Part shown: positions 1-64,000 of the stretch, one piece after another
How the letters are laid out: every line of letters begins with the position of its first letter
Numbering within the stretch: the first letter of the stretch is position 1
NCBI GenBank assembly: GCA_020723005.1
Contig: DYJS01000001.1
Coordinates: 25,951 to 89,950, forward strand
Direction of reading: 5' to 3'
Source of the DNA: Candidatus Methylomirabilis sp.
GTDB lineage: Bacteria > Patescibacteriota > DYJS01
Length of the DNA: 64,000 bases
Position numbers and translations under genes: made by a program
The notes under the pieces: model-generated
The model's input: the letters and a program-made list of their open reading frames with translations, nothing else
Told to the model about the DNA's origin: nothing
Databases searched by the model: none

Positions 1-273
1 AGTGGAGTTTTGAATGGTGCTTTTAAAATAAAAAGTAATTTAGTTAGTTTGTCGGGTGGTTATATTTCAACAGTATTGGTTTTGGCTGGAGTTTTAGCGG
101 TTGTGTATATTATGATTGCAGGATTTAATTATTTAACATCTGCAGGAGACGATGGAAAGGCAAAAAAAGCAAAAGAAGGTTTGAGATCAGCAATTTTTGG
201 ATTGATTTATATTCTTCTTGCATATGGAATTGTTCGGTTAGTGAGACTTGTTTTGACAGGTTCACCAACATAA
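1..273 (+). CDS. VirB2/TrbC-like pilin-family small membrane protein, probably 5'-truncated by the window edge
   Basis: Two hydrophobic helices flank an AGDDGKAKKAKE loop, the same layout as the next two ORFs (GGDEKKVE-AKK). The ORF opens with TTG at position 10 and the frame stays open back to base 1. Confidence 0.5.
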   Translation, partial: SGVLNGAFKIKSNLVSLSGGYISTVLVLAGVLAVVYIMIAGFNYLTSAGDDGKAKKAKEGLRSAIFGLIYILLAYGIVRLVRLVLTGSPT

Positions 274-311
274 TTTTGTTAATTAAAATTTTTTATTATT
301 AATTTTTTAAT

Positions 312-620
312 ATGTTTAATATAAAGAAAGTTTTTTCAGCAACAAAACCACCAGCAGTTAATCTAAATAAAAATGGTGATTTTAATTGGACAAATATCTG
401 GACAGAGCTTCCTGATATGATTTCAGTTGTTTTGACGGTAGTTGGTGTTTTAGTTGTGATTTATTTGATTATGGGTGGTTTTAGATATATTACTGCTGGA
501 GGAGACGAAAAGAAAGTTGAGGTAGCGAAGAAAACAATTACAAATGCTATTATAGGTTTGATTGTTATTTTATTGGCATTTGCAATTATGCAAGGTGTAA
601 ATTCGTTAATTCAAGGTTAA
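312..620 (+). CDS. VirB2/TrbC-like pilin-family small membrane protein (paralog 2 of 3)
   Basis: Shares VLVVIYLIxGGFxYITAGGDEKKVEVAKK...IIGLIVILLAF with its neighbours. It has two TM helices and is a small tandem paralog. Confidence 0.55.
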   Translation: MFNIKKVFSATKPPAVNLNKNGDFNWTNIWTELPDMISVVLTVVGVLVVIYLIMGGFRYITAGGDEKKVEVAKKTITNAIIGLIVILLAFAIMQGVNSLIQG

Positions 621-624
621 TTGA

Positions 625-1200
625 ATGATAAAATTATTTGCAAAGCAGGTAAATGACAATAGTTTTGGATTAGGTAGTGTATTTTCTATTAAAGATATAT
701 GGCAATCTATTCCAGATTTCATATCAACAGCTATAATGTTGGCTGGAGTTTTGGTTGTAATATATTTGATAATTGCAGGTTTTCAATATTTATCATCTGG
801 AGGAGATGAGAAAAAAGTTGAGATTGCAAAGAAAAATATAAATTTCAGCATAACTGGACTTGTAATAGTTTTATTTTCATATGCACTTGTTAATGGATTG
901 ATGAGCTTACTTGGAACAAGACCTATGGACAATGGAGATGATACAATTTTTGAATTAAAGGTTTCGGTTGATAACTGTCCACCACAAACAGATATTATAA
1001 GATTTTCTTTTTCTGGTGGGTCTGGAACAAAGTATAGTCAATGTATTTTCTCTTCTAGTAAAGGATCAACAGGTTGGAAAGATTGTCTAGGTGGTTCTTT
1101 TGACACAGAGGGATTAATTGCAGATGATGGAACAGATGAATTTTATATTAAAGCATCTGATTCAGCAGGTCAAACTGCTCTTGATAGTTGTGTTTGGTAA
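625..1200 (+). CDS. VirB2/TrbC-like pilin-family protein with a Cys-containing C-terminal extension (paralog 3 of 3)
   Basis: Same N-terminal two-helix core (VLVVIYLIIAGFQYLSSGGDEKKVEIAKK), followed by about 100 extra residues with 4 Cys (DNCPPQ...C...C...C). Confidence 0.55.
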   Translation: MIKLFAKQVNDNSFGLGSVFSIKDIWQSIPDFISTAIMLAGVLVVIYLIIAGFQYLSSGGDEKKVEIAKKNINFSITGLVIVLFSYALVNGLMSLLGTRPMDNGDDTIFELKVSVDNCPPQTDIIRFSFSGGSGTKYSQCIFSSSKGSTGWKDCLGGSFDTEGLIADDGTDEFYIKASDSAGQTALDSCVW

Positions 1201-1220
1201 TATTTATAGATAGTTTAAAA

Positions 1221-1259
1221 AAATGAAATTGATAAATTTTGTCAATTTCATTTTTTTTA
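1221..1259 (+). terminator. Rho-independent terminator
   Basis: Inverted repeat atgaaattga / tcaatttcat around a taaatttt loop, followed by a T9 run, right after the pilin-like triplet. Confidence 0.5.
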
Positions 1260-1350
1260 TTATTTACCTATATTTTTGAAATTTTGTGTTATAAAATATT
1301 TATGTTGCAATTTTATAAAACTTTAATAGAAATAAAAGGAATTAAAAATT

Positions 1351-2064
1351 ATGAATATTGGTAAAGTTAAACAAATTTTTCTTTGGTTTACAGTTTCTAT
1401 GTTTCTTTTTTTCTCAATCTTAATTTCAATATTAATTATGTTTGTTGGTTTTAATAATATTGCTCAGAAAGCTCTAACAACGGTTTTAACAACATCTGTT
1501 CATATGATCATATTTTTTGGTTTTATGATTAAAAGAGAAAAGGATTCTTATTTTTCAAAATTTTATTTATTTTTAAATACAACATTTTTTTTAATAATTA
1601 TAAGTATGATTGTTTCGGTTTTTTCTGTTTGGGGTTTATTAGATTCGTTTTTTGTAGAGAAATTTTACAAATTTTTTATTATTGTTTCAATAAACTCATT
1701 ATATATTGATGTTTTATTAAAACTTTTAGGAAGAAACTTTTTAATAAATACAATAATTTATATAAATATTTTTTCTTCATTAATTTTGAATATTTTGCTA
1801 CAAATATATGTTTTCCATTCAAATTATAATAACGATTTACCTGAGCTTTTTTTTCGTTTTCTAGCTTCAATTTCAATAATTAATTTTGCTCTTACAACAT
1901 CTGCAATTTTTATTTACAAAACATTTGCTCTTTCTCATAAAACAAAAGATGAAGATTTTGAGTTTGATAGTTTGGTAGAGCATTATTTTAAATTGCAAAA
2001 TTTTTTTTGGATTTTTATTTATATATTTTTGTTAATTGGTTTTTTAAATTCTATTTTAAATTGA
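1351..2064 (+). CDS. Polytopic membrane protein, function unknown
   Basis: 237 aa, very hydrophobic with multiple predicted TM segments. It ends in TGA. Confidence 0.4.
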   Translation: MNIGKVKQIFLWFTVSMFLFFSILISILIMFVGFNNIAQKALTTVLTTSVHMIIFFGFMIKREKDSYFSKFYLFLNTTFFLIIISMIVSVFSVWGLLDSFFVEKFYKFFIIVSINSLYIDVLLKLLGRNFLINTIIYINIFSSLILNILLQIYVFHSNYNNDLPELFFRFLASISIINFALTTSAIFIYKTFALSHKTKDEDFEFDSLVEHYFKLQNFFWIFIYIFLLIGFLNSILN

Positions 2065-2132
2065 GAGTTTTACTATTGAATTGAAAGATTTTTTTGTAAA
2101 TTTTTTTGAAGAAGTTTTAATTTTTTGGTTTT

Positions 2133-2560
2133 TTAAATAAATTCGCAATTTTCTAAAAATTTTAAATCTCTAGGAATGATATAATTTTTATGTTCAAAAC
2201 TATTTGGTTCTGAGTTTTTTAACAAATTGATCGTTTCAGAAAAATCAACCCACAAAAGTTTAAATCCATCATCAATTTCTCTTTGTTTCAAATAGCTTTC
2301 TTTTTTCTTAATAACTTTTGCAAAGTAACAATATGAAACCTGTAAAAGTTCGCAAAACTTTCTCTATTCAACAATTTTTCCAATTTCACCTAAGGCTTCA
2401 ATTTCACAACCTGTTTCTTCAGGATATTCTCTCTTCAGGGCTTTTTCATTTGTTTCTTCTTTATCAATTCCTCCACATGGAAGCTTGAAAGAATTTTTCT
2501 TTTCAACTTTCATAATTGCAATTTTCCGTTTTCATCTTGCAAAATTGTTCGTGATGTAAA
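2133..2560 (-). pseudogene. NUDIX hydrolase pseudogene interrupted by an in-frame TAG
   Basis: The reverse-strand translation reads ...DENGKIAIMKVEKKNSFKLPCGGIDKEETNEKALKREYPEETGCEIEALGEIGKIVE*RKFCELL...EFI*. This is a canonical Nudix box (GX5EX7REUXEEXGU). The TAG is at complement(2364..2366) and the frame stays open for about 75 more codons. The ORF track has no ORF here. Confidence 0.5.
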
Positions 2561-2653
2561 TCTTGTTTTCCAATTATTTACATTTTTCTCCGATGTATTT
2601 TCTGGATTTAAAAGCAAAATCTGTTTCGTTTTTAAAATTTAATTTACAAAATT

Positions 2654-3727
2654 TTAAGTTGTTGGGTCGTCTTCTTCTTCCAAAATTTTCTCATCTATAT
2701 TTTGAGAGTTTTTCCCTTCTATGAGTGAGATTTTTTCTCTTTCAAAGCCATCTAAAATTATTGTGTTTATGTTCCCACGAATTTTGACAGAAGATTCATA
2801 ATCTTGTGTTATAATATAGAAAATTGCAAAAATTTTAAAACTTTTTTCTCCAATCTCTTTCAAAGATACAATAATTTCGTCTTCGTTATTTTTTATTCCA
2901 GCAGTTTTAATTGCCTGAAAAATAATTTTTTTTGCAAGTTTAATTTTATCTTTTGGTGTGTCTAGTGGAAGGTTAAAAACCCATTCAACCCTTCTTTTTG
3001 CTCTTCTCCCAAGATTTGCGATCACACGAGCTTGAATCTCTGCATTTGGAATAATCATCTCTTCTCCAGTTTTTCCAATAATTCGTGTGCTACGAAGCCC
3101 AATCTGTTTTACAATTCCTTCAACTCCAATCGGAAACATAAAAAGTTTAATATAATCTCCAACTTCAAACATATCGTCTGTAACAATAGAAATTGTTCCA
3201 AACATATTTGAGAAAGTTTGCTGAGAAGCAATAGCAATTGCTAAACCACCAACCCCAAGACTTGCAATTATTGATGATGTGTTCACACCATATTTTTCTA
3301 AAACAAAAATAATAAAAACAATATACAAAACCATTATTATGAGTTTTTCAATTATTGGCAAAAAAGAGTTATCAACTTTTGATTTTGTTCGAACTGCTTT
3401 TGGTAAAAGATATAAATTGATAAAACTTTGAATTAAAATTTTTATTATAAAAAGCCACAAAATTCCAATAAAAATGTCATGCAATAAATCTAAGTTTGTA
3501 GTTGAAAAAGTTTTTAGTTTTTCCAAAATTTTTAAAAAACTTGCAGACATAAGGTAGAAAAAAAGAATTTTTCCAATTGAAACAAAGATATTTTTCCAAA
3601 ATTCTGTATCTTTTAATTTTTCAAGAATTTTTTTCCATTGTCCAAAAATAATAAAAAATGCTAACGAACCAACAAAAAAAAGCACAAGATCAAAATTTTG
3701 TAAAGATGAAATATAATTTTCTATCAT
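2654..3727 (-). CDS. mscS: Small-conductance mechanosensitive channel, MscS family
   Basis: N-terminal TM helices, then the conserved MscS core ...GKTGEEMIIPNAEIQARVIANLGRRAKRRVEWVFNLPLDT... Confidence 0.85.
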   Translation of the reverse strand: MIENYISSLQNFDLVLFFVGSLAFFIIFGQWKKILEKLKDTEFWKNIFVSIGKILFFYLMSASFLKILEKLKTFSTTNLDLLHDIFIGILWLFIIKILIQSFINLYLLPKAVRTKSKVDNSFLPIIEKLIIMVLYIVFIIFVLEKYGVNTSSIIASLGVGGLAIAIASQQTFSNMFGTISIVTDDMFEVGDYIKLFMFPIGVEGIVKQIGLRSTRIIGKTGEEMIIPNAEIQARVIANLGRRAKRRVEWVFNLPLDTPKDKIKLAKKIIFQAIKTAGIKNNEDEIIVSLKEIGEKSFKIFAIFYIITQDYESSVKIRGNINTIILDGFEREKISLIEGKNSQNIDEKILEEEDDPTT

Positions 3728-3969
3728 TTTCCAAGATTAGTGATTGGAAAAAAAACTACAGGATTTAGAGATTTAATCTCTAAACTTGTGAAACATTCTG
3801 GACATTCAATATAATCCCCAACTTTATAATCAGAATCTACTGGAAAAATTGTTTCACAAGCAGGGCAGGTTGCAAGGTTGTTTTGAATTTTATCATCACC
3901 TTTTTTTATATTTTTTTTATCTGTTTTAGATTTTTTTTGATTTAATTTTGACATTAATTTAATTTGCAA
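3724..3969 (-). CDS. Small lysine-rich zinc-ribbon protein, translationally coupled to MscS
   Basis: CPAC...x15...CPEC zinc ribbon, reminiscent of LysW but lacking its acidic EDWGE tail. A 4-nt ATGA overlap joins it to the downstream MscS gene. Confidence 0.5.
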   Translation of the reverse strand: MQIKLMSKLNQKKSKTDKKNIKKGDDKIQNNLATCPACETIFPVDSDYKVGDYIECPECFTSLEIKSLNPVVFFPITNLGK

Positions 3970-4160
3970 TTGAAAGTTAGAAAAAATAAAAAATTTTGGA
4001 AAGTTTTTAAAGAATTTTGAAAATATAAATAGATTATTTTGTTAAAAAGAATTTTTGTAAAATGGAATCAGAAAATTAAAAACGAAGATAAAATTTATAA
4101 AAATAGAATTATCTTTTTAAATAAAGCTTGTTTTGAAAAAAATATTAAAAATTTGAAAAT

Positions 4161-5243
4161 ATGAATTTGCAAGATTTTTACAATGAAAAAGAATTGGGAA
4201 TTTGGCGATGGAAAAAGTTTTTTTTAAAAATTCCAAACATTAAACTTTCACTTGATGAAGGAAATACAAGGCTTGAAAAATATAATTTTTTAGGAAGAGA
4301 TTTTTTTGTTAAAAGAGAAGATCAAAATCCCGCTGGTTCGCATAAAATACGAGGAATTGCATATCAAATTTCAACAGAAATTCAAAATTTACAAGAGAAA
4401 AATCAGAATTTAGATTTTACAATCTCTACAAGTGGAAATGCTGGAGTAGCAATTAGTGAAATTTTGAGAAAATTTAATGATGAGATTTTAGAAAAAAAAA
4501 GTTTTTTACTTAAAAACCCAATAAAATTTTTTGTGTTTGTTCCAAAATTTATTGAGGAGCGAAAACTTACAGAGATGGGAAAAAACCCAAACTGCATAAT
4601 TAAAATTTCTGATGAACCAAAAAAGGAGAGTTTGATTTTAGAGAAAGAGGGAAGAGCAAAATCACTTCGTCAATCAACCTCAGAATTTGCAACAGAAGGA
4701 TTTAAAACTTTAGCTTTTGAAATTTTTGAAGATTTTCCAAATGTAGAAAATATATTTTTTCCAGTTAGTTCTGGAACAAGTATGCTAGGCACTTTTTATG
4801 GATTTTTAGATTTACGAAAATTGGGAATTGTTCAGAAAATCCCAAATTTTTTTGCGGTTCAAACAACGAAAGTTTTTCCAATAGTGAAGGAATTTTTGGA
4901 AATTCAAAATTTACAAGAGAAAAATCAAAATAATATAAAAATAAAAAATTTTTTGTCTGAAATTTTTCCTGAGGAAAATCATCCAGCGAGTGCAATTTCT
5001 GATTATATTTGTTATAGAAAAAAAGAGATTTTTGATGAGATTCGAAACTTGGAAAATAAAAATCAAAATGGATTTTTTGCAATGGCAATTTCTACTTTTG
5101 AAACGATTGAAGCAAGAAAAATTTTGGAAGAAAAATTTGGTTTATTTGTAAGCTACGAATCTGCATTAACTTTTTCTGCTTGGCAAAAATCTGAAATGCC
5201 GAAAAATTCCGTTTTAATTTCAAGTGGAGCAAAAAATTTATAA
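4161..5243 (+). CDS. PLP-dependent enzyme of the threonine-synthase family (fold type II)
   Basis: LDEGNTRLEKY...FFVKREDQNPAGSHKIRG (PLP lysine) and TISTSGNAGVAIS match the threonine-synthase N-domain motifs. It carries lineage-specific low-complexity inserts EIQNLQEKNQN twice. Confidence 0.6.
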   Translation: MNLQDFYNEKELGIWRWKKFFLKIPNIKLSLDEGNTRLEKYNFLGRDFFVKREDQNPAGSHKIRGIAYQISTEIQNLQEKNQNLDFTISTSGNAGVAISEILRKFNDEILEKKSFLLKNPIKFFVFVPKFIEERKLTEMGKNPNCIIKISDEPKKESLILEKEGRAKSLRQSTSEFATEGFKTLAFEIFEDFPNVENIFFPVSSGTSMLGTFYGFLDLRKLGIVQKIPNFFAVQTTKVFPIVKEFLEIQNLQEKNQNNIKIKNFLSEIFPEENHPASAISDYICYRKKEIFDEIRNLENKNQNGFFAMAISTFETIEARKILEEKFGLFVSYESALTFSAWQKSEMPKNSVLISSGAKNL

Positions 5244-5317
5244 ATTATCCAGTTTCAAACTTTTCATTTGTTTTTTTCTCTGTCTTTTTTTAGAGTTTCT
5301 TTGAAAATTTTTAGAAA

Positions 5318-5881
5318 ATGATTTTTGCACATATACCAATTGGTTACATTGAATCAAAAATTATTCCAAAAGAGAAGAGAAGTTTTTGGAAAATTTTTGC
5401 AATTATTGTTGGAAACTTTTTGCCAGATTTAGATTTTTCAATTGTGATTCTTGGAGCTTTTTTTGGAAAAACTTTTCAGCACAGAATGTTTATTACACAT
5501 ACACCAATTTTTTGGTTATCAATATTTTTTATCTCAAAATTTTTTTTAAAGTTCTTAAAAATTTCAGAAAAAAAGAAAAAAACAATTTTAGAGATTTTTC
5601 AAATTCTTCTTATTGGAGTTTTTTCTCATCTATTTTTTGATTCAATCTTCACAAATATCGGAATTAGATGGCTTTTTCCTTTTTCAAATCAGTTGTTTGA
5701 ATTTCCGTTAAAAAGCGATTCTCTTTTAAATGTAGATTGGACAAAAAATTATTTTGCAACACTTTTTCGATTAGAGCTTGTTTTTGTTTTTATTTTTTTT
5801 GTAATTTTCTTTTTTGATATTTTATCTTGTTACAAATCAAATTTTTGTTTCTTTTTCAAATCAAAAAAACTTAAAAAATAA
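5318..5881 (+). CDS. Membrane-bound metal-dependent hydrolase, YdjM/DUF457 family
   Basis: Pattern HIPIG...LPDLD...HRMFITHTP...SHLFFDS...RWLFPFS matches the DUF457 His/Asp motifs. Confidence 0.55.
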   Translation: MIFAHIPIGYIESKIIPKEKRSFWKIFAIIVGNFLPDLDFSIVILGAFFGKTFQHRMFITHTPIFWLSIFFISKFFLKFLKISEKKKKTILEIFQILLIGVFSHLFFDSIFTNIGIRWLFPFSNQLFEFPLKSDSLLNVDWTKNYFATLFRLELVFVFIFFVIFFFDILSCYKSNFCFFFKSKKLKK

Positions 5882-5890
5882 ATTTTAGAT

Positions 5891-7486
5891 ATGAAAAATT
5901 TTTTATTTCGAATTTTCTTAATTTTTTCCTTTTTCTTTCCTTTCTCTTTTGAAAATAAAAAAAGTTTTGCGGAAGTTCAAAATTTTAAAAATTCAAAAGA
6001 GATTCGTTTGGGATTTGTTTACACGAAAGATTCAATAGATTCAATTGACAAATCTTTGAAAGCTTCTCAAAATTTTTTGAATGCAATTTCTCCAACATAT
6101 TACACAGTTCAAAAAAATGGTGTTGTCGAAAACGGAGAGATCTCTGAGATTACAGAAAAAATACGATCATATGGATTTAAAATTTATCCACGATTTAAAA
6201 ATTCTGAACAATTTGCAAATTTTGATGAATTTTTTTGGAATTCAGAATATCAAAAAAATGCAATTTCAAATATAAAAAATTTTACAGAAGGTTTTGACGG
6301 AGTAAATTTGGATTTTGAAGGCTTAAAAAAAGATCAGAAAGATAATTTTTCAAATTTTGTTTGTAATTTAAAAAGAGAGCTTGGAGATAAAATTTTGCAA
6401 GTTGATGTGATTTCAAAAAATGAATCTGTTGGAAATTCTTGGAGTGGAATTTATGATTATAAAAAACTTGGAGAATGTAGTGATTTTGTTTTGATTATGG
6501 CATATGATATGATTACTCCAAACAATAAAATTCCACAACCTTCTGCTCCAATTTGGTGGGTTGATAGTGTTGTGAATTATGCAAAATCAGAGATTTCTTC
6601 TGAAAAAATTATCTTAGGAACTCCTTTTTACGGAATTAGATGGAATTTAAAAACTTTAAAAGGAAGGGTTGTAAATTTTTCAGATGTGATGAATGATTTG
6701 GCAAATTCAAAGTCAAAGTGGGAAACTTTTGATAAAAATTCTGGAACTCAGTTTGCTCAATACACTTTGAATTCTGGAGAACAATTTGCAACTTGGTACG
6801 AAAACAATGCAACAGCAAAAGCTCGTTTTGAAATTTTTACAAAACACAATCTTGGTGGAATTGGTTTTTGGAGACTTACTCAGGAGGATTTTGCAACTTG
6901 GAATGGTTTTTTTGATTATGAATTTATTTCTCAGACAAAAACTTTCATCTCAATGAAACCGAACGAAACGAAAGAGGTTTTTGTTGAATTAAAAAATAGA
7001 GGTTCAAATATCTGGAAAAAAGGAGAATTTAAGCTTGGAACAACAAATAATCGAGACAGAATCTCTCTTTTCCTTTCAAAAAATAGAGTTGAAATTCCTA
7101 AAGATATTCTTCCAAACGAAACGATAAAAATTCCAATTCTTTTGAAAGCTCCAAATTATGAAGGAAGTTTTAAAGAGTATTTTTCTCCAGTTGTAGAAAA
7201 CAGATTTTGGCTTAAAGATATTGGAATTCATTTTGTTATTTTTGTTTCTACAGATGGCAACTCTTCCTGTTGTTCAATTTCTGAAAACAGTGAAAAAATT
7301 TTTATCTCTTCAGAAAAAAATAAACTTTTTGAATTGAAGATAAAAAATACAACAGATGAAGTTTGGAAAAAAGAAGATTTTTTTCTTTCTAATCCAGCAG
7401 ATGAAAATGAAAAATTGCAAATGGTTGAAAACGAGGTTTTGCCAAATGAATTTGCAACTTTTTTGATGAAAACTTCAAAAATGTAG
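5891..7486 (+). CDS. Secreted glycoside hydrolase family 18 (chitinase/peptidoglycan hydrolase-like)
   Basis: N-terminal signal peptide. The GH18 catalytic motif FDGVNLDFEG (DGxDxDxE) is present, plus MAYD and a long C-terminal domain. Confidence 0.75.
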   Translation: MKNFLFRIFLIFSFFFPFSFENKKSFAEVQNFKNSKEIRLGFVYTKDSIDSIDKSLKASQNFLNAISPTYYTVQKNGVVENGEISEITEKIRSYGFKIYPRFKNSEQFANFDEFFWNSEYQKNAISNIKNFTEGFDGVNLDFEGLKKDQKDNFSNFVCNLKRELGDKILQVDVISKNESVGNSWSGIYDYKKLGECSDFVLIMAYDMITPNNKIPQPSAPIWWVDSVVNYAKSEISSEKIILGTPFYGIRWNLKTLKGRVVNFSDVMNDLANSKSKWETFDKNSGTQFAQYTLNSGEQFATWYENNATAKARFEIFTKHNLGGIGFWRLTQEDFATWNGFFDYEFISQTKTFISMKPNETKEVFVELKNRGSNIWKKGEFKLGTTNNRDRISLFLSKNRVEIPKDILPNETIKIPILLKAPNYEGSFKEYFSPVVENRFWLKDIGIHFVIFVSTDGNSSCCSISENSEKIFISSEKNKLFELKIKNTTDEVWKKEDFFLSNPADENEKLQMVENEVLPNEFATFLMKTSKM

Positions 7487-7599
7487 ATTAAAAATTTGTT
7501 TGTATATTTAATAAATTTTTTAGAAAATTGTATACAAAGAAATTATTGAAGAAAAAAAAAATTATTTTAGAAAACAATTGATTTTATTAAAAATTTAAT

Positions 7600-8076
7600 A
7601 TGGCACCAAAACAAGATCAAATAATTATTACAGAAGAAGAGAAAAAAAGGCTTGAAGAAGAAATTTTATTTTTAGATACAAAAAAAAGACTAGAAATAGC
7701 AGCTCAAATTAAAAAGGCTGCTGAGTTTGGTGATGTTTCAGAAAATCAACTATATACAGATTTGAAAAGTCAGATGGATATGTTAGATGTTCAAATTTCT
7801 GATCTAAAAAATACATTAAAAAATGCAAAAGTTGTAAGAGTTAAAAATGTTAAAGGAATTATCAATATTAACGACACAATAACCGTTCAATTTGAAGATG
7901 GAGAAAAAGATACTTTCCAAGTTGTTGGCTCAACAAATGCAAATCCTTTAGAGAAAAAATACTCATCAGCTTCTCCAATTGGTCAAGCTGTTATTGGGAA
8001 AAAAGTTGGAGATTTTTCTACATATACATCTGGATCAAGAGTTTTTAAGATTAAAATTCTTTCTATCGCAGATTAG
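7600..8076 (+). CDS. greA: Transcription elongation factor GreA
   Basis: N-terminal coiled coil with GDVSENQLY (GDxSENAEY motif). The C-terminal FKBP-like domain ends ...GSRVFKIKILSI. Confidence 0.85.
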   Translation: MAPKQDQIIITEEEKKRLEEEILFLDTKKRLEIAAQIKKAAEFGDVSENQLYTDLKSQMDMLDVQISDLKNTLKNAKVVRVKNVKGIININDTITVQFEDGEKDTFQVVGSTNANPLEKKYSSASPIGQAVIGKKVGDFSTYTSGSRVFKIKILSIAD

Positions 8077-8119
8077 TTTTTAATAAATTTTTTTGATATA
8101 AATTACAAATTTTCTTTTT

Positions 8120-9031
8120 TTATTTTGTGCTTTCAATTCTAACCCAAGTTTTTGCAAAATCTTTTTTTAGTACCTTCCTCTCCCAAAAAATTTTTATCCA
8201 CAGAAAAAGACGAGCAGGAAATAAAAGTGAGCTCCAAAAAAGCTCTTTTAAATTTTTTGCATAAGAAAATGGAAACCAAAAATATTTCAGTTCGTCAAAA
8301 AAGGTTCTTGTTTTTTTTGAATTTTTTAATACAAAAAAATTTTTTAGCTGAAGATAACCGCCAAGGGAACGAGCTTTTTGTTTATACCAATCAGATAAAT
8401 TTTTTGGATATTTGATGAAAACTTTTGAATTTTCAGAGTAAGAGATTTTTTTTCCAGATTCCAAAATTTTATATGATATGAAAGCATCGTCGCTTAAAAC
8501 TTCGGTTGGAATTTGAAAATTTGGTTTTCTAATAGCCATTAAATAGCCACTCATTGGAAAAAATTCATTTTTTTGAGATGAAATCGTTCTTTTATGGTTA
8601 GCAGACTCAGCGAGTAGATGGCCCCAATAGCCAAATATATTATTTTTTTCATCAATAGAAACTGGATGTCCAGAAACTCCACCAACATTTTCATCAGAAA
8701 ATTTTATAACTAAATTTTGTAAAGCATTTTTTCCCCAAAATGTGTCTCCATCACTTAAAATCCAAATTTCTCCTGTAGCTTTTTCAAATAAAAGTTTCAG
8801 TGCAGAAGGTTTTCCTTTCTGTTCGTCTTGAATGTGAATAAAATTTTGAAAATTATATTTTTCACAAACTTTTTCTGCAGAAATTTTCGTTTCCTTGTCT
8901 GGACAAGCAAGAAGAATTTCGATTTCGTAATTTTTATTTTTATAAATTTCTAATTCAAAAAGAATTGATTCAAAAAGTTTTTCAATTGTTTTTGGTTCTT
9001 TCCAAGCAGTGATAATAATTGAAATTTTCAT
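8120..9031 (-). CDS. Family 2 glycosyltransferase
   Basis: MKISIIITAWKEPKTIEKL... and SDGDTFW (the DxD region), a typical GT2 N-terminal fold. Confidence 0.75.
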   Translation of the reverse strand: MKISIIITAWKEPKTIEKLFESILFELEIYKNKNYEIEILLACPDKETKISAEKVCEKYNFQNFIHIQDEQKGKPSALKLLFEKATGEIWILSDGDTFWGKNALQNLVIKFSDENVGGVSGHPVSIDEKNNIFGYWGHLLAESANHKRTISSQKNEFFPMSGYLMAIRKPNFQIPTEVLSDDAFISYKILESGKKISYSENSKVFIKYPKNLSDWYKQKARSLGGYLQLKNFFVLKNSKKTRTFFDELKYFWFPFSYAKNLKELFWSSLLFPARLFLWIKIFWERKVLKKDFAKTWVRIESTK

Positions 9032-9054
9032 AGATTTTTTGCATAGATTTAATT

Positions 9055-11505
9055 TTATTTCAGCTTTTCTAAGATTTTTTCAATTTCTTCGTTCTCTAAA
9101 GTTCTTGTTTCAGATGAAAATTCAAACCTTGCTGTGAATTTTTTAAATTCATTTGTTTCAAAAAGATCAATAATTTCAAAAGAGATTAAAATTTTGTCGT
9201 TATTTTGAGCTTTCTCCTTATTATCTTGAACCTGTTGAAGTGTTTTTAATTTTTCTTCAATCTCATTTTTTAAATCTAAAGTTTTTTTCTCTTTTGAAAA
9301 TTCATAATTTATATCACGAACTATGCTTGGAAATTTTGGTGCATCTTTAAATTTTTTTTCTAAGGATTTTTTTGTGTTTTCTAAATCGCTTAAAGAGATT
9401 TCACAGATAATCGCATTTGCACCTTTGATTTTTATGTCTGAGTCTGAGATAAACCATTTTGAAAATTTTGTTTTGAGGTTAGAAATTTCTACTCCAAAAT
9501 GAATAGAGATTGTTTTTATCACACCAGAAATTTTTCTCATAATCATTTGTGGTGAAGATTTTGAAAGAATTGCAAATGCGAAAGATTTCCATTCTTTATT
9601 TTCTTGCATAGGTAAATTTTTTGGATTTTCTGGTTTTTCAAAAACTTTTCCAATTTCAAATATCATTTGTTCATCATAAAATCCACGATTTTTCTCAAGA
9701 ACATCAAGTAAATTTACAGAGATTTGTGGGCGAAGGAAGCTCATTTTTTTAGAAGGAGCATTTATAATTTCTAAAAGTTTTGATTTATCTAAATTTAAGA
9801 CATCGGCAAATTTTTCGTCTATCATAAAAGAATATGTATAAATTTCAGCAAAACCCATCCCAACCATCAAATCTCGTAGTTTAAATTCCGAATCTATCCA
9901 AGTTTCTTTTTTTGAAGGTTTTGAAAAACCTAAAATTGGAGTGTTAGAAATTTTTGTGAGAGAATCCATTCTCCCAATTTCTTCAACTAAATCTTCAGCA
10001 ATTTCAAGATCAAATCTCCAAGAAGGCACTACGATGGTTAAAGAATTTTCTTCTTGAAATGGATACCTTTTTTTTTCAGAAAAATCTGTAAATTGCGAAG
10101 GTGAAAGACTTGAATCAATTTCTTCCATTTCTTGAGTTTGGGAATTTTTAATAAAAGTTTTTGAATTTGGATTTGGATCAGAAACTTCACAACCTATTTT
10201 CTTTAAACAATCAATTTGAAAATCTAGATCAATTGGATGTCCAATAATTTTTTCTGCAAAATTTTTTGGCAAAAAAATCGTCTTTTTTTCTTCATCAAAA
10301 TTTTTGTAATCAAAAAATTCTGCAGATTTTATCCCCAAATGATTTAGAATAAATTTTTGTGCAAGATCAATATGTGAAAAATCTACACCATGTTCAAATC
10401 TTTGTGCAGCTTCAGAAAGAAGATCAAATTTCCTTGAAGTTTTTCGAATTAAATTTGTTGGAAAGCTTGCAGATTCAATCAAAACCTCTGTTGTATTTTC
10501 ATCTGCTTCAGTATTCAAACCACCCATCACTCCAGCCAATCCAACTGGAACAGAATTATTCGTAACAAGCAAATCGTTTTCATTCAAAATTCTTTCGTTT
10601 CCATCGAGTGTTGTAAACTTTTCATTAATTTTTCCTGTCCGAACCCCAATCTGAATTTTTCCATTTCCAACTTTTTTAAGTTTTTGATAATCAAAAACAT
10701 GAAAAGGTTGTCCTGTTATAAGCATTGCAAAATTTGTTGCATCCACAAGCCTAGAGATTGGACGAATTCCATTACTAGCTAAAATTTGAGAAATGTAGAG
10801 ATCAGATTTTTGTTCTGAAAAAGAAAATTTTGATAAGGCAAATCTTTTTATTCGTTTATCAAATTCACCAAAAATATTTTCTTTACTTTGCAAAAGTTCA
10901 ACTTCTGGAAATTTAAAATTTACTTTCAAATTTAAAAATGCACCGATTTCTCTTGCAACTCCAATATATGAAAACATATCTGCACGGTTTGAAAGTGCTT
11001 TGTTGTCAATTTCAAGAACAAAATCGTTAAAATATGGAAAAACTTCAAGCAATTTTCCAAGATGAGTATTTTCTGGAAAAATAAAAATTCCAGAATGATC
11101 AATTCCAAGCCCAAGCTCTTTTTGTGAAAGCGAAACCCTTTCACTAATAATTCCTCGCAAATCTTTTGCTTCTACAACAAACGAAAGATGTCCAAATCCA
11201 CCCGGAATTGTTCCACCTTTTTCAACAACTGCAATTTTGTCTCTAACTTTCAAGTTTTTTGCACCTGTGACGACTTGATAATTTTTACCATCAAGTTTTT
11301 TTACTTCCAATAAAACTAATTTTTCTGCATTTGGATGATTCTCAATTTTTTCAACTTGAGCAATTTCAATGTCTTTATATTTTTCTCCAAAATTTACAAC
11401 TGGATCATTTTCTGCAATATTTAAAGTCATAAATTTTGCCAAATCATAAGGATTTGGTAGTTTTTCATCAAAAAATGTTTGAAGTAAATTGTAGGAAAGT
11501 TTCAA
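9055..11505 (-). CDS. pheT: Phenylalanine--tRNA ligase beta subunit
   Basis: 816 aa. The N-terminus MKLSYNLLQTFFDEKLP...HPNAEKLVLLEV carries the tRNA-binding domain. The B3/4 and B5 regions are also present. No pheS gene is adjacent. Confidence 0.9.
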   Translation of the reverse strand: MKLSYNLLQTFFDEKLPNPYDLAKFMTLNIAENDPVVNFGEKYKDIEIAQVEKIENHPNAEKLVLLEVKKLDGKNYQVVTGAKNLKVRDKIAVVEKGGTIPGGFGHLSFVVEAKDLRGIISERVSLSQKELGLGIDHSGIFIFPENTHLGKLLEVFPYFNDFVLEIDNKALSNRADMFSYIGVAREIGAFLNLKVNFKFPEVELLQSKENIFGEFDKRIKRFALSKFSFSEQKSDLYISQILASNGIRPISRLVDATNFAMLITGQPFHVFDYQKLKKVGNGKIQIGVRTGKINEKFTTLDGNERILNENDLLVTNNSVPVGLAGVMGGLNTEADENTTEVLIESASFPTNLIRKTSRKFDLLSEAAQRFEHGVDFSHIDLAQKFILNHLGIKSAEFFDYKNFDEEKKTIFLPKNFAEKIIGHPIDLDFQIDCLKKIGCEVSDPNPNSKTFIKNSQTQEMEEIDSSLSPSQFTDFSEKKRYPFQEENSLTIVVPSWRFDLEIAEDLVEEIGRMDSLTKISNTPILGFSKPSKKETWIDSEFKLRDLMVGMGFAEIYTYSFMIDEKFADVLNLDKSKLLEIINAPSKKMSFLRPQISVNLLDVLEKNRGFYDEQMIFEIGKVFEKPENPKNLPMQENKEWKSFAFAILSKSSPQMIMRKISGVIKTISIHFGVEISNLKTKFSKWFISDSDIKIKGANAIICEISLSDLENTKKSLEKKFKDAPKFPSIVRDINYEFSKEKKTLDLKNEIEEKLKTLQQVQDNKEKAQNNDKILISFEIIDLFETNEFKKFTARFEFSSETRTLENEEIEKILEKLK

Positions 11506-11793
11506 ATAAAATTTTTACGAAGTGAATCTAGAAAAAGATTTTAAAAAGTGAAGATTCCAAGAATTTTAAAGAATATTTTTAAAACAGATAATAAATTATT
11601 GAATTTTAAATTTTTATTTTAAAAATTTTTTTATTAACCTTACTAAACAAATAGTATCGTTTTAAAATATAAATTAAAGTTAAATATAATTTTTTAATAA
11701 AAGTTTTTTTGAAGTAAAATTTTTAATTTCTAGCTTCTTGTTGAATTTTTTTAAAAAATAAAACGAAAATCAAAAATTTTTTTTACTATTTTT

Positions 11794-13360
11794 TTGATTT
11801 TTGCATACTTTTTTTCTCTTTTTTCATCTGTTCAAAATTCAATAACAATAGATGAAGAGTATCATATTGTTCGCGGAATTTTTGCAATACAAACCAAAGA
11901 TTTTAGAATAAACATAGACCATCCACCATTTGCAAATGTTTTTGATGTAATTTTAGTGCAAATTTTTCTCTCACCAAAGTTTGATAAAACAGATTGGTGC
12001 TTTGAAGTTGCAAACAAAGATTGTCTTGCAGATAGATTTTTATTTGAATGGAATAAGGAGAAAATTTGGGAAATTCTTTTCTTAGCAAGAGCATCAAATT
12101 TAATTTTTTTTCTTGGACTTTTAATTTTAATTTTTTTCACAACAAAAAAATTTTTTGGTGAAAAATCTGCTTGGTTCGCCTTTTTAATTTCAATTTTTTG
12201 GCCAAATTTTTTGAGTAGTGGAATTAGCATTACAACAGATATGGCTTCATCATTTTTCTTTTTTACAATTTTTTCTTTTATAATTTTTAATTTTGAAAAT
12301 TTTGAAAAAATCTTTTTTTCAATCATACTTGGAATTTTACTTGGTGCTGGAATGCTCATAAAATATTCATTGGTTGCAATTTTGCCAATAATTATTTTTT
12401 TATATTTTTGGAGATTTGATAAACCAATTTTAAAAGGTTTAATTTCTGCTTTTTTTATGCTTTTTATTATTTCTGCTGGCTATCTTTTTCAATTCAAATC
12501 TTGGAAAGAAACTCCAAAATCAGAAAGTCATACAGAGTGGTATTTGGATTTATTTTTTGGAAAGTTCAGACAAGAAAATTAAGCCTGCAATAAAGTTTTT
12601 TTATGAAGATTTAAAAACTCCTTTTGTGTATTGGTATCGTGGTTTTTTTGATAATGGAATGGGACAATATTCTGGTGTAAGAGAAAAATATAGTTTTTTT
12701 TTAAATGAACAATCTAAAGATGGTTTTAAATTTTATTTTCTTTTCTCTTTTGTTTTCAAAAATCCAATTTCAACAACAATAATTTTTATTTTTTCTTCTA
12801 TTTTTTTACTAAAGAAAAAAAAATTATTGGACGAAGAAAAATTACTTTTTGGAATTTTTATATTTTTAATTTTTATTTTTTCTATAAGCAAAATAAATCT
12901 TGGTTATAGACATGGAATTTTAGCAGATCCTTTCACAATTCTTATCTCTTCGTATATTTTTTCAATTAAAAAATTCGGGAAAATTTTTATTCCACTTTCA
13001 GTTTTTGGTTTTGTCTCTGTGATTTCATCTTTTCCTCACACAATTTCCTATATAAACAATTTGGTTTCTGAAAAAGATAAATTTCATCTTTTTAGAAGTT
13101 CCAACATTGAATGGGGACAAGATGATTTTAGAGCTAAAAAATTTGCAAAATTTTTGGGAAAAAAATCTGAAAAAAAAGTTTACATATATTCTACTTTTTT
13201 AGATTTAGAAAAAATTGCACAAGATTCAGATTCATATATTTTGATTGGAAGCAATTCACTTTCTGGACACAACATAATATCTTCTGAAAAAACAAAAATT
13301 TTACGAGGAAAAATTCCAATTTATGTTTTGTTTGGAAGTTGGTATGTTTTTGAGATTTAA
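11794..13360 (+). pseudogene. GT83/PMT_2-family (ArnT-like) membrane glycosyltransferase split into two ORFs by a frameshift at a T6 run; could be a pseudogene or a homopolymer sequencing error
   Basis: ORF 11794..12582 has the N-terminus ...ITIDEEYHIVRGI...HPPFANVF and many TM segments. ORF 12557..13360 starts with TTG and continues in another frame. The two overlap at tattttttgg (12551-12560). Confidence 0.4.
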
Positions 13361-13363
13361 AAT

Positions 13364-14041
13364 TTATTTCTTCTCTTCTGTTTGGTTTTGTTGAATTGGA
13401 TTTTGTTGTGGAATCCCTCCATAAAAAGGCATTGTTGCAATAAATTGTGGATTTTGATTTTGCTGTGGAGCAGATTCTTCTTTTACTTCTTTGACAGGAG
13501 TTATACTTCCAAGTAAAAAATCTTCTAAAATAAGACCACGACTTTCGAAAGCTTCTTTTAGTTTCATTTGAATTGCATTTTCAATTAAATGTCTCTGGCT
13601 GGAAAAAATTTGTTCAGATTGAAAGGTTCCAATTTCGCTTGTCAAACGATTTCTTGTGATTGGTTTTACAACTTTTTCAATAAAATCTTCGCCAACATTT
13701 TGCCAAATTTCTGGAATTTTGTCTTCGTTTAATCGAAAAAGAACAGTTCCTTCTATCTCTAGTTTTTTTCCGTCAGAAGTTGTTGCTTGAACAGATTTAT
13801 CTAAAATAGATTTTTCTTCATCTGATAGTTCTTTTCGAAGTGTATATTCAAGTGTTTGAACATTAAAAAGTTTTGCTTTTTGCCAAAGAGGAATTTTAAA
13901 ATGAAGACCGGGTTTTAAAATTTTTTTTATTACACCCCGTCCATGATCATAAATACAGGCAACATATCCTGGTGGAACTGAAACAAAAATTCCAGCAAAA
14001 ACATCGTCTACAACGACAGAAACCAAAAGTTTGTCAATCAA
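13364..14041 (-). CDS. SPFH/band-7 (prohibitin/HflC-like) domain protein
   Basis: N-terminal TM, then the SPFH core VPPGYVACIYDHGRGVIKKILKPGLHFKIPLWQKAKLFNVQTLEY. The C-terminus is Q/P-rich. Confidence 0.75.
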   Translation of the reverse strand: MIDKLLVSVVVDDVFAGIFVSVPPGYVACIYDHGRGVIKKILKPGLHFKIPLWQKAKLFNVQTLEYTLRKELSDEEKSILDKSVQATTSDGKKLEIEGTVLFRLNEDKIPEIWQNVGEDFIEKVVKPITRNRLTSEIGTFQSEQIFSSQRHLIENAIQMKLKEAFESRGLILEDFLLGSITPVKEVKEESAPQQNQNPQFIATMPFYGGIPQQNPIQQNQTEEKK

Positions 14042-14214
14042 AATCTTTTTAATTCATCTCTCTTCTAATAAATTTTTTAAAAAAATGAAGAAGAAAGAAT
14101 AAATTAATTATATTTTTAAAATTTAGAAATTCTTTATTTTATAAAATTTTATATTGAGAGATTTGTTGTTAAAAGAAAATTTTTTTTTAGAAAAATTTTG
14201 AATAAAAATTCTAA

Positions 14215-14781
14215 ATGTTTTTATCTGATATAGATATCAAAAATGCCATTGTGACTGGTGATATAAAAATTGAAAATTTTGACGAAAATCGTTTACAACC
14301 ATCAAGTTATGATATTTTGCTTGGAAATGATTTTTTACGATTTGATAAATCTAAAATTTCTGTGATTGATCCAAAAGTTTCAATTTCAGAATTTATGATA
14401 AGAGAAAAAATTTCTGATGGGGATTTTATAACTTTAAATCCTCAAGAATTTATTTTAGGTGTGACAAAAGATTTTATTGGAGTTTCTTCAAGATACAATT
14501 GTCAATTGATGGGAAAAAGTTCTCTAGCGAGATTAGGATTAATAATTCATACAACTGCTGGTTTTTTGGATCCTGGCAACGAAATCAACCTAACTTTAGA
14601 GCTTTTTAATGTGAACAACATTCCAATAAAACTTTATCCAAATATGAAAATAGGACAAGTTGCATTTGCCAAACTTCTTACACCTTCTGAAAAAAAATAT
14701 GGTGATCCATCTTTAAATAGCAAATACTTTGGTTCAAGATCTGTTCAAGCAAGTGAGATGTGGAAAAATTTTAGGAAATAA
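14215..14781 (+). CDS. dcd: dCTP deaminase
   Basis: MFLSDIDIKNAI..G.IKIENFDE..LQPSSYDILLG and GFLDPGNEINLTLELFN are hallmark dCTP deaminase motifs. Confidence 0.85.
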   Translation: MFLSDIDIKNAIVTGDIKIENFDENRLQPSSYDILLGNDFLRFDKSKISVIDPKVSISEFMIREKISDGDFITLNPQEFILGVTKDFIGVSSRYNCQLMGKSSLARLGLIIHTTAGFLDPGNEINLTLELFNVNNIPIKLYPNMKIGQVAFAKLLTPSEKKYGDPSLNSKYFGSRSVQASEMWKNFRK

Positions 14782-14797
14782 ATAAAGATTAAAAATA

Positions 14798-15229
14798 TTA
14801 TTTATTGTCAGATTTAGATTTTTTAAACTCTATTTTTGAAAGTTCTACTTTAAATTCTATTTTATCTTGGAGTGCAATATGAAATAAATTATATGACAGG
14901 TATGGATATAGTGTCATTATCGCAATAAACAAAGGCACTGTTTCTGGATTTTTCGTCAATTCCGTTATTTTATGAATTGATAATGCTGGTAGCATAGCAA
15001 TTAGTATACCAAGCATAGATGCAAAAGCTCTATTAAACAAACCAATTTCAATAATAATTTTTCCTGTTATCCCCGTGATTTTTTCTGGTTGAGTTGCTTC
15101 TATCTGACCATCATTTGGAATGCTTTCTATTGTTCCCATTGGAGCACCACACATCTTACAAATTTCATGAGGTTCTGTATATTTTGTTTTACAATATTTA
15201 CAAATAAATAAACTTGTTTCATTTGTCAT
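14798..15229 (-). CDS. Zinc-ribbon membrane protein, unknown function
   Basis: N-terminal CKYC-x9-H-x2-CKMC zinc ribbon, then two hydrophobic helices. It lies downstream of the conserved TTGACT-(TC)7-TAGAAT promoter element. Confidence 0.5.
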   Translation of the reverse strand: MTNETSLFICKYCKTKYTEPHEICKMCGAPMGTIESIPNDGQIEATQPEKITGITGKIIIEIGLFNRAFASMLGILIAMLPALSIHKITELTKNPETVPLFIAIMTLYPYLSYNLFHIALQDKIEFKVELSKIEFKKSKSDNK

Positions 15230-15282
15230 TTCTTGAAATTTAATTAAAAAATCCTTCTCAAAAATTTACTTCTTGAAGTTTG

Positions 15283-15308
15283 ATTCTAGAGAGAGAGAGA
15301 GAAGTCAA
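15283..15308 (-). promoter_or_regulatory. Promoter-like element TTGACT-(TC)7-TAGAAT on the minus strand, copy C of a recurring motif
   Basis: The reverse complement reads CTCTTGACTTCTCTCTCTCTCTCTAGAATCAAACTTCAAGAAG. It sits about 50 nt upstream of the start of the 14798..15229 gene. Confidence 0.45.
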
Positions 15309-15311
15309 GAG

Positions 15312-16631
15312 ATGTTTAAAAATTTAAAAAATTTACGATACAAACTAACAAAAAATATCAAATTAGAGAATTTAAAAAACTTTTTTATTCGAATACCAAG
15401 AGCTTTTTTTTATTCTTTGAAAGAGAATTTTCCCGGAAAAAATTCTTCTCTTGGAATTATTGGAATTACAGGAACAAAGGGGAAAACTTCTGTTGCTTTT
15501 ATTTTATATCATATTTTAAATTCAAAATTTAGAACTTCGTTAATTTCTACAATTGAAGCAAAAATTGGTTCAGAAAATGTTGATACAGGGTTTCATGTAA
15601 CAAGTCCAGATTCAAATCAGATTTATAAACTTTTAAAAAAATCTCTTGAAGCAAAATCAGAAAAGGTAGTTTTTGAAACAACTTCACACGGAATGTTTCA
15701 AAAAAGAGTAGAATTTGTTGATTTTGAAGTTGCAGTTTTTACGAACATTGCAAGAGATCATCTTGATTATCATCCAACTTTTGAACATTATTTATGGTCA
15801 AAATCTTTGCTTTTTCGTGGAAAAAAGCTCAAACTTTCTGTTTTAAATTTTGACGATAAACTTAGTTTTGAATATCTCAAAAAATGTGCAAAAGGAAAAA
15901 TTGTTTCGTATTCAATTAAAAATGAAAAAGCTGATATTTTTGGAAAGATTTTGGAAATTAGCGAAAAAGGAACAAGATTTTTAGTAAAAAGAGAGAATTT
16001 TAAACAAGAATTTTTTATGCCAGTTGTTGGAGAAGTTTATGTTTCAAATGCTTTGTCTTCCATTGCCGTTGCTCTTTTTTATGGAATGAGTTTAAAGGAG
16101 ATCTCTGAAAGTTTAAGAAATTTTACTGGAGTTTCTGGAAGAATGGAAAAAATTGATGAGGGGCAAAATTTTTCAGTTTTTGTGGATTTTGCTCATACAC
16201 CAGATTCTTTGCAAAAACTTTTAGAGGGAATTCGAAAAATTAGAAAATCTGAAAAGCAAAAAATTTTTGCAGTTTTTGGAAATGCTGGAGAAAGAGATCC
16301 TGAACGGAGAAAAATGGGTGGAGTTTCTGCAAAACTTTCTGATATAACAATTCTTACAGCAGAAGATCCAAGAAGCGAAGGGGTTGAAAAAATTATGAGC
16401 GAAGCTGAAAAATATGCAGTTGAGAATGGTGCAATTTTAAACAAAAATCTCTTTAAAATTAGCGATAGAAGAATTGCAATAAAAACTGCTTTTGAAATGG
16501 CAAAAGATGGAGACTTCGTTCTTCTTTCTGGAAAAGGTCACGAACAGAGTATGAATTTTGGAAATGGGGAAGAGTGGTGGGATGATCGAGTTGTTGCAAG
16601 AGAGGAGTTGAGAAAATTGCTAGGAAAATAA
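15312..16631 (+). CDS. murE: Mur ligase, most likely UDP-MurNAc-L-Ala-D-Glu:2,6-diaminopimelate ligase (MurE-like)
   Basis: P-loop GITGTKGKTS, DHLDYH, GKGHE and a DNPR-like LTAEDPRSEG motif. The track ORF begins with TTG at 15273 and reads through the (GA)7 tract as RERER. The ATG at 15312 is the more plausible start. Confidence 0.7.
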   Translation: MFKNLKNLRYKLTKNIKLENLKNFFIRIPRAFFYSLKENFPGKNSSLGIIGITGTKGKTSVAFILYHILNSKFRTSLISTIEAKIGSENVDTGFHVTSPDSNQIYKLLKKSLEAKSEKVVFETTSHGMFQKRVEFVDFEVAVFTNIARDHLDYHPTFEHYLWSKSLLFRGKKLKLSVLNFDDKLSFEYLKKCAKGKIVSYSIKNEKADIFGKILEISEKGTRFLVKRENFKQEFFMPVVGEVYVSNALSSIAVALFYGMSLKEISESLRNFTGVSGRMEKIDEGQNFSVFVDFAHTPDSLQKLLEGIRKIRKSEKQKIFAVFGNAGERDPERRKMGGVSAKLSDITILTAEDPRSEGVEKIMSEAEKYAVENGAILNKNLFKISDRRIAIKTAFEMAKDGDFVLLSGKGHEQSMNFGNGEEWWDDRVVAREELRKLLGK

Positions 16632-16649
16632 ATTCATAATTTTTTTAAA

Positions 16650-17139
16650 TGTCTCAAAAATATATATTCCAAGAAAAAAGTTTTGCATCATATTTGCAGG
16701 CTGTGTTGGAAGCGGAAAATCCCCAGTTTCAAATTTTTTGAGTTTTAATTTGCAACTTCTAGTTTTTGCAAACGATCTTATTAGGAGCGAAGTTGCTGAA
16801 AACGAAAAATCTGAAAAAGATTTTTTTGAAACTGCAAAAAGTCGTATTACATCAATTTTACAGAAAAAATTTCTTTTATATATGATACAAGTGTTGATAG
16901 AAACTGGGAAAATTTAAAAGAAAAATTAAAAGGAAATGGTTACAAAATTTTTTTAATTAGTATAGATTTACTAAAAGAAAGGCTAGAAAAATTTTATAAA
17001 ATTAAAGGACATGAAGAATCTTTGAAAAGAACTGATCAAATTTTTTTAGATCACAAAAATTTTGTGGATAAATATTTTTCAGATATAAATTTTTTTGTTA
17101 ATGAAAAAATTTTGAAAAAAGAATGGAAGAGAATTTGAA
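16650..17139 (+). pseudogene. Decayed P-loop kinase-like gene with no start codon and a frameshift
   Basis: The frame-A translation FCIIFAGCVGSGKSPVSNF...SRITSILQKKF contains a Walker A motif. It jumps frame at an A6 run near 16870, then continues IYDTSVDRNWENLKEKLKGNGYKIFLISIDLL...KEWKRI*. No ATG opens it. Confidence 0.45.
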
Positions 17140-17314
17140 AAATGTAAAAAATTTTTTAAGTTAAAAGTTTAAAAATTTTTCTATTTTTTTGGAATTTACA
17201 AAATTTCTAAAACATAAAAAGGAAGTTATTTTTTAAAAAATCTTTAAAATAATCAGTTTAAGCTTTTTATTTTTTGTAAAAGATTATTTTTTAAAAAAGA
17301 TTATTTTGAATTTT

Positions 17315-17932
17315 TTATTGAATCAATTTTTCAATAATTTTAATCATTTCAGAAACCATATTTTCTTTTGGAACATCTGTTGTGTCAAAAACAAAATCAT
17401 AAATATTTTCAAAATCAAAGATATCACAGCCATAAATTGAGTTGTATCTTTTTTTATCTGTTTCATTTCTTTTTTTTGTAATTTCAATCATCTCATCAAT
17501 CGAGAATATATTTCCAAATTTTTGTTCTCTTTCACAAATTCTTCTTGCTCTTTCTTTCTCTTCCGCCGTAATCCAGATTTTTATATATGGCAAATTAAGT
17601 CTTTTGATAATTGGTGCAAAATTCATAGATTCAATAATAACTCCACCTTCATAAGAAGCTTCAAAAAGTTTTGTGTCTATTTTTAAATCTATCTCTGGAT
17701 GTTTTGGAACATATTCGCTAAGATATTTTCCAAACTTTTCTTCATTAAATTTTAGTTTTCCAGAAAATTTATCAATATCTCCATAACCAACTTCCAAACA
17801 GATCTGTCTTTGAATTCCACCACCATAAATTCTTCGTAAATTTAGTTTTTCAGCTAATCCTTCTGCGATTGTGGATCTTCCACTTCCACCGGGACCACCA
17901 AGAATAATAACTAATTTTGAAAAATCTTTCAT
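17315..17932 (-). CDS. cmk: Archaeal-type cytidylate kinase (Cytidylate_kin2 family)
   Basis: IILGGPGGSGRSTIAEGLAEKLNL (Walker A), ...IWITAEEKERARRICERE... and KRYNSIYGCDIFDFENIYDFVFDT closely track archaeal CMP kinase. Confidence 0.8.
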   Translation of the reverse strand: MKDFSKLVIILGGPGGSGRSTIAEGLAEKLNLRRIYGGGIQRQICLEVGYGDIDKFSGKLKFNEEKFGKYLSEYVPKHPEIDLKIDTKLFEASYEGGVIIESMNFAPIIKRLNLPYIKIWITAEEKERARRICEREQKFGNIFSIDEMIEITKKRNETDKKRYNSIYGCDIFDFENIYDFVFDTTDVPKENMVSEMIKIIEKLIQ

Positions 17933-17941
17933 AAAAAAATT

Positions 17942-18607
17942 TTAAATTCCAAAAACAAAAAATCTAAAAGGAATACTAACAATATCTACAAACCAACCGA
18001 TTGGGTTTAAAACTCCATTTGTTGCATATGAAACAAAAATTAAAATTAATAATAAAGAAGAACCTTTTTTTTCAAGCTCCCACCAAAAATTATATAATTT
18101 ATTCATAGTTAAAGATTCCAAAATTTTTGATCCATCAAGTGGTGGAATTGGCAGAAGATTGAAAGATGCAAGAGAGATATTAATTAAAGCAAGGTAGTAG
18201 GAAATTTGCATTGCAAGGTAATATGGACTTGAAAAAGATTCAGTCTGAAAAAAATCTTTTGCAAATCGAAAAGGAAACCAAAAAATTGTTGCTAAAAAAA
18301 GATTTGCCAAAGGACCAGCCAAAGAAACAAGAAAGATTCCTGTTTTGACAGAAACTTTTGAAAATCTTGCCGGGTTTATTGGAACAGGTTTTGCAAAACC
18401 AAAACCAGCAATTAGAAAGAAAATTGCTCCAAAAAGATCAAGATGAGCAAAGGGATTTATTGTTAGTCTTCCAGAAATTTTTGCCGTGTCATCTCCAATT
18501 GCATTTGCCACAAATCCGTGAGCAAATTCGTGAAAAGATATTGAAAATAAGAAAATTGAAGCAAAAATTATAAATTGATCGATGTTTGTGAAAAAAAGAT
18601 TTAACAT
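17942..18607 (-). CDS. Site-2 protease family (peptidase M50) intramembrane metalloprotease
   Basis: HEFAHGFVA (HExxH) sits inside a TM helix. There are multiple TM segments and the LDG motif (PPLDGSKI). Confidence 0.8.
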   Translation of the reverse strand: MLNLFFTNIDQFIIFASIFLFSISFHEFAHGFVANAIGDDTAKISGRLTINPFAHLDLFGAIFFLIAGFGFAKPVPINPARFSKVSVKTGIFLVSLAGPLANLFLATIFWFPFRFAKDFFQTESFSSPYYLAMQISYYLALINISLASFNLLPIPPLDGSKILESLTMNKLYNFWWELEKKGSSLLLILIFVSYATNGVLNPIGWFVDIVSIPFRFFVFGI

Positions 18608-18864
18608 AAATTTAAAATTTTTATGAAAACTAAAAAAGTTTATTTTTTTAGCAATATAAAAATAAGTAATTTATTTATTGAAAGTTTTGTTGAAGTATTC
18701 TTAATAAAAATTTTTAAAAAAATTATTATTTTAAGAATTTTTTAAAATATTTGTAAAAAATCTATAAGTGAATTTTTTTAAAAATCTTTAAAAATTATTT
18801 CAAAAATTTACTATGATTTATTAATTTTTGAGAAAGTATAAAAATTTAAAATTTATAGATATTA

Positions 18865-18892
18865 TTGACTTATTTATTAATAAATATATGAT
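18865..18892 (+). promoter_or_regulatory. Sigma70-like promoter for the large surface protein gene
   Basis: TTGACT (18865-18870), a 16-nt spacer, then TATGAT (18887-18892). It lies about 27 nt upstream of the ATG at 18919. Confidence 0.4.
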
Positions 18893-18918
18893 AAGCTGAG
18901 AATTATTAAAAATATAGC

Positions 18919-21900
18919 ATGAATTTTAAACAAAAAATTTTTTCATTTTTCGCAAGTATGTTGATTTTTTCATCCTCTGCTAAAGCAGAAGATATGGATG
19001 TAAATATCAATGTTAGTGATACAACAACTATATATTCTTCTGTTACAACACCTGTTGATAATTCAGTTGTTTCGTCAGTTCCATTTTTTTCCGGAACTGC
19101 AGGTGCAACATCAACAACTGTTGCAAAAGTTGATCTTTCTTTAAGAGATAATCAAACTGGTTGGTTTTGGGATCCTTCAACAAATTCTTGGAATATTTCA
19201 GAAGTTTGGTTTGTTGCAGAAGGAACAAATTCTTGGAATTTTTCTGGGAATATGCCAACTTGGACAGAGGGAAGAAATTATTCTGTTCGTTCTAGAGCAA
19301 CAGGTGCAAATAGTATCGTTGAAACTCCTGGAGCTGGCAATGATTTTACATATAGAACTACAAATGCTTTAAGAATTTCTCCAGAATATGTTCAATTACA
19401 AAAAGGAACACAATTTACATTTTCTGCATATAATGGGGTTGGAAATTATGTTTGGACAACAAATTCAAATTTTGGCAGAATTGTTCCAGTTGGAACAGGA
19501 TCGGAAGCAGTGTTTGTTGCAGATGAAGTTACAACAAATTCGTATACAACAGTAACTGTTCAAAGTGGAACAGAAAGTGCAACAGCAATTGTTGTCATCA
19601 CAGAAAATTTAGGAAGATTATTGGATTTAATACCAGATTTTTCTACAATTGAAAAAAACTCATCAGTTGAACTTTTAGCTCTTGGAGGATTGAATTCTAT
19701 GAGTTATAATTGGGAAGTTAAAGATGAAAATGGTCAAAATGTTTCTGGATTTCTTCCAAGTTTAACAACGGAAGAAAATACAAATGTTTTTACAGGTCTT
19801 TCAACTGGTGTTTATAGTGTAAAAGTTGTAAATAATGGAGTTTCTGATACATCTTATATTCTTGTTATTGAGCAGGGCTCAAATCTTTTGGAAGTTGATC
19901 CACCACATACAAATCTAGACGAAAATGAAACTTCAAATATAAGTGTTTTAGGTTCTGTTGGAGATGTGAATTGGAGAATTTTAGATACAGAAATTGCAGA
20001 TATAAATGGTTCATCAACAGGAACAACAATAGAAGTTGAGGGTGATGAATATGGATATACACAAGCAGTTGTTTCTGATTCTCTTGGAAATTATGGAGTT
20101 GGTCATATCTCTGTTAATAATTCTGGTTCATCAACACTTTTTTACATTGATCCTAGTACAGCAGTTATTCCTGTTGGATCTGCAGTAAATTTAAGTGTTT
20201 ATGGAGGAGATGGAAGTGTTAGCTGGAGAATGAGTAATCAAACAGTTGGAACAACAAATATTATAGGTGATAGAAGAGCAATTTTTACAGGAGTCTCTGA
20301 AGGTGCAGTTGATGTAACTGTTCAAGATAGTAGTGGAAATGAAGTTGTTTCAAAAATTTTAGTTGTAAAAATTCCACCAATTACTTGCGAAGCAGGTTCT
20401 ACTGAAGTTGAATGTCAGTTTTCTGATACAGAATTATATCTTCTTCCAAATTTTTCTGTTTTACCAATTGGAGGAACTCAAAATTTTACAGCCTACAATG
20501 TTCAAGGAAGTGCAACTTGGGAGTTATCATCAACAGAATTTGGTTCGATTAACCAAACAACAGGAGATCAGGTTACTTTTTCTGCAACACAAATTGGAGA
20601 GCTTGATCTTTCGGTCAGAGATACTGGTGGTAGAGCATCAACAGCAAGAATTATGATTTTTGACCCCCTTGATCCACCACCTTCAAATAGAGAATTTTCA
20701 GTTATTCCAGGTTTTTCTGTTTTATATCCAGGTCAGGTTGTTATAATGGGAATTGCAGGAAGTCAAGAAATTATAAATGAGGGTGTTACTTGGAGCTCTT
20801 TAAATGAATCTGTTGCAATAATAGATCCAACAACAGGAGTTTTAACTGCAGGAGTAATACCAGGAACAACGACAATTATTGCAAGAACTCCTTCTGGAGA
20901 AGAAGCATATGCAACTGTTATTGTTTCAAATCCAAACGATTCGCTTGATGTAAATCCGAAATTTTTAGAATTAGACATAGAAGAAACTGCACAACTTTTT
21001 GTTTCTGGTGGAAGTGGTCCAATTCAATACACATCAACGAATTCAAGCATAGCATCAGTTGATTCAAACGGTGTTGTTCGTGGTGTTTCTGTTGGAAATG
21101 CAACAATTATTGTAACAAGATCTGGAAAGGTTGGTTTTTCAAATATAACAGTTGTTGATCCAAATTCACAAAGCTTTTATTTAACACCATCTTTTTCAGA
21201 AGTTCCAGTTGGATATTCTCAAATTATAGTTCCAAAAAATTTTTCTGGATCGGCAGACAATATAGTTTGGACAAGCTCTGATCCAGCAAATTTTGAAATT
21301 ATAAAATTAACCCCTGAAGATCCAAATTATCAAGTAGGAGCAGTTAAAGTAAATGTTCGTTCTGCAACATATGCAACAATAAAAGCTCAAGACGAATCTG
21401 GAAAAGAGGCAACTGCAACAGTTAGTGGTATTGAAGAAAATCTTGCAGATCTTGTAAATAATCCTTCCTCTGTTTCTTTTTCAAAAGTTGGTGAATGTAT
21501 TACAATTCAAGTTTTAAATAAATCTGCTAATGCGACAGGTTATACTTTTGAATCATCAAATCCAACATATGTTCAGGTTGATGAGAATGGAAGAATTTGT
21601 GCAGTAAATCTTCCAATTTCTGGAACTGCTCAAGTTATAATCACAACAACAGAAGAAGGAACAGGAAGAACAGCAGAAACAGTAGTTACTTTAATTGGGA
21701 CATCAACAAATGATACAGATGGTGACGGAATGCCAGATTGGTGGGAAGATCAATATCCTTGTATGGATAAAAATACATCAGATTGGGACAGAGATTATGA
21801 TAATGACGGATGGAATAATATGGAAGAATATCTTGCAGGAACAAATCCTTGTGATGCTGGTTCAATTCCAACAGATACAGATGGTGACGGAATGCCAGAT

Positions 21901-22218
21901 TGGTGGGAAATTGAAAATGGTTTAGATCCAAATGATCCATCAGACAGAGACGAAGATCCAGATAATGATGGATTAACAAACTTTGAAGAATATCATGATG
22001 TTATTAAAAAATATGGTGGAACAGCAGATCCATTTGATCCTGACACAGATAATGATGGATTTTCAGATGGTGATGAAATGAAAAAATTTGGAACAAATCC
22101 ACTTGTCCCAAATGGCAAAAAAACAAATCCAAATACTGGAACAAGCTCAATAATTATTCTTTTAAGCACATTGATTGCAATCAAGTTTTCAAAAAGCTTA
22201 AAATTTAAAAAACAATAA
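18919..22218 (+). CDS. Large cell-surface protein with multiple Big_2 (bacterial Ig-like) domains, TSP3-like Ca-binding repeats and a C-terminal anchor
   Basis: Has a signal peptide. It carries at least 6 Big_2-like repeats, for example VSGGSGPIQYTSTNSSIASVDSNGVVRGVSVGNATIIVT. The repeat TDTDGDGMPDWWE occurs twice with identical DNA. The C-terminus is NPNTGTSS + TM + KSLKFKKQ. Confidence 0.75.
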   Translation: MNFKQKIFSFFASMLIFSSSAKAEDMDVNINVSDTTTIYSSVTTPVDNSVVSSVPFFSGTAGATSTTVAKVDLSLRDNQTGWFWDPSTNSWNISEVWFVAEGTNSWNFSGNMPTWTEGRNYSVRSRATGANSIVETPGAGNDFTYRTTNALRISPEYVQLQKGTQFTFSAYNGVGNYVWTTNSNFGRIVPVGTGSEAVFVADEVTTNSYTTVTVQSGTESATAIVVITENLGRLLDLIPDFSTIEKNSSVELLALGGLNSMSYNWEVKDENGQNVSGFLPSLTTEENTNVFTGLSTGVYSVKVVNNGVSDTSYILVIEQGSNLLEVDPPHTNLDENETSNISVLGSVGDVNWRILDTEIADINGSSTGTTIEVEGDEYGYTQAVVSDSLGNYGVGHISVNNSGSSTLFYIDPSTAVIPVGSAVNLSVYGGDGSVSWRMSNQTVGTTNIIGDRRAIFTGVSEGAVDVTVQDSSGNEVVSKILVVKIPPITCEAGSTEVECQFSDTELYLLPNFSVLPIGGTQNFTAYNVQGSATWELSSTEFGSINQTTGDQVTFSATQIGELDLSVRDTGGRASTARIMIFDPLDPPPSNREFSVIPGFSVLYPGQVVIMGIAGSQEIINEGVTWSSLNESVAIIDPTTGVLTAGVIPGTTTIIARTPSGEEAYATVIVSNPNDSLDVNPKFLELDIEETAQLFVSGGSGPIQYTSTNSSIASVDSNGVVRGVSVGNATIIVTRSGKVGFSNITVVDPNSQSFYLTPSFSEVPVGYSQIIVPKNFSGSADNIVWTSSDPANFEIIKLTPEDPNYQVGAVKVNVRSATYATIKAQDESGKEATATVSGIEENLADLVNNPSSVSFSKVGECITIQVLNKSANATGYTFESSNPTYVQVDENGRICAVNLPISGTAQVIITTTEEGTGRTAETVVTLIGTSTNDTDGDGMPDWWEDQYPCMDKNTSDWDRDYDNDGWNNMEEYLAGTNPCDAGSIPTDTDGDGMPDWWEIENGLDPNDPSDRDEDPDNDGLTNFEEYHDVIKKYGGTADPFDPDTDNDGFSDGDEMKKFGTNPLVPNGKKTNPNTGTSSIIILLSTLIAIKFSKSLKFKKQ

Positions 22219-22219
22219 A

Positions 22220-22525
22220 TTATAAAATTCCAAGTTCATCTTTTGCATTTTCACTAAGTTTTGAAATCTCCCATGGTGGATCAAATGTAATTTCAACTTT
22301 AACATTTTTTACACCTTCCAATAAAAGCAAAGCAGATTCAACCTGATTTACTAAAAATTCTCCAAATGGGCAAGTTGGAGTAGTTAGTGTCATTAAAATA
22401 ATAATCTCATTTTTTAAGATTTTTACTTCATAAATAAGACCTAAATCAACAATATTTACATTGATTTCTGGGTCGAAAACACTAGAGAGGGTTTTCAAGA
22501 TTTTTTCTTTATTTAAATTTTTCAT
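22220..22525 (-). CDS. DUF59 / Fe-S cluster assembly protein (MIP18/SufT-like)
   Basis: VFDPEINVNIVDLGLIY...TLTTPTCP...FDPPW is the DUF59 signature. Confidence 0.7.
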   Translation of the reverse strand: MKNLNKEKILKTLSSVFDPEINVNIVDLGLIYEVKILKNEIIILMTLTTPTCPFGEFLVNQVESALLLLEGVKNVKVEITFDPPWEISKLSENAKDELGIL

Positions 22526-22554
22526 AAATTTTCATAAAATTTATATTTTTAAAT

Positions 22555-23376
22555 TTAAAAAGTTTTAATCCAAAAATATTTTCCAAAATTAATTTTTTCT
22601 ATCTTCAAATCTCCAAAATGAATGTTGTTTGTTTGAAAAATTTTTTTTAAAATTTTTTTTATAATTTCTTCATCAAAATTTTTGGAATGTAAACTTAAGA
22701 CAACAACTCCCTTCTTTTTTAAAATTTTTGAAACGGAATAAATTAAAGTTTCAAAATTTTTATCAATTTTAAAGTAGCTTGAGTTTGTTCCTTTTCCGAA
22801 AGATGGAGGATCAAGAATCACAAAATCATAAAAACTTTTTCTTCTAAATTCTTTTTCTAAAAATTTTTCAGAATCATCTTTCATCCACCGAATATTTGAA
22901 ATTTTATTTATTTCTGCATTTTTCTTCGCTAAATGAATTGCATGACTTGAAGAATCAACATGTGTTACAATTCCACCTGAAAGGTTTGATGCAATAGATG
23001 AAATTCCAGAATATCCAAAAAGATTTAAAATTTTTGGATTTTTAAGTTTGTTTTTAAAAATTTCGTCGTAAACAAAACCCCAATTTCTCATCTGTTCAGG
23101 AAAAATTCCAATCTGTTTTGTTCCTTCGGAAAATTCTAAAAAAATTTTAAATTCTAAGTTTTTATATTTGTAAAAAATTTCCCAATTTTTTGGAACATCT
23201 TTCCAAAATTTCCAAGTTTTTGTTTCTCCATTGAATTCAGCATCGGCTTTCCAGTTTGAGTTTTCTGGTTTCCAAGTTGCAATAGGTTCTGGCCTAACAA
23301 TTTGAACATCTCCAAATTTTTCAAATTTTTTTCTATTTCCAGAATCAATCAGTTCGTAATCTTTCCAATATGTCAA
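22555..23376 (-). CDS. Class I SAM-dependent RNA methyltransferase, RlmI/RlmK-like (Methyltrans_SAM family)
   Basis: YWKDYELIDSG...FEKFG...VRPEP at the N-terminus, LNLFGYSGISSIA (motif I) and FVILDPPSFGKG (motif IV). Confidence 0.65.
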   Translation of the reverse strand: MTYWKDYELIDSGNRKKFEKFGDVQIVRPEPIATWKPENSNWKADAEFNGETKTWKFWKDVPKNWEIFYKYKNLEFKIFLEFSEGTKQIGIFPEQMRNWGFVYDEIFKNKLKNPKILNLFGYSGISSIASNLSGGIVTHVDSSSHAIHLAKKNAEINKISNIRWMKDDSEKFLEKEFRRKSFYDFVILDPPSFGKGTNSSYFKIDKNFETLIYSVSKILKKKGVVVLSLHSKNFDEEIIKKILKKIFQTNNIHFGDLKIEKINFGKYFWIKTF

Positions 23377-23536
23377 AATTTTTTGTAAATCAAATGCAAA
23401 CTATCTTTTTTATAAAAAATTTGCAATTGAAATATATTTTTTTGAAATATTGCTTGGTTAAAGTCTAAAAAAATCAAATAATCTTGAATTTTTAATCTAT
23501 TTTCTTTAGTTTTCAAATGGTCTATTAAATTTTATT

Positions 23537-23734
23537 ATGATAAGAGTTTTTAAAAGTTTATTTTTAATGTATTTATCAGCATTTTTATTGATTTCTGGGG
23601 CTTTTTTATTTTTAGTAATTTGGAATATCATCAAATTTTCTTTTTTCTTATCTCTTTTAACAAAAATAGTTTATACTTTTTTACTTATTGGTGCTTTATC
23701 TGGAATAGTTGCATTTTTCGTAGTAAAAAAATAA
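23537..23734 (+). CDS. Small two-helix membrane protein, hypothetical
   Basis: 65 aa with two strongly hydrophobic segments. It sits in an otherwise empty 430-bp gap. Confidence 0.3.
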   Translation: MIRVFKSLFLMYLSAFLLISGAFLFLVIWNIIKFSFFLSLLTKIVYTFLLIGALSGIVAFFVVKK

Positions 23735-23807
23735 AATACTAATTTTACTTATAAATCTTTTGTATTTTTAGTAATTTTATTTAACTGGTTTTTGATTTTT
23801 CTTTTTT

Positions 23808-24578
23808 ATGACTAATAAAATTTTTTACAAAAATCCTGCAGAGATAAAAACAATGAGTATTGGTGGAAAAATTTTATCTGATATTTTAGGTGAACTTTTG
23901 AGTTTGATAAAAGCTGGACATACTGGAACAATGCTTGAACATCGTGCAGATGAGTTGATTAAAAAAAATAATGTTCAAAATGCTTTCAAAGGTTATCATG
24001 GTTTTCCAAATCATTTGATTGTTTGTATAAATGAAGAAACGGTTCATTGTTTTCCAACTGAAAGAGAGTTTAAAGAAGGTGATGTCGTAACACTTGATTT
24101 TGGAATAAAATACAAAGGATATTTTTGCGATATGGCAAGAACAATTGTGATTGGAGAAAATACAATTGGACAAAAAATGATAAACTCTGCAAAAAGAGGT
24201 TTTTGGAATGCTTTTGAAGTTTGTATACCGGGAAGAAAATTGATTGAAGTTGGGGAAAAAATTTTTGATTCTGCAAAAAAAGATGGTTTTGGAATTGTTC
24301 GTCAAACGACAGGGCATGGAATAGGAAAAAATCTTCATGAAGATCCAATAATTTTTAATTTTCCACACCATAGTATGGAAAAAGTTGTTTTAAAAGAAGG
24401 GATGGTGATCTGTATTGAGCCAATTTTAACTGAAAAATCTCCAGAAATTGTTGAATCTGATGATGGTTGGAGAATCACAACAAAAGATGGTGGACTCTCT
24501 GTTCACTATGAGAACATGATTGCAATTACAAAAAGTGGTCCAAAAATTTTAACTGAACTTGATGAAACAAAAGTTTAA
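23808..24578 (+). CDS. map: Methionine aminopeptidase, type I
   Basis: Pita-bread fold motifs HGFPNHLIVCINEETVHCFP, DVVTLDFGIKYKGYFCDMARTIVIG and HGIGKNLHEDP. Confidence 0.9.
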   Translation: MTNKIFYKNPAEIKTMSIGGKILSDILGELLSLIKAGHTGTMLEHRADELIKKNNVQNAFKGYHGFPNHLIVCINEETVHCFPTEREFKEGDVVTLDFGIKYKGYFCDMARTIVIGENTIGQKMINSAKRGFWNAFEVCIPGRKLIEVGEKIFDSAKKDGFGIVRQTTGHGIGKNLHEDPIIFNFPHHSMEKVVLKEGMVICIEPILTEKSPEIVESDDGWRITTKDGGLSVHYENMIAITKSGPKILTELDETKV

Positions 24579-24678
24579 AATTTTTTTTAATTAAAATAAA
24601 AATTCAATTTTTATAAAACTCTTGACATAAAAAAAAAAGCATTTAGAAGTTTCACGAATTATTTTTAATAAATTTCAA

Positions 24679-25146
24679 ATGAAAAAATTATTTTTTTTAA
24701 TGGCTTTTTCTTTAGTGTCTTCACTTTCTGTTGTTTCATTTGCACAAACATCAACTCCAACAAGTGGTGTTTCTATTGAATCAATAGATGGAAGAACAAT
24801 AACATCGGACTCTCCTGTTGAAACAACATCAGGATTTCCAAGATTTTGTGGAACATCAAACTACCCAGCTTCATCAGTTCAGGTTAGAGTTGATGGTGTT
24901 GTAGTTGGAAATGTTACGACAGACTCTTCTGGAAATTGGTGTTATACACTTGTTAATGAAGTTTCGGAAGGTTCTCACACATTTTCAGTAACAGTTGTTT
25001 CTGCAGCAGTCACAGATCAAGTTTCTTTTTCAAGAGTAGATAAATTAACAGATACAGGTTCAGAAATAATGATCGCTTTGGCAATATCTTTTGCAATATT
25101 TCTAACATCTGTTGGTGGATATTACTACTTTAAAAGAGTAAAATAA
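24679..25146 (+). CDS. Exported protein with a C-terminal TM anchor and basic tail
   Basis: Signal peptide MKKLFFLMAFSLVSSLSVVSFA. The C-terminus reads ...KLTDTGSEIMIALAISFAIFLTSVGGYYYFKRVK. Confidence 0.5.
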   Translation: MKKLFFLMAFSLVSSLSVVSFAQTSTPTSGVSIESIDGRTITSDSPVETTSGFPRFCGTSNYPASSVQVRVDGVVVGNVTTDSSGNWCYTLVNEVSEGSHTFSVTVVSAAVTDQVSFSRVDKLTDTGSEIMIALAISFAIFLTSVGGYYYFKRVK

Positions 25147-25165
25147 GATTTTTAAAATAGAGATT

Positions 25166-25197
25166 TAAAAAGCAGTCGCGAGACTGCTTTTTTTATT
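25166..25197 (+). terminator. Rho-independent terminator
   Basis: aaaaAGCAGTCgcgaGACTGCTttttttt is a 7-bp GC-rich stem with a 4-nt loop and a T7 tail. Confidence 0.6.
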
Positions 25198-25236
25198 TTG
25201 TAATAAATTTTTTAATATTTTTTTTTATAAAAACTC

Positions 25237-25256
25237 TTGACTTCTCTCTCTAAAAT
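25237..25256 (+). promoter_or_regulatory. Promoter-like element TTGACT-(TC)4-TAAAAT, copy B of the recurring motif with a shortened repeat
   Basis: AAAACTCTTGACTTCTCTCTCTAAAATCAAATTTCAAAAAG. Only 8 nt separate the two hexamers, against 14 nt in copies A and C. Confidence 0.45.
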
Positions 25257-25401
25257 CAAATTTCAAAAAGATAATTTTTGAGAAGATTTTAGAATTAAAG
25301 AAAAATATGCTTGATCTTAATTCTTTTTTTAATGATTTAAAAGAACAAATAGTTGGAACTTTTAAAGAAAAAATGTCAGTTTTTTAGAAAAATTTCTTTG
25401 T

Positions 25402-25767
25402 TTGTCATTGGCACCTTTTATTATTCTATACTGGAGAAATGAAAACAGAAAATATAAAGATGTTTCAGAAATAGGAATAAAAATTCAAAATTTAGAAAAA
25501 TTAACTAAAAATATATTTGATTATTTAATTTTTGCAAAAGATCCAAATGATACTTATCAGTTTAGAAAAAACAAAGACACAGCATTCACTGAAAAATTTA
25601 AAGAATTTAAAGAAACAACTGACGAAATTATTAAATTACTGCAAAATCCTCAGAAAAATTTTTTAGATCAAAATTTTTCTTTATTAGAACATATAAAAAC
25701 TACTCTCGCAAATCTTAGATTAAGATTAATGGGAATATTCCAGAAAATGAACTGCTCGTTGCATTAA
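25402..25767 (+). CDS. Hypothetical protein; possibly the 3' part of a gene frameshifted at a T6 run (25380-25385)
   Basis: TTG-start ORF of 121 aa. An upstream 26-codon ATG ORF (25307..25387) would fuse to it if one T were inserted. Confidence 0.3.
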   Translation: MSLAPFIILYWRNENRKYKDVSEIGIKIQNLEKLTKNIFDYLIFAKDPNDTYQFRKNKDTAFTEKFKEFKETTDEIIKLLQNPQKNFLDQNFSLLEHIKTTLANLRLRLMGIFQKMNCSLH

Positions 25768-25864
25768 AACCAAGAAGAGTTGAACGATTTAAAAAATTTC
25801 TTAGAAAAGTTATTTAATTTTGAAATTATAGAACAACCAAAAAGAGAATAAATTTTTTATCTTT

Positions 25865-27640
25865 TTACTTTTTCTCAATCTCTATTTTCAATTCTTTTAA
25901 CTGCTTTTCCATTGCTTCGTTTGGGGAATTCATCATTGGGTCAAAACCTTTTGCATCTTTTGGAAATGCAACTATATTTCGAACATTTGTTTCACCAGTT
26001 AAAATCATCAAAATCCTTTCCATTCCAATTCCAGCTCCAGCTGTTGGTGGTGCTCCAAACTTGAAAGCCTCCAACATATGTCCAAATTTTTCATGAATTT
26101 CATTTTCTGAATATCCTAAAATTTGAAAAATAAAATTCAAAATTTCGCGATCATAATTTCTTTCTCCACCAGATAAAAGTTCGTATCCATTACAAACGAT
26201 GTCATATTGTTTTGCTTTTACTTGTAGCAATTCTTCTTTGCTCATTTTTTTCAGTTCAGAAATAGTTGCATCTGGTTTTGAAAAAGGATTGTGCTTGATA
26301 TCCAAATTTCCTTCATCGTTTAGTTCAAAAAATGTAAAATCTGTCACCCACAAAAATGCTAAAATATTTTCATCAACAAGTTTTAAATCTTCTCCAAGTT
26401 TTCTGCGAATTTTATCAAGATATAAACAAGATTTTTCAAAATCATCATCGGCAATAAAAAACAATAAATCACCGTTTTCAGTTTTTGTTCGTTCAATCAG
26501 CTTTTTTTGTAAATTTTCTGAAAAAAATTTTGAAATTCCTCCTTGCAAATTTCCATTTTCAATTTTTACAAAAGCAAGTCCACTAGCCCCAAGATCTTTT
26601 GCATATTTCTCGTATTCTTCAACCTTTGTTCGTGAGAAAAATTTTGAAGATTTTGGTGCTTGGATCGCTCGTACAAATTTTTTAGGTTTAAAGGTAGAAA
26701 AATCTGATGCATCTATGATATCTTTTACATCAAAAATTTCTATATCATATCTTAAATCTGGTTTGTCTGAACCGTATCGATTCATAACTTCTTCGTAAGA
26801 ATAAACTGGAATTGGAGTTTTCCAAATTTTTTTATTTGAAAGTTCTGAAATCATTTTTTCGTAAAATTCTGAGAGAATCTCAAAAATATCTTTTTGTGTT
26901 GCAAAACTCATCTCAATATCAAATTGATAGTGATCTCCGTAAAGTCTATCTGCTCTTGTGTCTTCATCTCGGAGGCAAGGAGCAACTTGAAAATATCGGT
27001 CGAATCCAGCAATCATTAAAAGTTGTTTATATTGTTGTGGAGATTGTGGAAGTGCATAAAAATTTCCCGGATAAATTCTAGATGGAACAAGAAAATCTCT
27101 TGCACCTTCTGGTGTTGAACTTGTGAGGAGTGGTGTTTGCACTTCTAAAAAACCTTTTTCGTAAAAAAATTTTCTCGCAAATTCAATTAGTTTGTGGCGA
27201 AATTCCAAAGTTTTTAGAATTTTTTTATTTCGCAAGTCAAGGTATCTATATTTCAAACGGAGGGTTTCGTTAGTTTCGTAAGATTTATCAATTTCAAAAG
27301 GTAATGTTTCACTTGCGGAAAAAATTTTTAAATTTTCTGCATCAAGTTCAATTTCTCCAGTAGCAAGTCGAGGGTTTGGGCTTGCAGTTCGCTTTAAAAC
27401 TTTTCCAGTTACGGAAATCACAGATTCATTTTTTAATTTTTGTGCTTCTTCGAAACAATTTTCTTCTGGCCGAACAGTAACTTGTGTAATTCCGTATCTA
27501 TCGCGAAGATCAATAAAAATTAAACCTCCATGGTCACGAATAGAATCAACCCAACCAACCAGTGTGACATCCTCATTAACATTTTCGATTCTTAATTCAT
27601 CGCATGTATGTGTCCGTAAACTTGTTTTAAACTTACTCAT
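25865..27640 (-). CDS. aspS: Aspartate--tRNA ligase
   Basis: 591 aa. N-terminal anticodon-binding OB fold (VTLVGWVDSIRDHGGLIFIDLRDRYGITQV) and class II motifs, including GAPPTAGAGIGMERILMIL. Confidence 0.9.
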   Translation of the reverse strand: MSKFKTSLRTHTCDELRIENVNEDVTLVGWVDSIRDHGGLIFIDLRDRYGITQVTVRPEENCFEEAQKLKNESVISVTGKVLKRTASPNPRLATGEIELDAENLKIFSASETLPFEIDKSYETNETLRLKYRYLDLRNKKILKTLEFRHKLIEFARKFFYEKGFLEVQTPLLTSSTPEGARDFLVPSRIYPGNFYALPQSPQQYKQLLMIAGFDRYFQVAPCLRDEDTRADRLYGDHYQFDIEMSFATQKDIFEILSEFYEKMISELSNKKIWKTPIPVYSYEEVMNRYGSDKPDLRYDIEIFDVKDIIDASDFSTFKPKKFVRAIQAPKSSKFFSRTKVEEYEKYAKDLGASGLAFVKIENGNLQGGISKFFSENLQKKLIERTKTENGDLLFFIADDDFEKSCLYLDKIRRKLGEDLKLVDENILAFLWVTDFTFFELNDEGNLDIKHNPFSKPDATISELKKMSKEELLQVKAKQYDIVCNGYELLSGGERNYDREILNFIFQILGYSENEIHEKFGHMLEAFKFGAPPTAGAGIGMERILMILTGETNVRNIVAFPKDAKGFDPMMNSPNEAMEKQLKELKIEIEKK

Positions 27641-27833
27641 CTTAATAAATTTAATTTTTTAAAATTTTTTATCTCTTGTGAAAACAGAGATTTTTTTATT
27701 TTTTCTTCAAAATTTTTTATCTTTTAAAACATCTTCTGTTAAATCAATATCTATTCCAGAAAGTTCTGGCCCAAACTTTCCTTCTTTACTATTGGATGAA
27801 TTTATAATTAAATTTTTTTCATATTCTACATCT

Positions 27834-28238
27834 TTAACCTTTCAATTTTTTCATCACTTCTTCAAAACCTGTTTTAACCTTTTTATTTTTTGATCCAATC
27901 CACATATCCAATCCATCGTTCGGAAATCTTGGGATAATATGAAAATGAAGATGAAAAACTGTTTGCTGTGCATCAGCTCCACTAGCATTTATAATATTTA
28001 TTCCAGAACAACCTAGTTTTTCTTTTAAAAGTTTTGCAGTATTTTGAATTGTTTGCATCAAATCTTTCATAGAATCTTCGTTTAGATCAAAAATATTTTC
28101 TGCAAAAGTTTTTGGAATTACCAAAGTATGTCCAGCAACAACTGGATTTATGTCCAAAAATGCTAAACTTTTTTCAGTTTCTAAAACTTTGTAAGCAGGA
28201 ATTTCTCCATTTATAATGCTTGTAAAAATTGTATTCAT
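27834..28238 (-). CDS. HIT-family (histidine triad) nucleotide hydrolase
   Basis: IFTSIINGEIPAYKV...HTLVIPK and the HLHFHIIPR histidine triad. Confidence 0.8.
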   Translation of the reverse strand: MNTIFTSIINGEIPAYKVLETEKSLAFLDINPVVAGHTLVIPKTFAENIFDLNEDSMKDLMQTIQNTAKLLKEKLGCSGINIINASGADAQQTVFHLHFHIIPRFPNDGLDMWIGSKNKKVKTGFEEVMKKLKG

Positions 28239-28348
28239 TTTTATAAATTTAATTTTTTTAAAAATTTTTTGGCAAAATGTTAAATTGCTATATTTTGTTT
28301 TTTAAATTTAATTTTTGTTCTTTTTATATTTATTTTGTATTTAATATT

Positions 28349-28900
28349 TTATAATTCATCATCTTCTAAATCGTTTTCCACCTCTTCCAAATCTTTAGCA
28401 AGCCAAGGAGTTATCGCTTTTATCACTAAATTTCTGTTATCATCTTCTCTTGTTATCAAATTTTTTGTAAGAATTGAAATTAATCCACCTTTTTGTTTTA
28501 TATTTTTGGTTCCAAAAATTTCATCAACTGCTGGTCCCATTTCTACACCATTTTTTATTAAAATTGCTAAATCTTCTGGCAAAATATCAACATCGCCAGA
28601 AACTTTTGAAATTTTTCCTTGACTATCCGAAATTATGCAAACCCCAAAACTATATGCACCAAATTCGTCTTCATAAAATCCTGATTCAATCGCAACATAA
28701 AAATCTGCTTTTGTTTCTGCTTTTAATAAATTTACTCGCTCAATTGCAAGTTCAATTGTTTGATCTTTTCCTATTGGTTGGTTTGTTCCAGATGGCTGAA
28801 TGTTAAAACTTGCAAATTCTGAATTTGGAAAATAAAATTCAAAAATTTGTTTTATTGCTTCAACTTTGTTTGGATTTTTTGATGCAATTGCAATTTTCAT
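28349..28900 (-). CDS. Inosine/xanthosine triphosphatase, YjjX family
   Basis: MKIAIASKNPNKVEAIKQIF, FYVAIESGF and a C-terminal ...GGLISILTKNLITRED... align well with the YjjX family. The internal ATG at 28900 is the likely start. The track ORF extends to 29005 through a low-complexity K-rich leader. Confidence 0.75.
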   Translation of the reverse strand: MKIAIASKNPNKVEAIKQIFEFYFPNSEFASFNIQPSGTNQPIGKDQTIELAIERVNLLKAETKADFYVAIESGFYEDEFGAYSFGVCIISDSQGKISKVSGDVDILPEDLAILIKNGVEMGPAVDEIFGTKNIKQKGGLISILTKNLITREDDNRNLVIKAITPWLAKDLEEVENDLEDDEL

Positions 28901-29293
28901 AATTTTTAGATTTAATTTATTTTGCAGGAAAGTTCCGTTTTGGTCGTATTGTTTTTTCTTCTTTTTTTGTGTGAACCTATATTTTTTTAAAAAAACCTCG
29001 CCCAACGACTAAAAATTAATTTCTAATCGAAGGACGAGGTAAAATTTCCCCGTGGTGCCACCTTCTTTCCTATAAATTTTGAAAAATTTATAGCTCTCAA
29101 ATTTTCTAAAAAATTCAGAATTGAATTTTCTCAAAATTTTTTTTTGCTTGTTGGGCAAAATTTTGAAAAGAAAATTTTCGAAAAGAAAATTAAAAAAAGT
29201 TTTTCTTTTTGCAAATTTTTTAAAAATTTAGTTGCAAATAAAAATTTTTCAAATTAGTTTATCTTTGTAAATTAATTTTTTATAGGAGGAAAA

Positions 29294-29959
29294 ATGAATA
29301 CAGAAGAAAAAAGGTCAATACCTCTTTTGGGTGATGAATTTCCAAATTTAACAGTTCAAACGACTCATGGAACTTTGAATCTTCCACAATATTTTAAAGG
29401 AAAATGGTTTGTGCTTTTTAGTCATCCAGCAGATTTTACACCAGTTTGTACAACAGAATTTGTTGCTTTTCAAAAAAGATCAGAGGACTTCAAAGCGATA
29501 AATTGCGAATTGATTGGACTTAGTGTTGATCAAGTTTTTTCACATATAAAATGGGAAGAGTGGATTAAAGAAAATTTGAATGTAGAAATCACATTTCCAA
29601 TTATTGCAGACACAGGAAAAGTTGCAGAAACTTTAGGTTTAATTCACTTCGGAAAAGGCACAAACACTGTTCGTGCAGTTTTTGTTGTTGATCCAGAAGG
29701 AAAAATTAGAATAATTTTTTATTATCCACAAGAGCTTGGAAGAAACATTTCAGAGATTTTGCGAGTTGTGAAAGGTATGCAACTTTCCGACAAAGAAAAA
29801 GTTGCAATTCCTGCGAATTGGCCAGAGAATGAACTTGTTGGAGGAGATGTAATTGTTCCTCCTGCAAATAGCCAAAATCTTGCAAACGAAAGAAAAGAAA
29901 AGTCAAAAAGTGGTGAGATGCAATGTTTTGATTGGTGGTTTTGTCATAAAAAGGTTTAA
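29294..29959 (+). CDS. Peroxiredoxin (1-Cys Prx/Prx6-like, AhpC/TSA family)
   Basis: [18 protein letters not shown] is the peroxidatic Cys motif. The thioredoxin-fold Prx6-like C-terminus ends ...[15 protein letters not shown]. Confidence 0.85.
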
Positions 29960-30041
29960 ATTCAAAAATTTTTAAATAAAAAACTAGCAAATTTCTTATT
30001 TAATAATTTTGAATAAAAAATAAAAAAGATAAAATTTATAC

Positions 30042-32573
30042 TTGGTTTCCCTTGACCAAAAAAATTTTTGCCCTAGCGAAAAGAAGAAAATTGAAAAAAT
30101 GGTTAAAAAAAGTTTGATAATCGTTGAATCTCCAACAAAAGCGAAGACCTTATCAGCTTTTTTAGGAAAAGATTTTGTTGTCCGATCTAGTTTTGGACAT
30201 ATTCGAGATTTACCACAAAAAACTCTTGGTGTCGATACAAATGCAAACTACGAAATGAGTTTTGAAATTTCAGAAAGAGGAAAGAAAACATTAAACGATC
30301 TTAAAATCTCCGCAAAATCTGTTGATGAAATTATTTTGGCATCAGATCCAGATCGAGAAGGAGAAGCGATTGCATGGCATATAAAAGAGTTGCTAGATAA
30401 TAAAAAAATCAAATTTTTTCGTGCAACTTTTCATGAAATTACAAAAAATGCAGTTTCTGAATCTTTGCAAAATCTTGGTGAAATAAATTTTAATCTTGTT
30501 GATGCACAAAAAGCTCGTAGAGTTTTAGATCGTCTTGTTGGTTATAAACTCTCTCCGCTTCTTTGGAAAAAAGTTTTGCGAGGAATTTCTGCAGGTCGTG
30601 TTCAAAGTGTTGCAGTTCGATTGATTTCTGAAAGGGAAGAGGAGATAAAAGCTTTTAAGCCAGATTTTTGGTGGGATTTAGACGTTGAAATTACAAAGAA
30701 TTTTGAACTTTTTGATTATTTTAAAAATCAAATTTCTGAAAATATAAAATTGGAAATTCCGAAAAATTTAATTTTTGATAAAATTTCTGCAAGATTTGTT
30801 CAAAAAACTGGAGCAGATGCAACTCTTAAAACAGAAGAGGATGCAAAAAATTTACTTTCAAAAATCTCCAATAAAGATTTTTTTGTGGAAAAAGTTGAGA
30901 AAACAAAATTTTCAAAAAAACCATATGCACCATTCACAACTTCAACACTTCAACAAACTTCATCTGCAAAATTGCATTTTTCTGCAAAACAAACAATGAA
31001 TTTAGCTCAAAAATTGTTTGAAGGAATTCCAGATTTTGGTGGTCTGATCACATATCATAGAACTGATTCAACAAATCTTAGTGGAGAATTTTTGAATAAA
31101 TCTAGAATTTTTATTGAAAAAAATTTTGGAAAAAATTTTATTCCAAACTCACCAAGAATTTATAAAATAAAATCAAAATCAGCTCAAGAAGCACACGAAG
31201 CGATTCGTCCAACAGATGTAAATTTGACTCCAGAAAAATTATCTGCAAGTGGAATTGATTCTCAAATGTTAAAACTTTATACTTTGATTTGGCAACGAGC
31301 TGTTGCAAGTCAGATGAGTGATTCTGAAGGTTTTAGAACAACAATTGATTTTTTATGTGAAAATGAAAAGTTTCGTTCTAATGGTCAGGTAATCACTTTC
31401 GAAGGTTTTTTAAAAGTTTGGGGTGGAGATTTTGAAGATAAAATTCTTCCAAACTTAGAAAAGGGAGAAAGTTTAAAACTTTTGAAAACAGAAATTTCTG
31501 CACATCAAACAGAGCCACCTGCAAGATTTAATGAAGCTAGTTTGATTAAAACACTTGAAGAGCTTGGAGTTGGAAGACCATCAACATATGCTTCAATAAT
31601 CTCTGTGATTCAAGAAAGGGGTTATGTAAATTTGCAAGATAGAAAATTTTTTATTACAGATATTGGTGTTGCTGTAACAAAATTTTTGGTTGCACATTTT
31701 CCAAAGATTGTTGATTATGAATTCACTGCAAAGATGGAAGATGATCTGGACGAGATCGCAAATGGAAAAAAGAATTGGATAAAAGTGGTTGATGAATTTT
31801 ACAAACCTTTTGAAAAAGATTTAGAACAAAAAGATTTGAATGTAAAAAAAGAAGATTTGTACGAAGAAAGTGAAGAAATTTGTGATCTTTGTGGATCTAA
31901 AATGGTTATTAAACTTTCTCGTTTTGGAAAATTTTTAGCTTGTAGTAGGTATCCTGAATGTAAAGGAAGAAAAAAAATTGTTGGAGAAAGTGGTGAGATG
32001 ATCGCTGAACCACCAAAGTTATTGGAAGAAAAATGTCCAAAATGTGGAGCAAATCTTGTTGAAAGAAAATCTAAAAAGGGAGGAAATTCTTTTATTGGTT
32101 GTTCAAATTATCCAAAATGTAAATTTATTAAAAAAGAAGAAGCGAAAAAAGTTGGTGAAAAATGTCCTAAATGTGGAAGAGACTTGGTGGAGAAAAAAAG
32201 TCGTTGGGGAAAAACCTTTATTGCTTGTAGTGGATATCCAGAATGTAAATATATTAAAGGAAGTGAGGAAAATGAAACAGGTGTGAAGTGTCCAGAATGC
32301 AAAACTGGAGATTTGATAAAAAAAATTAATCGTTGGAAAAAAGTTTTTTATTCTTGTAGTAACTATCCAAAATGTAAATTTATTACAAACGATTTAAAAA
32401 ATTTGGATCAAAAATCTGAAAATAAAAATTCTAAAAAAATAGAAAATTCTGAAGAGATAAAAAAATTTTCAATAGATTCTAGAAAAAATATTACAAGAAA
32501 GGATAAAGGGAAAAATTCTAAAATTTCTCAAAAAGTTAAAGCAGAGAGAAAGAAAATTGTATCAAAAAAATAA
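30042..32573 (+). CDS. topA: DNA topoisomerase I with four C-terminal zinc ribbons
   Basis: Toprim domain LIIVESPTKAKT...DPDREGEAIAWH, active-site region GLITYHRTDS, and four repeats of C-x2-C-x16-19-C-x5-C. The real start is probably the ATG at 30099 (MVKKSL...). Confidence 0.9.
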   Translation: MVSLDQKNFCPSEKKKIEKMVKKSLIIVESPTKAKTLSAFLGKDFVVRSSFGHIRDLPQKTLGVDTNANYEMSFEISERGKKTLNDLKISAKSVDEIILASDPDREGEAIAWHIKELLDNKKIKFFRATFHEITKNAVSESLQNLGEINFNLVDAQKARRVLDRLVGYKLSPLLWKKVLRGISAGRVQSVAVRLISEREEEIKAFKPDFWWDLDVEITKNFELFDYFKNQISENIKLEIPKNLIFDKISARFVQKTGADATLKTEEDAKNLLSKISNKDFFVEKVEKTKFSKKPYAPFTTSTLQQTSSAKLHFSAKQTMNLAQKLFEGIPDFGGLITYHRTDSTNLSGEFLNKSRIFIEKNFGKNFIPNSPRIYKIKSKSAQEAHEAIRPTDVNLTPEKLSASGIDSQMLKLYTLIWQRAVASQMSDSEGFRTTIDFLCENEKFRSNGQVITFEGFLKVWGGDFEDKILPNLEKGESLKLLKTEISAHQTEPPARFNEASLIKTLEELGVGRPSTYASIISVIQERGYVNLQDRKFFITDIGVAVTKFLVAHFPKIVDYEFTAKMEDDLDEIANGKKNWIKVVDEFYKPFEKDLEQKDLNVKKEDLYEESEEICDLCGSKMVIKLSRFGKFLACSRYPECKGRKKIVGESGEMIAEPPKLLEEKCPKCGANLVERKSKKGGNSFIGCSNYPKCKFIKKEEAKKVGEKCPKCGRDLVEKKSRWGKTFIACSGYPECKYIKGSEENETGVKCPECKTGDLIKKINRWKKVFYSCSNYPKCKFITNDLKNLDQKSENKNSKKIENSEEIKKFSIDSRKNITRKDKGKNSKISQKVKAERKKIVSKK

Positions 32574-32677
32574 AAATAATAGAATTGAAGTTTTTAATAA
32601 ATTTTTGTTTTTAAAAATTTAGAAATTTTCTTGAGTAAAATTTTTTTCATTTTAGATCTTTTCTGTCTAAAAATTTT

Positions 32678-34177
32678 TTGAAAAAACTTTTATTTCTAAC
32701 TTTTCTCATCGGTTTTTCATCTTTAGCTGGAGAAATTCTTGCAATAAGATCTCTTTCGGTTGTTTCTGGTTCTTCTTCAATTGTTGTTTCAAATATAATT
32801 TCTGTTGTGATTTTATCAATGAGTTTTGGATATTTTATCTCTGGAAAAGTTGAAAAATCTCAAAAAAATCTCTCTATTGGAATTTTTGTTTCATCACTTT
32901 TTTTTATAATTGCACCAATTTCAATTTTGTTTTTAAAAATTATTGCATCAGTTTTGATAAATGATCTCTCTCTAACTTTTTTTATTTTTCTCTTTGCAAG
33001 TTCGATTTTAGGATCTTTTTTTATTGCAGGAATTCCTGCAATGAGTCTTGGCTTTTCCTCTCCTATTGTGTTTGCAATGTTGCAAGACGAAATAAAATCT
33101 TCTCAAATAACAGCAAGCAAAAGTTTTTTGTGGTCTGGAATTGGAAGCTTGTTTGGAAGTTTGTTGCCAAATCTTTTTTTAATTCCGTTTCTTGGAACAG
33201 ATCTTAGTTTTATTTTGATAGGTTTAATAAATCTTCTTTTTTTCTTTTTTGCATTTGAGAAATTTTCTGATAAAAAGTTTTTTTTATTAGTAATTTTAAC
33301 AATTTTTTCAATCGTTCTTCCAAAAAATTTTACAAAAGCTTCGGTTATAAAAAGTTTTGAAACAGAATACCAAACAATAGAAGTTAGGGAAGACGAAAAT
33401 GGAATGAAATTTCTTGGAATAAATCTTGGACTTGGCTATCAATCTATTTTTGATCCAGATTCAAAATTTTTGAATAAATTTTATTTTGATAATCCATTAA
33501 TTTTTTTGAATAAAAATATAGGTTCAAAAGATTTTAAAGTTTTGATTCTTGGCTCAGCTGGAGAAACGGTTAGTAGCTACATTCAAAAATATTATGGAAA
33601 AGTTTATGAAAATTTAGAAATTACTAATGTTGATATTGATCCAAAAATGCATAAAATTGCAGAGGAGTTTTTTAATTCTTCTGGAACAAAATTTGTTTCT
33701 AGTGATGCAAGAATTTTTTTGGATTTTACAAAAGAAAAGTATGATTTAGTTGTGGTTGATCTCTATTCAAACGAATTTTATATTCCAAGTACAGCACTTA
33801 CGAAAGAGTTTTTTCAAAAAATTTCAAAAGTTCTTACACCAGAAGGGGTTGTTACTTTTAATTTGAATGCTGTTAGTGAAGATTCGAAAATTACAAAAGT
33901 TGTTGTTGGATCTATGCAGAAAAATTTTGATTTCGTTTACATCTCTCCAGATTCAGAAAAACCAAATCAGATAAATAATTTTTTAATTACAGCATCAAAT
34001 TCAAAAATAAATTTTAAAAATCTTTGCGAAGAGATTCCTTTTTCAGATTTGGATATTGAAAACGAGTGTAAAAGAATTGCTAAATTTGCGAGAGTTGCAA
34101 AAAAATCAGATATGGTTGGAAAAGATAGCAATATCTCGTCAGAATTTTTGACTGCAGAGCTTATTTTTGATCTGTAA
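32678..34177 (+). CDS. Fusion of a polytopic membrane domain with a spermidine-synthase-like (aminopropyltransferase fold) domain
   Basis: About 200 N-terminal residues are hydrophobic. The C-terminal domain reads VLILGSAGE...NVDIDPKMHKIAEEFF...VVVDLYSNEFYIPSTALTKEFF...LTPEGVV, a PABS/spermine synthase fold. Confidence 0.65.
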   Translation: MKKLLFLTFLIGFSSLAGEILAIRSLSVVSGSSSIVVSNIISVVILSMSFGYFISGKVEKSQKNLSIGIFVSSLFFIIAPISILFLKIIASVLINDLSLTFFIFLFASSILGSFFIAGIPAMSLGFSSPIVFAMLQDEIKSSQITASKSFLWSGIGSLFGSLLPNLFLIPFLGTDLSFILIGLINLLFFFFAFEKFSDKKFFLLVILTIFSIVLPKNFTKASVIKSFETEYQTIEVREDENGMKFLGINLGLGYQSIFDPDSKFLNKFYFDNPLIFLNKNIGSKDFKVLILGSAGETVSSYIQKYYGKVYENLEITNVDIDPKMHKIAEEFFNSSGTKFVSSDARIFLDFTKEKYDLVVVDLYSNEFYIPSTALTKEFFQKISKVLTPEGVVTFNLNAVSEDSKITKVVVGSMQKNFDFVYISPDSEKPNQINNFLITASNSKINFKNLCEEIPFSDLDIENECKRIAKFARVAKKSDMVGKDSNISSEFLTAELIFDL

Positions 34178-34237
34178 AATTTTATAAATTTGAATTAAAA
34201 AATACTTTTTTTAGAAATTTTTTGATTTAAAAATTTT

Positions 34238-35506
34238 TTGAAATTTTTGGTTGATGTTCATACACTAGAAAAAGAAAAAGCAGGAAAAGCTTTTTATGCT
34301 GAAAGTTTGCTTGCTGGAATTGCAAAGAATAAAAATTTTGAGAAAGATGAGTTTTTTCTTTTTGCTCCAGAAAGATTTGAAATGGAGTTTGATCTGCCAA
34401 AAAATTTTCACTTTATTGAGTGCAAAAAGAGAGGAATAAAATTTCATTTAAGTTTGATAAAAGAGATTTGGAGCAAAAAATATGATTATTTTTTATCTCT
34501 CACAAGTTTTATTCCTGTTGCATTTGGAAGAGGGAAGATGATTTCAATAATTTATGATTTTGCTAGTTGGAAAAATGATGATTTTAAAAAAAATAGAAAA
34601 GCAGAAATTATTGAAAAACTACTTATAAAAATTATTGTTTGGAGAAGTTCAAAAATTATTACAATTTCTCAAAACACACAAAAAGAATTATTGCAAAGAT
34701 TTCCAAAAACTTCAAAAAAATCTTTTGCAATTATGGGATCTGCAAAAGAGTATAAAAAACAAAATCCAGATGAAGATGTTTTGAAGAAATATAATTTGCA
34801 AAAAGAGAACTATTTTCTTTATGTTAGCACACTTGAGCCACGAAAAAATCTTTCAAACACATTGAAAGCATTTCGAAAATTTTTAAATTTTTTAAAAAAG
34901 AATGAATTAAAAAGTGATGTTGCAAACGAAGCTAAATTTCATCAGCAGGAAAATGAAAGTTCCTTCTACAATCTTAGAAAGATAAATTTAAACGATAATT
35001 TTACGACTAAAACTTCAAATGATAATTTTGGCACAAAAATTTCAAATGATAATTTTGGAATGACAAGTAAAAATTTTCCAAGATATGTAATTGCTGGTGG
35101 AAAGGGTTGGTATTTTTCTGAAATTTTTAAAACAATTGAAGAGGAGAATTTGCAAGAAGATGTTCAATTTTTAGGCTATACACCAAATGAAGATCTTCCA
35201 GCACTTTTCAGAAATTCCATTTCTCTTCTCCTTGTTCCTTTTTTTGAAGGTTTTGGTTTGCCGGTTGCAGAAAGCATCTCTTTTGGAAAAAGTGCAATAA
35301 CAAGCAACACATCATCATTGCCAGAAGTTTTGGGAAATTGTGGAATTGCAGTTGATCCAAAAAATATTGATGAAATTTTTGAAGCAATAAAAGAGATGTG
35401 GTTTAATGAGGGGAAACGAAAAAATTTTGAAAAAGAGACTTTGACTTGGAGAGAAAACTTTAAAGTTGATGTAATGGGAAGAGAGTTTGAGAAAGTTTTG
35501 AAATAG
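34238..35506 (+). CDS. Family 4 glycosyltransferase (GT-B, group-1 glycosyl transferase)
   Basis: C-terminal FFEGFGLPVAESISFGKSAITSNTSSLPEV is the EX7E motif region. An internal tandem repeat TSNDNFGTKISNDNFG is present. The start codon is TTG. Confidence 0.75.
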   Translation: MKFLVDVHTLEKEKAGKAFYAESLLAGIAKNKNFEKDEFFLFAPERFEMEFDLPKNFHFIECKKRGIKFHLSLIKEIWSKKYDYFLSLTSFIPVAFGRGKMISIIYDFASWKNDDFKKNRKAEIIEKLLIKIIVWRSSKIITISQNTQKELLQRFPKTSKKSFAIMGSAKEYKKQNPDEDVLKKYNLQKENYFLYVSTLEPRKNLSNTLKAFRKFLNFLKKNELKSDVANEAKFHQQENESSFYNLRKINLNDNFTTKTSNDNFGTKISNDNFGMTSKNFPRYVIAGGKGWYFSEIFKTIEEENLQEDVQFLGYTPNEDLPALFRNSISLLLVPFFEGFGLPVAESISFGKSAITSNTSSLPEVLGNCGIAVDPKNIDEIFEAIKEMWFNEGKRKNFEKETLTWRENFKVDVMGREFEKVLK

Positions 35507-35713
35507 AGATTATAAAAATTTATAATTTTTTATGAAAAATGGAGAGTTTTATGAAAATCAGATTTTTAGAAATGAAGAATTTTAATCAGGACTTTTTGAA
35601 ATTTTAAAAATTTTCTAAAAAATTGAAAATAAATTTTTAAACTTTTTTAAAAAATAATAAAAAAGAGCGATTCTATAAATCGCTCTTAAATTTCCAGAAG
35701 TGTTCGAAAAAAA

Positions 35714-36514
35714 TTATTTTCCAATTAAACTCGTCATATCAACTTTTACAGATGGTCCCATTGTTGGAGCAAGTGAAAGAGATTTGAAATATACACCTTT
35801 TTGACCAACTGGTTTAAGTTTTTTGACTTCCATAAAAAGTGCAGATAGATTTTCATATAAAGCTTCTTTCTCAAAGGAGATCTTTCCAATTCCACAATGA
35901 ATGATTCCAAGTTTATCAACTTTAAAAATCAGCTTTCCTTTGTTTAGTTCGGAAATTGTTTGTGCAGGATTTGTTGAAACTGTTCCAGCTTTTGGAGTTG
36001 GCATTAAACCTTTTGGTCCAAGAATACGAGCAAGTTTTGTGATTTTTGGCATAATATTTGGAGTTGCAACAACTACATCAAAATCTAAAAATCCATTTAA
36101 AATTTCTTCAATTAAATCCTCTCCACCAGATTTTATAGCACCAGCATTAGTTGCATCTTTTTGGTCTTTTTCATCCATTCCTAAAAAAATAATTTTTTTC
36201 ACTTTTCCAAGTCCGCTTGGAAGATTAACTGTTCCACGAACCATCTGCTCTGGTTTTTTTGTATCAACACCAAGGTTTAGGTGAACTTCTAAACTTCCTC
36301 CAAATTTTGCAAAAGAGAGTTTTTTTGCAAGCTCTATCGCATCCATTGGAGAATATAATTGACTTGAATTGATCATTTTTTTCATTTCAAGATATTTTTT
36401 TCCTCGAAAAGTTTTTTTCTGAGACGCTTGAGGTTTTTTGATGACTTTTTTTTCATCATCTTTCTTTCTAATAACCTCTTTTTTCTTTTTTTTATCTTTT
36501 TCTTTTTTTGGCAT
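35714..36514 (-). CDS. rplA: 50S ribosomal protein L1 with a lysine-rich N-terminal extension
   Basis: The core AIELAKKLSFAKFGGSLEVHLNLGVDTKKPEQMVRGTVNLPSGLGK matches L1. About 50 N-terminal K/E-rich residues precede it. No rplK gene is adjacent. Confidence 0.85.
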   Translation of the reverse strand: MPKKEKDKKKKKEVIRKKDDEKKVIKKPQASQKKTFRGKKYLEMKKMINSSQLYSPMDAIELAKKLSFAKFGGSLEVHLNLGVDTKKPEQMVRGTVNLPSGLGKVKKIIFLGMDEKDQKDATNAGAIKSGGEDLIEEILNGFLDFDVVVATPNIMPKITKLARILGPKGLMPTPKAGTVSTNPAQTISELNKGKLIFKVDKLGIIHCGIGKISFEKEALYENLSALFMEVKKLKPVGQKGVYFKSLSLAPTMGPSVKVDMTSLIGK

Positions 36515-36765
36515 TTTTACTCCTTTTTATGTGGTGCAAACGAGAAATTCTCTCCCACTTAATTTATTAAAAACTTGCAAAATTTTTCTAAAAATAAAAA
36601 AAAGTTCGTCAAGTTTAAAATCAAGATATTTTTTTAAACTTTTAATAAAATTTAGTAGTTTTATAAATTTTCAAAAATTCTGGACTTTTAATCTTGTTTT
36701 AATTAGTTGTATCTTTGGTTTTTCTGTGTGCAAATTTCCGCAGAATTTAATTAATAACTTGGTGT

Positions 36766-38199
36766 ATGGCAAATACACAAAAAAATTTACCTTCTTGGCT
36801 TTCTGAAGATGAAAATTTAGTTCCTCCAGCAGAAGGTTCTTTGGTGAAAGGAAAAATTATTTTTAAATCCAAAAATGAACTTTGGGTTGAAGTTGGAAAA
36901 AGAACAATCGGAGTTGTTCCACCAAGAGAAATTAAAGATGGACTGGGGACTATGAAATCTTTGAAAGTTGGAGAAGATGTGACAGCATATGTTTTATCTC
37001 CAGAAAATGAACAAGGTTATATGGTTTTAAGTCTTAAAAGAGCTGCAAGACAAACGGTGTGGGATATTTTGGAAAAGAAAATGGAATCTAAGGAAGAGAT
37101 CGAAGTAACACCTTCAAAAGCAAATCGTGGTGGGCTGATTGTAGTTTTGCATGGTATTCAAGGATTTTTACCAGTTTCTCAGCTTTCACTTGAACACTAT
37201 CCAAGGGTAAAAGATGCAAATCGTGAAGAGATTTTGGCAAAGTTGAAACGACTTACTTTGACTCCAATGAAAGTTCGTGTTTTGGATGTAAATAGAAAAG
37301 AGAAAAAATTGATTTTTTCTGAAAAAGCAACTTTTTCTGAAGATGTCAAAGATATGTTGAAAAAATTATCTGTTGGGGATGTTGTTGATGGAACTGTTAG
37401 CGGAGTTGTAAATTTTGGTGTTTTTATAAAATTAGATAAAGGAGTTGAAGGACTTATTCATATCTCAGAAATTGCTTGGGAGCATGTTGCAAACCCTTCT
37501 GATTATTTTTCTGAAGGCCAAAGAATTAAAGCAAAAGTTATTGAAGTTGATGAGGATAAAGTTTCTCTTTCAACAAGACAACTTACAGAAGATCCTTGGA
37601 TTGAGCATACAAAAGGAATTGAGCTTGGAAAGGTTGTTTCTGGAAAAGTTACAAGAATTGTTCCATTTGGAGCATTGGTAAAGGTTAATGATTTTGTTGA
37701 TGCTTTGGCTCATATCACAGAGCTTTCCGAAAAACCACTAGATAAAGCAAGTCAAATTGTTGAAGTCGGAAAGTCATATAAATTTAAAGTTATTGAATTT
37801 GATCCAACAGAACACAGAATGGGAGTTTCTTTAAAAGGTGTTGAAAATGAAAATTTGCTTGATCAGTTAGAGAAAAAAGATGCAGAAAAATCTGAGAAAA
37901 AAACTGTTGCAAAAAAAGTTGAAGAAAAATCTGAAAAGAAAAAAGAAGAAGTTGTTTCAGAAGAAACCAGAAAATCTGAAGTATTAAAATCTTCCAAAAA
38001 TTCTGAAAAGAAAAAATTAGAGCCTGAAATCGAAGAAACAAAACTAAAAAAGAGTGTAAAGAAAACTTTATCTGATCAGTCTAAAACAGGAAAAGAAGAA
38101 AAACCGAAAAAATCAGAAAAGAAAAGAGTAGAAAAAAAGAAAGAAGAAAAAAGCGAAGAGAAAAAAACTGCTAAACCAAAAAAGAATTCGGATTCATAA
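36766..38199 (+). CDS. rpsA: 30S ribosomal protein S1-like (multiple S1 domains) with a K/E-rich C-terminal tail
   Basis: Four S1/OB repeats, for example GSLVKGKIIFKSKNELWVEVG and GDVVDGTVSGVVNFGVFIKLD. The C-terminal ~100 aa are low-complexity EKK-rich. Confidence 0.75.
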   Translation: MANTQKNLPSWLSEDENLVPPAEGSLVKGKIIFKSKNELWVEVGKRTIGVVPPREIKDGLGTMKSLKVGEDVTAYVLSPENEQGYMVLSLKRAARQTVWDILEKKMESKEEIEVTPSKANRGGLIVVLHGIQGFLPVSQLSLEHYPRVKDANREEILAKLKRLTLTPMKVRVLDVNRKEKKLIFSEKATFSEDVKDMLKKLSVGDVVDGTVSGVVNFGVFIKLDKGVEGLIHISEIAWEHVANPSDYFSEGQRIKAKVIEVDEDKVSLSTRQLTEDPWIEHTKGIELGKVVSGKVTRIVPFGALVKVNDFVDALAHITELSEKPLDKASQIVEVGKSYKFKVIEFDPTEHRMGVSLKGVENENLLDQLEKKDAEKSEKKTVAKKVEEKSEKKKEEVVSEETRKSEVLKSSKNSEKKKLEPEIEETKLKKSVKKTLSDQSKTGKEEKPKKSEKKRVEKKKEEKSEEKKTAKPKKNSDS

Positions 38200-38218
38200 A
38201 TTTTATTTTTTGAATTTT

Positions 38219-38260
38219 AAAGCCTTGAATTTTGAAAATTCAAGGCTTTTTAGTTTTTTA
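38219..38260. terminator. Strong rho-independent terminator between the convergent rpsA and htpX genes
   Basis: AGCCTTGAATTTTgAAAATTCAAGGCT is a perfect palindrome followed by T-runs. Confidence 0.7.
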
Positions 38261-38438
38261 TGTATTTTGCTCCTTTTGTATCTTTAAATACTAGAAAGTT
38301 TTTAGTTTTTTATCTTTAAAAAATTTTAATTACTTTAAAAGTTTTTATTATTAAGAGATTTTTTGTAACAATCTTTTTAGTTTAATTTTTTATTTCTTAT
38401 ACAATTTTAATTAGAGTTTATTTTTTTAAATATAATTT

Positions 38439-39401
38439 TTAAATTTTTCCAACCATTCCATGAAGTTTCGCAATTCTTTCTTCAACTGGTGGATGTGTTG
38501 AAAAAAGTTTTGAAATTTTACCATTTTTTAGTGGGTTGGAAAAATATAGATGTGCTGTAGCAGAATTTGCAACTTCAAGAGGTTCTGTATCTTTTGAAAT
38601 TTTTTCCAAAGCCCTTGCTAAAGCTTCTGGATTTTGACAAATTTGGGCTCCAACAGCATCTGCTAAAAATTCTCTTTTTCTTGAAATTGCAAATTGAATC
38701 AAAGTTGCAACGATTGGAGAAAGAATTGCTAAAATAAATCCAGCAAGGATTAAAATAATTTGAATTTGTCCATTTTCGTTATCTCGTTTTTTTCCACCAC
38801 GATTAAAATATGTGAATCGCAAAAAAAGATCAGAGAGCAAAGAAACGGTTCCAACAAGAACAGAAACCAATGTCATAAATAAGATATCACGATTTCCAAT
38901 ATGTCCAAGTTCATGAGAAATTACTGCTTCCAATTCGCTCCTTTCCAATTTTTGAATAAGTCCAGTTGTGATACAAATAACTCCATGATTTGCATCTCTT
39001 CCTGTTGCAAAAGCATTTGGTGCTGTGTCATCAATAATATAAAATTTTGGAATCGGCAAACCACTTGCTATACATAAATTTTCCAAAATTCTGTAAAGCT
39101 CTTTATTTAAATTCTTATCAATTTTTTTTGCTCCAGAAATTGCTAAAACAATTTTATCTGAAAAAAAATATGAAAAAAAAGCAGAAAAAGATGAAAAAAT
39201 TAGTGCAAAAATTATTGAGCCAATCCATTCTTCTCGTGGCAAACCAAGTGCTGTTCCAAAAATTGCACCAAGAAGTGTGATAAAAGCAATAAAAATAAAA
39301 ATTAAAAATACACTTTTTCTTTTGTTCCTATCTTGTTCGGTAAAAATATCCAAATAAAAATTTTTACAAAAAGAAACTATCAAAATTTTTAAAAATCTCA
39401 A
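38439..39401 (-). CDS. htpX: Zinc metalloprotease HtpX (peptidase M48)
   Basis: AVISHELGHIGNRD (HExxH), four TM segments, and a C-terminal ...LFSTHPPVEERI. Confidence 0.85.
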   Translation of the reverse strand: MRFLKILIVSFCKNFYLDIFTEQDRNKRKSVFLIFIFIAFITLLGAIFGTALGLPREEWIGSIIFALIFSSFSAFFSYFFSDKIVLAISGAKKIDKNLNKELYRILENLCIASGLPIPKFYIIDDTAPNAFATGRDANHGVICITTGLIQKLERSELEAVISHELGHIGNRDILFMTLVSVLVGTVSLLSDLFLRFTYFNRGGKKRDNENGQIQIILILAGFILAILSPIVATLIQFAISRKREFLADAVGAQICQNPEALARALEKISKDTEPLEVANSATAHLYFSNPLKNGKISKLFSTHPPVEERIAKLHGMVGKI

Positions 39402-39542
39402 AATTTATTTTCAAAAGATTAAAAATTTTTCAAATTAAATTTTTAAAAAGAATCTTATTATTAAAAAATAAACTTTTAAGAAAGTATTGATTTTTTAAAA
39501 AAATTAGATATATTTTTTTAATAAATAATTAATTTTTTAAAA

Positions 39543-39926
39543 ATGAATTTTATAAATGATATGATAAAAGTTTCGTCAGAAGAGATACAAAATGTTGTTG
39601 GTTGGTATGGTCAAAGAATTACTAGTGTTATTAAAAAATCTTCTAAAAAACCTCATCTTTCTCATATTTTTTCTGTTTTAAAAAGGGATATGAGTGAAAC
39701 ACTTTCTGAAAAAATTGCAAATCAAATAAAAAATAGTAAAAAAATTTTAACAAAGAAAGAGATACTTGATCTTGTAAATTTTCTATGCAAAGTAGCATCA
39801 GAAAAAGTTGCAGATACTATGGATTTTGCAGAAAAATCATTAAAAGAACGAAGTGTTTTTGCAGAAAAAGAGTATCTTTGGATGAAAAGCATGGTGATTG
39901 CAAATTTAAATTTGGAACTTGTATAG
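39543..39926 (+). CDS. Hypothetical protein
   Basis: 127-aa ORF with coding-like composition. No family recognised. Confidence 0.35.
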   Translation: MNFINDMIKVSSEEIQNVVGWYGQRITSVIKKSSKKPHLSHIFSVLKRDMSETLSEKIANQIKNSKKILTKKEILDLVNFLCKVASEKVADTMDFAEKSLKERSVFAEKEYLWMKSMVIANLNLELV

Positions 39927-40688
39927 TAAAATTTGAACTAAATTAGTAAAATGGACTAATGTTTAACATTGTAAGAAACGGAAGATTTATTGGCACATGA
40001 TACAGAGAGAAAGAATATTTATGACGAAAATGATATTTCGACAAATTTTGATTTATATTTTTTAATTTAGTTTAAGAAAAAACGATTTTCTAAATATACT
40101 TAATCAATAGACTTTAATTGATTTGTGTAGAAAAATAGAATAGCCAATTAAAAAAATTTATAAGAAACTTGAGAAGTCCTTACGAGAAATTTCAGAAAAT
40201 GAAGAGGATATGTTTCGTAGAATTTGTTAGTTCTCAAATAATAAAAGAAGAAAATTGCAAAAAGAAAATCTTATTTTTGTAAGAAATATAAATTTGATTC
40301 TAAGCACTTTTTCCTAAATTCATAGTTGGTTATTTTCTAAGTGTATTGAATCGTTTGAAAAATCGGTGTAGATTTAAAGAAGCGACAATATATTTTGCAG
40401 AACAAACTCAAATAACGATAGGACTGATTGAATTTTTATTCGAAGAAGAGAGAAATTTTGTGAGAAGAATTTTAGGATTTATAAAAAAATTTGATGAGTT
40501 TGAAAAAAGAATTTAGACAATGGACACAAATCAACAAAACAGGAAAAATGCAAGTTTAATTATCAAAATAGCTTTTAGTATCTTTGAAAAATGGAATAGG
40601 TGTGTTTGAAACTTTTCAATCAGGATAAATTTCAAATTTTTTGCTATTTTTTTAAAATTTTTTAGTTTCTTTTTGTTAAAAATTTTTC

Positions 40689-42029
40689 TTGTTAGATATA
40701 AATTTTATTCGAACCAATGCAGACGAAATTCGTAAAACTTGTCAGTTAAAAAAAATAAAACTTGATATTGATGAAATTTTAAAATTTGATGATCAGAGAC
40801 TTTTAGCTCTTTCTAAGGTTGAAGAACTTCGTGCAGAACGAAATAAAAATGCTGAGGAAATTAAAAAACTTGGTGGAAAACCTCCTGAAGATTTAATTAA
40901 GAAGGGTATTGATTTAAAGGAGAAAATTTTTGAAAGTGAAAAAATTTTAAAAGAGATTGAAGAAAAATTAAATAAATTATTAGTTCAGGTTCCAACAATT
41001 CAATCAGATGATACACCGATTGGAAAGGATGATTCTGAAAATAAAGTTGTTTTTCCAAATCCAGAGAAACTTTTTGAAATTGAAAGCAATAAAAGATTTT
41101 CTTTTAAACCAAAAACTCATATTGAGATTTCAAAAAATTTAGATTTGATTGATTTTGAAAGAGGTGCAAAAGTTGGTGGTTATCGTGGATATTTTTTGAA
41201 AGGGGATATGGTGATGCTTGCTATGGGAGTGATGCAATATGCTTTGCAAAAAATGATTAGTAAAGGTTTTTCTCCAATGATTCCTCCAACTTTAGTAAAA
41301 GAGTTTGTACTTTTTGGAAGTGGATATTTTAAATCAACATCTTTTGATCCAGAGGTTGATGAAATTTATAAAATCGAAAATTTTGAAGTTGAATCTAATG
41401 GAGAAAGGAATAAAGAGAGTAAATTTTTGGTTGGAACTGCTGAGCCATCACTACTTGCATATTTTGCAAATGAAGTTGTTGAATTTGAAAATGATGAACC
41501 AATAAAAGTTTGTGGATTTAGTCAATGTTACCGAAGCGAAATAGGAAGTTATGGAAAAGATACTAGCGGACTTTATCGTGTTCATGAATTTATGAAAGTT
41601 GAGCAGGTTGTTCTTTGTAGGGATGACAAAGATTTAGCAAAAAAATTGCAAGATGAAATGATTGGAATTTCTCGTGAAATGCATGAAGAGATCGGAATTC
41701 CGTATAGACAAGTAATAATTTGTACAGGAGATCTCTCTCCTGGAAAATATCGCCAATATGATTCTGAAACTTGGATTCCGGGAATGAATAGGTGGGCAGA
41801 AACTGGTTCTGCAAGTATTTTTTTGGATTGGCAATCTAGAAGGTTAAATGTAAAATTTAAAGATAAAGATGGAAGTAAAAAATTTGTGTATATGTTGAAT
41901 AATACAGCTCTTCCAACTCCAAGAATTTTAATCTCAATTTTGGAAAATTTTCAACAAGAAGATGGATCAGTTATTGTTCCAGAAGTGCTTAGAAAATTTG
42001 TTGGAAAGGATAGAATAGAAAAAAGATAA
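40689..42029 (+). CDS. serS: Serine--tRNA ligase
   Basis: N-terminal coiled coil, then class II motifs: TAEPSLLAYF, FSQCYRSEIGSYGKDTSGLYRVHEFMKVEQ and GSASIF. The start codon is TTG. Confidence 0.9.
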   Translation: MLDINFIRTNADEIRKTCQLKKIKLDIDEILKFDDQRLLALSKVEELRAERNKNAEEIKKLGGKPPEDLIKKGIDLKEKIFESEKILKEIEEKLNKLLVQVPTIQSDDTPIGKDDSENKVVFPNPEKLFEIESNKRFSFKPKTHIEISKNLDLIDFERGAKVGGYRGYFLKGDMVMLAMGVMQYALQKMISKGFSPMIPPTLVKEFVLFGSGYFKSTSFDPEVDEIYKIENFEVESNGERNKESKFLVGTAEPSLLAYFANEVVEFENDEPIKVCGFSQCYRSEIGSYGKDTSGLYRVHEFMKVEQVVLCRDDKDLAKKLQDEMIGISREMHEEIGIPYRQVIICTGDLSPGKYRQYDSETWIPGMNRWAETGSASIFLDWQSRRLNVKFKDKDGSKKFVYMLNNTALPTPRILISILENFQQEDGSVIVPEVLRKFVGKDRIEKR

Positions 42030-42106
42030 AAATTTAAAATTTTTTATTTTATTATTTTTCTTTAAAGCTTTTTCGTTAGTAGATAGATGAAAAGGTTTCT
42101 TGAAAA

Positions 42107-43549
42107 ATGAAAAAACGAAAATTTCATACAAATGTTTTTGTTAATTTGGTAGAAAATTTTGAAAAAAGAGTTCCTCTCTGTTCACATTTTTTGAAATGTG
42201 GTGGTTGCAGTTTTCAAGATTTTTTTTATCAAGATCAATTAAAAGCAAAAAAAGAGGAAACTATAAAGATTTTTGAAAATTTAACTTTCCAAAATTTTAG
42301 AGATTCAAATTTTTCATTTTTCAAAAACGAAGTTGAAAAAATTGAAATTTTTGGAAGTGAAAAAGAGTTTGATTATCGAACAAGAATGGATTTTGTGCTT
42401 TCTGAAAATGATTTTGGACTTCGTGCAAAAAGAAGTTTTGATAAAGTTGAAAATTTAAGTGAATGCCACATTTTTAGTTTTGATGCTTTTCAAGTTGTTA
42501 AAAAAATTTTTGAAAAATCAAAAGAATTAGAAATTTTGCCATATAATTTAAAAACTCATACTGGTTTTTTACGATACATATCTGTTCGGAAAAATGAAAA
42601 AAATGAATTAATGATAATTTTTGTTACAAAAAATGATAAAAATTTTGATGAAAAAATTGATGAATTGGCAAATTGGAGTTTGAAAAATTATGGGAATGAA
42701 ATTTTTCGACAAACCCAGAATGAGAATGAAGAAATTGTTCAGAACAAGAGAAAAGATCAAAACGAAAGCATAAAAGTTGTTTCTCTTTATCAAATTGAGA
42801 ATTCTGAACTTTCGGACACAAGTTTTGGAAAAATTAAAAAATTTTGGGGCAAGAAAAATTTAGAATTTAATTTGAAAATTCAAAATTCAAAAAGTGTCAT
42901 GGTGAGCAGTTCAGATTGTCATGGTGAGCCTGTTGAAGCACATCAACAAAGAAAACCCTTCAACAAGCTCAGGATGACATTTCCCAACGACAAGCTTGAA
43001 ATGGGGGATTTTGATGATGAAAAAATAAAATTTTTAATTGGTCCAAACACTTTTTTTCAGCAAAATATCTCTCTTTTTGAAAAATTACTTTCAAAAATTT
43101 TATCAGAAATTCCAAACGAAAGATCGATTTTAGATCTTTATTGCGGAGTTGGGACAATTTCGCTTCCTGTGTCAAAAATTTCAAAAAAAGTTGTTGGCGT
43201 TGAAAGTGTTTCTGAATCTATTGAAAGAGCAAAAGAAAATGCAAAATTTAATGAAGTTCAAAATGCTTTTTTTGTTTGTGATACAACAGATAATTTTTTG
43301 GAAAATTCAAATGAAAATTTTGATATTTTAATTCTTGATCCACCAAGAGTTGGTTTGGAAAAATCTGCAGAAAAAATTTTAAAGAGAGATTTTGAAAAGA
43401 TTGTTTATCTTTCTTGCAATCCAATCACTCAAGCAAAAGATCTGGAGATTTTATCTAGAAAATGGAATGTTGAAGAGATTACTTTTTGGGATCTATATCC
43501 ACAAACTCCACATTTAGAAAGCTTGGCAATTTTAAAAAAGAAAATATAA
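42107..43549 (+). CDS. 23S rRNA (uracil-C5)-methyltransferase, RlmD/RumA (TrmA family), with a lineage-specific insertion
   Basis: Fe-S cysteines CSHFLKCGGCSF, SAM motif LDLYCGVGTIS, ILILDPPRVGL and the catalytic VYLSCNP. Confidence 0.8.
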   Translation: MKKRKFHTNVFVNLVENFEKRVPLCSHFLKCGGCSFQDFFYQDQLKAKKEETIKIFENLTFQNFRDSNFSFFKNEVEKIEIFGSEKEFDYRTRMDFVLSENDFGLRAKRSFDKVENLSECHIFSFDAFQVVKKIFEKSKELEILPYNLKTHTGFLRYISVRKNEKNELMIIFVTKNDKNFDEKIDELANWSLKNYGNEIFRQTQNENEEIVQNKRKDQNESIKVVSLYQIENSELSDTSFGKIKKFWGKKNLEFNLKIQNSKSVMVSSSDCHGEPVEAHQQRKPFNKLRMTFPNDKLEMGDFDDEKIKFLIGPNTFFQQNISLFEKLLSKILSEIPNERSILDLYCGVGTISLPVSKISKKVVGVESVSESIERAKENAKFNEVQNAFFVCDTTDNFLENSNENFDILILDPPRVGLEKSAEKILKRDFEKIVYLSCNPITQAKDLEILSRKWNVEEITFWDLYPQTPHLESLAILKKKI

Positions 43550-43635
43550 AAAATCTATAAAATAAATTTTTCTAAAAAGGGAAAAAGAATCTTTAAAGTT
43601 TTTAGAACTTTTATATTTTTTAGATTTTTGTTTTT

Positions 43636-46600
43636 TTATATTAAGTTTTGTTCTTTGAAGTTTGAATCAAAATCTATTTGAACCTCTTTTTTCTCAATAA
43701 AAAGTTTTTTAGTTTCTAATTTTGGAACAAAATTTATATTTTCAGAAAGGGTTTCAGACATTATTAGATTTGAATATTCTTTGATTGCATCTTGCAACTC
43801 AAGATCTTTTGTTGTGTAAAGAAGTTTTATTCTTGATGAAACACTAAAATTCTTTATTTTTCTTTCTTGTTGAACAAGACGGATGAAATCTCTTGCAATT
43901 CCTTCATTTTTTAAATCTTTTGTGATCTTTGTGTCTAATTTTACAAAAAGATTTTTATTTGAATCTCCATAAACATTTTTTTCAAATTCAAGATCTGCTT
44001 CACTTCCAAACTCAATTGTAAATCTTGTATTTTTCTTGATCATATAATTGGTTTTTTCATTTTTTATATTTTCTCCAAGAAAAATTTTTTTATTTTGCCA
44101 ATCAATTTTAAACTCTCTGTTTTTAATCAGATCTTGAATAACAGGCATTGCTTTTCCATATTTTTCTCCCAAAATAGAAAAATTAAGTTTGATTTTTATA
44201 GAATCCATAAAAGAATCCATTGAATTAAGATCGTCAATAAATTCTATAGATTTTACATTTAATTCATTTTTTAAAATCTCTTCAGAAACAAAATTTTTTT
44301 GGTCACCAACAACAAAAGTTGCTTTTGCAAGTGGTTGTCTCAATTTTACTCCACTAGAAGCTCTTGCAGAAAGTCCAAAAGAAACAAGATCTCGGTTGAG
44401 AGAAATATTTGATTCTAAAAGTTGATTGAAAAATTTTTTTGGAACATCTGGCCAATCTTCAAGATGAACACTCTCTTTTCCGTCTTGATTTTTTATTGAT
44501 TGATAAATTTTCTCTGCTGTAAAAGGAATAAAAGGAGCTAGAATTTTTGAAAAACTAATTAAAACAAACCAAAGTGTGTCATATGCTTCCATCTTGTCTG
44601 AATCGTTTTCACTTTTCCAAAATCTTCTTCTGGAAAGACGAATATACCAGTTATTTAAATCGTCTAAAAATTTTGAAATCTCTTGAGTTGCTCTCCAAAT
44701 ATCGTAGTTATCTAAAAAAATTTTTGTTTTTTCTGTTAAAGAAAAAGTTCTAGAGAGAATCCATTTATCAAGTTCGTTTTTTGGTGTATCTTGAATTATT
44801 TTTGGTTCGTATTTATCAATTTCTGCATATGTTAGAAAAAAAGTTACAGAATTCCAAAGTGGAAGCAACATATTTTTTACCTGTTCTCGAACAAGGTTTA
44901 AACTTTGTCGCATTGGTTTTGTTACATCGCTACTAAAAATCAACCAACGAAGAGCATCGGCACCAATTTCATTCATTGCGATGTTTGGATCCAAAACATT
45001 TCCTAAACTCTTGCTTTGTTTTTGCCCTTTTTCGTCCAGTCCATGATTTGTGACAATAACATTTTTAAAGGACGATTCACCAAATAAAATTGTTGAAATT
45101 ACAATCAAAGTATAAAACCATCCTCTTGTTTGATCTAATGCTTCGCAAATATAGTCTGCTGGAAAATCTTGTGGCATCTGATTTTTTTCAGAAGAAAATG
45201 AAAGTGCTTCGGAGAGATTTATTTTTTGGTCTTCAAATGGATAAAAAGCTTTTTTAGAGAAAGGATAATGATTTTGTGCAAATGGCATAGCTCCAGAATC
45301 AAACCAACAATCAATCACATATGGAACACGAGTTAATTCACCTTTTCCCTTTTCTGATTTTAATTTTATTTCGTCAATGAAAGGCTTGTGAGGATCGAAA
45401 TTTTCACCAATTAATTCTGGATTTACTGCTTTTTCTTTCAATTCTGCAAAACTTCCGATGCAAATCGTCTCCTCTCCATCATCTGAAACCCAAATTGGAA
45501 GCGGTGTTCCCCAATATCTACTTCGTGATAAATTCCAATCCACCATTGTTTCAAGCCAATTTCCCATTCTTCCTTTTTTGTAATGTTCTGGAACCCAATT
45601 TATTTTCTCGTTTGCTTTTTGAATTTGAGTTTTTACTTTTGTTGTTGCAATAAACCATGCTTCAATCGGATAATAAATTAAAGGAGTTTTACATCTCCAA
45701 CAAAATGGATAAGAATGTTCATAGTCTTCTTTTTTGAAAAGTAGGTCTCGTTCTTTTAGGTCTTTAATAATTTCTTTATCAGCATCTTTTACAAACATTC
45801 CAGCAAATTTTCCAGTTTCGGAAACAAATTTTCCCTGCAAATCAACAAAATGAAACATTCCAAGATTTTTCTTTTTTCCAAGTTCAAAATCTTCTGCACC
45901 ATAAGCAACTGCTGTGTGAACAATTCCAGAACCATCCTCCATCGTGACGAAATCTGCATCAACAACTTCATGATAAATTTTTCCTTCTTCTTTTATTCCA
46001 AAATCAAAAAGTGGGTTATATTTTTTACCAACTAGCTCAGAGCCTTTTACAACTTTTAAAATTTTAAAATTATCTTTTCCAAAAACCTTTTCGACTAATT
46101 TCTCTGCTAAGATAAAAACTTTTTGTCCTGAAGAATTGTTGTGATCTTGAGTCTGTTGAATGACATAAACATAGTTTTCGTCTTTATTTACAGCAAGTGC
46201 TACATTTGATGGTAATGTCCAAGGTGTAGTCGTCCAAGCAATGAAAAATTCATTCAAACTTTTATTTTTTGATTCTTGATCTTTGTCGTTTTCCAGCACT
46301 TCAAACTCCACAAAAACACTAGGATCTTTTACATCTTTATATCCTTGAGCAAGTTCATGAGAAGAAAGAGTGGTTCCACATCTTGGACAATATGGCATAA
46401 CTTTGTAACCTTTATAAAGCAAATTTTTGTTCCAAATCTCTTTCAAAATCCACCATTCAGATTCAATATATTCCGAGTCCATCGTTTTATATGCATTTTT
46501 TGTATCGCTCCAATAACCCAATCTTTTTGAAAAAGTTTCCCAATGATCAACATAATCAAAAACTGATTTTTTACACAGTTCATTAAATTCAGCAATTCCA

Positions 46601-46929
46601 AATTTTTCAATATCTGCTTTTCCGGAAAAACCTTTTTTCTTTTCAATTTCAAGTTCAACTGGTAATCCTTGACAATCCCAACCATCACGATGATAAACAT
46701 GATATCCTGTCATTTGTTTGAAGCGAGGAATGATATCTTTCACAGATCTTGGCATTGCATGTCCCATATGTGGCATTCCATTTGCAGTTGGTGGTCCTTC
46801 ATAAAAAATAAAATTTTTCTTTCCTTCATTTTTTCGAACCCATTTTGTAAAAATTTTATTTTCTTTCCAAAATTCAAGTATTTCCTCTTCCATTTTTGGA
46901 AAAGATGGATTTTTTTCAAGTTGTTTCAA
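43636..46929 (-). CDS. ileS: Isoleucine--tRNA ligase
   Basis: 1097 aa. HIGH-type motif PTANGMPHMGHA, a KMSKS-type KQSKSLGNV, and a CP1 editing domain. Confidence 0.9.
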   Translation of the reverse strand: MKQLEKNPSFPKMEEEILEFWKENKIFTKWVRKNEGKKNFIFYEGPPTANGMPHMGHAMPRSVKDIIPRFKQMTGYHVYHRDGWDCQGLPVELEIEKKKGFSGKADIEKFGIAEFNELCKKSVFDYVDHWETFSKRLGYWSDTKNAYKTMDSEYIESEWWILKEIWNKNLLYKGYKVMPYCPRCGTTLSSHELAQGYKDVKDPSVFVEFEVLENDKDQESKNKSLNEFFIAWTTTPWTLPSNVALAVNKDENYVYVIQQTQDHNNSSGQKVFILAEKLVEKVFGKDNFKILKVVKGSELVGKKYNPLFDFGIKEEGKIYHEVVDADFVTMEDGSGIVHTAVAYGAEDFELGKKKNLGMFHFVDLQGKFVSETGKFAGMFVKDADKEIIKDLKERDLLFKKEDYEHSYPFCWRCKTPLIYYPIEAWFIATTKVKTQIQKANEKINWVPEHYKKGRMGNWLETMVDWNLSRSRYWGTPLPIWVSDDGEETICIGSFAELKEKAVNPELIGENFDPHKPFIDEIKLKSEKGKGELTRVPYVIDCWFDSGAMPFAQNHYPFSKKAFYPFEDQKINLSEALSFSSEKNQMPQDFPADYICEALDQTRGWFYTLIVISTILFGESSFKNVIVTNHGLDEKGQKQSKSLGNVLDPNIAMNEIGADALRWLIFSSDVTKPMRQSLNLVREQVKNMLLPLWNSVTFFLTYAEIDKYEPKIIQDTPKNELDKWILSRTFSLTEKTKIFLDNYDIWRATQEISKFLDDLNNWYIRLSRRRFWKSENDSDKMEAYDTLWFVLISFSKILAPFIPFTAEKIYQSIKNQDGKESVHLEDWPDVPKKFFNQLLESNISLNRDLVSFGLSARASSGVKLRQPLAKATFVVGDQKNFVSEEILKNELNVKSIEFIDDLNSMDSFMDSIKIKLNFSILGEKYGKAMPVIQDLIKNREFKIDWQNKKIFLGENIKNEKTNYMIKKNTRFTIEFGSEADLEFEKNVYGDSNKNLFVKLDTKITKDLKNEGIARDFIRLVQQERKIKNFSVSSRIKLLYTTKDLELQDAIKEYSNLIMSETLSENINFVPKLETKKLFIEKKEVQIDFDSNFKEQNLI

Positions 46930-47099
46930 AGGTTTTTAATTTTACAAAAAAATATCTAAAGAAAAGTAAAAAAAAGTAAAATTTTTTAAAATTCTACTTT
47001 TTTAAAATAGATAAATTTAAAATCTTTTTTTAAATGATAAAATTTTTAGAAAAAATTTTGAGAAATTTAAATTTTAATATGTAAAAATTTTTATGTAGT

Positions 47100-48290
47100 T
47101 TATGAAATCACTCCACCACCTAAACATTCATTATTATCATAAATTGCTACAAATTGTCCCTTTGCAACTCCAGAAATCTTTTTATCAGATCTTATTAAAA
47201 ATCTCTCTTTTTTGTTTTCCAAATTTAAATTTTCATTTTCGTTAGAAATTTTTAAAATTTTTCCACTTTCAAAAGTTGGTGTATGACGAATTTTAAAATG
47301 AATTTCCTTTTCAAAATTTTTTGTTTTTTGATTTTCAATTTTTATATTTTGATTGATCCAATTAAAATCTTCTATAAAAATTTCGGAAACATATCTTTCT
47401 TCTGGATCGTATCCGTTTGCAACAAAAATTTCATTTTCAATTTCATTTTTGGAAACTACAAACCATGGACCACCAGCAAGATTTAGTCCACTTCTTTGCC
47501 CGATTGTGTGAAACCAAAACCCATTGTGTTCTCCTAAAATTTTTCCACTTTCTTTTTCAATAATTTTTCCAGATTTTTTTCCAACATATCGCTCTAAAAA
47601 TTTTTTGTAGTTTATTTTTCCCAAAAAACAGATTCCTTGACTATCTGGACGATTTGCAGAGAGGAAATTTTGTGATTTTGCAATTTCTCTGACTTCTTTT
47701 TTTTCTAAATCTCCAAGTGGAAAAAAAGATTTTGAAATTTGATCAACAGAAAGTTGGCTCAAAAAATAGGTTTGGTCTTTGATTTTATCTTTTGCTGTCA
47801 TTAAATGATAGACATTTCTTTCTTTTGGGTTTTGAACTCTTTCTTCTATAAAAAATGTATCTTTTATAAATTTATTATGCATCATATCTGAATTTTGAAT
47901 TCTTCCTTTTAGCACTTTTGCATAATGTCCTGTAGAAATTTTATCAAAATTTTTTCCAAATTTTTCATAAAATGCACCAAATTTTACTAATTTATTACAC
48001 ATCATATCTGGGTTTGGAGTTCTTCCTTTTTTTACCTCAGAAATTGTATAATTAACCACCAAATTCCAATATTCTTTTTGTAGAGAAACGATTTCAAGAT
48101 TTAATCCAAGTTTTTTGCAAACATCTTCAGCAAATTCAATATCTTCTTTCCAAGGACACTCCCCAAAACCGAGGTTACCTTCCATCCAAATTTTTATGTA
48201 AAATGGTTGAACAGAAAAACCTTGTTCTTTTTCCAGAAAAAGAGCAACTGAACTATCCACCCCACCACTCAAAAGATGTGAAATTTGCAA
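47100..48290 (-). CDS. mnmA: tRNA-specific 2-thiouridylase MnmA
   Basis: PP-loop SGGVDSSVA, RTPNPDMMCNKLVKFGAF, GHYAKV and KDQTYFLSQL. It contains an internal imperfect tandem duplication (NPDMMCNK.../NSDMMHNK...). The start codon is TTG. Confidence 0.85.
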   Translation of the reverse strand: MQISHLLSGGVDSSVALFLEKEQGFSVQPFYIKIWMEGNLGFGECPWKEDIEFAEDVCKKLGLNLEIVSLQKEYWNLVVNYTISEVKKGRTPNPDMMCNKLVKFGAFYEKFGKNFDKISTGHYAKVLKGRIQNSDMMHNKFIKDTFFIEERVQNPKERNVYHLMTAKDKIKDQTYFLSQLSVDQISKSFFPLGDLEKKEVREIAKSQNFLSANRPDSQGICFLGKINYKKFLERYVGKKSGKIIEKESGKILGEHNGFWFHTIGQRSGLNLAGGPWFVVSKNEIENEIFVANGYDPEERYVSEIFIEDFNWINQNIKIENQKTKNFEKEIHFKIRHTPTFESGKILKISNENENLNLENKKERFLIRSDKKISGVAKGQFVAIYDNNECLGGGVIS

Positions 48291-48294
48291 AACC

Positions 48295-48320
48295 TTGACT
48301 TCTCTCTCTCTCTCTAAAAT
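48295..48320 (+). promoter_or_regulatory. Promoter-like element TTGACT-(TC)7-TAAAAT, copy A of the recurring motif, upstream of the ECF sigma operon
   Basis: AAAACCTTGACTTCTCTCTCTCTCTCTAAAATAAAATCTCAAGACAA. It lies 57 nt upstream of the ATG at 48377. Confidence 0.5.
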
Positions 48321-48376
48321 AAAATCTCAAGACAATCAAATTTTGTTTTGAAAAGTTTTATCATTAAAGAATTTTT

Positions 48377-48826
48377 ATGGATAATAATATTGATTTGGGA
48401 GGAGGAGAAAAAAGTGAATTTGCAATAAGAGGCAAAAGACCGCTTACACCTGCAGAGGAAAGATCTGTCAAAATGGGCTTAGATTTAGAAATCTTACAAA
48501 AATATAATTTTGCAGAAGGAACATCAGAACTAAAGTTAGCTGAGAAAGTTGTTAAGATTGTTAATAGAGAATTTGGGCACAGAGGATCGGAGTTAAATCA
48601 AAACAAGATAGAGATATTATTTCCAGATCTTCATTTGAGTATTAGATATTCTCAAGATTCACAATATTACTTTGAATTATACATATCTTCTGAATTAAAG
48701 AAATTAGGGATTGAAGTTCTTTCTTGTAATTTTGAAATAACTGAAGATGATAGGGGTAGAGACAGAATGTTTATTAAAAAAATTGTTGTAAGAAAATATG
48801 TATCTCCTATTCTGCTTCCATCATAA
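48377..48826 (+). CDS. Hypothetical protein, first gene of the ECF sigma operon
   Basis: 149 aa with no recognisable family. Its composition is less K/F-rich than its neighbours. Confidence 0.4.
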   Translation: MDNNIDLGGGEKSEFAIRGKRPLTPAEERSVKMGLDLEILQKYNFAEGTSELKLAEKVVKIVNREFGHRGSELNQNKIEILFPDLHLSIRYSQDSQYYFELYISSELKKLGIEVLSCNFEITEDDRGRDRMFIKKIVVRKYVSPILLPS

Positions 48827-48974
48827 TTTTAATGAAATAATTTTTTTAGATTTATTTTAATAATATTTATTATTAAATTGGTTGTTTTAAAATTTATTTT
48901 GAAACTTTTTTAAAATTTTGTTTGTATATATTTTTGAGAACTTTATTTTTTAGAAATCTTTTGTTAATTGTTTA

Positions 48975-49538
48975 ATGAATGCAAATTTTTTGGAAAAAGA
49001 AGTTCTGAAAAAAGCAAAAGATGGAGATGATTCAGCTTTTGAAATTATTATTCGAGAGTTTGAAAGAAAAATTGTTCGTTTTGCATATGGAATGGTTGGA
49101 AATTCTTTTGATGCAGAAGATTTGGCACAAGAGATTTTTGTAAAAGTGTATTTTGGAATCAAAAATTTTGATTTTTCTAAACCTTTTGAACCATGGCTAT
49201 ATGCAATTGCCAGAAATCATATCAGAAGTTTTTTATCATCAAAAAGGGGTGTTTTTGTTTCACTAGAAAAAATTTTGGGAACATTAGAAGAGAAAGCAAT
49301 AGAATCTGAAGATGATATTGAAAAAGTTGATCCTGAATTGAGGATTGCGATGGAGAAATTAAAAACAATTGATAGAGAGATAATTTCTCTCAAATATATC
49401 TCTGAATTGAAGCTTGAAGAGATTGCAGAAAGATTGAAATTGCCTCTTTCAACGGTTAAAACAAAACTTCGGAGAGGATTGAAAAAGCTGGAAAATGATC
49501 TAAATTTGGAAAAATTAAATTTAAGTTTTTTAGAATGA
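48975..49538 (+). CDS. ECF-type RNA polymerase sigma factor (sigma-70 regions 2 and 4)
   Basis: Region 2 (FEIIIREFERKIVRFAYGMVGNSFDAEDLAQEIFVKVY...PWLYAIARNHIRS) and region 4 HTH (EIAERLKLPLSTVKTKLRRG). Confidence 0.8.
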   Translation: MNANFLEKEVLKKAKDGDDSAFEIIIREFERKIVRFAYGMVGNSFDAEDLAQEIFVKVYFGIKNFDFSKPFEPWLYAIARNHIRSFLSSKRGVFVSLEKILGTLEEKAIESEDDIEKVDPELRIAMEKLKTIDREIISLKYISELKLEEIAERLKLPLSTVKTKLRRGLKKLENDLNLEKLNLSFLE

Positions 49539-49885
49539 ACATTGAGGAAAGATTAAAAAATTTGTCTCAACAAAAAAAAGATTCTCAAAACTTTATTTTG
49601 AATGTTTTTGAAAAAATTTACGAGGAGAAAAGAAGAAGAGAATTTTTGAAACCTTTTAAAATTTTAGCTACTTTTTCAGTAATTTTTTCACTTCTTCTTG
49701 GTTTTTTTTATAGTGTAATAAATTTTTCTGGTTCAACAAGTTTTGAGACACTCGTATATTCTTTGAATAATCAAATTTTTAATTCAGGAATTGTAGGTTC
49801 GTTGTTTGATGGAATTTTATTTTTTTCATTTTTATTAGTGCCAATTTTTTCATTTCCATTTTTAAAATTAAAAAATGCAAGATAG
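49535..49885 (+). CDS. Putative membrane anti-sigma factor
   Basis: The start overlaps the sigma stop (ATGA). It has a cytoplasmic N-terminus, then a single TM. This is the typical genetic position of an anti-sigma factor. Confidence 0.45.
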   Translation: MNIEERLKNLSQQKKDSQNFILNVFEKIYEEKRRREFLKPFKILATFSVIFSLLLGFFYSVINFSGSTSFETLVYSLNNQIFNSGIVGSLFDGILFFSFLLVPIFSFPFLKLKNAR

Positions 49886-50315
49886 TAAAAAATTATATTG
49901 GATTTTTGGAATTCTTCTCAGCATAAATTTTTTATTGGCTGGATTTTTCATTGGATCTTTTTATGAAAAATCAGTTGAAAATGAAAAAATTCAAAAATTA
50001 GAAGAGGAGAATAATTCGCTTGTAAAATTTGCAGGGAAAGAATTTTTGGATTCAGAAAGTTGGAGAAATTTACCAAATCCGCGAGAAAACTTTGCAAATA
50101 ATTTTTTGTCTGAAAGGGGTTTGGTTGGAAAAATTTTGCAAAAAAAAGATCTTTTTGGAGTTTTAAAAACAAAAGCAGGTTTAGTTAGAATCTCTTTTAA
50201 AGATAAGGATTTATTAGAAAATTTTGAGATTGGAGATAAAGTTATAGTTTTTGGGGAATTAAAAAATGAAAATTTCGGAAAAGTGATCATAGTTAACAAA
50301 ATTGAAAAGGTTTAA
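49875..50315 (+). CDS. Membrane-anchored hypothetical protein, third gene of the sigma/anti-sigma module
   Basis: An 11-nt overlap joins it to the previous gene. N-terminal TM, then a soluble domain ending ...DKVIVFGELKNENFGKVIIVNKIEKV. Confidence 0.4.
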   Translation: MQDSKKLYWIFGILLSINFLLAGFFIGSFYEKSVENEKIQKLEEENNSLVKFAGKEFLDSESWRNLPNPRENFANNFLSERGLVGKILQKKDLFGVLKTKAGLVRISFKDKDLLENFEIGDKVIVFGELKNENFGKVIIVNKIEKV

Positions 50316-50402
50316 TTTTAAAATTTTTTATCTTAAAAATTATTCTTTTAAAAATTTACTTTAATTTAAAAAATTTTAACTTCAATTTGGAAATTAAAAT
50401 TT

Positions 50403-51764
50403 ATGATTCCAAAAGTTGCAATTGTTGGGAGACCAAATACAGGAAAATCAACATTTTTTAACAGAATTCTTGGTTCAAGAATTGCAATCACATCTGAATT
50501 TTCTGGAACAACAAGAGATAAAGTTTATGAAAATGTTTCTTGGAAAGGTGTTGATTTTCAATTGATAGATACTGGTGGAATTGAACTTTTGGATCCAAGC
50601 ACGGAAGAAGGGGATCTTCAAAGTTTGGTTCAAAATGAAGTTTGGTTTGCTATTGATGAGGCTGACATAATTGTTTTTTTAATAGATTTTAGACAAGAAT
50701 TAACAAAAATTGATCTTGATGTTGCTCAAAAACTGAAAAAATCAAAAAAACCAGTTGTTCTTGTTTTAAATAAGGTTGATGAAGAAACTGAAGAGATTCA
50801 AATCGAATCAGCAAACTTTCTTTCTCTTGGTCTTGGGACACCTTTTTTAGTTTCTGCACTCCATGGAAATGGAATTTCAGATTTTTTAGATTTTCTTGTA
50901 GATACAATTCGTCAAGAAATTGAAATTTTAGAAAAAATTGAAATAAATGAGAATTTTACAAAAATTGCAATTTTAGGCCGTCCTAATGCAGGAAAATCAA
51001 CACTTTTTAATCAATTTTCAGAAAATTTTAAATCAATCGTAAATCTTTTACCGGGGACAACGAGAGATCCAATTTGGGGAAATTTTACTTATAAAAATGA
51101 AAATTTTAAAATTTGGGATACGGCAGGAATCAGAAAAAGGGGGAATGTTACAGCTGGAGTTGAATATTATTCTGTTACAAGAGCTTTGCAAATTGTTGAA
51201 GTTGTAGATATTGTAATTTTAGTTCTTGATGGATCTGAAGGAAAGCTTTCAAAGCAAGATTTGGAACTTCTTCACTATGCCGACAGGTTTGGGAAAGGAG
51301 TTTTGATTTTTGTGAATAAATGGGATGAAATTGAAGCTCAAAAAGAGAAATTTGGAAAATCTATAAAAACTTTTTTAACAGAAAAGCTGGAAAATGAATT
51401 TTATTGGACGACAACAATTTTTGGATCTGCAAAAACTGGAAAAAATTTACAAAAAATTTTGGATGAAATTTTAGAAATTATAAAAAGTAGAAATCTCGTG
51501 GTTGATAAAGAGAAATTGAATGAATGGTTTGAAGAGATAAAAACTCAAAAATATCCAACTCGTCGTGTTGGAATTGGTTCAACAAGACTTCTTAAAATTA
51601 GACAAAAATTTTCTAACCCACCATGTTTTGAAGTTTTAGTTAATAAAAAACTTTATTTTGGAGAGGATTTTGAGAGGTTTTTTAAAAGAAAAATTCGTGA
51701 AAAATTTGGATTTGAAGGAACATCAATCTATATTGACATAGAGGAAAGTGGATCAAAAAGTTAA
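50403..51764 (+). CDS. der: Ribosome-biogenesis GTPase Der (EngA)
   Basis: Two GTPase domains (VAIVGRPNTGKSTFFN and IAILGRPNAGKSTLFN) plus a C-terminal KH-like domain. Confidence 0.9.
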   Translation: MIPKVAIVGRPNTGKSTFFNRILGSRIAITSEFSGTTRDKVYENVSWKGVDFQLIDTGGIELLDPSTEEGDLQSLVQNEVWFAIDEADIIVFLIDFRQELTKIDLDVAQKLKKSKKPVVLVLNKVDEETEEIQIESANFLSLGLGTPFLVSALHGNGISDFLDFLVDTIRQEIEILEKIEINENFTKIAILGRPNAGKSTLFNQFSENFKSIVNLLPGTTRDPIWGNFTYKNENFKIWDTAGIRKRGNVTAGVEYYSVTRALQIVEVVDIVILVLDGSEGKLSKQDLELLHYADRFGKGVLIFVNKWDEIEAQKEKFGKSIKTFLTEKLENEFYWTTTIFGSAKTGKNLQKILDEILEIIKSRNLVVDKEKLNEWFEEIKTQKYPTRRVGIGSTRLLKIRQKFSNPPCFEVLVNKKLYFGEDFERFFKRKIREKFGFEGTSIYIDIEESGSKS

Positions 51765-51793
51765 AAATTTTTTTAAAATAAAAAATTTTGGTT

Positions 51794-52954
51794 TTATTCT
51801 TTTTTGTATCTACTTAAATTAAGCAAAACTCCACTAGCAAACATTAAAACAGACAGCGAAGAGCCTCCATAACTGATAAAAGGAAGAGGAACTCCAGTCA
51901 TCGGAATAAGATTTGTAAAAGATGCAATGTTAATAAAGGTCTGAATTCCAATCCAAGATGTGATTCCTAGTGCAATTAACATAAAAAATTTATTTTCTAT
52001 TTTTTTTGCAATGTCAATTCCTCTCCAAATATAAATTCCATAGATTAGTAAAATAATTGCAACAGATTTTATAAAACCAAATTCTTCTCCAATAATTGTG
52101 AAAATTCCATCAGAAAATGCTTCTGGGATAAAAAAAGCTTGCTTACTTCTTCCAACACCAATTCCGTTTATTCCTCCAGAACCAATTGCAAGAAGTGATT
52201 GATAAATTTGATGTCCGTCTCCAGTTGGGTCTTCTGTTGGGTTTGTCCAAACTTGAAATCTTTTTAATCGATAATCATTTTCAGAGTGTAAAATTGTATA
52301 ATATAAAGCAAGTCCAGCTAAACTAGCCATAAATGCTAGGTGAGAGAGATTTGCTCCAGAAACAAAAAAAATAATTACAGAGACTGCAAAAACAACAACT
52401 AAAGTTCCAAGATCTGGTTGTTTTATTATCAAAAAACTTAACATTCCAAGAAGAATTAAAAAAGGAACAAAACCAAAAGAAAAGCTTTTTACATCTTTTC
52501 CCTTTGAATCAAGCCAAGTTGCAAGATAAATTATTACAATAAATTTTCCAATTTCAGAAGGTTGAAATGTTAAAAAACCTAAATTGACCCATCTGAAAGC
52601 TGTTGTGTTTAAATTTGTTCCAAGTGGAGAAAAAACAACAAGAAAAAGTGTAAAAATTAGTCCAAAAAAAGCAGGAAGTGCAATTTTTTTATAAAATTTT
52701 ATTGGGAAAAAAAATCCAAAAAAAAGCCCAATCCATCCAATAAAAGTTGATTTTAGCTGTTTTATAAAGAAAAAATATGGTGATGAAATATCTCCATTTT
52801 CTACTAAACTTTGTGCATGTGGCAAAGAGCTGGAAAGAACGAATACAAGTCCTAAAACATTCAAAACTAAAATTGCAAAAAGCAAAATTTTATCAAAAGA
52901 AGATCTTTTTTCAATCACATCTTCTTTTTTTAATCTTTCAAGCAAATTAGACAT
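51794..52954 (-). CDS. ftsW: SEDS-family peptidoglycan glycosyltransferase (FtsW/RodA)
   Basis: About 10 TM segments. Conserved loop ...RFQVWTNPTEDPTGDGHQIYQSLLAIGSGGINGIGVGRS... Confidence 0.85.
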   Translation of the reverse strand: MSNLLERLKKEDVIEKRSSFDKILLFAILVLNVLGLVFVLSSSLPHAQSLVENGDISSPYFFFIKQLKSTFIGWIGLFFGFFFPIKFYKKIALPAFFGLIFTLFLVVFSPLGTNLNTTAFRWVNLGFLTFQPSEIGKFIVIIYLATWLDSKGKDVKSFSFGFVPFLILLGMLSFLIIKQPDLGTLVVVFAVSVIIFFVSGANLSHLAFMASLAGLALYYTILHSENDYRLKRFQVWTNPTEDPTGDGHQIYQSLLAIGSGGINGIGVGRSKQAFFIPEAFSDGIFTIIGEEFGFIKSVAIILLIYGIYIWRGIDIAKKIENKFFMLIALGITSWIGIQTFINIASFTNLIPMTGVPLPFISYGGSSLSVLMFASGVLLNLSRYKKE

Positions 52955-52983
52955 AAAGTAAAGTTTAGGAAATTTTCATTAAA

Positions 52984-53538
52984 TTATATTTCATATAAAA
53001 AAACACGAGTTCCAATTTCATCTTTTGGAAGTTCTTTTATTAGTTTTAAACCATCTATTGGAAAAGCATGACTTAAAATTTTTGTTCCAGTTTTTAACTC
53101 TGATTTTAGTTTTTTAAGAACTTTTGGCATAGCATTTGGCATCAGATAAATCACAACCCAGTCAGCATTACTTAAATCTTTATCAAAAAAATTTGCTCTT
53201 TCAAATTTTATTCTTGGAAAAATTTTCTCTTTTTTTGCTAATTTGTTTGAGAGAATTGGAAGCCACCAGATCCATTCGTAACCAATTCCTGTGATGTTTG
53301 TAAATTTTTTTCCAGCAGTTCTTAAAAACCTTCCATCTCCAGAACCGAGTTCAATAATATGATCTCCATCTTTAAAATTTGTAAGTTTTAAAAGTTTCTC
53401 AACCATTTTTTGACTTGTTGGAACAAAAGGTGCCTGCATAAAAATTCCAACAAAATAAAAAGGAAGTGTAGAAATTGTTATAAAAATAAAAATTCCTATT
53501 AAAATATAAACGAAGAAGATTTTAAAAAACATTTCCAT
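52984..53538 (-). CDS. Class I SAM-dependent methyltransferase with an N-terminal TM helix
   Basis: Motif I IIELGSGDGRF, plus ...VVIYLMP... Confidence 0.6.
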   Translation of the reverse strand: MEMFFKIFFVYILIGIFIFITISTLPFYFVGIFMQAPFVPTSQKMVEKLLKLTNFKDGDHIIELGSGDGRFLRTAGKKFTNITGIGYEWIWWLPILSNKLAKKEKIFPRIKFERANFFDKDLSNADWVVIYLMPNAMPKVLKKLKSELKTGTKILSHAFPIDGLKLIKELPKDEIGTRVFLYEI

Positions 53539-53803
53539 CTCTTCTAATTTTAATTATAATTTTTTTAATCTCTAAAATCTCTTTTAGGATATCTTTCTGA
53601 ATATTTTGAAGAAAAGTGAGGTTTTTTGAATTTGGCAACTCAATATGCATATTTCCATTCATAAAAGAACTAACTTTAAAATCTTCTTTTTTCAAGAATT
53701 TTAGCAAAAAATCTTCTGTTTTTTTACAAATACGAAATGCAACTATTTTTTTAAAATCTAGTTTCTTTCCTAAATCAGAGAAAAAATTTGAAATTTGTTT
53801 CAT
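53522..53803 (-). CDS. Hypothetical small protein overlapping the downstream methyltransferase by 17 nt
   Basis: 93-aa ORF overlapping the next gene as in an operon. No family recognised. Confidence 0.3.
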   Translation of the reverse strand: MKQISNFFSDLGKKLDFKKIVAFRICKKTEDFLLKFLKKEDFKVSSFMNGNMHIELPNSKNLTFLQNIQKDILKEILEIKKIIIKIRRDGNVF

Positions 53804-53840
53804 AAAAACAAAATTAATTTTTTAAATTTTTATTAAAAAA

Positions 53841-54965
53841 TTATTTAAGAAGATTTTGTTTGTTTGAATTTTGTAAAAGGCTTTGAATTTCTTCCAAAAA
53901 AATTCTTGGACCTTCTTTTACCCATTCACGAAATTCTGTTAAATCTTTTTTAACCTCTTTTGAGCTTGAAAAATTTAAAATTTTATCCAAATCATATTTT
54001 TTTGAGCATAACGCAATCCCCATAGAGTCGGCAATTTTTGATCTAAAAGCTTGTTCAAATTGTCCTTCAGTTGGAATTAACATAGTTGGTTTTTCAAAAA
54101 ACATAGATTCGCAAAAAGTTTCAAATCCACCAGAAGTAACAACAGCACGAGCATTTGCCATTAAAATTAAAAATTTTTTCTCATGTAAATAATGAAAAAT
54201 TAAATTTTTATCGTATCTCCAAAACTTATCAATTTTTTTACTATCTGTGAAGCAGTGAATTTTTATATCAGGATTTTTTTTATGCCACGATATAACATCT
54301 TCCATATAACCACTATTCATCAAATAAACAAAAATATAGTCTCCTTTTTTATGTTCTAAATCAAAAACGGATTTTCTAATGAGAGGAGGAACAACTCGCA
54401 TTTTTTTTGATTTTATATTTTCAAATTTTTTAGAGAACGAGAGTGCCCAAAATCTATTTGTAGTAATTCCAATTAAATCATTAAAAGTTTTCATTGTTTG
54501 AATTGTAAAAAACGATTTCCCTTTTTTCTCTAATTTTAAAAAGTTTTTATGAGTTAATAAAAAGTGATTTCCAACAGTTATGCTTGGTATCTTTTTTTTT
54601 GAAAAAAGTTGATATATTGAAAGTAACAAAGAATAAAAATTTATTATTATATCAGGTTTTGTTTCCTCCATAATTTTTTCAATATTTTTTGAATATTTAA
54701 AAATTAGTGGAAACTTTTTAATAATATCCTTTAAGGTTAAAAAAATTGATAATCTTTTTCCCTCTTTATAAACTAGTCCAGGTGTTTTGAGTTGATGAAT
54801 TTTTCCTTCAAATCTTTTTGAAAAATATTCTGGAATTGGTCTCTCTGTTTTGTCTGAAATCACAGCAACAATTTCATCTCCATTTGCTTCTAAAATATCT
54901 GCCATTGCAAGAGCTTGACTCATATGTCCTCTTCCTTCTGTAATAATAAAAAATGCAACTTTCAT
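53841..54965 (-). CDS. MurG-like GT28 glycosyltransferase
   Basis: The N-terminal G-loop IITEGRGHMSQALAMADIL resembles MurG's GGTGGH. The C-terminus VVTSGGFETFCESMFFEKPTMLIP resembles the MurG donor-binding region. It lies in the same strand block as ftsW. Confidence 0.6.
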   Translation of the reverse strand: MKVAFFIITEGRGHMSQALAMADILEANGDEIVAVISDKTERPIPEYFSKRFEGKIHQLKTPGLVYKEGKRLSIFLTLKDIIKKFPLIFKYSKNIEKIMEETKPDIIINFYSLLLSIYQLFSKKKIPSITVGNHFLLTHKNFLKLEKKGKSFFTIQTMKTFNDLIGITTNRFWALSFSKKFENIKSKKMRVVPPLIRKSVFDLEHKKGDYIFVYLMNSGYMEDVISWHKKNPDIKIHCFTDSKKIDKFWRYDKNLIFHYLHEKKFLILMANARAVVTSGGFETFCESMFFEKPTMLIPTEGQFEQAFRSKIADSMGIALCSKKYDLDKILNFSSSKEVKKDLTEFREWVKEGPRIFLEEIQSLLQNSNKQNLLK

Positions 54966-55104
54966 TAAGATTTAAAATTTTCAAAAAAAGATTAATGAAA
55001 AGAATTTAAAAATAAATAAATTAGATTGATTTTATTGAAAATATTAAAAAATTAGTGAAATTGTAATTTTAAAATTAAAGTAAGTAGAAAATTTTTTGCT
55101 AAAA

Positions 55105-55608
55105 TTAAATTTCAAATTTTTCAAACCCTCTTGAATATAAAAATTTTTGAATTTTTGATTTCTCTAAAGGATTTAAAGTTTTGAAAACTTCAAAACTCTC
55201 AACTCCAAATTTTTTTTGTAAAATTTCTATTATTGCTTTTTCGTTTGCTTCTTTTGTGAAAAATTTTTTTAAAATTTGATTTATTAAAAATTCTGAAACC
55301 CCTTTTGAAAATAAAAACTCTCTAGCTTTCATCTCTCCTTTTTTATTTTCCAAAAATCTTCTAGCTGAATTTTCTGCAAACCGAAGATCGTCTAAATAGT
55401 GTTTTTCTTCAAAATTTTCTAAAATCTGTTCAATTTTTTCTTTTGGAAAATTTGGAAATTTTTGAAAAATTTTAAATTTTAAATTTTGTTTTGCATAATC
55501 TCTTTTTGTTAAAAGTCGAAAAATATAGTTTTTTATCAATTTTTCTAATTCTTTTTGCGAGAGGTTTTTTTGAAAATCAGATTTTTTTGTTTGATTAAAA
55601 AATTTCAA
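55105..55608 (-). CDS. recX: RecX-family regulatory protein
   Basis: Repeated three-helix modules with the RecX-like pattern ...YLDDLRFAENSARRFLENKKGEMKAREFLFSKGVSEFLINQILKKF... Confidence 0.55.
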   Translation of the reverse strand: MKFFNQTKKSDFQKNLSQKELEKLIKNYIFRLLTKRDYAKQNLKFKIFQKFPNFPKEKIEQILENFEEKHYLDDLRFAENSARRFLENKKGEMKAREFLFSKGVSEFLINQILKKFFTKEANEKAIIEILQKKFGVESFEVFKTLNPLEKSKIQKFLYSRGFEKFEI

Positions 55609-55662
55609 ACTTGCAAATTTTCAAGATTAATCTAGACGAAACTTGTATAATTTGCAAAAAAT

Positions 55663-56040
55663 ATGGAGTTTAAAAAGTATCCAAAAAGGTTTTTAAGACA
55701 CATAATTTCTGCTCCAATAATTTATTCTATTATTTTTCCTATTTTAGTTGCAGACATCTTTGTTGAAATTTATCACAGAATCTGTTTTCCACTTTATGGA
55801 ATTCCAATTGTTGAAAGAAAAAAATATATCAGAATAGATCGACATAAACTTTCAAAACTTTCTTTTATTGAAAAACTAAATTGTGTTTATTGTCAATATG
55901 TTAACAATTGGATAAATTATGCACAAAAAATCGCTGGAGAAACAGAGAGATATTGGTGCGGAATTAAACAAAATAATCTTGAAAATTTTATCTCACCAGC
56001 TCATCAAAAAGATTTTGATGATGTAAAAAATTACGAATAA
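55663..56040 (+). CDS. Hypothetical protein with an N-terminal TM and a CxYCQ...WCG motif
   Basis: 125-aa ORF. No family recognised. Confidence 0.35.
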   Translation: MEFKKYPKRFLRHIISAPIIYSIIFPILVADIFVEIYHRICFPLYGIPIVERKKYIRIDRHKLSKLSFIEKLNCVYCQYVNNWINYAQKIAGETERYWCGIKQNNLENFISPAHQKDFDDVKNYE

Positions 56041-56109
56041 TTTTTCATTTTAAAATTTTTTGATGATTTTAAAATTTCTTCTATAAATTTTTTAAAAAAT
56101 CTTTCAAAT

Positions 56110-57246
56110 TTGCTAGATTTAAAAATTTTGATAGTTTATTTTTGTAAAATAAAATTTTTGAAAAAATTTATTAAATTATTTGCAGTTTTGTTTTTTTTTG
56201 CATTTCCAAATTTTTTAAAAAGTGAATCTCCAACAGGAATTGTTGTTTCGCCTCTCAAAATAAATTTTTCTGATGAGTTTGGAAATTTAAAAACTGGCTC
56301 TTCCTATCAATCAAAATTTGAAGTTCAAAATACAACAGATGAAGATTTAAAAATAGTTATCGTTTCTTCAGATGGAAAGATTGGCGATGCAAGAGAAAGT
56401 TGGATAAAAATTTTAGAAGAAGATCAAAATTTTACGCTTGGTTCAAAAGAAAACTCAAATTTTCAAAACTCAAAAGTTATTAATTTTGTTCTTGAAATTC
56501 CAAAAGATGCAAAAGAGTCTGCAAATGAGCTTTTAATTGTTGCAAAAACAGATTCAAAAGATTCTGGATCAATAAATTTCTCTTTTGGGGTTGGAGTAAA
56601 AATAAAATTTAATGTTTCTGATACTAAAAAAATTATATCTGATGTTTCTGAAATAAAAATTTTATCCGAAGAAAATGGAAAAAATTATGAAGTTTCTAAA
56701 AATTTAAAATTTAATTTAGGTGAAATTGATTTTTTAAAATTTAAGAGGAAAAAAGATGTAAAATTTTTAGTTTTTGGAACTTTGCAAAATAACTCAAAAC
56801 TTTTTTCATATCCAGATATAAAACTTGATTCTAGTTCAAAGGATGATTATTTTTTGTTTTCTCCAGAAGAAGAAACAAAGGAATTTGTTGAAAAAATTTC
56901 ACAAGGAAGGAGCGAAGAAGAGGTTTTTAAAATTATCTCTGAAAAATCTCAAATTAGACTTTCTGCTCCAAATCTTTTTTATTCTCCAAATTTGAATCCA
57001 CAAGAAAAGTTTTTTCTTGATCCAAAAGAGATTTACATTAAAGATTTTTCAATTTTTAAAACATACAAAATTAAGATTTTAATTTATGAAAATGGAGAAT
57101 TTGTTGGGGAAAAGGTTTTTGAAGTTAGTGAAAATCTTTGGGTAAAAATTTTGGCTATCGGATTTTTTATCTTTTTTGTAATTTTGGTAGTTTCGATTTT
57201 TTTCATAATTTTTTTCAAAATAAAGAAACGAAATGAAGAAAAATAG
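56110..57246 (+). CDS. Exported/envelope hypothetical protein with a C-terminal TM anchor
   Basis: N-terminal hydrophobic segment and a C-terminal TM plus KIKKRNEEK tail. A 14-nt overlap joins it to the downstream M23 peptidase gene. Confidence 0.45.
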   Translation: MLDLKILIVYFCKIKFLKKFIKLFAVLFFFAFPNFLKSESPTGIVVSPLKINFSDEFGNLKTGSSYQSKFEVQNTTDEDLKIVIVSSDGKIGDARESWIKILEEDQNFTLGSKENSNFQNSKVINFVLEIPKDAKESANELLIVAKTDSKDSGSINFSFGVGVKIKFNVSDTKKIISDVSEIKILSEENGKNYEVSKNLKFNLGEIDFLKFKRKKDVKFLVFGTLQNNSKLFSYPDIKLDSSSKDDYFLFSPEEETKEFVEKISQGRSEEEVFKIISEKSQIRLSAPNLFYSPNLNPQEKFFLDPKEIYIKDFSIFKTYKIKILIYENGEFVGEKVFEVSENLWVKILAIGFFIFFVILVVSIFFIIFFKIKKRNEEK

Positions 57247-58432
57247 TATAAAAAAATACCTTTTTTCTTTTCTTTTTTCCTTTTCTTTTTTCCCGAATCA
57301 GAAAATATTTTCAGAAAATAAAGAAGATTCTGAAATTGAAGATAGGAAAAAAAGACTTGAAGAGATTCAGGTTCAAATTCAAGCTATTGAAGAAGATATT
57401 TTAAAGATTTCTCAAAATAAATCTTCTGTTCAAGATGAAATTTCAATACTTGAAAAATCTATTTCAAAAACAAATTTAGATATCTCTGCAATAGAAGATA
57501 GTATTGTTTTGAAAAATTTGGAAATTTCTGATTTGCAAAAAGAGATTGATGTAAAAAATTTGGAAATTGATTCAAAAAAAGGATTTTTGAATGAAGTTGC
57601 ATATGAATTTTTAAAAATTTCAAAACCAACAACTCTTGATATTTTGCTTGGTGAAAAAAGTTTATCTGATTATTTGCGATCTAGCCAAAATTTGAAAATT
57701 TTGCAAGAAAAACTTGTTTTGATGCTTGATGCTCTTCGTTCAGAAAGAGAAGATTTGAAAAGTAAGCAGAGAAATTTGAAAATCGAGATTGATAATTTAA
57801 ACAATTTGACAGAACAACAAAAAGAGCTTCTTTTTACACTTGAGCAACAAAATTCTTCAAAGAAAATGATTCTTCAAGATCTTGCAGGCAGTGAATCTGA
57901 ATATCAAAAATTGTTAGCTGAATCTAGAATTGATTACGAAAATTTGAGAGTTGAAATTTTACAACTTGAAGAATCTAGGCTCTCTAAAAATGAAACAGAA
58001 AATTCTGGAACAAGAGATATTGATATTTCAATTTCTTGGCCTTGTGATAGTAGAAAGATTACAGCATATTTTTTAGATGAAGATTATAAAAAATATTTTG
58101 GTGTAAATCATTATGCAATAGATATCTCTCTTACACAAGGAAGTCCTGTTTATGCAGTTGCTGATGGAAAGGTTTCTAAAGTTCGTGATGCTGGAATGGG
58201 GTATAATTATTTGATGATTCAATATGACGATCAAGTTTCATCTGTTTATGGTCATGTTTCAAAGTTTAAAGTTTCTGAAGGAGAGAAAGTAACAAAGGGT
58301 CAGGTTGTTGCACTTTCTGGTGGAGCACCTGGAACACCTGGAGCTGGGAGAATGACAACTGGAGCTCATTTACATTTTGAATTGATTGTTGATGGAAAAC
58401 ATGTAAACCCACTTGTTTATTTACCAACTTGA
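57233..58432 (+). CDS. Peptidase M23 (LytM/EnvC-like) with an N-terminal coiled coil
   Basis: A long coiled-coil segment. The catalytic site appears intact: HYAIDIS...GSPVYAVADG...GHVSKF...GAHLHFEL. Confidence 0.8.
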   Translation: MKKNSIKKYLFSFLFSFSFFPNQKIFSENKEDSEIEDRKKRLEEIQVQIQAIEEDILKISQNKSSVQDEISILEKSISKTNLDISAIEDSIVLKNLEISDLQKEIDVKNLEIDSKKGFLNEVAYEFLKISKPTTLDILLGEKSLSDYLRSSQNLKILQEKLVLMLDALRSEREDLKSKQRNLKIEIDNLNNLTEQQKELLFTLEQQNSSKKMILQDLAGSESEYQKLLAESRIDYENLRVEILQLEESRLSKNETENSGTRDIDISISWPCDSRKITAYFLDEDYKKYFGVNHYAIDISLTQGSPVYAVADGKVSKVRDAGMGYNYLMIQYDDQVSSVYGHVSKFKVSEGEKVTKGQVVALSGGAPGTPGAGRMTTGAHLHFELIVDGKHVNPLVYLPT

Positions 58433-59559
58433 TGAAAATTTTTAGAAAAAAATTTTTGTATTTAGTTTTTATATTTTTCTTTTTATCTTCTTTTTTTGAT
58501 TTAAATGAAAAAAAAGTTTCTGGAATAAAAGTTTTTTTCAAAGATAGTTTTTATAATTGTGAATATAATTTTTCTGAAAAAAAATTTATTACTTGTGAAA
58601 ATTTTAATTCTTCGGAATATAAATTTGATGCAGAAAAAAATATAGTTCGGAATTTTATCTCTCTTGAGATTGATTTTGATGAAGATGTTTTTTTAGTTGA
58701 TACTTGGAGTGGAACAATTTCAGAAATTTTAATTTCTTTAGGCTTTAGAAATTTAGATCTTATTAAAATAGAACCAAATTTAAATGAATTTATTTTTGAA
58801 AATAAAAAAATTCAAATCAATTCTTTAAATGAAGTTTTTTTGAATGGAGAAAAAAAAATAGTTTCTTCAAAAACTATTAAAGAGTCTTTAAAAGAGATAG
58901 GTTTTTCAGAAGATGAGATTTTAAAATTTTCAACATATCCAGAAAAAAATTCAAAAATTTTTAACGGAATGAAGATTTTTATGTATCAGTCATCCTCAAA
59001 CGAAATTATTGAAGAAGAGATTTTAAAGTTCGAGGAGAAAATAATTTATGATTCAACGATTTCTGAAGGGGTTCAAAAGATTTTATCTGAAGGGCAGAAT
59101 GGATTAAAAGTTAAAAAATATAAAATTAGCGAAGAGAATGGGGAAGTTATTTCAAAAGATCTTATTTCAGAAAAGATTGAAATTGAAAAGATTGATAGAA
59201 AAATTTTAATTGGAACAAAAAAAAAGGAAAGTAAGGAGGATAGTAAATTTTACATAGGAAAAGCAACTTGGTATGGTTGGAAAGGTCCAGATGGAACTTG
59301 GGAGTATCAAGATTATAATAAAAATCTTCCAAGTAGCGATTGGTATGGATTTGGATGTGCAAGTAGAGATTATCCAAAAGGGACAAAGCTTCTTGTAACA
59401 AATCTTGCAAATTCAAAAAGTATGATTTGTATGGTGAATGATTATGGTCCAGAAATAAATGAAAATGATCCTAGGATTATAGATTTATCACAAACAGGGT
59501 TTTCTCAAATAGCAAATTATAGATTAGGAAAAATAAATGTTCGTGTGGAAGAAGCATAA
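58429..59559 (+). CDS. G5-domain / RlpA-like double-psi beta-barrel (lytic transglycosylase-like) protein
   Basis: The C-terminus GKATWYGWKGPDG...GTKLLVTNLANSKSMICMVNDYGPEINENDPRIIDLSQTGFSQIA fits the RlpA DPBB fold. An upstream G5-like segment is present. A 4-nt overlap joins it to the M23 gene. Confidence 0.65.
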   Translation: MMKIFRKKFLYLVFIFFFLSSFFDLNEKKVSGIKVFFKDSFYNCEYNFSEKKFITCENFNSSEYKFDAEKNIVRNFISLEIDFDEDVFLVDTWSGTISEILISLGFRNLDLIKIEPNLNEFIFENKKIQINSLNEVFLNGEKKIVSSKTIKESLKEIGFSEDEILKFSTYPEKNSKIFNGMKIFMYQSSSNEIIEEEILKFEEKIIYDSTISEGVQKILSEGQNGLKVKKYKISEENGEVISKDLISEKIEIEKIDRKILIGTKKKESKEDSKFYIGKATWYGWKGPDGTWEYQDYNKNLPSSDWYGFGCASRDYPKGTKLLVTNLANSKSMICMVNDYGPEINENDPRIIDLSQTGFSQIANYRLGKINVRVEEA

Positions 59560-59684
59560 TTTATTTAAAATAAATTTTTATCTAGTTTCTTAAAATATTT
59601 ATTCGTTGAAAAATTTAGTTTATATTGAGTTAAAATTTAAAATAAAAAAATTTAAAAAATCTATTTTTAAACTTAAAAATCTTT

Positions 59685-61331
59685 TTAATTTAAATTTTTT
59701 CTCATATCTTCAATAATAAAATCAACTTTTTCTTTTCCATTAAATTGCGAAATTTTCAAACTAACTAAAATATCAAAACTTCCATTTGGTGAAAAAAAAT
59801 CAGGAAAATTAAAAAAAATTCCAACAAATCTTATTTTATTTTTTGAAAAAAATTGAACTCTCATATGTTTTGAATCTTTTCCAACTATTGAAAAAGATTC
59901 AATTTGTAAATTTTTTATCAAGAATTTTGGTTCAGAATTTTCAAAACCGAAAGGTTCAAATTTTTCAAAATTTTTAACAAAATTTATTAAATTTTTTTCA
60001 TCAAAATCAATAATTTCTGCATCAACAGGAATTGTTTTTGGAATATTTTTAAAATTTTTAGAGATTTCATTTTTTAGAGCTAAAAAAACTTCATCTTTTT
60101 TCTTTTTTTCAAAGACAAAACCACCAGCTTTTTTATGACCACCACCAGAAATAAGTGAATTTTTTATATTGTGCAAAGTTTCTGCTAAATCAATTTGTCC
60201 CATGCTTCTTGCAGAACCGATGCAAAATTCTTCATTTTCTTCAAAAATAAAAGAGGGAAGATTTGTTTTTTCCATCATTCTTGAAGCAACAATTCCAACA
60301 ATTCCTCTTGAAAAATCTTGACTACCAAAAAAAATAAATTTTTCATTTTTTTGATCAAAATTTTCTAAAATTTTTTGTACAGCTTCTTCTGTTTTTTTTT
60401 GTCTTTTTTTGTTTTCTTCACTTAAAAATTTTGCCAAAATTTCTACCTCTTCTTGATTTTCAGAGATTAAAAGTTTTAAACTTTTTTCTGGAGAATCCAT
60501 TCTTCCAGTTGCATTTATTTTTGGTCCAAGTACAAATCCTAAATGATAATTTGTAATTTTTGGAATTGCAACTTCATCATTTTTTTTGAAAGAAATTTTC
60601 AAAAGTTCATCAATTCCAAGATTTTTTCCAACAAAATTTTTTAATCCTTTTCGAACAATTTGCCAATTTTCATATTTCATTGGAGCAACATCACAAGTTG
60701 TTCCAGTTGAAGCAAGAACAAATAGTTCGTCTAGAAAATTTTGATCTAAAATATTTTTTTTCTCTAAAATATATATTGCAAGTTTTAGAGCTAATCCACT
60801 AGTCACCAAATTCTTTGTTTCTATAAAATTATTTTTAAATTTTGGATTGCAAATAATTGCATTTTTTGAAAGTGAGTTTTCGTCTGGTTCATGATGGTCT
60901 AAAACTAAAATTTTTTTTGAAATTTTTGAAATCTCTTCAAATTTTAAAAATTCATTTGTTCCACAATCTAGTGTCAAAAAAATTGTTTCAGGATCAAGCT
61001 TTTCAATTGTTTTAGAAAGGTTTATACCGTAACCACCACCAAAACGATTTGGCAAGATTATCTCTGAAAAAATTCCAATTTTTTTTAATGTTTTATGTAA
61101 AATTGCACTTGAGCAAATTCCGTCTACATCATAATCTCCATGAATTAAAACTTTTTTTCCAGAGATAATTTCATCTCCAATTTTTTTTAGATTTGGAACT
61201 TCAAGATTTACAAAATTTTCATCTTCAAGCTCTCTAAATTCATTTTTATTTTCAAAAATTTTTAAATCTAAAAGTGGAAGATTTTTCTTATTTCTTGCAA
61301 TCCAAATGTTTTTTTTGATAGAAATTTGCAT
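59685..61331 (-). CDS. recJ: Single-stranded-DNA-specific exonuclease RecJ
   Basis: DHH family motifs: VLIHGDYDVDGICSSAIL, LDCGTN, VLDHHEP and DHHA1-type GGGHKKAGG. Confidence 0.8.
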   Translation of the reverse strand: MQISIKKNIWIARNKKNLPLLDLKIFENKNEFRELEDENFVNLEVPNLKKIGDEIISGKKVLIHGDYDVDGICSSAILHKTLKKIGIFSEIILPNRFGGGYGINLSKTIEKLDPETIFLTLDCGTNEFLKFEEISKISKKILVLDHHEPDENSLSKNAIICNPKFKNNFIETKNLVTSGLALKLAIYILEKKNILDQNFLDELFVLASTGTTCDVAPMKYENWQIVRKGLKNFVGKNLGIDELLKISFKKNDEVAIPKITNYHLGFVLGPKINATGRMDSPEKSLKLLISENQEEVEILAKFLSEENKKRQKKTEEAVQKILENFDQKNEKFIFFGSQDFSRGIVGIVASRMMEKTNLPSFIFEENEEFCIGSARSMGQIDLAETLHNIKNSLISGGGHKKAGGFVFEKKKKDEVFLALKNEISKNFKNIPKTIPVDAEIIDFDEKNLINFVKNFEKFEPFGFENSEPKFLIKNLQIESFSIVGKDSKHMRVQFFSKNKIRFVGIFFNFPDFFSPNGSFDILVSLKISQFNGKEKVDFIIEDMRKNLN

Positions 61332-61381
61332 TAAAAATTTTTATGTATAAAAAATTCACGAAAATTTTCTAAACAAAAAAA

Positions 61382-61951
61382 ATGGAAAACAAAGACGAAA
61401 AAAAGAAATTAAAACTTCTGAATGGACTTATTTCATCAATAGAGGGAGAGCTGGAGAGTGCAAAAAAAATTTTAGCAGAAATTTTGTCTTCAGAGAATAT
61501 TTCTGAAACTTTCAAAATAGATTTAAATGAAAATTTTGAAAATTCATCTTCTTCGGGTGCTTTTTCTAATAATTCTGTAGATGAAAATTCTATTTTTGGA
61601 ATTTTTGTTGGAAATTCAATTAAAGCAGAAAATGGCCAAACTTATCCTGTAAATGCAAATTATGCAAGTAAGTCTCGTCTTGTGTATGGAGATAAACTAA
61701 AGTTGATTGTTAAAAGTGATGGAAAAATGGTTTTTAAACCTGTAAATTTAGTTGAGAGAAAGTGGGTGATTGGTGAATTGATTCAAGAAAATGGAGAGTA
61801 TAAAGTTATTTGTGAAAATTCGGTTTTTGATGTTTTATTTGCAAGTGTCACATTTTATAAAGCAAAACCTGGTGATAAACTTTCAATAATTTTGCCAAAA
61901 GATGGAAAAAGTCCTTTTGCAACGATTGATTCAATTCTACCAAATACATAA
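61382..61951 (+). CDS. Hypothetical protein
   Basis: 189 aa. The N-terminus is helical, the middle is low-complexity, and the C-terminal half is beta-rich. No family recognised. Confidence 0.4.
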   Translation: MENKDEKKKLKLLNGLISSIEGELESAKKILAEILSSENISETFKIDLNENFENSSSSGAFSNNSVDENSIFGIFVGNSIKAENGQTYPVNANYASKSRLVYGDKLKLIVKSDGKMVFKPVNLVERKWVIGELIQENGEYKVICENSVFDVLFASVTFYKAKPGDKLSIILPKDGKSPFATIDSILPNT

Positions 61952-62155
61952 TTTAGATTTTTTGATTCTTTCAGAAAGGGAATATTTTGAATTGTTTTTT
62001 TATCATTTTAGCTTTTTTTATCTTAAATAGAGGGTTAAGAACCTATATTTTTTGATTTTTATTTTTGAAAATGAAATTAGAAGTTTTTGATTAAATAAAT
62101 TTTTTCTCTTTACAAATAAAAATTTGTTTTTAGAAATTCTTTGCAGAAAATCAGA

Positions 62156-62227
62156 TGCGAGATAGAGCAGAGGCAGCTCGCCGGGCTCATAACCCGGAGG
62201 TCGTTAGTTCGAATCTAACTCTCGCAA
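62156..62227 (+). tRNA. tRNA-Met (anticodon CAT), possibly initiator-type
   Basis: Cloverleaf: acceptor stem TGCGAGA/TCTCGCA, D-arm GAGC/GCTC, anticodon stem CCGGG/CCCGG with loop CTCATAA, T-loop TTCGAAT. The 3' CCA is not encoded. Three consecutive G:C pairs close the anticodon stem. Confidence 0.85.
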
Positions 62228-62364
62228 CAAGAGAAAATAATTTTTTAAATTTTTTAAGAAATTCGTTTTTAAAAAAAATTTTTAAAAATTTCGAATTTAC
62301 TTTTGCAAATTTAATTAAAAATTTTAGTTTTTAAAAAAATTAGAAATTATTTTTTAAAACAAAA

Positions 62365-63058
62365 ATGCTTGTAGTAAATTCTATTTCAAAACATATTGAC
62401 ACAGATTTGATTTTTCAAAATGTAATTTTTTAATTTCAAAAGGAGATAAAATTGCTCTGATTGGAAAAAATGGGGTAGGGAAAACGACACTTTTAAAAAT
62501 TTTATCAGAAATTGAATTGCCAGATTTATCAGAAAAAAACTTTTAGAAAAAATAAAAAACCTTTAAATTTCTCTACAGTAACACTTTCTCAAGAGGGATT
62601 TAATTCAAAACAAAAAGTTTTGATTTTATTTATGGAGAAAACAAAGAGAGAATTTTTTGGGAACAAAAAGTTTTTGAGCTTAAAAGAATTCTTAAAAAAA
62701 GTTATTTTGAAAAATTTATGAATGATTTGATTGATGCTGAAAGAAATTTAGCAAAAAATTCTGATGAAATTTTTTCTTCTAAAATTGAAAAGATTTTTGA
62801 ACTAACTGGAATTTCGGAAAAAATTTTATTTTCTGAAATTGATTCACTTTCTGGTGGAGAAAAACAAAGTTAAAGTTGATGAAAATTTTACTTACTTTTT
62901 CAAATTTTTTGATTCTTGATGAGCCAACAAATCACCTTGATCTTTTTTCTATTCAAGAGTTGGAAAATTTTTGTAAAAAATTTTCAGGGTTAATTCTTGC
63001 AGTGAGTCATGATGATGATGATGATTTTGAGAAGATTGGGAAGTCTGTGAAATTATAA
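62365..63058 (+). pseudogene. ABC transporter ATP-binding protein pseudogene with multiple stops and frameshifts
   Basis: Fragments across three frames: MLVVNSISKHIDTDLIFQNVIF*, Walker A ALIGKNGVGKTTLLKIL, signature LSGGEKQ, then Walker B/H-loop ILILDEPTNHLD...VSHD in the 62876..63058 ORF. Confidence 0.55.
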
Positions 63059-63115
63059 ATCAATTTTACAAATTTTGTTTTCTTTTTAAAAAATTTTTGG
63101 AATTAAAATTTTTCT

Positions 63116-63745
63116 ATGAAAAATTTTGGAAATCTAAAGTATATTTTTATTGGTGGAGTATTTTCAATAATTTTAATTGTTTCTGCACTTTTTGTTTTTG
63201 GTGAAAAATCTGAAGAGAAAAAAGAAAATAATGCTAAATCTTCTGAAGAGAATAAAATTATTAAAGACAAAAAAGAAGAAGATGAAGTTGAAAAATTAGA
63301 AGAAGTTTCAGAAACTTTTTTTGAAAGAGAAAAAATTAAAGAAGAAGAGAAGGGGAATGAGAATACCAATGAAAATTTATCTAAAAATGGTACAAAAAAA
63401 GATAGTAAATCTGAAAATCAATTAGTTGTTTCGTTAAACGATGCAATGAGTATAGTTGGAAAAAAATTTTTCTTTTACAATGGAGAAATTGAAAGTGGAG
63501 AAGCTGCAAAAATTTCTGGAGCAAAAGATGAAAAGTATTTGCTTTTTATGAATATGGAATCTGGAAGATTTTATTTGATCTCTTACGAAAATTTTAAAAA
63601 ATGGAGCGAAGAGAAAAAAATTCCTTCCAAACTGGAAGTTGCAACAGTAATATATGAAGCAAATATTAAAACAGTTGGAGATTTGATGAGGTCTTCAGAC
63701 GGAATTGAATATTATGAAATTTTAAATTTAGAATCTATGAAATAA
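63116..63745 (+). CDS. Membrane-anchored hypothetical protein with a K/E-rich linker
   Basis: N-terminal TM, a charged low-complexity region, then a globular C-terminal domain. Confidence 0.4.
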   Translation: MKNFGNLKYIFIGGVFSIILIVSALFVFGEKSEEKKENNAKSSEENKIIKDKKEEDEVEKLEEVSETFFEREKIKEEEKGNENTNENLSKNGTKKDSKSENQLVVSLNDAMSIVGKKFFFYNGEIESGEAAKISGAKDEKYLLFMNMESGRFYLISYENFKKWSEEKKIPSKLEVATVIYEANIKTVGDLMRSSDGIEYYEILNLESMK

Positions 63746-63746
63746 T

Positions 63747-64000
63747 TTGCAAAATTTTTTAGAATTTGAAAAATCTGGTTTAAAAATTGAGAGAAAAAAT
63801 TTTGGAATATCTTTTTGGGTTTCTGTTCGTCCAAGATCTCCTGAAACAAAAATTTTGAAGATTGAAAATGAAGTTTTAAAAATCTCTCTTAAAAGCTTAC
63901 CAACTGAAAATCTTGCAAATATAGAACTGATAAAATTTTTGAAAAAAGAGTTTGGTTTTCAAAATGTAGAAATTGTAATTGGAAAAACCTCCAAAAAAAA
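63747..64000 (+). CDS. DUF167 (YggU-like) protein, 3'-partial at the window edge
   Basis: TTG-start frame reading ...ISFWVSVRPRSPETKILKIENEVLKISLKSLPTENLANIELIKFLKKEFGFQNVEIVIGKTSKK, matching the DUF167 pattern. Confidence 0.5.
   Translation, partial: MQNFLEFEKSGLKIERKNFGISFWVSVRPRSPETKILKIENEVLKISLKSLPTENLANIELIKFLKKEFGFQNVEIVIGKTSKK

Follow-up and report, generated by a model that had tools for sequence, protein, structure and literature searches.

A tandem array of three T4SS_pilin-family genes outside a T4SS cluster in a Patescibacteria genome, with a predicted Ig-like tail on the third pilin

In Patescibacteria, 441 arrays of 2–11 divergent VirB2-like pilin genes have been reported, with array paralogs averaging 25% identity and reaching 54% at most; 1135 of 1948 assemblies have a pilin gene close to virB4, and in about 40% of assemblies the pilins lie away from virB4 yet a T4SS is present (PMC12102498). 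In Southlakia epibionticum ML1, a six-gene pilin array inside the T4SS locus is essential and the T4SS comes without coupling protein and relaxase (PMC10633639; PMC12857230). Nanosynbacter lyticus TM7x also has a VirB2-like pilin array (PMC12102498, PMC10633639, PMC12857230). The function of the S. epibionticum system has been called 'completely unknown' (PMC11665869) and, according to the cited reviews, a pilus is yet to be visualised for a Patescibacteria T4SS. S. epibionticum, in which T4SS and pilin array are essential, is the sole genetically tractable patescibacterium.

The window analyzed here, by which we mean the whole stretch of 64 000 nucleotides (GC content 27%), opens at positions 1–1200 with three adjacent paralogous open reading frames on the same (+) strand, named P1, P2 and P3 in the following. 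P1 (1–273, +) is cut at its 5′ end by the window edge, with the open reading frame listed at 10–273; in full it encodes 103 residues (L001 9651–9962) and its true ATG lies 39 nt upstream of window base 1. It is followed after 38 nt by P2 (312–620, +; 102 residues) and then, after only 4 nt, by P3 (625–1200, +; 191 residues), which consists of a pilin core and a C-terminal tail. Hydropathy analysis gave two hydrophobic segments in each of the three proteins, which are 36–49% identical to each other over two hydrophobic helices flanking a loop of the type S/AGGDEKKVE-AKK. The loop of P1 reads SAGDDGKAKKAKE, and that of P2 reads AGGDEKKVEVAKK, being placed between hydrophobic helices at about residues 36–60 and 75–98. 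A preliminary description of this DNA had recognized three adjacent paralogs having a two-helix core around a GGDEKKVE-AKK loop, as was confirmed by the reading frames, identities and hydropathy given above. It had also placed the array at the edge of the contig, which was found to be incorrect: the contig goes on for about 26 kb upstream and the array is situated at the edge of the window. In contig CCXGSS010000015.1 (GCA_973415815.1; 117 951 bp), the window corresponds approximately to record positions 28 030–92 029, reversed.

The three genes are packed as in an operon, with tight spacing, a terminator and a promoter-like site. The probable intrinsic terminator closing P1-P2-P3 is an AT-rich hairpin at 1217–1263 (+) with 20-nt arms followed by a run of T, in which the arms of the inverted repeat are 95% complementary and the RNA folds at −21.4 kcal/mol (z = −8.2 against shuffles); a consensus scan missed this hairpin because it contains too few G–C pairs. 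The promoter-like site is the sigma-70-like sequence TTGACA-16-TAGTAT located 22 nt before the start of P1, as given by consensus match only. At the DNA level the cores of the three genes are 62–71% identical and the duplication must therefore be old, and neither recent duplications nor gene-conversion tracts could be found among them at this level.

All three proteins are members of the Patescibacteria T4SS_pilin family PF18895. With a curated gathering threshold of 26.6 bits for this family, the scores were 41.9 bits for P1, 41.6 bits for P2 and 34.3 bits for P3, with the precomputed annotation in agreement. This substantiated the initial assignment of the triplet to a pilin family. The alignments furthermore displayed the family signature aGF.y.TAGGD..K...AK...a.iGL, in which G56, T61, G64, A72 and G82 are invariant or nearly so, and the GGDEKKVE-AKK motif of P1–P3 is in fact this signature. 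For the pilin core of P3 (residues 1–97, 625–915, +), AlphaFold2 modeling gave a helical hairpin with helices at residues 22–56 and 62–95 (pLDDT 81–88). A profile search yielded 128 homologs at E ≤ 0.001, whereof 120 were listed, nearly all of them belonging to PF18895 and some also to PF04956. Among the matches listed, every homolog having a taxon in its source name came from Patescibacteria or from an unclassified 'bacterium', with Saccharibacteria, Uhrbacteria, Falkowbacteria and Magasanikbacteria among the lineages, and several carry the name 'pilin' from NCBI. A word-indexed homolog search using full-length P3 recovered solely P3 itself. The triplet also agrees with the array definition of Quinonero-Coronel et al. 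2025, i.e. 2–11 pilin genes in tandem or one gene apart that are divergent paralogs.

The locus thereby shares several traits with the arrays of S. epibionticum and TM7x, including the Pfam family, the tandem arrangement on one strand of paralogs that diverge in sequence but keep their structure, a chromosomal location in a low-GC CPR genome and the lack of a relaxase or coupling protein nearby, as is the case also for the published arrays. Unlike those arrays, however, P1–P3 are found outside of a T4SS cluster (no VirB4 in 83 kb), have no signal peptide and follow directly upon an Amidase_2 gene. An Ig-like tail on a pilin is, furthermore, not mentioned in PMC12102498, PMC10633639 or PMC12857230. 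The tandem pilin array as such has thus already been described in Patescibacteria, and what this locus adds is the pilin-Ig fusion, the lack of signal peptides and the free-standing site beside an amidase.

Compared with the classical conjugative pilins, the homology of P1–P3 appears to be only remote at the level of sequence. The preliminary description had called the proteins VirB2/TrbC-like; P3 alone gave a match to PF04956, at 14.4 bits (E 0.047, helix register correct) against a gathering score of 27.9 bits, with no match for P1 or P2. Aligning the family profile with mature VirB2 of Agrobacterium tumefaciens using hhalign gave a weak match with both helices in register (P 0.003, probability 10%). 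A profile search of the PDB with the pilin family retrieved no solved pilin, only a spurious match to YidC, and a Foldseek search of the PDB using the hairpin model of P3 was non-significant, having the conjugation pilus of A. pernix (8dfu) at rank 9 with E 0.88. The likeness to Agrobacterium VirB2, RP4 TrbC and F TraA lies in the small size, the two hydrophobic helices with a short charged loop and the predicted N-out/C-out hairpin. The differences are the scores below the PF04956 cutoff, the lack of a long cleaved leader and the monoderm host. We found no N-terminal signal peptide in P1–P3, the first 25–30 residues of which contain no hydrophobic segment (maximal Kyte–Doolittle mean over 19 residues below 0.8), and the reading frames cannot be lengthened upstream; in contrast, signal peptides are found in most PF18895 members as well as in classical VirB2, TrbC and TraA. 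Nor did P1–P3 give any evidence of cyclization, in contrast to classical pilins, and for P3 it would be precluded by the C-terminal domain.

With regards to size and setting, P1–P3 also resemble Mbov_0395 and MMCAP2_0565 of the Mycoplasma ICEs, which are likewise small hairpins lacking signal peptide in a wall-less or monoderm setting. Using the NF045849 model (Mbov_0395 pilin-like conjugal transfer; cutoff 40 bits), near full-length matches (positions 5–78 of 80) were obtained at 39.4 bits for P1 and 39.5 bits for P2, thus less than 1 bit below the cutoff, with P3 reaching 28.9 bits. Unlike those proteins, however, P1–P3 have no ICE context, with neither CDS5/CDS17-type genes nor an integrase.

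We next consider the tail of P3 (residues 98–191; 916–1200, +, stop codon included). The third paralog had been noted to append about 100 residues with four cysteines, and indeed these 94 residues contain exactly four (Cys118, Cys140, Cys154 and Cys189). When residues 98–191 were used in a full HMMER scan against 1.84 billion representatives, 13 matches were found, and besides P3 these were mostly giant multi-repeat proteins, such as one of 3534 aa in which 18 stretches matched (E 1.6e-29) and one of 5271 aa in which 44 did. Pfam Big_13 was found in four of six scanned tail-matching proteins, and 11 of the 15 repeat units that were extracted matched Big_13 individually. The tail of P3 by itself gave no match to Big_13 (PF19077, cutoff 27 bits) at E ≤ 0.1, nor any other Pfam match, and the scores of single repeats against the tail were low (at most 15 bits). 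Comparing the tail with the repeats using hhalign, however, gave a probability of 96.2% (E 2.7e-9), and in the alignment both share the motif FxFSG...(F/Y)xC...W..C...DGxxxFxVxAxDxAG, with Cys140 and Cys154 of P3 falling on a nearly invariant cysteine pair of the repeats. AlphaFold2 modeling with the tail-repeat alignment gave an all-β domain of six strands at a moderate pLDDT of 70.3 (pTM 0.60), the fold matches of which were generic; in a single-sequence model of full-length P3 the tail was left unmodeled (pLDDT <50). Taken together, these analyses support an Ig-like β-sandwich for the tail, with homology to the Big_13-type repeats of giant surface proteins. The Cys-containing extracellular module of the preliminary description could thus be specified as a β-sandwich related to adhesin-type repeats, for which a tip or adhesin function is what we infer.

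The motif, the central cysteine pair and the β-sandwich are shared with Big_13 repeats of RTX-type and other surface adhesins, but in P3 one copy alone is joined to a pilin, instead of tens of tandem repeats. Cys118 and Cys189 form an extra pair that is specific to the pilin-fused version and absent from the Big_13 repeats. The domain would be stabilized by two disulfides, the second of which would tie the first strand to the last through Cys118 and Cys189.

The pilin-Ig fusion is rare. Among the 120 family members listed, the tail following the pilin domain has a median of 3 residues and exceeds 50 residues in only two, P3 and P0045 (also Cys-rich), with tandem double pilins making up seven of the 120. 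Scans for other P3-type fusions, of species-representative genomes with a full-length alignment and of metagenome contigs with tail and full-length alignments, gave only pilin-core relatives or nothing; a word-indexed search with the tail alignment gave no match and also missed P3 itself. The fusion was thus seen in this contig, in near-identical assemblies and in one related genome only.

That related genome, GCA_054682915.1 ('Patescibacteria group bacterium'; locus L002), has the gene order holA-like, (cupin), Amidase_2, pilin, pilin and long pilin. Its orthologs of P1, P2 and P3 show 58, 65 and 58% identity, respectively, compared to 37–53% for paralog pairs. Since each ortholog pair is closer than any paralog pair, the triplet predates the split of the two genomes with the copies having kept their identity, and the presence of 1:1:1 orthologs also argues that P1–P3 are real genes. 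The third pilin of L002 has 196 residues, with a Thr-rich linker and a tail that is 52% identical to that of P3 and has all four cysteines kept. Downstream of its triplet is a gene for a 1046-aa Amidase_2+PA14 protein, with a DsbA-like gene nearby. In the window, the position directly after the terminator is instead taken by a very hydrophobic 237-aa orphan protein (1351–2064, +), which is thus not part of the unit, the downstream gene of L002 being different. This polytopic membrane protein was also considered as a VirB6-like partner and rejected, having no Pfam, NCBIfam or PHROG match and no relative in L002 or the other fetched loci.

The surroundings of the array were analyzed with regards to T4SS genes. 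Going outward from P1, the upstream genes encode a 331-aa Amidase_2 protein, a 319-aa holA-like protein (weak DNA_pol3_delta_C match) and a PMT_2 glycosyltransferase, followed by housekeeping genes that include those for thymidylate kinase, IF3, L35 and L20. The Amidase_2 protein (N-acetylmuramoyl-L-alanine amidase) is membrane-anchored with hydrophobic segments at its N- and C-terminal ends, and in both genomes its gene, coding for 328–331 aa, precedes the triplet by 35–49 nt (L001 8621–9616; L002 8594–9580). Pfam scans of the larger reading frames of the window, together with the annotations of the flanks, gave housekeeping and envelope genes only, and the 83 kb of the contig that were analyzed (window, L001 and L006) contained no VirB4, VirD4, PrgI or TraC-like gene. 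With a CPR VirB4 as phmmer query, VirB4 was detected in six other loci (E 1e-176 to 1e-190) but not in these three stretches, in line with the earlier statement that neither VirB4 nor VirD4 is encoded in the window.

In other lineages the family keeps different company. In Saccharibacteria (L008/L009) PF18895 genes adjoin those for VirB4, TraC-like and PrgI proteins, and VirB4 or other T4SS genes were found within 10 kb of the pilins in 9 of 17 informative related loci. Arrays or pilin-domain fusions next to T4SS genes are seen in L008/L009, L013, L014, L017, L019, L020 and L025, and in part in L018 and L021, with free-standing arrays of small pilins among housekeeping genes in this contig, L002, L003, L010, L012, L015, L016 and L023; arrays comparable to the present one occur in L003, L008, L010, L012, L015, L016 and L025. 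The existence of these two classes agrees with the survey in PMC12102498. A linkage of amidase and pilins as a general rule found no support, being seen in L001 and L002 only. We also observed, in L013 (6625–10954), L014, L017 and L019–L022, pilin domains fused to larger proteins inside the T4SS clusters of other CPR lineages, either at the C-terminal end of proteins of 490–836 aa or within proteins of 245–579 aa, these fusions being encoded a few kb ahead of VirB4. The hairpin would thus seem to be a reusable membrane module of the T4SS and not only a free pilin.

Considering all of these results, we regard P1–P3 as free-standing VirB2-like pilins that serve as subunits for a T4SS encoded elsewhere, with P3 displaying an Ig domain, and would give this reading a probability of roughly 60%. 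The three proteins would then be two-helix membrane hairpins, most likely with both termini facing outward and the basic GGDEKKVE-AKK loop on the cytoplasmic side. An N-out/C-out hairpin is the topology of VirB2 and TraA, and in the structures of the F- and T-pilus the loop lines the lumen with both termini on the outer surface. For P3 the same orientation, with the C-terminus out, the loop in and the N-tail of about 30 signal-less residues out, is suggested because its Ig-like Cys domain resembles extracellular adhesin repeats. By analogy with the F and T pilins, the subunits would be pulled from a membrane pool and polymerized by a VirB4-powered T4SS of monoderm type (MPF-FATA-like). Since the termini would be located on the outer surface of such a pilus, the C-terminal domain of P3 would decorate the filament. 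P3 could accordingly be a domain-bearing minor, tip or coat subunit, presenting a binding or spacer domain at the surface of the filament or of the cell, plausibly to make contact with the host cell on which CPR epibionts depend, with P1 and P2 as plain structural or variant subunits. The upstream Amidase_2 protein could open the peptidoglycan, a role that comes to mind because VirB1 is mostly missing in CPR (PMC12102498).

It is less probable, though conceivable, that P1–P3 are instead envelope proteins independent of any T4SS, which would stay in the cytoplasmic membrane and never polymerize but have a small structural or anchoring role, with P3 as a membrane-anchored Ig-like surface protein and the amidase perhaps joining them in wall remodeling. 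The housekeeping surroundings, 83 kb of which contained no T4SS gene, would agree with this, as would the similarly free-standing arrays of L002, L003, L010, L012, L015 and L016, the lack of signal peptides in P1–P3, the remote link to classical pilins and the Amidase_2 gene directly upstream both in this contig and in L002. The family is, however, embedded in T4SS clusters of other lineages and in S. epibionticum both the T4SS and its pilin array are essential (PMC10633639). In about 40% of assemblies, moreover, pilins are found at a distance from virB4 although a T4SS is kept (PMC12102498). The adjacency to the amidase, being confined to two close relatives, may furthermore be inherited synteny. 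That same amidase has matches among phage lysis families (phrog_822, E 3e-15) and, together with the small size and two transmembrane segments of P1–P3, could bring to mind the lysis cassette of a prophage remnant, with P1–P3 as holins and the amidase as endolysin. This we find hardly credible, as the amidase itself carries membrane segments at both ends, the flanks are of housekeeping type without phage genes, and three clear PF18895 paralogs, one of which bears an Ig domain, do not fit with a holin. Holin identity was also rejected directly, with no PHROG holin match and only a Pfam trace of Holin_SPP1 (E 0.25).

The multiplicity of the genes could have another reason. The paralogs might be alternative major pilins by which host range or antigenicity is varied, as has been proposed for the VirB2 paralogs of Bartonella and Anaplasma; this would be compatible with free-standing pilins serving a distant T4SS and differ only in why there are several. 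Such variation has been proposed for CPR arrays (PMC12102498) and P1–P3 are indeed only 36–49% identical. We nonetheless hold it to be quite improbable here, as two diverged genomes have retained the triplet in 1:1:1 orthology, orthologs being closer than paralogs, which argues for fixed and distinct roles and against rapid turnover, and as the DNA carries no trace of recent duplication or gene conversion.

Returning to P1–P3 as pilins of a T4SS encoded elsewhere, a more far-reaching version can be formulated, which is speculative and on balance unlikely. P3 would in that case be a pilin-adhesin fusion with a disulfide-stabilized Ig domain, such that the CPR T4SS filament itself bears a host-recognition module, on its shaft or as a cap, in replacement of the VirB5/PrgB-type adhesins that are absent in Patescibacteria, with the membrane-anchored amidase as a stand-in for VirB1. 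As a further example of a catalogued type of array, found in an uncultivated organism, the locus is a lead and not a discovery. Still, an Ig-bearing pilin suggests that the C-terminus of such subunits is surface-exposed and tolerant of cargo, P3 becomes a candidate for a determinant of host contact in a phylum from which no T4SS adhesin is known, and its Ig domain might offer a natural epitope or handle for labeling such filaments.

Some additional observations were made. A PMT_2 glycosyltransferase gene (L001 5943–7541) lies 2 kb upstream of the triplet. The six-gene pilin arrays of L003 (5687–8612) and L010 (5509–8518), from two CPR lineages, have a divergent flanking unannotated protein of 524 and 544 aa, respectively, which is conserved between them (E 4e-101 to each other), and are also flanked by PMT_2 glycosyltransferase and GT2. 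The occurrence of PMT_2 near pilin arrays, together with the Thr-rich linker in the P3 ortholog of L002, may hint at glycosylation of the pilin or envelope. Within the window, at 11794–13360 (+), another PMT_2-like glycosyltransferase is split into two overlapping reading frames of 262 and 267 aa. Each of them has homology with the intact paralog of 532 aa that is encoded upstream of the array (E 1e-57 and 2e-49, respectively), and the split probably reflects a frameshift, a pseudogene or an assembly error.

A NUDIX hydrolase gene at 2133–2617 (−) is apparently also broken, here into four short consecutive reading frames, with a NUDIX-box-like motif GGx5Ex7REx2EExG in a 49-aa piece at 2364–2513; it is likely a pseudogene or the result of sequencing frameshifts. 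At 5891–7486 (+) lies the gene for a chitinase-like GH18 protein of 531 aa, in which a weak Ig-like domain (N_BRCA1_IG) was found; the genome is one of very reduced metabolism. Finally, the window encodes at 18919–22218 (+) a 1099-aa protein having Big_2 Ig-like domains and bacterial TSP3 repeats, which makes it a candidate for a large surface protein or adhesin.

Follow-up and report, generated by a model that had tools for sequence, protein, structure and literature searches.

A ~95-nt element occurs in exactly three copies in the 64-kb window, by which we denote the whole stretch of 64,000 nucleotides analysed (copies A at 48295, B at 25237 and C at 15308), and in two further copies, D and E, on the same contig 0.9 and 3.4 kb past the window end. 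The host DNA is low in GC (27%) and belongs to a lineage of the Patescibacteria (CPR). Judged from its sequence, the element is probably a multi-copy promoter-plus-leader cassette with sigma-70-type hexamers, and we favour the reading that its (TC)n spacer is hypermutable, which would place the cassette among SSR phase-variable promoters of the hifA/B, porA or fetA type.

Copy C is located on the minus strand at 15283-15308 and reads TTGACT TCTCTCTCTCTCTC TAGAAT, with CTC before and CAAACTTCAAGAAG after. The copy and its surroundings comprise the following features:

15303..15308, minus strand: -35-like hexamer TTGACT of copy C, a 5/6 match to TTGACA
15289..15302, minus strand: (TC)7 spacer of copy C, 14 nt
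15283..15288, minus strand: -10-like hexamer TAGAAT of copy C, a 5/6 match to TATAAT
15230..15282, minus strand: leader of copy C, with the blocks TCAAGAAG..TTTTTGAGAAGGATTTT..ATTAAA common to the other copies; the similarity ends at the ATG
14798..15229, minus strand: 143-aa ORFan behind copy C, with an N-terminal CxxC-x11-CxxC zinc knuckle pair
15312..16631, plus strand: divergent murE, 439 aa, with its ATG 3 nt past element C

The -10-like box ends 53 nt before the ATG at 15229, in agreement with the distance of about 50 nt given in the preliminary description of this region. The 143-aa protein contains a hydrophobic membrane region at approximately residues 58-88. A word search across 5.8e9 proteins left it alone in its cluster, a HMMER search of 1.8e9 representatives yielded one full-length relative with 31% identity, and the Pfam matches obtained at E-values up to 5, DZR_2 (E 0.016) and DZR (E 0.094), were both sub-threshold. 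The protein had been described as anti-sigma-like, which the analysis did not bear out, as it gave no hit to zf-HC2 or another anti-sigma family, has no HxxxCxxC motif, and the single sigma gene of the window lies 33 kb away.

On the opposite strand, the longest murE ORF opens at TTG 15273 and reads the (GA)7 tract as RERER (...SRERERSQEM...), as had been pointed out before. The start of murE at ATG 15312, likewise proposed earlier, is supported by the JGI and NCBI calls, both of 439 aa, and by the start of the closest homologue, MIEKLKNLRYNLTKN, which aligns with MFKNLKNLRYKLTKN. The TC tract misleads gene callers, with the murE and murJ ORFs being extended across it as 'RERER'. The TC-tract copies also fragment assemblies: Logan contigs end at element copies, as contigs do at repeats.

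The two other copies of the window and their neighbours are arranged as follows:

25237..25256, plus strand: core of copy B, TTGACT-(TC)4-TAAAAT, with an 8-nt spacer, identical in Logan contig L037
25257..25767, plus strand: leader of copy B (to the ATG at 25307) and downstream gene
47100..48290, minus strand: divergent mnmA, with 4 nt between its TTG start and the edge of copy A
48295..48320, plus strand: core of copy A, TTGACT-(TC)7-TAAAAT, with a 14-nt spacer, identical in the window, NCBI and JGI sequences
48321..48826, plus strand: leader of copy A (to the ATG at 48377) and the 149-aa ORFan that it would drive directly
48975-49538, plus strand: ECF sigma factor, after a 148-nt gap behind the 149-aa ORFan
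49535-49885, plus strand: 116-aa membrane protein, its start overlapping the sigma stop codon; the likely anti-sigma factor
49875-50315, plus strand: 146-aa membrane protein with a sub-threshold OB-fold (tRNA_anti-codon) Pfam hit

Every copy of the element carries a -35-like hexamer TTGACT or TTGACA and a -10-like hexamer TAGAAT or TAAAAT, and all five are followed by a start codon, 62-82 nt upstream of which the TTGACT/TTGACA is located. The stretch between the -10-like hexamer and this start codon, which opens a small lineage-specific gene, is a conserved leader of ~55 nt. Based on the five-copy alignment, the copies are 64-87% similar to each other over ~80 columns, spanning the leader and stopping at the start codon, and the coding sequences beyond are mutually unrelated ORFans. 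The preliminary description had proposed a recurring promoter/leader element and had named a dispersed repeat without consistent position relative to genes as the finding that would speak against it; with three copies in the window, and with orientation and distance to the start codon constant in five of five, the proposal stands and the copies are consistently placed. From the near-consensus match of the hexamers we infer a working promoter.

The recurrence of the element clearly exceeds chance expectation. The 15-mer CTTGACTTCTCTCTC has three exact matches in the window (15295-15309, minus strand; 25236-25250 and 48294-48308, plus strand) versus 0.10 expected from shuffles, and the gapped pattern TTGACTTC..TCTARAAT has three versus 0.01 expected. 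An nhmmer profile derived from the window copies recovered only these three in the window (E = 3e-25, 1e-20 and 3e-18), with the next match at E = 0.015. Likewise, the elements are the only matches to TTGACN-N8-22-TANAAT outside long ORFs in ~110 kb of the lineage and two relatives. Scanning a genome contig collection for the exact and the gapped element gave no match, and the nine matches in a metagenome contig collection were all chance matches devoid of the TC tract. As neither collection contained a true match, the exact element appears confined there to the species-level lineage. The layout as such recurs in a relative with 63% MurE identity, where TTGACA-ATCCCCCCTCTCTC-TAGAAT with a 14-nt pyrimidine spacer lies upstream of a 101-aa ORFan. 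The MurE relatives at 77% and 63% identity show no synteny around murE, and the similar promoter is present in only one of the two, at a different gene.

None of the five downstream products belongs to a Pfam family above threshold. Membrane helices are predicted for the products of C, B and D but not for those of A and E. The reading frames behind copies B and D are broken; for copy B, the T6 run 25380-25385 shifts the frame and splits the gene, and T7 instead of T6 would restore a single ORF of ~150 aa with one membrane helix. The gene of copy E likewise has a homopolymer frameshift, at an A7 run behind its TTG start; the frameshifts of B, D and E may represent fixed pseudogenes, a further layer of switching or errors of sequencing. 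For copy A, the 148-nt AT-rich gap before the ECF sigma gene showed no terminator, so that the genes at 48975..50315 may be co-transcribed from this copy. The earlier statement that copy A heads the ECF sigma operon thus holds in so far as the copy lies upstream of the cluster, but it is the 149-aa ORFan that follows directly, and the sigma gene comes only after the gap.

The spacer between the hexamers varies in length, measuring 14, 8, 14, 10 and 14 nt in copies A to E, with hexamers and flanks conserved. The number of repeat units amounts to (TC)7 for A and C, (TC)6 for E, (TC)5 for D and (TC)4 for B, the latter being below the threshold of hypermutability of ~5 or more dinucleotide units. 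Apart from the tracts of A and C, the 64 kb contain no dinucleotide repeat of at least 5 units. The 14-nt spacer that had been described as shared is indeed common to C and A, but the description did not mention that copy B has only 8 nt. Moreover, the tract had been taken as a fixed spacer; its length variation turns out to be the most informative feature of the element.

We compared the tracts between assemblies that are otherwise ~99.9% identical. For copy C, the window and the NCBI assembly (L035) both show a 14-nt spacer, whereas the JGI assembly of the same population (L001/L036) has 16 nt, corresponding to (TC)8; copy E has 14 nt in NCBI versus 16 nt in JGI, and copy A has 14 nt in all three assemblies. 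These two tract indels stand against an expectation of 0.01, given the background density of indels (P ~5e-5). The alternative allele is of one kind (+1 unit) and comes from one assembly, which differs at homopolymers too, and the tract difference may thus reflect faulty assembly or a fixed difference between strains.

The commonest spacer length is 14 nt, and no copy has the canonical 17 nt. Sigma-70 promoters normally work with spacers of 15-20 nt. As 14 nt falls below this range, either most copies are off or the lineage tolerates short spacers. Counts of TTGnnn-Nx-TAnnnT across spacings in the same genome showed no spacing peak for ordinary promoters in this AT-rich DNA.

In the phase-variation reading that we favour, the (TC)n repeat would be a hot spot for slippage, and gain or loss of TC units would displace the -35 and -10 boxes by 2 bp at a time, altering both their distance and how they face relative to one another, with stochastic, heritable switching or grading of transcription as the result. 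A spacer of 16 nt would be active and one of 14 nt weak or off, and the 8 and 10 nt of copies B and D would render these dead, which fits the broken frames downstream of both. We infer these ON lengths, as well as frequent and reversible switching, from the comparison with known systems. A switch alone leaves the conserved leader unexplained.

Several characterized systems resemble this arrangement. For the hif promoters of H. influenzae, van Ham reportedly found in 1993 that spacings of 14, 16 and 18 bp are off, maximal and reduced, respectively, and these 14/16-bp off/maximal spacings match the 14 and 16-nt alleles of the CPR element. A (TA)9-11 tract lies between hifA and hifB (PMC2651432, citing van Ham 1993). 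Like the element, it is a dinucleotide repeat between -35 and -10, changes in 2-bp steps and is placed between divergent genes. It differs by its TA unit, its pathogen host and its single locus, the CPR element having a TC unit, an environmental host and at least five dispersed copies; furthermore, the genes diverging from the CPR element have housekeeping functions, and their promoters do not mirror the element. In Neisseria, the spacers of fetA and porA contain poly-C and poly-G tracts (PMC5320596), and in porA, fetA and opc a change in the -10/-35 spacing and facing likewise results in transcriptional phase variation with strain-variable tract lengths (PMC5320596). In contrast to the element, these tracts are homopolymers that change in 1-bp steps at single loci encoding characterized outer-membrane proteins.

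Variable-lipoprotein promoters of Mycoplasma share a further set of properties. In M. hyorhinis vlp the spacer contains a poly(A) tract, and M. mycoides Vmm has a (TA)n tract. As in the CPR lineage, they belong to small AT-rich genomes of host-dependent bacteria and combine a conserved SSR promoter/5' region with divergent coding sequences. The Mycoplasma copies switch independently, yielding combinatorial variation, as those of the CPR element would. The Mycoplasma genes encode paralogous lipoproteins with conserved signal peptides, whereas the CPR copies precede unrelated ORFans and their conservation stops at the start codon. For M. gallisepticum vlhA, the repeat is (GAA)n (PMC6258824) and precedes the -35 box, whereas that of the CPR element is within the spacer. 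The contingency genes oipA, sabA and hopZ of Helicobacter pylori contain CT repeats (PMC10564699) and hence the same CT/TC dinucleotide as slippery unit, but with the repeat in the 5' coding region, where it acts by translational frameshifting, rather than in a promoter spacer.

An independent parallel in architecture was obtained from eight loci in seven Erysipelotrichaceae/Bacilli/Firmicutes gut MAGs, which read TTGACT-(CT)nC-TA(G/A)AAT with spacers of 15, 17 or 19 nt and lie for the most part upstream of lipoprotein or secreted-protein genes. They have the hexamers and the repeat unit in common with the CPR element, their spacer length also differs between loci, and their products are again mostly small secreted or membrane proteins, one of them with an N-terminal zinc ribbon. 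Unlike the CPR element, they belong to an unrelated phylum, their spacers centre on the canonical 17 nt and a GCACTC-N10-RAGTGC palindrome adjoins the -35 box. As the leader is not common to both, the likeness points to convergence and not homology. Within the literature searched, these TTGACT-(CT)n-TAGAAT promoters were not found described.

Alternatively, the element could be a constitutive promoter, the strong consensus promoter of the lineage, that was spread by duplication or gene conversion, with an RNA polymerase that takes pyrimidine spacers of ~14-16 nt and with the TC changes being noise or, for B and D, decay. The 14-nt spacer recurs in A, C, E and the relative L012, a homologous promoter pair of Gracilibacteria has 14 and 16 nt, copy A is unchanged across the three assemblies and the shortest tracts, B and D, precede frameshifted genes, as decay would have it. 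We nevertheless regard this explanation as unlikely, though it is the one that deserves most attention among the alternatives, because maintaining 7-8 perfect dinucleotide units is costly in the absence of selection and no other repeat of this kind exists in the window, two of the five loci differ between 99.9% identical assemblies, and the hexamer-repeat-hexamer design arose independently in the Erysipelotrichaceae/Bacilli MAGs, mostly at surface-protein genes.

Regulation by the ECF sigma factor (48975-49538) was considered as well. In that case the factor would recognise the element, autoregulate its own operon via copy A and co-induce the zinc-ribbon membrane protein along with the other genes behind B to E. 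Copy A does lie upstream of a cluster with the ECF sigma and its likely anti-sigma, and near-identical promoters before unrelated small membrane proteins have the look of an ECF regulon. Typical ECF promoters, however, combine an AAC-containing -35 with a CGT-type -10, whereas the hexamers TTGACT and TAGAAT are of the housekeeping type, and ECF sigmas are intolerant of spacer change, whereas the spacer here ranges from 8 to 16 nt; an ECF-sigma-dependent promoter is not supported on either count. The sigma gene is moreover the second gene, behind the 148-nt gap, has no close ortholog (best match 35% identity), and the Erysipelotrichaceae/Bacilli MAGs show the same architecture at canonical 17-nt spacing, so that we consider the ECF regulon improbable. 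Two homologues of the ECF sigma that were inspected on their contigs lie in different gene contexts, one with 64% GC, and have no TC-repeat promoters. We also examined a link between the zinc ribbon and the ECF operon, as the high-GC ECF homologue precedes zf-HC2 and DZR proteins; this link was rejected, since the 143-aa protein is dissimilar to that DZR protein, whose topology is the reverse.

We give very little credence to a repeat without promoter function, whether MITE-like, a DNA structure (H-DNA formed by the (TC)n.(GA)n tract, or a hairpin formed by the TARAATC/GATTTTA inverted repeat), or a purine-rich 5' signal for murE, mnmA and murJ. The starts of these divergent essential genes adjoin three of the five copies, 1-5 nt from the edge, with a 5' region reading (GA)n-AAGTCAAG(A/G)G, all copies contain an inverted repeat TA(A/G)AATC ... 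GATTTTA, and the ends of the Logan contigs suit a repeat. A MITE-like repeat is at odds with the constant orientation and start-codon distance of the five copies, and terminal inverted repeats, sought at the element ends, were not seen. Pairings can be drawn in the leader, comprising a small hairpin TCAAGA..TTTTGA, absent from copy E, and an outer TARAATC/GATTTTA, but the RNA folds no better than shuffles, with the energy of copy C within the shuffle range and z-scores of about -2 for A and B, and shows zero covarying pairs; searching the window against Rfam gave no match except a tRNA. A 5' signal for the divergent genes is disfavoured by the poor pairing of (GA)n with the canonical anti-Shine-Dalgarno, for which reason (GA)n as a Shine-Dalgarno of these genes was rejected, and by copies B and D, which have no divergent gene. 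An opposite-strand promoter for murE, mnmA and murJ was discarded as well, with no convincing hexamer pair seen by eye and only weak matches in a consensus scan.

CPR/Patescibacteria live as ultra-small episymbionts and have hardly any classical regulators, and the documented cases of SSR phase variation come, to our knowledge, almost all from host-adapted pathogens whose genomes are small. Our literature search retrieved no report of it in CPR/Patescibacteria. A role at the surface or in host interaction is putative, as the downstream genes are ORFans and only three of the five products have a membrane helix. Taking the phase-variation reading further, we tentatively put forward, as a possibility that is rather less likely than the switch itself, that these are CPR contingency loci, in which a family of (TC)n promoters would randomly switch small lineage-specific membrane proteins and, via copy A, the ECF sigma/anti-sigma module; the TTGACT-(CT)n-TAGAAT promoters of the gut MAGs would then represent a widespread, undescribed class of switches outside pathogens. 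If true, this would amount to a regulon under phase variation, akin to a sigma-factor 'phasevarion'. Switching of the promoters, if it occurs, would provide a testable handle on the surface heterogeneity of uncultivated episymbionts towards hosts or phages, and the promoters would mark which ORFans are likely interaction determinants.

The window carries a real recurring promoter-plus-leader cassette, whose most telling property, overlooked in the preliminary description, is a slippage-prone, length-polymorphic (TC)n spacer between a −35-like TTGAC(T/A) and a −10-like TA(G/A)AAT hexamer. The window contains three occurrences of the 15-mer CTTGACTTCTCTCTC (15309 on the minus strand, 25236 and 48294 on the plus strand; 0.1 expected by chance), and an nhmmer profile built from copies A–C recovered only those three (E 3e-25 to 3e-18), with the next match at E=0.015. 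The similarity spans ~95 nt, running from a few bases 5′ of TTGACT through a ~55-nt leader and ending at the downstream ATG. Two further copies, D and E, were found by fetching the contig flanks just past the window end (L015, the NCBI assembly), yielding a density of five copies within ~85 kb:

Copy A: core 48295, plus strand; 14-nt spacer; downstream a 149-aa ORFan, a 148-nt gap and the ECF sigma cluster (ECF sigma factor, 116-aa and 146-aa membrane proteins); divergent neighbour mnmA.
Copy B: core 25237, plus strand; 8-nt spacer; downstream an ORF whose frame breaks at a T6 run (25380–25385); no divergent neighbour.
Copy C: core 15308, minus strand; TTGACT-(TC)7-TAGAAT at 15283–15308, preceded by CTC, then CAAACTTCAAGAAG; 14-nt spacer; downstream a 143-aa protein combining a CxxC-x11-CxxC motif with a hydrophobic membrane region; divergent neighbour murE.
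Copy D: L015 10937–10958 (~64051 in window terms), plus strand; TTGACT-(TC)5-TAAAAT, 10-nt spacer.
Copy E: L015 14254–14229 (~67368 in window terms), minus strand; TTGACA-AA(TC)6-TAGAAT, 14-nt spacer.

In 5/5 copies the element points towards a start codon that lies 62–82 nt downstream of the first hexamer, unlike a dispersed repeat lacking a consistent position. The spacer, initially taken as fixed, is 14 nt in copies A and C but not in copy B, and ranges over 8, 10 and 14 nt among the copies while both hexamers and the flanks are conserved. The tracts of copies A and C are the only dinucleotide repeats of at least five units in the window, which has a GC content of 27%.

We compared three assemblies of the source population sharing ~99.9% identity: the window, a 126.7-kb contig of JGI metagenome 3300000227 and a 118-kb contig of NCBI MAG GCA_973415815.1. 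The copy C spacer was 14 nt in the window and the NCBI assembly vs 16 nt in the JGI assembly, and that of copy E 14 nt (NCBI) vs 16 nt (JGI), whereas copies A and D exhibited no difference. The 31.5 kb compared contained eight indels, almost all of them in homopolymers or short repeats. The ~50 nt of TC tract accounts for two of these, where 0.01 would be expected (P ~5e-5). The NCBI and JGI assemblies also disagree by a single unit of an (ATG)n trinucleotide repeat at window ~63007 (L015 9893 in the NCBI, L016 9891 in the JGI assembly); their remaining differences are mostly homopolymer lengths and a small SNP cluster (L015 1581–1830). The element family also fragments de Bruijn graph assemblies, as Logan contigs terminate within copies or directly behind them: SRR1559028_278008 (L017) at the TC tract of copy D and SRR1559028_29301 (L037) at the −10 box of copy B.

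This anatomy is like that of phase-variable promoters carrying simple sequence repeats (SSRs) in the spacer, namely the (TA)9–11 tract of H. influenzae hifA-hifB (PMC2651432) and the homopolymer spacer tracts of neisserial porA and fetA (PMC5320596). At these loci, the distance between the two boxes and their relative facing set the level of transcription (PMC2651432, PMC5320596). By analogy, 16-nt alleles would be active, 14-nt alleles weak or off, and 8–10-nt alleles dead; the two shortest tracts, in copies B and D, precede broken genes. No spacing preference could be extracted from ordinary promoters of the source genome. A constitutive promoter whose slippery spacer is neutral is a possible alternative, since 14 nt dominates among the copies, none has a 17-nt spacer and the copy A tract is invariant, which together are the main weaknesses of the phase-variation reading.

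Dependence of the element on the ECF sigma factor is unlikely, as the hexamers are of the housekeeping type, the spacer length is variable and the sigma gene is only the second gene after copy A, past a gap. Copy A, previously described as heading the ECF sigma operon, does lie upstream of it, but the 149-aa ORFan comes first and the sigma gene follows the 148-nt gap, in which no terminator was detected. Likewise, the proposed anti-sigma role of the 143-aa zinc-ribbon protein is not borne out: it has only sub-threshold DZR matches and none to zf-HC2 or other anti-sigma families, is unlinked to the sigma gene and is essentially an ORFan. A better anti-sigma candidate is the 116-aa protein: its start and the stop codon of the sigma gene overlap. 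In an unrelated organism of 64% GC (L040 10001–11586), a 34%-identical ECF sigma gene precedes those for a zf-HC2 anti-sigma and, next, a double-zinc-ribbon membrane protein; the latter was rejected as kin of the 143-aa protein for its opposite topology and lack of sequence similarity.

The murE start lies 3 nt beyond the copy C element. Its assignment to the ATG at 15312 is backed by the 439-aa calls of both public annotations and by alignment to homologues (MIEKLKNLRYNL... vs MFKNLKNLRYKL...), the nearest of which carries a Patescibacteria annotation, so that the RERER reading from the TTG at 15273 is an artefact of the (GA)n tract. Copy E adjoins the start of divergent murJ, and the called murJ ORF runs through the GA tract, reading LILERERF. 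The starts of mnmA (48290), murE (15312) and murJ (L015 ~14266) lie at most ~5 nt from the upstream edge of the element, and the sequence (GA)n-(A/T)-(A/T)-(G/T)-GTCAAG(A/G)G is common to the 5′ regions of all three; a search for promoters of these three genes identified none. Elsewhere in the window, the public annotation of the same contig assigns the T4SS_pilin family (PF18895) to three consecutive small genes, located at 312–1200 (plus strand) and in the ORF immediately preceding.

Frameshifts at homopolymer runs disrupt the genes behind copies B, D and E. One additional T at the T6 run would restore a ~150-aa single-pass membrane protein behind copy B, the gene after copy D is broken into three frames by two shifts (L015 11014–11485), and copy E is followed by a TTG start and an A7 run (L015 ~14177–14183, minus strand) breaking a ~110-codon frame. 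The sequences after copies D and E are identical in both assemblies. The frameshifts may mark pseudogenes, provide a second phase-variable layer acting on translation, or reflect sequencing errors that the assemblies have in common.

The leader contains the conserved blocks TCAA..., GA(R)AAG(G)ATTTT and ATTAAAG, and an inverted repeat TARAATC/GATTTTA is present in its region. Folding was no better than for shuffled sequences, no covarying pairs were detected, the inner hairpin is absent from copy E, and an Rfam search gave no match. In Mycoplasma vlp genes, the whole promoter cassette is copied among genes; copying of this kind would account for leader conservation without an additional function.

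Scans of two large sequence collections for the exact element gave no real matches. A contig encoding a 63%-identical MurE (L012) carries CTTGACA-ATCCCCCCTCTCTC-TAGAAT at 10664–10693 (plus strand), with a 14-nt pyrimidine spacer containing a C6 run and TC repeats, upstream of a 101-aa ORFan; a divergent large membrane-protein gene starts at 10661. A relaxed genome scan yielded homologous promoters in two Gracilibacteria MAGs (L023 2045, plus strand; L027 4126, minus strand), reading CTTGACT-N14/N16-...CTCTCTCTAAAATCA, then a common AATTCTGATAT; one species has a 14-nt and the other a 16-nt spacer, a 2-nt difference, and the L023 promoter precedes a gene for a small membrane protein. The same scan returned eight loci in seven Erysipelotrichaceae/Bacilli/Firmicutes gut MAGs (L021, L025, L026, L028, L029, L030, L033, L034) of the form GCACTC-N10-RAGTGC-TTGACT-(CT)nC-TA(G/A)AAT, with spacer lengths of 15, 17 or 19 nt. 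Genes for lipoproteins or other secreted proteins follow most of them, and in one case the downstream product has a zinc ribbon at its N-terminus. These loci look like an undescribed family of CT-repeat phase-variable promoters with an adjacent putative palindromic operator; they have no leader in common with the element from the Patescibacteria (CPR), so the resemblance is convergence on the same device. Our literature search found no report of SSR-spacer phase-variable promoters in CPR/Patescibacteria. The cassette is best filed within this known promoter class, in which, by analogy, its spacer would act as a switch.

Follow-up and report, generated by a model that had tools for sequence, protein, structure and literature searches.

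A Patescibacteria surface protein resembling fibrillar adhesins, with a candidate NPNTG sorting signal

Results

Architecture of the surface protein

The window analysed here (a 64-kb stretch of DNA from a 118-kb contig) contains the gene of a large surface protein, lying where the initial annotation had placed it and beginning, as stated there, with a signal peptide (Table 1). The 1099-aa product is identical in the calls of NCBI GCA_973415815.1, the GEM catalogue and JGI 3300000227. Its N-terminus, MNFKQKIFSFFASMLIFSSSAKA followed by ED, opens with a basic n-region, which is succeeded by a hydrophobic core and by an AXA site (AKA), as in a Sec/SPase I signal peptide; cleavage after AKA is predicted by eye. 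A promoter-like site, identified by pattern match only, lies 27 nt upstream of the start codon within a 311-bp AT-rich intergenic region.

Behind the signal peptide comes a domain (aa 24-145) with no Pfam match at E<0.01, in which no adhesive domain was found and which is not significantly similar to the Big_13 protein encoded nearby (see below); a single-sequence AlphaFold2 model was unusable (pLDDT 34). Judging only from its position, it is a candidate distal ligand-binding domain. The stalk that follows matches Big_2 (PF02368) in Pfam at 57.9 bits for the whole protein (gathering cut-off 22.8, E 1e-15, 3 stretches). When scored per segment, three modules are found at E<1e-3, at aa 396-485, 580-662 and 660-745 (25.3, 22.3 and 38.2 bits, respectively), with a weak fourth at aa 830-925 (E 0.028). 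Pfam thus does not return the six or more Big_2 domains first proposed for this protein; it is only with a self-built profile, self-reinforcing after its first pass, that about nine related Ig-like modules are seen (aa 147-891). The DNA of the stalk has a repeat spacing of 252-261 nt.

The presence of calcium-binding-type repeats, also proposed initially, is borne out as a prediction by a match to TSP3_bac (PF18884; 64.9 bits against a gathering cut-off of 25, E 5.5e-18, 4 stretches) and by five DxDxDG-x5-[DE] motifs found by regular expression at aa 932, 959, 986, 1013 and 1042, which form two double units of 54 aa and one additional repeat. A match to the Amuc_1099 pilus-like family (NF042425) was rejected: it scores 33.3 bits against a cut-off of 50, and covers only model positions 126-155, inside the TSP3 region. 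Both this domain architecture and the reading of the product as an adhesin-like surface protein, exported by a CPR-type organism and tethered at its C-terminus, are well supported.

Table 1. Features of the surface-protein gene and its surroundings (positions within the window)
Feature	Positions	Strand	Basis or comment
Promoter-like site TTGACT-16-TATGAT	18865..18892	+	consensus scan, pattern match only
Surface-protein ORF	18919..22218	+	1099 aa, stop codon within coordinates
Sec-type signal peptide, aa 1-23 (MNFKQKIFSFFASMLIFSSSAKA)	18919..18987	+	read from sequence
N-terminal domain, aa 24-145	18988..19353	+	without family match
Ig-like stalk, about nine modules, aa 147-925	19357..21693	+	Pfam, self-built profile, DNA repeats
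TSP3-type calcium-binding region, aa 932-1054	21712..22080	+	Pfam TSP3_bac, regular expression; predicted
36-nt repeat copy 1, DTDGDGMPDWWE, aa 932-943	21712..21747	+	exact repeat
36-nt repeat copy 2, DTDGDGMPDWWE, aa 986-997	21874..21909	+	exact repeat
NPNTG, aa 1070-1074, candidate motif for cleavage by a sortase	22126..22140	+	sequence, motif class PMC11987632
Short hydrophobic segment TSSIIILLSTLIAIKF, aa 1075-1090	22141..22188	+	sequence, hydropathy scan
Basic tail SKSLKFKKQ, aa 1091-1099, 4 Lys plus K1089	22189..22215	+	sequence
155-aa exported Ig-like (Big_13) protein, tail KLTDTG-SE-IMIALAISFAIFLTSVGGYYYF-KRVK	24679..25146	+	second candidate 'xTG' tail

An exact in-frame repeat in the TSP3 region

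The two 36-nt copies lie 162 nt (54 codons) apart and in frame, and form the sole exact repeat of at least 30 nt in the window. Both encode the 12 residues DTDGDGMPDWWE. Given identical amino acids, the probability of identical codons is 0.0057, and codon bias is no explanation, as the rare codons GGT and GAC are common to both copies. Copy 1 is preceded by N and copy 2 by T, so that TDTDGDGMPDWWE, the peptide initially reported as duplicated, is present once only; the identity at the DNA level stands, for the shorter peptide. The repeat marks a fairly recent in-frame duplication of 54 aa, or a short conversion tract, in the TSP3 spacer, and in principle one unit could be gained or lost. It had been called recombination-prone, and a 36-nt in-frame repeat is indeed there, but no copy-number variant was seen between the two assemblies compared, which carry the same protein.

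Host lineage and relatives

The host, whose GC content is 27 %, is a deep-branching member of the Patescibacteria. The window is placed in this group by its TopA, whose best named relatives (48-56 % identity) belong to Candidatus Pacebacteria, the Patescibacteria group, Magasanikbacteria, Buchananbacteria and Falkowbacteria. The best match of AspRS among GTDB representatives has 45 % identity, with no close relative among these representatives, and no synteny was found around topA in two relatives. Three T4SS_pilin genes (PF18895) lie on the same contig. In the ~84 kb formed by the window and ~10 kb on each side, the presence of FtsW/RodA, MurJ, a Mur ligase, an M23 peptidase and Amidase_2 indicates that the organism has a peptidoglycan wall.

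No orthologue of the surface protein was found in 5.8 billion proteins, the full-length search giving the protein itself and domain-level matches. With its C-terminal 179 aa, the search yielded 606 generic TSP3 proteins. Four of the best 120 of these 606 end in a TM segment and a basic tail, and none of the 120 has an xPxTG tail. Plain TM plus basic tails do occur in some TSP3 proteins elsewhere, one of them named as from a Heimdallarchaeon. Metagenome scans with the 155-aa neighbour and with the 63-aa tail gave nothing relevant; one match covering the latter (L016) was rejected, as it lies inside a giant TSP3 protein. Recent horizontal transfer was likewise rejected, since the GC3 of the gene (0.11, vs 0.15 for topA) is as low as or lower than that of housekeeping genes. 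By its composition, the gene is native.

The C-terminal tail

The protein ends in NPNTG-TSS-IIILLSTLIAIKF-SKSLKFKKQ and a stop codon, exactly the succession of motif, hydrophobic segment and basic tail that the initial annotation had claimed. The NPNTG lies 25 residues from the protein end and departs from the canonical LPXTG. The hydrophobic core has 11 residues (IIILLSTLIAI, then KF), the NPNTG lies 3 residues ahead of the hydrophobic segment, and no other ORF of the window is of this kind. The initial annotation had set the motif close to the sortase B class, and NPxTG is a recognised class B sortase motif, found as NPKTG in B. anthracis IsdC (PMC11987632). A survey of fibrillar adhesins also lists NPxTG among alternative Gram-positive anchor motifs and Big_2 among stalk domains.

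We estimated how often such a tail would arise by chance from the TSP3-repeat relatives, among whose 28,739 residues.P.TG was counted 5 times (1.7e-4 per residue), with no case of NP.TG. On these rates, such a motif at most 3 residues from the hydrophobic segment would be expected by chance in about 1 in 1000 proteins.

The claim that the tail has the architecture of a sortase sorting signal holds for the layout, and no curated model matches. The protein combines a signal peptide, a pentapeptide of the NPxTG type within its last ~50 residues, and a hydrophobic segment with a basic end; NPxTG counts as an accepted variant of LPXTG, as do LAxTG, LPxTA and NPQTN. None of TIGR01167, the NCBIfam SrtB signal models or Pfam Gram_pos_anchor (PF00746) matched at E<=10, whether the whole protein or the isolated tail was searched. 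Changing N to L in silico (LPNTG) brings the tail to 12.1 bits, below the 15.9 cut-off of TIGR01167.

Exported neighbours and the search for a sortase

The Big_13 protein of 155 aa is encoded 2.5 kb downstream of the surface-protein gene. A HMMER search with it gave at least 150 matches, mostly giant multi-repeat Big_13 proteins that would mask any short orthologues, and its relatives in other bacteria carry LPxTG, LAxTG or MYXO-CTERM tails. Its own LTDTG tail scores 14.9 bits with TIGR01167, short of the 15.9 cut-off, and a single T to P change takes it to 23.2 bits. This near-match was rejected as evidence, being unspecific, as another tail of this genome, one with no motif, reaches 14.6 bits.

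Four exported tail-anchored proteins are encoded in the ~84 kb, and a motif of the 'xTG' type shared among exported proteins, as envisaged at the outset, gains one further candidate from them: NPNTG is found in one, LTDTG in one, and the remaining two (378 aa and 351 aa) have a C-terminus made up of a TM segment and a basic tail with no motif. The anchors of these two have 20-26 hydrophobic residues, and their lack of a motif indicates that the organism does use plain membrane anchors in this region. What NPNTG and LTDTG have in common is limited to [ND]-T-G-[ST], placed 2-3 residues before the hydrophobic segment. Such an agreement alone is not normally enough for one specific sortase.

The absence of a sortase gene from the window, already remarked in the initial annotation, was confirmed and extended to the ~84 kb by precomputed Pfam hits, a TLxTC-type motif scan, Pfam on unannotated ORFs and tblastn with S. 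aureus SrtA. Among the Pfam hits of the same ~84 kb there was also no exosortase, rhomboid or archaeosortase family. The sortase family is present in more than half of CPR genomes, being near-ubiquitous in Microgenomates and patchy elsewhere in CPR (PMC6744442). Sortases have also been reported from the genomes of SR1, WWE3 and TM7, and LPXTG substrates were predicted for the latter two; these published predictions scanned for LPXTG only (PMC3812714). In the literature searched, we found no paper defining a CPR sortase recognition motif.

Discussion

How the protein may be held at the cell surface

We conclude that the gene product is a Patescibacteria (CPR) surface protein of the fibrillar-adhesin-like class, which is already known. 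That it is located at the surface and tethered by its C-terminus is very probable. Reading along the sequence, the protein would be exported through Sec by means of its cleavable signal peptide and would present its N-terminal domain on the distal tip of a stalk built from about nine Ig-like (Big_2-type) modules, with the five TSP3 repeats forming a stiff, wall-proximal spacer just ahead of the anchor. The NPNTG, the short hydrophobic segment and the lysine-rich end would hold the protein at the membrane, where a membrane sortase could cut between T1073 and G1074 and join the threonine to peptidoglycan, resulting in covalent attachment to the wall. From the motif, its position and the background of the lineage, we regard the chances that the tail is such a sortase-type anchor as evenly balanced, which makes this the likeliest of the readings considered.

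The tail may instead be a plain type I membrane anchor, that is, a stop-transfer TM helix with its lysine-rich end in the cytoplasm (positive-inside rule) and with no processing; the NPNTG would then have arisen by chance in a linker rich in N, P, T and G that carries on the 'GTNP' context of the TSP3 repeats. This is a quite possible reading, if one that falls short of an even chance. It accords with the two of four signal-peptide proteins in the ~84 kb whose C-terminal TM segment and basic tail have no motif, with the plain tails of TSP3 proteins in other lineages, with the lack of a nearby sortase and of any sorting-signal HMM match even after the N to L change, and with the patchiness of sortases in CPR outside Microgenomates. 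It must, however, accept as coincidence an NPNTG whose closeness to the hydrophobic segment has a chance of about 1 in 1000, and a core of 11 residues is short for a stable bilayer-spanning helix when compared with the 20-26 of the motif-less anchors.

One might also speculate that a CPR-specific or undescribed sorting or processing system reads the looser [ND]-T-G-[ST] common to both proteins, its enzyme being either a sortase that has diverged and become less specific at P4/P3 or some other protease or transpeptidase. The placing of [ND]TG[ST] 2-3 residues before the hydrophobic segment in both tails would fit this, as would the lack of a defined CPR motif in the literature searched and the restriction of earlier predictions to LPXTG. 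The examples are, however, two in number and were noticed post hoc, '..[ND]TG[ST]' arises by chance at 1.4e-4 per residue in the TSP3-repeat relatives, and the ~84 kb offers no candidate enzyme; we therefore think such a system improbable. The related proposal, that Patescibacteria sortases may read a relaxed [ND]-T-G-[ST] rather than LPXTG and that NPNTG and LTDTG mark substrates of one enzyme, is in our opinion unlikely.

A last possibility concerns the Peptidase_M50 gene (17942-18607) that lies divergently just upstream: this site-2 intramembrane protease might cut the tail and shed the adhesin. The adjacency is all that speaks for it. The two genes are divergent, 311 bp apart and have no other link, and the tail is of type I, whereas the substrates of site-2 proteases are segments of type II (N-in), in most cases already cut by a site-1 protease. 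The M50 protease was thus rejected as the processing enzyme on substrate topology and absence of link, shedding by this route being extremely improbable.

The lifestyle of CPR/Patescibacteria is thought to be one of attachment to other microbes, and to our knowledge their attachment proteins are mostly unknown. A large, native, lineage-specific protein that is predicted to be displayed at the surface is a candidate for such attachment. Should NPNTG be a genuine sortase signal, the surface proteomes of CPR merit a scan for non-LPXTG motifs; if the relaxed [ND]-T-G-[ST] were the true signal, it would offer a starting point for cataloguing the surface proteins that CPR episymbionts anchor to their wall. 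With a plain membrane anchor as its tail, the protein is an ordinary orphan surface protein.

Comparison with known systems

With the substrates of class B sortases (IsdC, NPKTG), the protein shares Asn at P4, Pro at P3, Thr-Gly at P1/P1', the hydrophobic segment, the basic tail and the signal peptide. Unlike substrates of the class B/Isd type, it has no NEAT or heme-uptake domain and no adjoining srtB gene. The SrtB of B. anthracis needs acidic residues at P5 and P2' (D-NPKTG-D; PMC11987632), whereas both are T here; the host, moreover, is a member of the Patescibacteria and not a Firmicute, and the tail has no NCBIfam SrtB-signal match.

The LPXTG proteins (TIGR01167/PF00746), including the LAxTG substrates of class E, resemble it in bearing a three-part signal on an exported protein of multiple Ig domains, and LPxTG or LAxTG tails are carried by the Big_13 relatives of the neighbouring gene. 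It differs from them in having Asn and not Leu at P4, in having no HMM match, in remaining below the cut-off after the N to L change, and in its unusually short core.

From bacterial TSP3-repeat (PF18884) proteins it departs in its tail, as the best 120 of the 606 relatives include none with xPxTG before a TM segment and basic tail. It has, like them, the same widespread 54-aa double unit, DTDGDGMPDWWE...DxDxDGLTNxEEY, the best relative (P0158) matching 78 % of the C-terminal 179 aa at 42 % identity.

The fibrillar adhesin-like proteins of Monzon et al. combine a stalk of repeated Ig-like domains with a distal adhesive domain and an anchor. Pfam finds no known adhesive domain in aa 24-145; the likeness to them lies in the long Big_2-type stalk array, the C-terminal anchor and the N-terminal non-repeat domain. 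Whichever anchor is used, a protein composed of an Ig stalk, a TSP3 spacer and a C-terminal anchor belongs to a class that is already well known.

Architecture of the surface protein

The 1099-aa surface protein begins with what appears, as judged from sequence, to be a Sec/SPase I signal peptide (Table), in agreement with the initial annotation, and continues with a region (aa 24-145) for which segment-wise Pfam searches gave no family match. On the whole protein Pfam recognises Big_2 in three stretches (E 1e-15) and TSP3_bac (E 5.5e-18); segment by segment, Big_2 is found at aa 396-485, 580-662 and 660-745, and weakly at 830-925. Iterating a profile seeded on aa 660-745 over the protein's own sequence gave nine modules; only the first pass, with weak matches to six other segments, was non-circular. 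Taken as a count of Ig-like modules, the earlier figure of at least six Big_2 domains is reasonable on these first-pass matches; by Pfam it is not confirmed. The calcium-binding-type repeats that had also been proposed are borne out by the TSP3_bac match and by five DxDxDG-x5-[DE] motifs. All six cysteines lie in three close pairs (490/499, 860/894, 948/978), which suggests extracellular disulfides; DsbA-like/VKOR systems have been reported in CPR genomes (PMC6744442).

The gene is an orphan with native codons in a window of 27% GC, and its orphan status and codon usage fit a rapidly evolving surface protein and not a recently imported gene. An identical protein is found on CCXGSS010000015.1 (117,951 bp; NCBI GCA_973415815.1), in the GEM catalogue and on JGI 3300000227 contig TB_AS07_7DRAFT_10000015. 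Upstream lies an AT-rich intergenic region of 311 bp, and downstream a convergent FeS-assembly gene ends 1 base from the stop codon. A small Peptidase_M50 gene (site-2 protease family) diverges across the same spacer; no functional link between it and the surface-protein gene was found.

Coordinates of the features discussed (nt positions are those of the window unless stated; aa positions are those of the surface protein)
Feature	Position	Strand	Remark
Surface-protein ORF	18919-22218	+	1099 aa
Putative signal peptide	aa 1-23	+	MNFKQKIFSFFASMLIFSSSAKA
Ig-like module run	aa 147-925		~84 aa per module
Five calcium-type motifs	aa 932-1054		DxDxDG-x5-[DE]
TSP3 54-aa units	21706-22029	+
36-nt identical pair	21712-21747, 21874-21909		encodes DTDGDGMPDWWE
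NPNTG	22126-22140	+	sequence
Promoter-like TTGACT-16-TATGAT	18865-18892	+	pattern match, inside the intergenic region
Peptidase_M50 gene	17942-18607	-
Big_13 Ig-like exported protein, 155 aa	24679-25146	+	ends KLTDTG-SE-IMIALAISFAIFLTSVGGYYYF-KRVK
ECF-type sigma factor gene and two ORFs	48975-50315	+
378-aa protein	56110-57246	+	no motif
M23 and G5+DPBB genes	57233-59559
T4SS_pilin (PF18895) genes	312-620, 625-1200	+
T4SS_pilin gene, third	9338-9649 of L006 (contig stretch)		just left of the window
351-aa protein	17956-19011 of L004 (contig stretch)		no motif; beyond the right end of the window by about 8-9 kb

Duplication within the TSP3 segment

The two TSP3 double units form an in-frame tandem duplication of 162 nt (54 codons). 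The DNA-identical copies reported in the initial annotation are real: they span 36 nt and are the sole exact repeat of at least 30 nt in the 64-kb window. The module of which DTDGDGMPDWWE is the consensus recurs across hundreds of unrelated TSP3 proteins, so its amino acids are expected to be under strong constraint. The same 12 codons would arise from codon bias alone with P = 0.0057, a value due to the rare GGT and GAC common to both copies; codon bias thus does not account for the identity, which goes back to common descent or to a short conversion tract. Between the 54-aa units 24 residues are identical (21 of the 24 with the same codon) and 30 differ. Amino-acid change relative to silent change is unusually high for a duplication, which could stem from selection, diversifying or relaxed, on the residues around the calcium-binding cores, or from a conversion mosaic. 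As an in-frame repeat the 36-nt pair could mediate gain or loss of one unit, and to that extent the region may be called recombination-prone, as had been claimed, but no repeat variant was seen between the two assemblies, both of which encode the same protein.

The host and the search for a sortase

The window TopA is 48-56% identical to proteins named Candidatus Pacebacteria, Patescibacteria group, Magasanikbacteria, Buchananbacteria and Falkowbacteria. Together with three tandem T4SS_pilin genes at the window's left edge and the peptidoglycan genes found on the contig (precomputed Pfam), this identifies the host as a walled, deep-branching member of the CPR. The pilin trio, directly 3' of an Amidase_2 gene, looks like a possible CPR-type pilin cluster. 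Over half of CPR genomes carry a sortase family, which is near-ubiquitous in Microgenomates (PMC6744442); Kantor et al. described sortases in SR1, WWE3 and TM7, with LPXTG-predicted substrates in WWE3 and TM7 (PMC3812714). Our literature search found no paper defining a CPR sorting motif.

The absence of a sortase from the window, as previously stated, holds for about 84 kb of contig, where tiled precomputed Pfam annotation gave no sortase, exosortase or rhomboid. A TLxTC-like motif was absent from all ORFs of at least 100 aa scanned, Pfam scans of ten unannotated ORFs turned up nothing, and tblastn with S. aureus SrtA returned only noise. Elsewhere on the contig, two small overlapping ORFs (116 and 146 aa) follow the gene for an ECF-type sigma factor (187 aa); the product of the first terminates in a hydrophobic stretch and may be an anti-sigma factor.

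Anchoring through the C-terminus

The C-terminus, KKT-NPNTG-TSS-IIILLSTLIAI-KF-SKSLKFKKQ-stop, is exactly as first described and is built in three parts, like a cell-wall sorting signal. Far from being exotic, NPxTG is the class B sortase type (B. anthracis IsdC has NPKTG; PMC11987632); it also figures as an alternative Gram-positive anchor motif in a fibrillar-adhesin survey, where Big_2 is treated as a stalk domain. Among TSP3-repeat relatives (28,739 residues).P.TG occurs 5 times (1.7e-4 per residue) and NP.TG 0 times, so an N/P/T/G-rich context does not make the motif likely; for the few residues that precede a C-terminal hydrophobic segment, the chance expectation per protein is about 1e-3. 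The tail matched no curated sorting-signal model, and an in-silico N→L change brought it to only 12.1 bits on TIGR01167 (LPXTG_anchor; cut-off 15.9).

Four proteins in the 84 kb, the surface protein included, carry a signal peptide and end in a hydrophobic segment plus a short basic tail, and the xTG motif is only partly shared: the 155-aa neighbour has LTDTG before a 22-residue segment, but two tails lack a motif. The latter belong to the family-less, beta-rich 378-aa and 351-aa proteins, possibly paralogues, with long C-terminal TM segments of 20-26 residues. Big_13 relatives in other phyla have LPxTG, LAxTG or MYXO-CTERM tails. TIGR01167 gives the LTDTG tail 14.9 bits (23.2, above the cut-off, after an in-silico T→P change); because the motif-less 351-aa tail reaches 14.6 bits, this near-hit is unspecific and was rejected as evidence. 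The neighbour differs between the two assemblies by one P/S substitution (NYPASS vs NYSASS). Overlapping M23 peptidase and G5+DPBB (RlpA-like) genes lie 3' of the 378-aa gene, which suggests a wall-remodelling cluster.

Export and display through the C-terminus, common to all readings, are well supported. Whether a sortase performs the anchoring we consider evenly balanced: motif rarity, exact position, a short hydrophobic core and the CPR background argue for it, and the enzyme not found, the lack of HMM support, the disagreement of NPNTG and LTDTG at P4/P3 and the plain anchors clearly in use in the same genome argue against it. Those motif-less anchors make a plain membrane anchor a credible, if less probable, reading, but a core of 11 residues is short for a permanent membrane helix and fits a retention signal better. 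A CPR-specific signal of an undescribed kind is improbable, and any other explanation very much so.

Comparison with known systems

On the model of fibrillar adhesins, ligand binding would fall to the N-terminal domain, which the Ig array would project outward, with the TSP3 segment, stiffened by calcium, spanning the wall zone; we infer an adhesin-type, ligand-binding role from this architecture. A single-sequence AlphaFold model (pLDDT 34) was unusable. Only in the tail is the protein similar to class B NPxTG substrates: it has neither a NEAT domain nor an adjacent srtB, and its flanking residues differ. The one question that could be of consequence is whether non-LPXTG signals serve CPR sortases. 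The layout agrees with that of fibrillar adhesins apart from the adhesive domain, none having been identified. The protein belongs to the Big_2 and TSP3_bac repeat families and is a further representative of an already known protein class.

Follow-up and report, generated by a model that had tools for sequence, protein, structure and literature searches.

A predicted promoter with a short TC-repeat spacer and a probable pseudogene behind it in a cave-biofilm bacterium

The site that we call copy B, in a 64,000-nucleotide stretch of bacterial DNA (the window: the whole stretch that was analysed, whose numbering is used unless stated otherwise), is probably a locked-off and decaying member of a family of promoters tuned by repeat length; the gene behind it is probably a decaying pseudogene and not part of an active switch. 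Each module of the family would consist of two promoter boxes, a -35 box and a -10 box (TAAAAT or TAGAAT), with a (TC)n tract as the entire spacer between them, and of a leader of about 50 nt. Any slipped-strand change in the number of TC units would therefore shift the geometry of the promoter in 2-nt steps and so change its strength. At copy B the tract seems to have shrunk to (TC)4. A spacer of 8 nt would be unworkable for a polymerase of the sigma-70 type and a tract of four units too short for ready slippage, so that the copy would be locked off. The ancestor of the gene behind it (gene B) would have encoded a membrane-anchored protein of about 150-165 amino acids. It now appears to carry a fixed loss of one nucleotide in a zone of A6 and T6 runs, and perhaps a second frameshift near its 3' end.

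Copy B lies on the forward strand. Its -35-like hexamer, TTGACT (25237-25242), sits inside the conserved AAAACTCTTGACT. The (TC)4 tract (25243-25250) is the whole of the 8-nt spacer and is followed by a -10-like hexamer, TAAAAT (25251-25256), recognized by hexamer consensus; the full string reads AAAACTCTTGACT-(TC)4-TAAAATCAAATTTCAAAAAG. The -35 and -10 boxes of this and all other copies are predictions from hexamer consensus alone. The upstream neighbour is a Big_13-domain gene (24679-25146), which ends in a terminator-like hairpin with a T run on the forward strand (25167-25192; an 11-bp stem with four GC pairs and a T tail). Since this hairpin follows the Big_13 gene, copy B opens a separate transcription unit. 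The Big_13 gene has its own promoter-like site (24622-24649; TTGACA-16 nt-TAGAAG), which has AAAACTCTTGAC in common with copy B; its spacer holds an A10 run (24629-24638) that is one of two such runs in the window and is constant across assemblies.

The module occurs five times in 83 kb, a span comprising the window and a 10-kb extension on each side. Copies A, B and C are inside the window, and copies D and E are just past its right end. Copy A, on the forward strand (48295-48325, with hexamers and tract at 48295-48320), reads TTGACT-(TC)7-TAAAAT(AAAAT), a distance of 14 nt from TTGACN to TAnAAT. Copy C, on the reverse strand (15283-15308), reads TTGACT-(TC)7-TAGAAT. The first-pass annotation had described the 8-nt spacer of copy B beside spacers of 14 nt at A and C, and the sequence bears this out. 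Copy D, CTTGACT-(TC)5-TAAAAT, lies about 50 nt past position 64000 (window-equivalent ~64029-64600; L062 10912-11500) and has a spacer of 10 nt. Copy E lies about 3.3 kb past the end of the window on the minus strand (L062/L063 13850-14290), where the NCBI assembly has CTTGACAAA-(TC)6-TAGAAT, or TTGACA-AA-(TC)6-TAGAAT. The conserved block is about 90 nt long: aaACTCTTGACt, the tract, TA(A/G)AATCA(A/G)AT, a small inverted repeat, GATTTTAGAATTAAAGAA and then ATG. Between the -35 box and the ATG, a distance of some 90 columns, copies B and C are 86% identical if the 6-nt tract gap is set aside.

TCTCTCTC has 12 matches in the window against 1.33 expected, and apart from the (TC)7 tracts of copies A and C the window contains no dinucleotide repeat of five units or more. 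A profile of the five copies, built from these same copies so that their own scores are circular, found nothing else similar in the 83 kb. Comparison of genes A to E with one another revealed no paralogy; given that the genes behind the modules are mutually unrelated and lack homologues, what they share is a regulatory module and not a history of gene duplication. A metagenome scan for the module flanks with any spacer returned 22 loci, all of them chance matches in coding DNA without a TC tract. In a genome collection that does not hold the window's own genome, the pattern CTTGACTTCTCTC..CTARAAT gave only two outside matches with pure TC spacers, neither homologous to the module beyond the hexamers. 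One, in a 'Peribacteria' MAG that uses genetic code 25 (L040 231-255), is TTGACT-(TC)6-TAAAAT with a 12-nt spacer; the other, in an Izemoplasmatales MAG (L043 866-899), has (TC)9 then TGC between TTGACT and TAAAAT, a spacer of 21 nt. Both lengths are non-optimal. The presence of pure TC spacers in two unrelated genomes indicates that such tracts arise repeatedly.

The host has a GC content of 27% and the standard genetic code, and no closely related sequenced organism came to light. The best relative of its AspRS is 66% identical and lies on 2.4-kb contigs, and named matches, CPR lineages included, reach about 46-47%. Neither the module nor any shared gene order was found at the loci of two AspRS relatives, the 66% relative on its 2.4-kb contigs and a 55% relative with 59% GC.

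Might the module be something other than a promoter in the first place? Its five copies before unrelated orphan genes, and a leader whose conservation reaches about 50 nt past the -10 box to the start codon, would also suit a dispersed repeat (MITE-like, cassette-associated or a leader RNA) in which the TC tract is incidental. We consider this unlikely, as all copies have the same orientation and a fixed distance to the start codon, terminal inverted repeats and target duplications are absent, and the tract always falls exactly between near-consensus -35 and -10 hexamers. RNA structure in the leader gives this reading no support either. At copy B the leader holds a small inverted repeat or hairpin, UUUCAAAAA-GAUAA-UUUUUGAGA (25261-25283, forward strand), with similar stems at A and C; none of the leader folds reaches significance (z = -0.96 for the copy B hairpin), and a search of Rfam gave the module leader no family match.

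How stable are the tracts? We compared four assemblies: the window itself, NCBI GCA_973415815.1, JGI/IMG 3300000227 and Logan SRR1559028. The assemblies are 99.9% identical to the window. IMG 3300000227 is sample AS07_7, from a sulfidic cave biofilm at 44 C at Acquasanta Terme, sequenced on an Illumina HiSeq 2000 (PMC4288042), and SRR1559028 is a run of the same study. Given this common study, a single Illumina read set probably lies behind all the assemblies, which would then differ through within-sample variants or assembler choices. About ten indels separate the assemblies over 83 kb, every one of them in a simple repeat, whether a T7-T9 run, ATTT, (ATG)n or (TC)n. The TC tracts total only about 60 nt and hold two of these ten or so; they are thus indel hot spots.

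Two copies account for the variation. The spacer of copy C is 14 nt (seven units) in the window and in the NCBI and Logan assemblies and 16 nt (eight units) in the JGI assembly; that of copy E is 14 nt (six units) in NCBI and 16 nt (seven units) in JGI. Given one probable Illumina library, the tracts of C and E are polymorphic in situ. Copy D, with five units, is identical in NCBI and JGI, and each of the four assemblies shows n = 4 at copy B. Two lengths at the same site, 14 and 16 nt, have the look of the off and on states of a switch, for promoters that are themselves predicted. A 16-nt spacer is found at four further intergenic TTGAC promoter-like sites, which precede ORFs 18919, 24679 and 35714 and the pilin genes; by that standard (TC)8 would be the canonical form and 14 nt too short. 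The last of these sites, TTGACA-16 nt-TAGTAT, precedes three tandem T4SS_pilin genes (PF18895) at the left edge of the window (312-1200; L065 9338-10576).

Phase variation is plausible for the module family. All five copies have the repeat between -35 and -10 hexamers of consensus type, and tract polymorphism is seen at C and E and is absent at B. A survey of Haemophilus influenzae used a threshold of at least five units for dinucleotide repeats (PMC2651432). Copies A, C and E, with six to eight units, and copy D, with five, reach that number, and copy B, with four, falls short of it. Slipped-strand phase variation, which the first-pass annotation had proposed for copy B, therefore finds its support in the family, where C has seven or eight units and E six or seven, and not at copy B itself, which is invariant in four assemblies. 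The comparison of lengths that it had called for came out in the same divided way: the copy B tract and the T6 and A6 runs behind it are constant across the four assemblies, while the tracts of C and E differ.

The one site near copy B that does vary between assemblies is a T9 run on the forward strand (25218-25226), 11 nt upstream of the -35 hexamer, which in NCBI and JGI is T5AT7, longer by 4 nt. In addition, the Logan assembly of SRR1559028, made with k=31, breaks at copies B and A (25232-25257 and 48326) and not at C. The module copies share no 31-mers, so shared 31-mers do not explain the breaks, which may reflect heterogeneity among reads or a local drop in coverage. Together with the variation of sister tracts C and E, the 4-nt indel polymorphism so close to the -35 box and the breaks exactly at A and B, if they do mean read heterogeneity, could be taken to say that copy B is an active contingency locus, with a (TC)n spacer and a T6 run that switch often and that the assemblies happened to catch in an OFF/OFF state. 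We think this unlikely. The (TC)4 and T6 repeats are the same in all four assemblies, an invariance tested within one population and at the level of the consensus, with assemblies that probably come from one sample. Four units lie below the usual threshold of mutability (PMC2651432), and copy B would need four more TC units to arrive at 16 nt. Moreover, the window contains 258 T6 runs, of which this is one, and among T runs it is those of T7-T9 that differ from assembly to assembly.

Two other repeat-bearing loci deserve mention in this connection. An (ATG)n repeat at about 63000-63015 (L062 9893), upstream of ORF 63116-63745, has one extra ATG in JGI. A PMT_2-like glycosyltransferase locus (11794-13360) consists of two overlapping ORFs of 262 and 267 amino acids and shows inter-assembly indels at ATTT 12552-12555, at a T7 run (12596-12602) and at a T9 run (12702). 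This may be a pseudogene or a second locus with variable repeats.

What kind of gene does copy B precede? An ORF of 26 codons, ORF1, runs on the forward strand from an ATG at 25307 to a TAG that ends at 25387, and its ATG occupies the position homologous to that at which genes A, C and D start. A second frame, ORF2 (25384-25767, forward strand), is an orphan; two annotation pipelines call a gene of 119-121 amino acids there, from TTG 25402 or 25408. Between the two is the frame-break zone (25368-25385, forward strand), with an A6 run at 25368-25373 and a T6 run at 25380-25385. The first-pass annotation had stated that one extra T in the T6 run would fuse the 26-codon ORF with ORF 25402-25767 into 153 amino acids, and so it would. 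An extra base in A6 yields the same 153-residue product; as the downstream frame is open from 25366, A6 is an equally possible site of the missing base, and T6 cannot be singled out. The further reading of the T6 run as a mark of phase variation finds no support. With 258 T6 and 215 A6 runs in the window and no variation of the T6 run between assemblies, it is not a special repeat. In sum, a single added base in T6 or A6 restores the frame, and the run shows neither the unusual length nor the polymorphism of a phase-variable coding homopolymer.

The two frames nevertheless read as parts of one gene. We scored codon usage as log-odds, with training on 27 long genes. Real genes score 0.62 +/- 0.27 bits per codon and off-frame sequence scores -0.73; ORF1, at 0.63, is typical of a real gene, and ORF2 scores 0.26. 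The coding signal passes from the frame of ORF1 to that of ORF2 at about 25381, so that a coding signature is found on both sides of the break, as is expected of a pseudogene. The fused protein would have one TM-like segment (residues 25-41, VFLEKFLCLSLAPFIIL, mean hydropathy 2.06), which straddles the junction; ORF2 alone has no TM-like segment. The 121-residue call at 25402-25767 is thus probably a fragment of a pseudogene. Toward the 3' end, from about 25711, the ORF2 frame drops to -0.74, a value like that of off-frame sequence, and an open stretch of 31 codons in the third frame (25719-25811, forward strand) scores +0.45. The in-frame TAA at 25765 is followed by 27 further sense codons. 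Here gene B may, perhaps, have suffered a second frameshift.

Homology searches with the fused B protein, the 121-residue ORF and gene A returned only the queries themselves. Searches of 5.8 billion clustered proteins and of 1.84 billion representatives gave no homologue of gene B, so its intact ancestral form cannot be shown; genes A, B and C have no match in Pfam or NCBIfam.

The sister genes differ in condition. Gene A, a 149-residue orphan (48377-48826) downstream of copy A, and gene C, a 143-residue membrane ORF with a Zn-ribbon (14798-15229) downstream of copy C, are intact. Gene D is in pieces of 37, 48 and 63 amino acids in three frames, all of which would be joined by one added base in a G5 run and one in a T5 run; in the fused product, as in that of gene B, residues 25-41 form a TM-like segment, which here spans the first junction. 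Gene E is an open frame of 110 codons with no in-frame start codon. Immediately ahead of an A7 run is a TTG that is out of frame by one base, and A8 would make it a start for this frame. All pieces of genes D and E score as coding. The two shortest tracts, those of B (four units) and D (five units), are both paired with broken genes.

That the breaks in B, D and E all call for a shift in the same -1 direction is one reason to think of recoding: programmed -1 ribosomal frameshifting at the U-run by the UAG, or transcriptional slippage, either of which would produce the 153-residue protein from gene B as it stands. With a stop codon in the A-site, tRNA-Phe on UUU (25382-25384) in the P-site could re-pair one base back. 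We regard recoding as very improbable. The zero frame (codons GUU UUU UAG) has no canonical X XXY YYZ heptamer, and no stimulatory structure lies downstream (folds with z = 0.04 and 0.69). Efficient transcriptional slippage needs runs of about nine or more, and those here have only 5-7 nt. The gene is an orphan, so there is no conservation to appeal to.

An error of sequencing or assembly in the short tract or the frame break could, if systematic, be common to all four assemblies should these come from one Illumina library, as they probably do, and the JGI contig does show several homopolymer differences. We give an artefact of this kind very little weight: four assemblers agree at copy B, Illumina reads are not error-prone at T6, and long conserved genes that contain hundreds of T6 and A6 runs are intact.

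One could also hold that the locus is whole, with ORF1 a leader peptide or small protein of 26 amino acids, ORF2 translated by coupling from TTG 25402 or 25408, and the promoter obeying spacing rules other than those of sigma-70, such as those of an ECF sigma factor. The TTG of ORF2 does lie 14 nt past the ORF1 stop, both frames score as coding, and the calls of 119-121 amino acids come from two pipelines. A spacing of 14 nt is common to three copies, and copy A heads a region with an ECF sigma gene. The gene evidence nonetheless makes an intact locus improbable: the junction splits a hydrophobic segment that ORF2 alone is missing, and genes D and E have the same kind of frame break.

The promoter evidence points the same way. 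The ECF sigma gene (48975-49538), which comes after gene A, has directly upstream of it an ECF-like motif of its own, TGAAAC-N17-TGTA (48900-48926), 49 nt from the gene. This is the sole match in the window, against 0.93 expected there, so that its position alone makes it suggestive. Because the sigma gene has its own ECF-like motif, we refrain from assigning the module to its product. As a candidate ECF-sigma promoter the module was rejected: such promoters have motifs of the AAC/CGT type at a rigid 16-17 nt, whereas the module has TTGACT/TAGAAT-type hexamers and spacers that range from 8 to 16 nt. Spacers of 8, 10, 14 and 16 nt cannot all fit one rigid ECF-type sigma factor, and the hexamers match the housekeeping consensus. 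Genes for TM proteins of 116 and 146 amino acids come after the ECF sigma gene, and an anti-sigma factor may be among their products. These results also divide the first-pass suggestion of a decaying regulon member. Decay is supported by the four invariant units, the 8-nt spacer and the frame break; a regulon is not established, given hexamers of the housekeeping type and a sigma gene with an ECF-like motif of its own.

Besides the lack of homologues of gene B, two considerations speak against our reading of copy B as locked off and decaying. Chief among them, three copies have a spacing of exactly 14 nt, copy E arriving at it by AA+(TC)6, and this length could have been selected for an unusual sigma factor; if 14 nt is a functional spacing, the on/off logic would change. 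The module around copy B is also still well conserved, which is unexpected for a copy long dead.

Repeat tracts that serve as promoter spacers are a textbook switch in Haemophilus, Neisseria and Mycoplasma pathogens. For the hif promoter, van Ham in 1993 is said to have found 14 nt to be off and 16 nt to be on. In the Mycoplasma hyorhinis vlp genes, near-identical promoter and 5' regions carry a poly(A) spacer tract, and each copy varies independently. The family described here resembles vlp in having almost the same promoter and 5' region before several genes, with a simple repeat as the spacer; the vlp genes, however, are paralogous lipoproteins with a homopolymer, whereas here the coding regions are unrelated and the repeat is a dinucleotide. 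The closest likeness in the repeat itself is to H. influenzae hifA/hifB, where (TA)9-11 is a dinucleotide spacer between -35 and -10 that changes in 2-nt steps (PMC2651432). The (TA)4ATTA of hif in H. influenzae R2866, a short degenerate form that occurs in some strains, resembles copy B. Unlike hifA/hifB, the present family has TC as its unit and at least five unidirectional copies of one module before unrelated orphan genes; its host is an uncultivated environmental bacterium of 27% GC, and the module is known from sequence alone.

In Neisseria meningitidis, as would be the case here, repeat length in the spacer tunes promoter strength, through the poly-G or poly-C tracts of porA, opc and fetA; for porA this is described in PMC3639595. 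In contrast to the present tracts, those homopolymers each belong to a single locus, and the organism is a pathogen adapted to its host. Gene B is also like the homopolymer-frameshifted pseudogenes of AT-rich reduced genomes, in which one nucleotide is lost from a short A/T run and the frame remains coding-like. It differs from them in sitting behind a repeat-bearing promoter module and in having no intact orthologues for comparison.

The class of mechanism, simple-repeat promoter spacers as in hif, porA, opc and vlp, is therefore already known. The novelty lies in where the module is found and how it is arranged: several copies with a TC tract stand before orphan genes that are unrelated to one another, the host is uncultivated and environmental, and live copies occur beside apparently dead ones. 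In the library searched, no paper contained both 'phase variation' and 'candidate phyla radiation'. Tentatively, we can go further and picture a CPR-like bacterium of a cave biofilm with at least five phase-variable promoters, in which (TC)n toggles between 14 and 16 nt within one population, each promoter switches a different small orphan gene, and copies that fall out of use end as short tracts with pseudogenes; this wider proposal is possible and somewhat doubtful.

If it is true, bet-hedging driven by repeats would extend from host-adapted pathogens to an ultra-small bacterium of the environment. Copies of functional length, polymorphic copies and collapsed copies, all in one population, make a natural series for the birth and death of such switches. 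Through the module family, five orphan genes also stand out as variable traits of this organism, and several of them code for predicted membrane proteins.
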